This document shows positions 1 through 64,000 of a DNA stretch of 64,000 nucleotides, piece by piece. Source of the stretch: Eledone cirrhosa (taxonomy: Eukaryota). Where the stretch lies: NCBI GenBank assembly GCA_964016885.1, contig OZ024758.1, positions 18,662,001 to 18,726,000 on the forward strand, read 5' to 3'. Made by a program: the position numbers and the translations under genes. A model generated the notes under the pieces. That model did not search any database, was not told the origin of the DNA, and saw only the letters and a list, made by a program, of their open reading frames with translations. Within the stretch, counting starts at the first letter, position 1. Each line of letters starts with the position of its first letter.

Positions 1-551
1 TTATAAGATTTAATGTGTGCTTCAATTCATGTGTAGGTATTTTCTTTTGCTGTGTGTGTGTTTGTGTGCGTCTGTGATTTTAAAGAGATTCTATTTCACT
101 GCTGAGACATATTTGAATGTAAATCGAAGAAGCCGTATGTGATAGTAAAGTCATTGTTGAATGATGAATTTGTATCATAAAAAAAAGCCAATGTTGGTAA
201 TATTATGCTTAAGGACGATATATCTATATTTGTTATCCTGTAACGAAAATAAAATAATGAATGGAAGTATTAAAACATATATATTATATCTGTAATTTTA
301 TCTTAAAAACATTGTACAGCTATTGTCATTGTTGCTACTGCTTTTTCATATATACATAAGACTTACACATTCTGTAACAGTGTGTTAAAGATGTTTAGAT
401 GAAGACAACGTAAAAGTAAATAAACTATGCGTTGGATGCAAGATAAAAGAATAGTTGAGAGAGAAATAATCATCTTACTCGCCATAGAATGTTACTTTAC
501 ATCAACATAACTGTTTTGTGGATATCTTCATAAACATTGATAAATGTAAGC

Positions 552-651
<100 letters not shown>

Positions 652-1757
652 CCTAGGTATATCAATTCATGTATAGATATATATAAATATATATACATAT
701 ACGTATGTGTGTTGTGTGAATTAAATAATAGATGATATTCGCATGGTATTTAGGATACATCAGAGAGGGGACTTAAAAATAACAATATTTCATATTGAAA
801 TATTTCAATAGTCTCTCACATGTGTATATATTAGGCAATATAATTCGAAATTTCTCTTCCCTGACTAATAAACATGTTTTGGGGAATCCTTTTGTATTCT
901 AATTCAGAAAAATGTGATAATATATATATTAACATTACGAAAAACATATAGCCAACCCAGGTTGATAGTGTTCATATATATGTGCGAGATTTATATATTT
1001 TTTCAAAGAGGAGGAAATATAAAGGAGTTTTATTCTGGAATCAGTAATACACCCAGTTTAACTATGGAACCCCAGAGTCGTATAGAGCAACAGATATTCG
1101 TCATATATATCTAATAACATGTTAATATGACATGCAAAATTATTAACATAAATGATAATTGTAGGTGAGAAAAGAAAACATGAAGTAAACATTGTGAGTT
1201 TTATATAAGTTGTTTTAACTAGCACAGTCAATGTTGGGATGCAATTAGTAAATGCATGAACCTATGTACACAGATTCAATGTTATTTTACATGCATGTGT
1301 AAAATATGTATCAGATGTACCTATGTCAAATATCAGGGATATATCTGATGAACAAATAAGAAATGATGATCCCACGTTCCTGAAAAATATTTTCTAAGTT
1401 TAGAAAGTTTCCTTTCCATGAATAATTAATGGGATTTAAAAAGAGAAAATATATTGAAGGTAAGGTATGCTGTATCCTCATCTGGAATAATGTATGTCTA
1501 TAGATAGAACGGTAATAAAGAAAACTACATGAACAAATTTAGCAATCAGATTTTATGTATAAAATGAATGAAATAAAAATCCAGAGTCGTAAACAATGCT
1601 GTTAAACTTACAAGACGAAATGTGAAGAAATATCATGTTGAGCGCAATGGGTTTTAAGCGAATACACTGAATCTAATTATATACAATTTCTTATTTTTTC
1701 CAGCTTGCTACGTATATCTCCCTTATTCTCTAAGATTAAATATTTACACACACACGC

Positions 1758-1839
<82 letters not shown>

Positions 1840-2096
1840 GTAGATATACATATATATTCATACACAAAAGTACATATATTTATTTACATATACCCATATA
1901 TTCATACACAAACGTACATATGTATATTTATATATACCCATATATTCATACACAAACGTACACATGTATATTTACATATACACATATATTCATACACAAA
2001 CGTACATATGTATAATAAACATTTTGAAGACCCAGTCGCTATAGAATAGAATACCTCACGTATTACAATTTGAGATTCTCGATAAAAGTAAGGGAA

Positions 2097-2139
2097 GTAA
2101 TCTACGCGTTTCATTCTTGTTAGAAATCTTCAGGATTAC
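2097..2139 (-). ncRNA. Type I hammerhead ribozyme (retrozyme unit 1)
   Basis: Minus strand: GUAAUC-CUGAAGA-UUUC UAACAA GAAU-GAA-ACGCGU-A/GAUUAC. Stem I is 6 bp and extends via 2076-2090 pairing with 2148-2162. Stem III is the palindrome ACGCGU. Confidence 0.9.
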
Positions 2140-2408
2140 ATATCCAATACTTTTATCGAGAACGACACAGCTAGAGACTTATAGAATACTTAGCTGTGTA
2201 CAGGAACTGGTTTGATAGAGCGGTAACCGGTCCGGCAGAAATTAGAATTTGGATTTAATGCTCTGAAATAGCGATATATATGTGAAGACAAACATAGAAT
2301 ATTCGAAAATATTCTGTATGTTTATAATAAACATTTTGAAGACCCAATCGCTATAGAATAGAATACGTCACGTATTACAATTTGAGATTCTCGATAAAAG
2401 TAAGGGAA

Positions 2409-2451
2409 GTAATCTACGCGTTTCATTCTTGTTAGAAATCTTCAGGATTAC
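2409..2451 (-). ncRNA. Type I hammerhead ribozyme (retrozyme unit 2)
   Basis: Identical motif 312 bp downstream. Confidence 0.9.
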
Positions 2452-2720
2452 ATATCCAATACTTTTATCGAGAACGACACAGCTAGAGACTTATAGAATA
2501 CTGAGCTGTGTACAGGAACTGGTTTGATAGAGCGGTAGCCGGTCCGGCAGAAATTAGAATTTGGATTTAATGCTCTGAAATAGCGATATATATGTGAAGA
2601 CAAACATAGAATATTCGAAAATATTCTGTATGTTTATAATAAACATTTTGAAGACCCAATCGCTATAGAATAGAATACGTCACGTATTACAATTTGAGAT
2701 TCTCGATAAAAGTAAGGGAA

Positions 2721-2757
2721 GTAATCTACGCGTTTCATTCTTGTTAGAAATCTTCAG
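2721..2757 (-). ncRNA. Hammerhead core (unit 3) with the stem I 5' arm lost at the insertion junction
   Basis: Same core, but the flank reads CAGGGGTAC instead of CAGGATTAC. Confidence 0.7.
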
Positions 2758-2970
2758 GGGTACATATGTATATTTATATATACCCATATATTCATACACA
2801 AACGTACATATGTATATTTATATATACCCATATATTCATACACAAACGTACATATGTATATTTACATATACCAACATATTCATACAGAAACGTACATATG
2901 TATATTTACATATACCCATATATTCATACACAAACGTACATATGTATATTTACATATCCCCCCCCCCCAC

Positions 2971-3015
<45 letters not shown>

Positions 3016-3016
3016 G

Positions 3017-3180
3017 GGAGTGTAACTTGGAGTTACTGCAGGTTCACCCGGGTGAGCACTAGATTATATAGTCCGGTAAGATCGATACAGATCAAACCTT
3101 GAGCTGATCAGTGGCGAAACGCGCGTCACCTACCAATAAATGTAATGAAGGAGTAACCAATCGTCCTTGGTATCCTTTCA
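3017..3180 (+). mobile_element. Small TA-flanked element with a hammerhead 3' half (GAAAC-GCGC-GUC)
   Basis: GCTGATCAGTGGCGAAACGCGCGTC ends at 3127. Related copies lie at 17347-17478 and 57520-57680 (both minus). No intact CUGANGA box found. Confidence 0.5.
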
Positions 3181-3730
3181 ATATATATATATATATACAT
3201 ATATATACATATATGTACACTCATATATACGCACATATACATATGATTGTATACACACATGCATAATGCATAAATGTATATACTTTTTCTGGTTGAATCA
3301 TATATAACATGTTGGAGTAGTGTTATTCTCAAAATCATTCTAATTACGTATTTGCAGTAATTTTGGAATTTATTTCAATGAATATTATTGTTTTTGCCCC
3401 CCCCCCCCCCTCCTTCATAAATAACGATATTTGAAAATATCTGACTTAACATTCTCTATATAGTGTGTAACAGGTTGTACACACTACCTCCATAATCTGA
3501 AGCGGACTGTAAGCATTATTCGAAACACAAGGCATACATCATAACCTCGTTAGTTCCACTAAATACAGCACATTATATATTATCTTCGCAGTAATATGTG
3601 CTACTGACAGCATGAGATAATACATTTCTCCGGAATTATGGAAATTATAGAGCACTAAGTTTTAAAACCGCTTGATTTAATCGAGTTATTTAAATCAGCT
3701 CTTAAAATCTAGAGTGCAAGAGAAACCAAA

Positions 3731-4100
3731 TATATATGGTCATGAGTCGTGGGTAATGATGGAAATAATACGATCACGAGTACAAGCAGCCCAAATGGGG
3801 TTCCTCCGAAGTGTATATGGAGTAACGTTACTCGAGTGAATGCGTAGCTCAGAGAGTCACCTAAGTTAGAGTCGCTATTTCTCCAAATTATGAGATCACA
3901 GCTCTCTCTGATATTATGGGCATTTGGTTAGAATGTCTCAGGATAGAATGTGGTAGAACCCGAGAAAGATGGTTGTATAACATCCATGAGCTTGGCTGGT
4001 CACGCTTGGGGATCCAGCCAGATGATTTGGAGACGGTTGCTTCTGACATGACCGTCTAGAAGGTGGGTTTGTGGATTTTCCCAAATACCCCCTCTGGAAT
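3731..4100 (+). mobile_element. Decayed RTE-clade LINE fragment (RT C-terminal region)
   Basis: Translates as IYGHESWVMMEIIRSRVQAAQMGFLRSVYGVTLL*...YYGHLVRMSQDR, matching the RTE YGxExW...GHxxRM motifs. Contains stops and frameshifts. Confidence 0.75.
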
Positions 4101-4190
4101 AAGTAGGCAAATAATTGAACTTAGTTAATTATCAGACAAGAATTAAAATAAATGTTATATTATAACGCCACTGTTATGTATGATTTAGCC

Positions 4191-4238
4191 TTATAATGTA
4201 GTAGGAATATATGTTAATATATTCCTACTACATTATAA
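4191..4238. repeat. Perfect 22-bp inverted repeat with a 4-nt loop
   Basis: TTATAATGTAGTAGGAATATAT-gtta-ATATATTCCTACTACATTATAA. Confidence 0.9.
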
Positions 4239-4292
4239 CGCTAATATACGGGAAATCGTGGCAAAATATTTAATTTACTTAAATCTTGTGAC

Positions 4293-4455
4293 CAGGGCCT
4301 TCAGGGAGAAATTTTGCAAGGCGGTACAAACCACTTTGTGGCACGAAGCAGACAATGGTTTTTCTCAAAACCGATGTTGCATGTTTGTTGTGGGGTTTTC
4401 ATAGCTCTTGAGCTCCGGAACAACTACCTGCTGGGCCCCTATTTCTTAGACCCTG
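4293..4455. mobile_element. Possible old hAT-type MITE
   Basis: CAGGG...CCCTG termini, flanked by an imperfect 8-bp duplication (CTTGTGAC / CCTGTAAC). Confidence 0.4.
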
Positions 4456-6931
4456 CCTGTAACATTGAATTATTCCCATCAATTGATAAGGTGTGTCAAG
4501 TATGTTATTAGCGCATATACAAATGTATCTTTTAGAACATTTTCAAACATTCCTTTCTATTAAGGAAATTATCTTCCGTCATATAACTATTAAACTAAGA
4601 TATTTCTGGAAACTAAGATATTTCTGGAAACTATGTATTTCTGTTATGTTGATTCATTTTGCTATGTAATATATTGTTTTCCTCATATGCAGTAGATGGA
4701 ATTATCAATCAAGTAGAATATTATTTATAAGCACATTGTATTTACCTCATTGTGTGCTACATTGAATTAACATTTCTTTCAAATGAAGCAAATTGTAGGC
4801 GAATAATATATATTATATCATATATTCCGAGTAACATTTCGCATATTTATATTATTTATATACTCTTTCGCTGAGTCTTCGAATTCACATCAATCAAGTG
4901 TTTCCTCTTTCTCAACACTATAAATGCTGATTATAAATTTATGCTTCTCAATTTAATCCAGAATGATACGCTAATTCGGAACAAACGACGCTAAGTTAAT
5001 AATCGAATATAATACAAATTATATTAAGACATATCTATGCGTTTTATATATCATTTCATCTAAGCGAACAGAGGCGTCTAATTTAAGAATACTCTAACTA
5101 CAATAAGTTAATATCTGGGTATACTTTACCATTGTTTTACAATACAAGTTGCGGTGATTATATATGACAAATATCAAACACATTTCATTTTAATTATCAG
5201 ATAGCTGTTGTTATGGTGCAGTATATAACCATGTAATATCATGAATATCTTTTACGACTTGAAATTATTCCAAGAGAGCAGTATTTTAAATTATGTTTGA
5301 GTCTCTTTACCGGACAATTCATTTTGAGATGCAAGGCAACTGAATATGTAACAGGTTGAAATGTTACTGAAGCTATGCCCATATATTGAAATATGTGAAT
5401 AACATATGATTAATGCTGGTGTCGGTGATCAGATAAAGACCATCATGTCATAGTATATGGTTACAGATAATGTGTGATAGAATTAAGACATTCATTATAA
5501 TACAATGACATCCGGAATATTTACACAATTTGCTGTTATGAAATAGAAGAGGAACATTTTGAATTCTGTTGATCTTCATTTTAATTCTATAACCAGATGA
5601 GCTACTCCATGTACAATATAAGCATCAACTTAATGCCTGGGCAACTACATAGAAGTAGAGGTCGTCTGCAACAACGTATCTGGACAAGGTATGTGCCGAC
5701 ATGGGATGAAATTGAACGGGTCTTGGATTCATAATGCTAGATCGGGACATGGAAAGAGTACTGTTCATTTGATCGAGAAAACCCGACTCGTGAGTGAGCG
5801 ATAATGACAGTCACATTCGGTCTAAAGGTTTCAGTATGTCTTGTGTGCTTGGTTGGGAGATTGTCCGAGGGGAATATTTGACTTGACTAATATAACATAA
5901 CTTTAACGAGTGACACAATCACGTAGAAGTAGAAGAGAGTACATGTTCTGCACTGCTATGTTTTAAATGATTAAACACTCGCTAACCACTATTCTAAAAC
6001 CATTAATTATACAAGGAATATGTGATTTAATACAACCTCCTCTGATACTTAAAATTGGTTCAGGTTGAGACAATCGGTAAATATGATTCTACAGTGCATT
6101 ATTATATACTGTTTCTTCACAGATATTATAATCATTTAAATCAACCAGTGCGTTGGTGTAAGAGTTTATTATTATATATCCAAGACAGCACATCGTCGCT
6201 TTGATTTTCATAATAATTTCCGTTTAAATGTTTCACACTGTATAGTAATTAATATTCAAACATTGTTATCAAATAATCAAAAACGTATTCTGTAATATCG
6301 TAAATATAATATCCCACACATCTAGCGTAGCTAAGATATGAAATAAATAGATTAAATTCTGATAATGCTCTAATAGTTTTCTATTTAATACAAAAGGTAT
6401 AAATTAATAAATGGGAAATGCTATGCCATAGTCTTATGAAGAAGAATATTTCATCCAGTTATATTCTTTGTCCATTAATGCACTTTATTCATGATGTAAA
6501 CTATTCCAAAGGGGGCACATATTCAATGCTTACATTATTATTCTTAAGTATGTTAATATCTTAATTGATGTTTTCCATTAAATTCTACAAGTAGACATTT
6601 AGCTTCTCACAATTTACCGAGTTTTCTCCATTTGCATCATGACACACATTTTCAATCAAATATTATTTATTAATTTATATATAAATATATAAGGAAACGC
6701 TATTAACGCAAATATAAACGCACCCATTATAGATCCCCACGTTTCTATTAAAGTGAATATTGTGAAACAATTTCAGTGCTGCATATATGAGGTAGCTTTC
6801 TTGAGGTATAACGTGAATATAAATAATTAATATCAGTATTTTGAATAATGAATTATTCAACTCTGAAATGCTACTTCTTTATTCACGTTATACACAGATT
6901 TAGTTAATTTACAAATAAACCCCAAGATATA

Positions 6932-10544
<3,613 letters not shown>

Positions 10545-10545
<1 letters not shown>

Positions 10546-10730
10546 ATTGTTTCTACTTTTGGCACAAGGCCAGCAATTATCCAGTGCATTACTGGTACTT
10601 TATTTTATCGACCCCGTAAGGATGAAAGGAAAAGTTAACCTCGGCGGGATTTGAACTCAAACCATAAAGGGGCGTAACACTTTGCTGCAAAGCATAGCGT
10701 CAGACCCTCTACCGATACTGCCAATCCACA
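10545..10730 (-). mobile_element. SINE family A (tRNA-like head)
   Basis: Reverse complement reads GGATTGGCAGTATCGGTAGAG...GTTCAAATCCCGCCGAGG...GGGGTCGATAAAATAAAGTACCAG...GGCCTTGTGCC, with A/B-box-like motifs. About 10 copies in the window. Confidence 0.8.
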
Positions 10731-10759
10731 TAATATATATATATAAATATAAATATATA

Positions 10760-10791
<32 letters not shown>

Positions 10792-10792
10792 A

Positions 10793-10823
<31 letters not shown>

Positions 10824-11094
10824 TATATGTATATAGAAATATATAATATATATATTTATAAATATAAATATATATATATATATAAATATATAATATATAT
10901 AAATATATAATATATATATAAATATATAATATATATAATATATATAATATATATATATGTGTGTGTATGTTTGAATTGCTCAATCGGGGGTCACCACAGT
11001 AAGGTACTCAATACATTAGTAGAAAGTAAACATCTGATCTAAAATGGGTTTTCCTGATGATTTCTCTCGAATGAGACAGTTGTAATAATGTAGA

Positions 11095-12590
11095 AGCCAT
11101 TTCAATATTGAACCTGAAATCCATGAACAACTCCCTTTCCTCGACATCCTCATTAAGAAAACAAGCAACAAAATAGACACAGACATATACTACAAACACA
11201 CAGACTCCAAAAATACCTTCCATTCAACTCGTGCCACCCTAGATACACCAAAATGGCAATTCCTTATAACCTAGCCAGAAGGAGCTGCACAATAGTTTCA
11301 GATAAATACACATGCTACACACGATTAGAAGTATTTAAAAAACACACTTATCTGTAGAAACTACCCACCATCCCTAATCACCAATGCATTCCAACGTGCC
11401 CTAGAACTAGACATCCAGGAACTCAGATACCCCAAACCCAAGAATGAACCGCAACAGAAAACTCTACCATACATCTCCACACACAACCCATCACCAATGA
11501 GGCATTCAACACCATCCTCCAGAACATTCCTTTACTAAAAAAGAGACCCAAGAATGAACAAAATCCACCAAACACACAACATCATAAAGAGCAAAATACA
11601 ACCGAAATGCAAAAAAAAACATCCCCACACAAGCCAAATTCCAACAAACACTCACAATTAGGCCTACAGTAACAAAATACAGAAGGCCCAACTGTAGCGT
11701 ATGCATAAATCTAATAGAAGGTTCAACATTCCATTTTAAACAAGGACAGCGTTTCACAGTTAAACACAACTTTACATGTACATCTGAAAGCCTTATCTAT
11801 GTTTGACCTACTCATGCTCAAGAGAACTACATAGGACAGACAAAAAACAGCCTCCGTCAACGTATGACCGTCCATAAGTTACAATTTAAAATACAAGAAT
11901 ACCGAAAGATTACATTTAGTGAACATATCGCCAATTGTGCTCGCAACCAACATCCAAACTTTAACATTTTCCCCATTCACAAATTCATAGACAACGCTAT
12001 TTTCATCCAACGTACCAATAAGGAAACATATTTCATTAATAAATTCCAACCCCTACTCAATGCTCTAAAAATCGGACCAATCTAAAACTGCAACAAACAA
12101 TCAAACATTTACAGGAGTTACCTTCCTCACGCCCTACCTAATCCTTTTTCTTAAATAAATTAAATATCAACCAGTAAGAATTGCTTCCCACAGCATATTA
12201 ACTCTCTAAAAAGGGAAATCATATCAAACCTCAGTCCACCATGTACCTCCATCATGCATAAACTAATCACTCTTGCTATATTAACACATTTTGATCTGCA
12301 TAACTTCAATGACTATGCTTGTAAATAACATTATTTTTTCTTCCACATTGACTTTTGACGCTCTACATTATGCACGTTTTTTCTCCTTTTTAGTTTTACT
12401 TCATAAATCTTGTTTGTAATTAACATTCTTTCTGCACCTGCTGTTTAATATGTGCGACACCACACTAATACATTTCACTATCATTTCATAATGCATAAAA
12501 ATGCTGAAACCGGTAATAGACAATAATTAAATATATAGATAGATAAATAAATGCCATTCTTAAATAATAAATAAATCAACTAATACATAT
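11095..12590 (+). mobile_element. Decayed Penelope-like element (RT thumb + GIY-YIG endonuclease + 3' region), Neptune-like
   Basis: Frameshifted translation: EQLPFLDILIKK..DTDIYYKHTDS..FNSCHP..AIPYNLARR; Cys linker KYRRPNCSVC; LIYV...NYIGQT..LRQRMTVH...ETYFINKFQPLLN* (stop at 12085). Confidence 0.88.
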
Positions 12591-12737
12591 ATATATACTA
12601 TATATATATACATATATATATACACTTCACACAAAGTAAAACATTTTGTTTTAATCATTTTTTTAACCCAGAAAAAAGAGAAACAAAAAAGGAAAAATAT
12701 ATTTTTTTCTTCCTAATAATCGTCTCTTTCTCCTTGT

Positions 12738-12769
<32 letters not shown>

Positions 12770-13244
12770 CCTAACTCGTGTGCCTCCACACAATATTTTA
12801 TTATCACACACACACGTGTATATGTGCTTTAATAATCTCGATACATGCAATACATAATAGAAAATATAAACTAATCTTCATTTTATATCTTCTTTAATGT
12901 TGCAGTAGTATGAGCAGAAAACGGATTACAATTCAAATATTTATTTTATGTAAAAGGAAAATGAAAATATGACAAGATATCTGTAGTAAGGTAAGACCTG
13001 TAATTGTATAAGACTAGAAAAGAGGAAACATTAAACACGCCGCGTGTCTTGCATTATATGGATTCTGTAAGTTAACAGGAATATTTACGGCTGGTAATCT
13101 AATGCCCACCAACATACACATATATATTTGTTTTAATTAATCAAACATTTCTTTATTACGCAGATAATAATTATAATACTATTCAAACACGTATTCCCGA
13201 ATAGAGGGCGTCGATTAATGTGTTGATTATGGCCCTTACCATTC

Positions 13245-13360
13245 TGTGTTCAAATCTCGCCGAGGTTAACTTTGCCTTTCATCCTTACAGTGTCGATAAA
13301 ATAAAGTACCAGTAATGTACTGTGTAATTGCTGGCCTTGTGCCAATAGTAGAGACAATTA
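13245..13360 (+). mobile_element. SINE family A, partial
   Basis: GTTCAAATCTCGCCGAGG...GTCGATAAAATAAAGTACCAG...GGCCTTGTGCC. Confidence 0.75.
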
Positions 13361-14179
13361 TAATCGGCGTACTTTCCTGTAAGTAAAAAGCCACAACGGT
13401 GATTGCCTGAACCAGCATAAGTCATGATAGCTATAAATCAATTACTAACATCGATCTGCAAATGTGTATATGTGACATATCAAACTGAGGGTCACACATG
13501 ACAATTAAGTGCGCACATTACAACTAATCTTGTTTATTTTATATTACGAAGATAGAACATGCTCGTGCTGTAAAAACATTTGTGAGGGCCGCAGGTGCGC
13601 TTGTAAAGGGCCAACAATGTGACATGACTGGTGTATATGATATATCTTTCTAATTTCTGAACTTACACTCCATGTAATACATATATCGACCTCCGTGTCC
13701 TGATACATATTCTCTTACATGTCCAGTTAAATTAGTCATTGTATCAACCAAATGATAATTTTCTCTGGAAGTAATCTCACTGATTATCATTATATTCCTA
13801 TCAATTATAATCAATAAATCACGAAATCTATTGATATTTTGCGTTAAGATAGGTACAGTATATCCATGCCTCATGCATAAGGTGTCTAAAATAGTTAACG
13901 CCAGGAAATATGGGCATACAACTGAAAAATAACTGCTTAGAATACGACCTCCCTATGAGTTTAGTATCATTTTATGACAATCCTAATTCAGAATCTGTTT
14001 CCTTCTTTTCAAATAAATGACTGATCTGGTAAACCTATCAATAATCACACCCCTGATGTTTGCTTTAACCCTACGTAATTCTTATGATACTTCTATGTCT
14101 CTTACATCGTCCTGTTGCTCTTATATTCGTGGATAATTCTATAACGAATCATCTCCTCTCCCCCCCCGTTCAATGTATA

Positions 14180-14520
14180 TTGACTCATTTTGCCACAACC
14201 CTGCTAATCTCCAGTGCCTCATTTTGGCTCAAACCTACCAATCTCTAGTGACTCATTTTTCCACAACCCCGGCAATCTATAGTGATATATTTTCCCCCAC
14301 CCTACCAATCTATAGTGACTCATTTTGGCTCAACCCAACCAATCTCTAGTGGCTCCTTTTGGCTCAACCCAGCCAATCTATACTGTCTCATTTTTCTCCA
14401 CCAAGCCAATCTATAGCAAGTCATTTTCCCCCACCTCTGTCAATCTATAGTGACTTATATTTCTCCACCCCAGTCAATATACACTAACTCATTTTGCCCC
14501 ACCTCTGCCAACCTATAGTG
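14180..14520. repeat. Degenerate ~36-bp minisatellite
   Basis: About 9 units of CCAATCT(C/A)TAGTGACTCATTTT... Confidence 0.8.
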
Positions 14521-15707
14521 CTTCGTTTTGTAGCTGAATAACTTCTAATACACACATTGATCGTGTATGGACTCTTCCAGGTAGTGGTGTGATTATTTTT
14601 CTACCTCATTTCGAAATTATTTATGCGACGTATGTTCACCTTTTTATCTCTGCAGCACACATAATCACAGCCAAACAAATTAATTATACCGCACAAATTG
14701 TGTGTACTGTTCTGAAAGTTAATAACAGGAATGTTTGTACGTGTGTCTATAAAAAGAATGAGTGAGACAGAGAGAAAATTAGAAAACATAGATGGATAGA
14801 CATATAGATAGATACATAGATAAACGTTCCTTGAAACAATAGATATTATTGTTATCGGATGTTGATTCATATTCTCATATATTAAATAGAGTTGAATTAG
14901 AGCCAACACATATTATCTTCTGTGATATTACGATGGGTGTATTTAGTCGCCCAGGGCACTAAACGTGAAACAACTTCGACTGCAAATTTTCTATAATTAA
15001 TCAGGTCCGGCCAGTTATAATAAAATATCTAAAATTAGATTCAGTAAATGTAGGTAAAATGCAAACATAAATAACCGTAATATGTTCAACCTAATGCTGC
15101 CCCTCTCCTATTTATTGCTAAGTAGGAATGTGAAATGACGGTTAATACGTGGATCGAAAGGGAATAATCATCATTACTTTATTATATTTACTTTCGGAAA
15201 CAAAATTGTATAAACTTTCAAGTTTCATATATATAACATTTTTCAACATTGAAATAGTTTCTGGTTTATATGGTAAATACTGATTAATTCTAAATGGATT
15301 ATTTAAAAGCTCCACAACAATTTATATAAACGGATCAATTCGAGGAGGAAAGAGAACGCTTGAAATTGATAGGAATCTAACAACATACGCAGCAATTATT
15401 TTTGAACCATGTTAAACAATTCACAGTTCGTTCTTATCATTGAGAAAATGCCGTTGGTGTTGCAAAAGCGTATAACGAGTTGTGAAGATACAATGTAAAT
15501 ATTAGTTGACAATAATGACTACTGGTAACATTGATGGTTGGGCGAATATGTTCTCTACGTAATTAACATTGTTCTCGCATACTTATGATGCTATCCAACT
15601 GCCTAGATAAATGCACATTACTGCAAAAATTACATTCTCATAAAGGTTTACGAACCTTAGATATATGACACCTCATTAATGATTGAATGTACCCTATAAA
15701 AAGAGAA

Positions 15708-15751
<44 letters not shown>

Positions 15752-16338
15752 TGTAGAAATCTAAAGAGCACAAAATGTCCCCATATTTTACAGCTATAAT
15801 CGAACTCCGTATTTCAGTTGACTACTTTATACCATTAGCTTAATCTTTTAGAAGGCAGAATAATAATTTAAGACGTTCTTTCTCTGATATTCCCTCATTG
15901 CTAGTTAGCTTTCCCGACGTGTCACTGTCAGTAGGACGATATATTTGCATAATCTGTTGGGCAGGTAATAAAGCTATTTCTCCTTCAGCCACTTTTCATA
16001 TATATGTATATAAATAACATTCTCTATGGCTTAGGTATATCCACCAACCTTAGAACCTTCTCTCACTTATCTTTCTCACTGTTTTGTCTGTACACATATT
16101 TAGACTCGAATTGTGTTCCTTTTTATTGCCCCTTTCTTTGCTCATCTGTTCATACCCTCGTGTCACAATATCCGTATAGCAATTGACGTATTTTGAATCT
16201 TGATGATGTGGTGTTTCTCATGGATGGGTACCTACCTCTCCTACAACGTAAACGCTGATACTACAACGTAAACGCTGATACTGTAGCTGAATAGGAAAAC
16301 AGGATAGATGTTTAGTTTTTTTCCGGCCTTCCATTCGG

Positions 16339-16377
<39 letters not shown>

Positions 16378-17149
16378 CTGTATGAACACACCCATCGCCA
16401 CTCACTGATACTCAAACCCTTATATATATATATATTGAAAATGAGGAAAATATTTTTCAAATATAATAAACATAATTATAATATTTTTTCTATCTCAATG
16501 GACAGCAAAATGGCGTAAAACTGATAATATTCATCGTCTATGCCAACCGAGCCCAGTATAAATAATGGCTTTCACTTTGGTAAAACTATGATAAACTTCG
16601 AACAAAGGAAAGACTTAATTTCCCAGGGTAAAATCGTTACATATTTACACATCAGTTGCCAATTTCTGAAGGTTTTACAATATAATATAACACAATATCA
16701 GCAGAGAGAGACACTTTTTGTATACAATATAATTTGCAGATAAAATCGGGACACATCAATTATAATTGATTTGAAAATATCTAGAATTAAATGGTATCGG
16801 AATGTATAGAAAAATATACAATCGTGTAAGACACCTTTATTTATACATATGCATATATTGAACTTTATCTGTGTGAATACGTGGTATATTTTAATCGGTT
16901 GTGGAATTGGCAATGTCTTTAGAACGTTGGATATAATACTTTGAGTCATTCGTTTCGGATCTATGTGACCTGAATTGTGACTGAGTATTGATAAGCATTG
17001 ATTTTCACAATAGTCTAGTCTTACTCAACTGTTCTTTTGGTATTGAAGGTGGTCTCCATGATGTTTGGGCAAGTTGTGCTTTTTTAATCAAACAATAGTT
17101 AGGTTCATATCAGTGGCGAGATATAGAGCTAAACTGTGTGTAATATAAT

Positions 17150-50219: not shown

Positions 50220-50415
50220 ATGAATAGCGATGATGATGGTGACGGTGGTGATGGTGATGGTGGTGATGGTGATGCTGATGATGGTGGTGATGGTGGTGGT
50301 GGTGGTGATGATGGTGATTGTGATGGTGATGACGAGATGATGATGGTGATTTTGATAGAGATGATTGCTAATGGAGATAATGATGGAGTTGATGGATATG
50401 ATATGATATGATGAT
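50220..50415. repeat. (GAT/GGT)n trinucleotide repeat
   Basis: Direct inspection. Confidence 0.85.
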
Positions 50416-50544
50416 GTGTAGTATTTTATTTTCCACTGTGATATCAGATGAAAGGGGTATTTCAAAGTCTGATAATATAATTGTTTCTGATTTAGATTCA
50501 AGGCTGAATGTGCAGTCGATTAAGTCAATGCGAGGGTAAAGTTG

Positions 50545-50705
50545 GTTAAATCTACCTCAGTACCTTACATGTACTTTATTTTATCGACCCTTTAAGGGTG
50601 AAGCACAAACTAACTTCGGGTTGATTTGATCTGATAGCGTAAAGGGCCGTAACTTTATGCTTCAAAGCATATTGTTCGACGCTATAACGATACTACCAAT
50701 ACACC
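50545..50705 (-). mobile_element. SINE family A, diverged
   Basis: GTACTTTATTTTATCGACCC...GATACTACCAAT. Confidence 0.7.
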
Positions 50706-51024
50706 ACTCTAAGGAATGATATAATGATTGGTGTTATATGCAAATACGATAATTATAAAACGATGAAATACAATAGGACATTTAGTTCCCATATTACAAC
50801 GACATTCAGGTAGTAACAAATACGTGACCTCGCATATATGGGGTTGTCCTCGTCACCATGTGTAAATTCCTTTTACAATATTACAGGCACACACATACAC
50901 AGTAGACAAACGCACCCTTGCCATTTGGAAGCATTTACTGTAGGAAAGAACATTCGTTTACTCTCTCACCTTCCTTTACTGTTTATCATGACAATTATAT
51001 ATCTAACATGACCATATTGAGTGA

Positions 51025-51170
51025 AGGCGCATGGCTTAGTGGTTATAATATTGGGCTAGCAATCAAAAGGTCGTGAGTTCGTTTCTCGGTACGGGTGATG
51101 TGTTGTGTCTTTGAGCAAGGCACTTTATTTCCCGTTGTTCCAGTTTACTCAGCTGTAGAAATAAGTTGCG
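51025..51170 (+). mobile_element. SINE family B
   Basis: GGCGCATGGCTTAGTGGTT...GAGTTCG...TTGAGCAAGGCACTTTATTTC. Confidence 0.78.
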
Positions 51171-51554
51171 ATCCTGCCAAGTAAATGAGTGGCAGTAGTT
51201 CCAGCTGCATGCATCGAAAGTCTGGTGTAGTGGCTCTGAAAACAATGCGGCTTTGTAGATGATCAATGCAAATTAACAATGGAAAGGCGGCCGCGTTCGA
51301 GTTAGAAGAGCAATATTAACCTTCAAGAGAAGTAGCGACCCCTAATTGTATTCAGCAACCGAAACAAATATGAGGTACACCACAACCGATGCTCCTAGGG
51401 GCGGCTCTGGTTCTTCTTACTTGCGAGCGTAAACTCGGCCAGATTAGATTAGATAAATATATTCAGATAAAAGGATCGATCGACTTTCGTCAAATCGGAG
51501 CGAGGAAACAATGTTTTTCGTCGGTCTTTCCAGTTGCTAGTACTATCTGTTGGT

Positions 51555-51685
51555 CGCAACTCCAGGTAGAAGGAGCAACGTGACATAAAGTGTCTTATTC
51601 AAGGACATAACACATTACCCGGTCCAGGAATCGAACTCAACCTCAATATTGTGAATCCAATTCTCTAACCATTCAGCCACACGCA
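51555..51685 (-). mobile_element. SINE family B
   Basis: Similar to 35098-35235. Confidence 0.75.
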
Positions 51686-52009
51686 TATTCAGATAATAAC
51701 CCAATACCAGTATGTACATCATGAAAATATTGGTCGATCTTTTCCGCTATATCCGACAACTTGCAAGATATATATATGTTTGTTATTGCAATATTCCTTT
51801 AAATATAAAATATTTGTGGTAATTATATTCTGTTGAAGAAACAAACATCTCCAAAATTCATAATTCCAATCACTTATAAATTGCTCAATATAGAGACCAA
51901 GTTTAGATTTCTATCTTTATACAGCGAATACTTTCTTTAATAAAATAAAATAATTCTGTATCGACAACAATTTTCCCTCTATATCTTCTAAAATAACCTA
52001 GCATGAAAT

Positions 52010-52540
52010 ATCTCTCTCTCCTTTTCTCTCTCCCAGTCTTAATCTCTCGCTCTCCTCCTATCTCGCTCTCCTACTCTCTCGCTCTCATACTCTCTCGTTC
52101 TCTTTCTCTCTAGCTCTCTTTCTCTGTCGCTCTCTCGTTCTCTCACTCCTTTTCTCTCTCGCTCTTTTTCTCTGTCACACTTTTCCTCTCTCGCTCTCTC
52201 GCTCTCTTACTCTCTCGCTCTCTTACTCTCTCGCTCTCTTATTCTCTCGCTCTCATACTCTCTCGCTCTTTTACTCTCTCGCTCGCCTTCTTTCGCTCTC
52301 GCTCTATTTCTTTGTTGCTCTCTTTCTCTATCGCTCTCTTTCTTTGTCGCTCTATTTATCTGTCGCTCTCTTTCTCTGTCGCTCTCTTTCTCTGTCGCTC
52401 ACTTACTCTCTCGCTCACTTCCTCTGTCGCGGTCTTTCGCTCTGGACCTCTTTCGCTTACTATCTTGCGCTCTCCCTTTCTCACGGTCACTATCACTCGG
52501 TATCACTCGGTCATTCACTCTTTAAAGTTCACTCTCTCCT
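52010..52540. repeat. CT-rich simple repeat (CTCTCG-type)
   Basis: Direct inspection. Confidence 0.85.
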
Positions 52541-52608
52541 AATATATCTCTCACAAACAGTCTCTCTTTATGTATATATGTGTGTGTGCGTATATGTATA
52601 TACTTACA

Positions 52609-52648
<40 letters not shown>

Positions 52649-53294
52649 CACAGACACACACACACCCACGTGTGTGAATATATACATGAGTGTGTGTGTG
52701 TATATACATGTGTATGTATATATACACGTGTGTATATATATACATACGTCGGTGTATGTGTATATATGTGTATATATACACGTGTAGATATATAAATGGG
52801 TGTGTGTGGGTGTGTATGTGCTGGATTGAGGTGTACATATGTGTGTACATATATGTTTATATGCCTCTCTATCTGCAACTCAGCTGCTACTGCATTACAT
52901 GCCTGCAATTAATCAAATGTTTGATTCAAACCTCAATGAAAGAATTGAATTAAATCGTTAGACACAGAATGTTACCCTATTATGGATTCTTCTAGTTTTC
53001 TGGATATTACATTTAAAATTACGTATACCCATTTTCAAGTAAATGACAAGATAATTGGCGAAAGCTGATAGTTAAATAAGTTTTAAGAAGCTGCAATTAA
53101 GGGCTTAGTGTGGGACTTTCCGTCGTACATATGCAGTCAATCGTTAATGCCTGATTTCAGTAACTTCGACTGAGTCAGCTTCTGAAGAGCATAGCTATTA
53201 TAATTCATCTGACAGATGATAAGATGCACATTAATGATGGGACTGCTGCAACGTAATTAATTGGCGGCAATCATACTATGTTTGAGATCATACG

Positions 53295-53775
53295 AGCCAG
53301 TGGTTAGTGTTGGTCTCGCAATCATAGGGTTGTGGTTTCAATCCCAGTAAAAGGTGCTGCGTTATATTTTATTAGCCGGACATAGTGGTAAATTTAAGTT
53401 GAACCTACACTTATAATGTATGTTCCATTCCTAGGCTGGAATGCTTATATACTTGAGTAAAACACTTCATTTCCCGTTCCTCAAGTATACTCGGCTGGAA
53501 ATGAGGATTTAAGCCTAACGTGGACTGGCGTCCTGTCCAGGGAGACGTCTAGCTTGACCTAGTTGTAAGGGTGTTGAACTTACGATCATAATGTCGTGGG
53601 TTCGATTCCTGGTGTGGATTGAGTGCTGTGGCCCCGAGGAAAAATACTTAATTTCACCTTGCTCCATTATACTGAGCTAAATATGAGTACCAGCAGCAGC
53701 TGGGGATATAACCTGTGATGGACTGGCGTCCTGGCCAGGGACGTCTTAGAATCTCAGTCACGGCATGCTATGTAA
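53295..53775 (+). mobile_element. Two old tRNA/CORE-like SINE copies
   Basis: AGTGGTTAG / GGTTCGATTCCTGG boxes; GGACTGGCGTCCTG(T/G)CCAGGG occurs twice. Confidence 0.6.
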
Positions 53776-54444
53776 CCGTCTTAAGCCAAAAGGCTATATT
53801 TTTTTACTTTAGCTCAAGATCATGTCACTATTATCATATAACTGAATTCCCTTTCATTGAAATACTGAAGAAACTCCTACAAGACACACTCTAATAGATG
53901 GCGAGATTCCCTTACAGAATTTGCCCTTCTTTTTTTATTTCAAGGCTACTGCAAGTGTCTGTTTAGGCATCTTACGTCCCTGATTTTAAATCATGCATTT
54001 ATAAAGTCCTATTTCTTTTCTTTTCCTTCCGACATAAGGAAGAACCAGCTGCTATTTATGAATTAAATATTTCATATTTCAATTTGAAATATATTAGATT
54101 TATTAAATAGCATGCAATATCAAAATCTGAATAAACCAGTGGTTAGCAGAAATGGAAAACATGTATTATTTTCCTGGTGTCGTTCATTCGACTGGGACTA
54201 TGCATTCGAAAATATAAGTTACTAAACATGATCAGTCGATGTAGAAACGGACACATATACGATCAAATGCACCCACTCAAAGATAGGTATACGTACCTAC
54301 ACATAGGGGCACACACACACAACCATATATACACATATGTACACACACACACACACACGTGCCAACACACATACATGCGCATCCACACGCTCTCGCAGGC
54401 ACGTACACGCATACAGAAACATATATATAAGTGTATGTATATAT

Positions 54445-54488
<44 letters not shown>

Positions 54489-54519
54489 ACATACACACAC
54501 ACACACATATATATATATA

Positions 54520-54677
54520 CTCGTCGGCGGAGCTCCGGCCGTCTCGACAGCTAGATCCAAACTGCGGAGCTCAGTCGTCGGGGGCCTGACTCTTTTTCTA
54601 TTACGCACTCTACTACACTAAGTATAGAGTACACAGCTGCTTTATGATCCACCTGGTTTCTTATCACATTTTATTTG

Positions 54678-54680
<3 letters not shown>
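54520..54680. mobile_element. Small TA-flanked fold-back element, same family as 57282-57490
   Basis: Shares GAGCTCAG..GTCGG...CTCTTTT..CTATTAC...CTAAGTAT.GAGTAC...ACCTGGTT.CTTA. Confidence 0.7.
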
Positions 54681-54748
<68 letters not shown>

Positions 54749-55874
54749 TGTAGTATAAGTTTTGTTGAAATATCCAAGGATAAGAAAACTCAGTTCAAAG
54801 GACGAGTTAAGTAGAAATATTTACAACCTTGACATATAGAGGTACGTAATTTTCGTTGGATTATACACCTTAACTCATTCAGACTGTTATATAAAGGGTA
54901 AATGAGTTCGGGTGCAACATTCCTAAATAATTTCACGCACACACGCGCGTATATATTCCACCTGGTTTCTTTCTATCAAATTTCACTGACAAGGCATTGG
55001 TCATCACGGAGCTATAGCTATAGTAGAGGACGTCTATACTTCAATGCCTATATTATGATCACAAATTCCTGAACTGGAATAAATTATATTGCCGTGAGTG
55101 GTCTGATCGAATATAATTTATTTCATTTTGTAAACTCTTTAATAAATAGTTGTCTACGTTATACAATTTGTATAAGCATTGATCACATTTAGAATCAGTA
55201 ATTACACGTTAGAAAACTATCTTTAGAAATCCAGGTATATATGAATGAAGTGAAATATATGCAGTTTACATTAGCATTTTAATGAAAATTATTCCTTGCT
55301 GTGAAATGCTTGCAATAATTAAGAAATATCCTGGAGCGATTTTACAATTATTATTGTACATAGAACACCATATCTAATGTCTATGATTGAATAACGTAAT
55401 GTAGGTAAACTAGATTGAAAGTTAAAACGGAATCGAAGGGGCTTCAAATACATTTGTAAATGTATTTGTATATGCTGGTCGTTCCTACTGAGCAGTTTTC
55501 TATGCAACTTTTATTTATGCAAATCTGCGCTATATTTACATATTTCTAAGATAGTAATAGTTGTAGTCAGATAAGTTTGAATACAGGGCAAGATGTGATG
55601 CAATTTGAATTAAAGAACGCAGTGAAAATTTTAGAAATGTAGAAGTTTACATATATACGTAATATGATACATTGTCAGAAAATAGAGAAATATTACATCA
55701 CTATACTAAAATAGAATCAGTCTGATATATTTTATTAAAACTGGCAGAGGTAAGTGTCAATGCTAGAGTACAATGTGATATCAAAGTAACAAAGACCAGG
55801 CGGGTGTGATGTGAGCGAGAGTTTAGTACAACAGTATGCATGTTCGGCTTTTATATTTATATATATATATATAT

Positions 55875-56052
55875 AATTGTTTCTACTTCAGGCACAAGGC
55901 CAGAAAATACCCAGTACATTACTGGTACGTTATTTTATCGACCCCGTAACGATGAAAGGCAAAGTCATCCTCGGCGGGATTTGAACTCAGATCGTAAAGC
56001 GACGTAACTATACTGGAAAGCATGGCGTTCGGCCCTCTACAGATACTGCAAT
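55875..56052 (-). mobile_element. SINE family A
   Basis: Match to the family A consensus. Confidence 0.8.
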
Positions 56053-56894
56053 GTGTGTGTTTGTGTGTATTCATTAATTATAGGTCTGTGTTTATGTTTA
56101 TCATCTAATAGTTGTGACAAATTTATGTAGTAAATTACTGGAAGATATACGAATTAGGGGTCTATTTATTATATACCATGATGTCTTCTAGTCCTCTAGT
56201 TGAACATTCCTTTGAAGTCATGACGACATACAATGAAGCAACGATTATATATTTGTATTATTCGACGTTATATTGCACTGTATTATACACATCTCATCTG
56301 GTATCATTCTAAAAATAGAATTTGCATCCCGGCAAAATGAAACCTATATAATTTAATATCTTTAAAACATGTTTGTATTTAAAAATAAAAAGTATATCAG
56401 GTTAGAAATTGAGGAAATTATCTCAATAGATTAGCTAAATAAACAAAACATACAATTTGATTTGTAATAATCATGTTGGGAAATCAATCTAATTGCAGTT
56501 ATTTGTAACTAAAGAATTTTAAATTATGGTAATTGGATAGTTTCCTGCTTGAATGTTAGAGATGGGATTATTATTATACATTCTGATGAAAGCGGAAAAC
56601 AGGAAATTAGAAACGGAATACTTGTAAAGTATAGAAACGAAAGATATAATAATTGATCCATCTTATATCGCCCCAGAGTAAGAAAACATAATTATATATC
56701 ATAAATGTATAATAATTATTTCTTACATAACACTTACAAATAATGGTATTAAATATTAGGTTTATTTGGGGATTCATATTTTAGCGCATATGCTATAGGA
56801 ATACATAACTATACATATTTGCACGCAAGCTAACAATTTAGATATGCACACAGGTACACATACATTCATGAAACCACTGACACACACACACACC

Positions 56895-56942
<48 letters not shown>

Positions 56943-57218
56943 AATAAATATTCATTAAACTAGGAAAGCATCGAGGATGTATTCAGCATATTCTCACAAA
57001 ATGGAATTCGTGTAAACAAAATGAGAGTGCTTCTGAAGAGGCTGTGAAATACCAGGAACGAAAACGATTAGCCGATGATCTTGCAGAAACTCAAGTAATA
57101 GCAAACCATGATATATTTTCTCAAGACAGCTCTATTACAGCCAGCCTATTATAAAAAAAGTATGTTGATAATTATACAGCAACTATGCACAACCCCAAAT
57201 TTAAACACACAAACAGGC

Positions 57219-57268
<50 letters not shown>

Positions 57269-57281
57269 ATTTATATAATAT

Positions 57282-57484
57282 ATAGGAAAAGAGTCAAGAC
57301 ACCGACGTCTGAGCTCCGGCGGTTTCGACATCTAGATCCGAACTCATGTTCGGATCTAGCTGTCAAAACGGCCAGAGCTCAGCCGTCGGTTTCCTGGCTC
57401 TTTTCCTATTACCCAGTCTATTACCCTAAGTATGGAGTACTCTGGTGTGTTGTGGTGTACCTGGTTCCTTACCGCACTATCATT

Positions 57485-57490
<6 letters not shown>
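57282..57490. mobile_element. Fold-back element (imperfect ~62-bp arms) carrying a hammerhead 3' half
   Basis: Arms span 57282-57409. (G/A)AA-ACGGC cagagcuca GCCGU-C forms stem III with a GUC site; the CUGANGA half is absent. Confidence 0.65.
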
Positions 57491-57522
<32 letters not shown>

Positions 57523-58374
57523 GGAACTAAGAATCCGTGTTGCATCATATGCATATTTAATTGCGTATTACATATGTTTCACTGCCGATCAGCTTGAGGA
57601 ACGATCGATTAATGATCGATCCCGAATCTGGATTTGGAAGCTACTCTATAATTTCGACGTTATAACTGCCACATAACATGTACTAATCGAGTTGTTTGAG
57701 GTAATCAATGGATCGATAAGCTAAACATTATCGGCCAGAGTAAAATCCAAGAAACATATATATATTTATATAAGCGCCGAAACATCTATCATCTGTAGTA
57801 AACAGCTGATGAAGGGATACTTTTCTTCTCTTGTTTACGTCCCCGTTTACCTTCTAACACTTCGTTTCCAGTAACTACACCAGTAACCACACAGCCTACC
57901 TCTTTACTTATATATATATAAGTGTATGTGAGTATGTGTGTGTCTGTATTTGGCCTTACATATACAGCATGTAAAATATGTACTGTTAAAGGCTGGCAGA
58001 TCTAACGAATAAGAATACATCATTAGATCAATCGGGTTACAGTTTGCTAATATTGGAAATATTGATTTGATAGTAACATCTAAACGGTACGTTCTCATTC
58101 ACGCGTTAGGTTCAATGGTGAATACATGTGTTATACCGATAAGTAATATTTGTGTGGTTGTGTGTGGGAAAGTGTTTGAAAGGTTTTGTGGGAGTGAGGT
58201 TCCACTGCCGATTGCGGTGGTGCGATGGGATAATAATTATTTTATTATAGAATTCAATATCTTTCTCTCGCTCTGATCGAAGTACAAGATACCAGATTTC
58301 ATTCGCTTAACTAGTAGGTTGGAGCAAGGAAACGCTGTTTCCATTGGTCTTTTGATTGATGATACTATCAACCG

Positions 58375-58505
58375 ATCGCAACTTTCAGCAGAAAGAGCAA
58401 CGTGAAATAGTGTCTTGTTCAAGAATACATCCCATCACCCGGTCCGAGAGTTGAACTTGTAACCTTGCGATTGCAAATCCCTCTCTAACCATTAAGCCAT
58501 GCACC
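58375..58505 (-). mobile_element. SINE family B
   Basis: GAGCAACGTGAAATAGTGTCTTGTTCAAG...CTAACCATTAAGCCATGCACC. Confidence 0.72.
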
Positions 58506-58727
58506 TTTACTAATATCATTCTGAGGCGAAATACACATATGTGTGTCCATGACGCCCACTTGGACGTGAATATTCGAGAATTTAAAATATACCAAAGCTG
58601 AAATGTCTATGAAGATAATGTTGGCAAATGTTGGGCTTTACATAAGTTGCCATGTCAATGCTCGATAAACTGTCGTAGAATAATATTGTGAATATGATCA
58701 TCTTAATCATCGTCATTATCAGCGTTC

Positions 58728-58892
58728 GTGGATTGGCAGTATCGGTAGAAAGTCGGACGCCATGCTTTACAGCATAGAGTTCAAATCACGCTGAGGTTCA
58801 CTTTGCTTTTCATTCTTACGTGGTCAATAAAATAAAGTAACTGTAATGCACTGGATAATTGCTGGTCTTGTGCCAAATGTAGAAACAATTAT
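58728..58892 (+). mobile_element. SINE family A
   Basis: GGATTGGCAGTATCGGTAG...GTAGAAACAATT. Confidence 0.8.
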
Positions 58893-59779
58893 CATCATTT
58901 TCATCATCATTATTCTCAGTGACAACATCTTCGTCACCATCTTAATGCTCATCATCATCATCATCATATTCAGCATATTCTTCAACATTGCTACCACAAT
59001 AATCAAAATCATTGCCACACCAATCGTCATAAATCGCAATAACACTATAATCATTAAATTATTGCGGTTTTAGCCATTGTAACTTTGCCATATATAAATC
59101 TATTATCACCATAACTGCCATTACTGTCAACATTACTATCAATGTTATATGAGTATCTCCTTCCACTCACCTCTTAAATATCTCCCTTATCATTCATCAA
59201 TGTTGTCAAATTTATCTTTATCCTCCCCACAGAAATTATTACAATTGATATTATTACTATAATCATGTTTGCTGTGTATGTCAATGTTATCAACAAATGT
59301 AACAATTATTACAATATATGTTTGTCATTTCTTATGTATTAGTATAGAATTATCATTATTGCAAATCTACGTTCAATTAAACATCTTTGAAATACATTCT
59401 ATTTCATGAATATATTGAAAATCGTGTTATACAAATAAAAGTAGTGTAAAAGGTTCGTTTGAATTTCTGAAAAATGTTGCACTTCTTTTCAGATTTTGAA
59501 CGTTTCGATAAGAAATACATAAGTTGACACTCACGTTTCGATAAGAAATACATAAGTTGACACTCACTATAGCTAATTAGCAGTGACACTAAAACCAATT
59601 ATCTGAAATCAATACGTAGAGATTTAACTACAGTTCAGTAGCTCTGATTTTACCACAGCTTAAAATACCCACATCTATAATATATGTATGTTTAGTATTC
59701 ATAATCATACTCTATAGGCATTTATTTTCAACCACGTTGAGGAGACTGCATGCTCTCGTGCGCATAAAGCTGAGCATTG

Positions 59780-60017
59780 AGCCGGTGCTTATCCCAATTT
59801 CAGGGAATGAAGCAACATATTACAATCCACCGCCCTCGACAGGACGCCAATAAATCACATAGTTAAGCCCCCATCCTCTTCTGGTACACATCAAAGTATA
59901 CTGGAACAACGTGAAATGAAGTGTTTTGTTGCTCAATAAAACAACACGCAACCCAGCCAAAGAATGAAACCCACGACATTAGGAACTTAAGACCAACACT
60001 CATGCCACTAGGCCACG
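59780..60017 (-). mobile_element. Old SINE, family B/CORE-like
   Basis: GACAGGACGCCA...CAACGTGAAATGAAGTGTTTTG...CCACTAGGCCACG. Confidence 0.55.
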
Positions 60018-61516
60018 TGTGAGGAGAGTTCAGATCGAGTATCCAACTTTACCCTTCGTCGTCTTCATATCAGTCATTATTGGAGCTACAGATTATGTAC
60101 TAAGCCGCCGGGTCCAGAGTATAACTGTATTTTGAATTGTGGAGTAAGTTACAAATGGTGTGATAGCAGGAATCTTTTGAAATGTGTAACATTTTGTTAC
60201 GGTTCAAATGACGAACGCTAACATAAGAACGGCGGCACTTTTCTTTTCTATACAGCATTGCCACCGTGAAGGTGGCCGGCCATCACATATAAACTAAATA
60301 TTGACAGAGAGAGAGAGAGATAGATAGAGAGAGAGAGAGACAGAGAGGCATACATTCATATATACCGGCCTGTATGTATATGTATGTACATATATACATG
60401 TCTAAGTAAATATGTATAATTATTCATATACATATTATATATATATCTATCTCACCCTATCTCTCTCTCTTTTTCAGGTCTTTATACATATATATGTATG
60501 TGTGTGCGCACATCTCTCCTTCTCTCCCTCTGTCTAACTCCTTGTGTCTGAAAATCCTTACAAATGATATCATGTTAAAGATATCTAAGCACAATACCGG
60601 TAACATTTGACATACATCAAAAAAGTTTAAATAAGAACTCTACGTTACATTATATATTTTTCTGAACATTTCTAAAGAGCTTTTCACTGATTTTGTTCTT
60701 TGTTTGAATGATTAAGCTAGGTAAGTCATTGTAACAGGACTTGCAAATACATATACTTTTCACTTTCTTTAAAGCATGCATTATAAATCGTAGAGATGTT
60801 AACTGTCGTAGAAGTCAGAACACTATTCAATATTTCGACAACCTACTTTATAATGATGCCTGGGTAGAACGTTTTCAACCGATCCTTACACAATACATTC
60901 TCTGTTCGACTGAGAATGGTAAGCGTGAATGAGTTTTGTCCCTTCATAGTGTTTTTGTTAGAGAATATAAATAAATGTATGATATTTGCTAAACGAGTTC
61001 CGATTGTAAGCCTACACAAATTTATCAACGTCAAAAGAAGTCTTAATGCGTGTGACAATCTTGACAAGTTGTAAATCTTTATATCGATATCCAAACATGC
61101 GCACACATCATAAATCATATACATCCTCATTTTTAAATGCATATATACACATGTACATACATCACGCATTTATAATTGCTACAAAGGGAGAGACATAGTG
61201 AGAGAGAGAGAGAGAGGCACACACACTATGTATGTGTATGAATAGTAATGACAATAATATTTATACTTATATATGATTTAATATAATATTTATAAATATA
61301 AATATAAATATTATATGTTTAATATAATATTTATATTTTTATATGGTTTATATATAATTATAAATATGGAGGGCAGTACTAAGCACGAGCCAATTACCTG
61401 TTTGAACATTGGGCATACTCCGATGAAGCCAGACATTCGTCTGGAAGAAACAATTGTCAGTAATTAAATGTATTAAACTAAGATTTGATTGTTTTATATT
61501 GTGTGTATGAATATAT

Positions 61517-61935
61517 AGATGCCGGTGTGTCTCTGTGCATCGCTCTGCTGCACGCCGGGCTGAGGAGGCCAAACTCTCCTAGTACCGGTCGGTCTTCGAC
61601 AGGTTCGCTGTCATTCCCTTGGCAGTGGTGGATGCTGGTGACTTTGGCCCTAGGGCTACCTCCCAACTGACCACCATAGGAGCTGAGCTGGTCAGCCGCA
61701 GGTGTGACCCTCACGAGTTGGAATGGCTTTTCCAGCGCATCTCCCTTACCATCCTCCGGGGAAACGCCTTCTCCATTCTATCCACCTGTGGGGAGGCCAT
61801 CGCGTAGGCCCCCATTTGCTTACCATAGGGAGAGATGGAGGCCATTACAGTGGGAGTTCGGCTGTTCTTTTGCGTTGTTGATGTTGCTCTTGTTAACAAA
61901 CTATCAATCTTCCTTTGTAGAATATTTAGAGTAAA
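61517..61935 (+). mobile_element. 3' end of a CRE-like non-LTR retrotransposon (restriction-like endonuclease C-terminus + 3' UTR)
   Basis: ARRAEEAKLS*YR...FAVIPLAVVDAGDFGPRA...IG...DPHELEWLFQRISLTILRGNAFSIL matches the CRE-type AExxKxxKY...PxAVETxGxWG...QRxSxxxxRGNA pattern. Confidence 0.78.
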
Positions 61936-63597
61936 ATAATGTCATAAACATTTCAACAAGTTATATATAAATTCCAACAATCCGTTTTAGATTTGTATAT
62001 ATGTGTCGTATGAATTATTTTTCCTAACAAATGTCCCTTTAAACGGAATTTCTAAGTTAATCTGAAACTTTATACATAAAGGCCTATAGCCGCGAAATAT
62101 GTATAGCTCCTTTTAAAGATAATGAAATACCTATATTTCTATATGTACGATGTAGTTTATGTGTTAGTAGTGCGATACTGAATGAAATGTAATGGCTTAT
62201 GATTGCTAGTATGCTCTCAGATTCCTCCATATTTATATTTAATCAAATATACACTGTAGTAATTATGTAAGGTATAAACGCTGGTATACATATCATAATA
62301 GAACAATCTGATACCTTATGTATAGTTCCACTCCTTATTCAACATACAGGTTTGCAAATGTAGTTCTCAGGTTCATTCATATTCACCTGCATTTAAATGG
62401 ATGCTTTAGGCTCTTCATGAAGTATAAATATTTATATACATATCATAATTGTAAAATCTGATACGCAATGGATATTGAAAACTCCTTGCAAAAACTTCTT
62501 GGCGAAGGAATAGTTTGGTAAAGCCAATGCTGCATAGTCGATGGCGACTTTCTAAACGACAGATTAATTGAAATCGTCCCTAGCAACATCCTTTACTCAA
62601 CACAATTTTCTATGACTTTGGCAAAACTTACGATCAGTGCCATGCTTCTTGAAAACTGACAATAATTTTATTGAAACCACGAGAGAAACAAATAGCTTGC
62701 AGGGAAATATTCTGCAACCCACTCTACAAAATAAATATTTTAATTTTTATTTTGCTCCTACGTTCTTTACGAAATACTACATTATAATACAGATACATCA
62801 TAAACATCGCTTTAATTTCCCACCCGGAATTCTAATGATAGCAGTGTTTCAAGTCTCAGAAACTGAACGAAAGAAAAACATGAAAACGTCTTAAATGTTT
62901 CTTAGACTAGATAAGCTGATATTGCAACCAGGAGTAGAGTTAGAATGATAGAGAGAGGTTTCTAGACGTGGTTCTGAATAATTGTGAATATTTTTCAGGG
63001 CTTTTAATCTATAAACCCTTTTCATCTTTTTCAGTGTTCAGTCATTTAATAACATTTAATATTATGCTCGATTATCTTTTGTACAACTTAAGCCCTCCAT
63101 GAAATAATTAGCTTCGTTCTGAAAAATAAAGTTCACCTTCCTCATACTATAAATAATCTTATGAACTCTTCAATCAACATTCGTACACTGTAATTTAACC
63201 ACAATATTATAACTTCGCCAACTCATTTCCATGTTTCCTTCTCCACACACTCAATTTACTAGTTAGATGAAATGGTTAACAAATTAATCCTGAAGTTAGC
63301 TCCCTTACACCAATTATGGATATATGTTAGCTCACACCATACTGTTAGACATTTTAAATATGTGTCTGGAAAATATCTAGTAAGATACATTAATATTATC
63401 ACAATGAATCCTAAGATTTCACAATGAGTTTTCGGTCAATGCTATCATATTACATCCGACTGACTCAATCGATCGTATGTATATAGTATGGTCAAAACAT
63501 GTATGTATATAGACATGGTCAAAAATAGCACGGCGATACACATCAACGAAGTACTGTGCGCTGTATAGGAAATCCAGTAATCTTACATTTGAGACAA

Positions 63598-63646
<49 letters not shown>

Positions 63647-64000
63647 ATAATATATAGATAATGTAAAAACATAGGGTAATTATGAGAGTTAGTCTAACTT
63701 CCCTATCCTGTTGGCCCAATGTCTATTTTCATCGTATATCATGTATACATCACTTTACAGAGCTGCAATTACTTGGTTTTATAGGGGTTATGTCCCATGA
63801 TATTATTTGCAAACATGAAACATAGAATAGATATTACGTTTATCCAATGCATTCGTTAATTCCCAACGAAAAGCAACATTTAGCATATGTCGTCTATATA
63901 TTCCTAATTTTCAAATTCTTCTTTTTAATGAAGCTATCTAACTTTATTGGGGGTAGGAAGTCTTTCTTGGGCTTGTGGAACTATTTAACTAATTGCATAA

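Follow-up and report, generated by a model that had tools for sequence, protein, structure and literature searches.

A dispersed 312-bp hammerhead retrozyme of Eledone cirrhosa and the Penelope-type signature of its insertion junctions

A stretch of 64,000 nucleotides from Eledone cirrhosa (contig OZ024758.1; hereafter the window) contains a short protein-free tandem repeat with hammerhead ribozyme motifs that interrupts a TA-rich minisatellite. The locus raises the question of how such a repeat entered the genome, which enzyme copied it and from which form of its RNA. An earlier note had described it as a young tandem retrozyme that would yield a 312-nt, possibly circular RNA. Here we follow up this description and report as the main finding a Penelope-type integration signature, which was absent from the earlier note.

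The array and its predicted ribozymes

TRF placed a tandem array with a period of 312, 2.4 copies and 98% matches at 2011-2767, in agreement with the 312-bp tandem of 2.4 copies that had been claimed. The units of the array differ at four positions (2035/2347, 2055/2367, 2191/2503 and 2226/2538). The insertion, the predicted RNA and the target are arranged as follows.

2011..2758, minus strand: single-arm retrozyme insertion, 2.4 units of 312 bp, with the 5' end at about monomer position 280 and the 3' end at position 92
2103..2414, minus strand: predicted 312-nt monomer between two cut sites, with position 1 at 2414
1786..2961 (1786-2014 and 2760-2961), no strand assigned: TA-rich 44-bp minisatellite interrupted by the insertion (TRF)
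2002..2014, plus strand: left copy of a 13-bp flank duplication, the last 4 bases of which also match the 3' end of the element
2760..2772, plus strand: right copy of the 13-bp flank duplication

Because the target is a 44-bp minisatellite, the 13-bp duplication is ambiguous and its length uncertain. The 312-bp unit has no meaningful reading frame, with low-complexity stop-to-stop stretches at its edges only. An autonomous Penelope-like element (PLE) was rejected, as the unit encodes no open reading frame (ORF) with a reverse transcriptase (RT) and a GIY-YIG domain. A plant LTR retrozyme (LTRs, type III hammerhead, PBS/PPT and a 4-bp TSD) was dismissed on account of the type I topology, the tandem units and the lack of LTRs.

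Three hammerheads were located in the array.

2388..2474, minus strand: complete type I hammerhead 1, with core 2445-2439, GAAA 2424-2421, cut 2415/2414 and a long stem I
2076..2162, minus strand: complete type I hammerhead 2, with core 2133-2127 and cut 2103/2102
2700..2757, minus strand: third, 5'-most hammerhead, with an intact core (2757-2727) and the 5' strand of stem I lost at the insertion junction

On the minus strand each full unit carries CUGAAGA (2445-2439 and 2133-2127), stem II, GAAA, the palindrome ACGCGU and GUA at the cut. The claim of a full hammerhead in every unit holds for the two complete copies and fails for the third, which is likely inactive. A read-through transcript is predicted to release exactly one monomer, 2414-2103, as had been proposed, and the lost stem I of the third core agrees with this. 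The hairpins named in the earlier note were recovered in the computed fold together with the 15-bp distal stem I, which follows a 6-bp proximal stem I and an internal loop; the base of stem II is a U.U pair. The folding z-scores are -4.8 for the 86-nt ribozyme region and -4.25 for the 312-nt monomer, and 0 shuffles were as stable in either case. Stem III consists of one A-U pair with a palindromic tetraloop on top, and alone has no fold (0 kcal/mol), whereas two copies are calculated to form a 6-bp duplex of -9.5 kcal/mol. Since stem III folds only as this duplex, dimeric cleavage is likely from the folding energies, which fits the proposal that the palindrome serves cleavage between copies.

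At the Rfam gathering score no match was found anywhere in the window, and Rfam HH9 matched both hammerheads weakly (20.2 bits against a cut-off of 52), so that the ribozyme call rests on motif, fold and family comparison. A comparison of about 81 insertion haplotypes showed changes in the catalytic core only at N7 (62/19), G5 (1) and N17 (2), and the distal stem I pair 14-266 is compensatory, with GC in 60 and AT in 18 haplotypes. The near-invariant core and this compensatory pair indicate that the predicted ribozyme fold is under constraint.

Four insertions (L203, L200, L125 and L206) have an A-to-G change at monomer position 312, the cleavage base, which converts GUA to GUG; in L203 it is present in 5/6 units and on both arms. 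A GUG site should not be cut, and it may be that the RNA acquired this change once it had been joined. Other type I hammerhead motifs, belonging to other repeat families, lie in the window at 29387 (plus strand), 33642 (plus strand) and 42438 (minus strand). Moreover, a hammerhead-like remnant at 3098-3133 (plus strand) has a palindromic stem III, a non-standard core and a score of 14.5 bits with Rfam Hammerhead_1, and a stretch similar to it was found in L209.

Cervera and de la Pena described animal non-LTR retrozymes as non-coding tandem units of 150-450 bp with low GC content and type I hammerheads, occurring as dimers to multimers (PMC7229834). The element of E. cirrhosa is like these in its 312-bp non-coding tandem units, its low GC content, the type I hammerheads in two consecutive units, the self-paired monomer and its dispersal without LTRs. 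Judged by these features, it is an ordinary member of the described class. Its 1-bp stem III with a palindromic tetraloop resembles that of axolotl HHR_Amex1, which needs dimers, and its U.U base of stem II that of HHR_Amex2; in the same study both features belong to axolotl retrozymes that cut better as dimers. Circles and cleavage were demonstrated there, whereas for the retrozyme described here they are predicted from the DNA sequence.

A dispersed family with two fixed 3' end points

The earlier note had suggested a check for other genomic copies. In the 3.0 Gb searched, an exact 30-mer occurred 579 times and its reversed control 0 times. With the monomer as query there were 812 candidates, of which 40 were scored; these yielded 218 matches, the full-length ones being 97-100% identical. 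The copies sort into at least four subfamilies by shared variants, have no LTRs and end directly in TA tracts. The window array is one copy of a young dispersed family, and both the retrozyme identity and the youth ascribed to it were supported. Taken by itself, the window copy, which lies in a minisatellite and has atypical ends, could suggest a mere local duplication, or satellite DNA in which the hammerhead is dead or arose by chance. For the family this is refuted by the genome-wide copies, as hundreds of dispersed loci have fixed ends, fall into subfamilies, keep the core and include a compensatory change; we give such an origin practically no credence.

It had also been suggested to check whether other copies are circularly permuted. 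This is not the case, as the 5' ends are scattered over the unit and the 3' ends are fixed at two internal sites.

2274..2287, also 2586-2599 (monomer 128-141), minus strand: site A, family-wide 3' end point and putative start of reverse transcription
2243..2248, also 2555-2560 (monomer 167-172), minus strand: site B, the other 3' end point used across the family, located in the A/C-rich loop of a predicted hairpin

A TA run within the element itself makes the exact base of site A hard to fix. In runs X1-X3, loose TA ends occur at 2274 and 2586; these runs consist of contigs from a single sample that has no library record. They may be the source of the assembly and do not count as independent support. 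A fixed internal start combined with random 5' truncation suffices to explain a non-integer copy number, and an uncut linear multimer gives the same result; the 2.4 copies, which had been read as a sign of a circular template, are therefore uninformative.

On chromosome C1 every locus with the 30-mer was listed, which gave 31 loci with 57 arms. In the polarity of the ribozyme, 53/57 arms end at site A or B, nearly always followed by (TA)n. Head-to-head inverted arms were found at 26/31 loci, and the other five are single arms, all with a site A end. The inverted loci comprise 22 with one end at A and the other at B (A+B), 0 with A+A, 0 with B+B and 4 with one odd end. L141 and L142 have a common junction and were counted once, so that 21/21 independent standard pairs on this chromosome are A+B (p = 4.8e-7). 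On the forward strand alone there are 120 A-TA and 103 B-TA junctions, and 40 further loci, located by junction patterns, obey the same rule of one site per end. The pooled set of 84 insertions contains 60 A+B (9 of them preselected as pairs), 0 A+A, 0 B+B, 7 with one odd end, 14 single A and 2 single B arms. Among its visible 3' ends 140/147 lie at A or B, a proportion partly selected by junction pattern. L117, L197 and L206 were read by hand, and the set leaves out L141 and L208 as duplicates, L204 and L223 because they combine several insertions, and a 22-unit locus that was analysed apart. The latter is a 6.9-kb inverted insertion of 12 + 10 units (L233 7300 to L234 4165; G000:C1 about 440.783-440.790 Mb).

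Five of the 14 single A arms (L016, L018, L143, L149 and L200) have their 5' end at 151-171, beside site B (p about 0.002, for an interval picked post hoc). This would fit a second target end that still engaged site B. The window copy is atypical and the sole pooled insertion without any standard end, as it uses neither site A nor site B and has its 3' end at position 92. As a rare single arm, it likely had its start at this position, in a minor TA-like site. The subfamily group to which it belongs has 19 insertions. Five of the seven non-standard 3' ends (L001, L013, L015, L025 and L133) are found in this subfamily (19/84 insertions), and targeting may be looser in it.

The window also holds a LINE with an intact APE and RT frame (974 aa; 23826-26750, minus strand) between two TA tracts, and a further instance of its 3' end lies next to L207. 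The repeat might be mobilised by a LINE that inserts into (TA)n, for example this one, with the inversions resulting from L1-style twin priming. In favour of this, the LINE has an open 974-aa frame and ends directly in (TA)n, and in L023 and L199 retrozyme arms are fused to pieces of LINEs. Twin priming involves a variable second priming site, and the arms meet near it. In contrast, the starts of the retrozyme are both fixed and internal and are paired one each, while the 5' ends are scattered. Furthermore, a word-size-7 search of the window revealed no similarity between the unit and the 3' end of the LINE, and the two-end pattern is present in PLEs themselves. Mobilisation by a LINE is thus improbable in our view.

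A second, older and diverged retrozyme family with another hammerhead (1525 candidates; L032 2435-2880 and L081-L110) has kept the start-site region and both end points, with A+B in 11/30 loci. One stretch is common to both families.

2247..2354 (monomer 61-168), minus strand: stretch common to both retrozyme families, 76-82% over 62-97 nt, z = 26 against shuffles

As this region and the two ends are kept in the second family, monomer 61-168 is likely to be the binding site of a PLE protein, for which it is our candidate.

Penelope-like elements as likely partners

A partnership of retrozymes with PLEs was proposed in 2020 by Cervera and de la Pena, who named PLEs only as a strong candidate partner; the consulted parts of their paper contain no fixed ends, TA target or inverted arms (PMC7229834). 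Craig 2021 counted among the features of PLEs that they form partial tandems, carry an inverted copy truncated at its 5' end, bear a tail of 30-40 bp at one end and target (TA)n, and described the EN+ clades Neptune, Hydra and Naiad with a (TA)n target (PMC8557442). For the anole Poseidon element PAc, Frangieh 2024 reported that the PLE protein, a predicted dimer, cuts and extends both DNA strands, and that cDNA starts at two internal sites about 30 nt apart which bound the 'tail' (PMC11167929). The retrozyme is similar to EN+ PLEs in its two internal 3' end points about 30 nt apart, its inverted 5'-truncated arm, the tail at one end only and the (TA)n target. It differs from them in that it has no ORF and that its unit of 312 bp leads to several laps per arm. 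The rule of one site per end was counted here (21/21), whereas the PLE papers, in the parts consulted, place the tail 'often' at one end.

The genome of E. cirrhosa holds many GIY-YIG elements (Pfam RT and GIY-YIG; 150 of 10595 GIY-YIG candidates were scored). They include at least six young PLE families (L061, L063/L161, L064, L068/L179, L236/L237 and L262), several of which have long open frames of up to 1227 aa, and those checked have two fixed 3' ends about 60-110 nt apart. Protein-coding PLEs here form inverted pairs of a short and a long end in (TA)n (L066, L237-L239 and, in 4/4 cases, L264-L267). At L130 a retrozyme arm ending at A meets the 5'-truncated arm of a young PLE in a direct head-to-head join, and this PLE arm has the long end, which is what the rule of one site per end would lead one to expect. 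Copies of this PLE are 96-97% identical and in some cases have intact 1226-aa frames. L130 is the only clean retrozyme-PLE chimera found, and a deletion beside an older PLE could mimic its join. Other 5' joins to LINEs or other PLEs (L011, L023, L199, L205 and L207) can be target deletions or chance template switches. Since PLEs in this genome show the end pattern of the retrozyme and arms of the two element types meet in one insertion, PLE-driven target-primed reverse transcription of the retrozyme is likely.

Comparison of the retrozyme start-site region with eight PLE ends (A, B, C, D, E, H, I and a 778-aa Hydra-type family) gave no significant alignment, the best z being 2.6; single-protein searches for intact PLE frames covered two PLE families. 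Short look-alikes of sites A and B in the Hydra-type family are AT-rich and post hoc and were not counted. One PLE-type end in the window has a hammerhead. It forms a small inverted insertion at about 41850-42040 (core 41914, plus strand) with two different 3' ends in (TA)n, and a single copy lies at 28611 (minus strand); the family has 2654 candidates. Its hammerhead agrees with that of the retrozyme at 26/28 aligned positions (z = 7.6). No ORF could be linked to this PLE-type end, and a nearby Hydra-type frame was discarded as it belongs to a 3-kb element with another end.

In a recent preprint, Li, Clavereau and Pollet described retrozymes as non-autonomous derivatives of PLEs (10.64898/2026.07.22.740005). 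Our results agree with theirs on the proposed partnership, and the hammerhead here too resembles that of a PLE-type end. Their evidence consists of co-occurrence and pLTR homology in Xenopus, whereas ours comes from insertion junctions, and they attribute the arrays to local amplification, whereas the arrays described here appear to be made at insertion. In the openly accessible literature searched, which covered the 2020, 2024 and 2026 studies by their main texts, no report of fixed ends, inverted arms or junction evidence for retrozymes was found. The junctions provide strong genomic evidence for the proposed PLE partnership.

The template and the proposed route of insertion

Taken together, we are fairly confident that the element is a protein-free non-LTR retrozyme that ends at two internal sites in TA microsatellites and that a PLE supplies in trans the reverse transcriptase and endonuclease that copy it, probably from a self-cut and circularised 312-nt RNA. 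According to this proposal an array would be transcribed by read-through, for which no promoter was found. Adjacent hammerheads, the motif of which is present in the DNA, would pair via the palindromic stem III and are predicted to cut out monomers. A circularised monomer has one ribozyme and would thereby be protected from re-cutting. A PLE protein, a predicted dimer, would then cut both strands of (TA)n, and cDNA would be primed at A from one end and at B from the other; the target, the two sites and their one-each pairing are seen in the DNA, the enzyme is the presumed component. The cDNA would pass the cut site without stopping over up to 12 units, as the arm lengths show, presumably in laps round the circle. 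Finally, the two 5' ends would be joined head to head, and failure of one arm would leave a single arm. Both structures are observed, and the repair route is presumed.

The form of the template can be judged from the variants within and between insertions. Divergence amounts to 0.74% within arms, 0.76% between the arms of one insertion and 2.5% between insertions. There are 39 variants that are fixed in one insertion and present in at most 1 of its 7 nearest relatives, and in the 6.9-kb insertion private changes are fixed in 22/22 units on both arms. Within 4 nt of the cut site lie 3/148 5' ends, compared with 3.8 expected, and 0/264 junctions at the cut site have indels. Owing to the lack of a 5'-end excess and of junction indels, cut linear monomers are excluded as the usual template, and the same counts rule out run-off at cleaved 5' ends and end-to-end template jumping.

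The same PLE-driven insertion could instead use an uncut linear multimer or a multimeric circle from the source array, with a weak ribozyme and with monomer circles being rare or a by-product. A linear multimer also predicts no indels and no stops at the cut site. Frangieh 2024 reported that the anole PLE used uncut RNA as its main substrate in vitro and that the ribozyme was not needed (PMC11167929). Li, Clavereau and Pollet observed cleavage for 1/9 cloned Xenopus retrozyme dimers (10.64898/2026.07.22.740005), and the ribozyme studied here combines the 1-bp stem III with the U.U pair at the base of stem II. In addition, variants are mixed within arrays. Position 190 is mixed A/T within 8 insertions, and in one haplotype background an A there is confined to mixed arrays. 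Two variants are common to units 1 and 5 of L156, and 16 shared within-array variants were found in 11 insertions. To produce such mixed arrays, either the template must have been a mixed multimer or turnover must have taken place later. We did not favour a modified base at position 190, since the mixing clusters in one haplotype background.

On the other hand, new variants fixed across all units and both arms (the 39 cases and the 22/22 units) need a one-unit bottleneck at some generation. Moreover, no insertion pair has a run of unit-specific variants in common beyond chance. Two or more such variants were common to 5 pairs compared with 1.7 expected, 4 of them in an alignment-prone hairpin, and unit-specific variants were not passed between insertions beyond chance. 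Arms of 12 units would also require uncut transcripts of 3.7 kb, and the catalytic core is conserved. We consider a multimeric template possible but doubtful, and the sequence patterns moderately favour the monomer circle as the main template.

A-to-G changes make up 13/39 variants fixed within an insertion compared with 16/227 later single changes (p = 3e-5). Among the fixed variants A>G and T>C stand at 13 to 8, a strand bias that is not significant (p = 0.19), and A-to-I RNA editing of the template is only a lead. None of the RNA runs on record is listed with the retrozyme sequence. As a tentative extension of the monomer-circle proposal, a dimeric Penelope-type enzyme might copy one 312-nt circle both ways at once, starting at two fixed points, one per end of the cut TA tract, and continuing for up to 12 laps. 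An insertion would then be a multi-lap read of a single RNA and record its changes.

The route by which retrozymes enter genomes has been a hypothesis since 2020, and the support given in the 2026 preprint, as far as consulted, consists of co-occurrence and homology only. The junctions described here give a direct footprint of PLE enzymes in a retrozyme family, and one that can be counted. From them follow two bases at which cDNA should start and a one-site-per-end rule that can be put to the test in vitro with a template of 312 nt. If this template is a circle in nature, the family would represent a naturally occurring system of target-primed integration by rolling circle, in which the recognition region is defined and 110 nt long.
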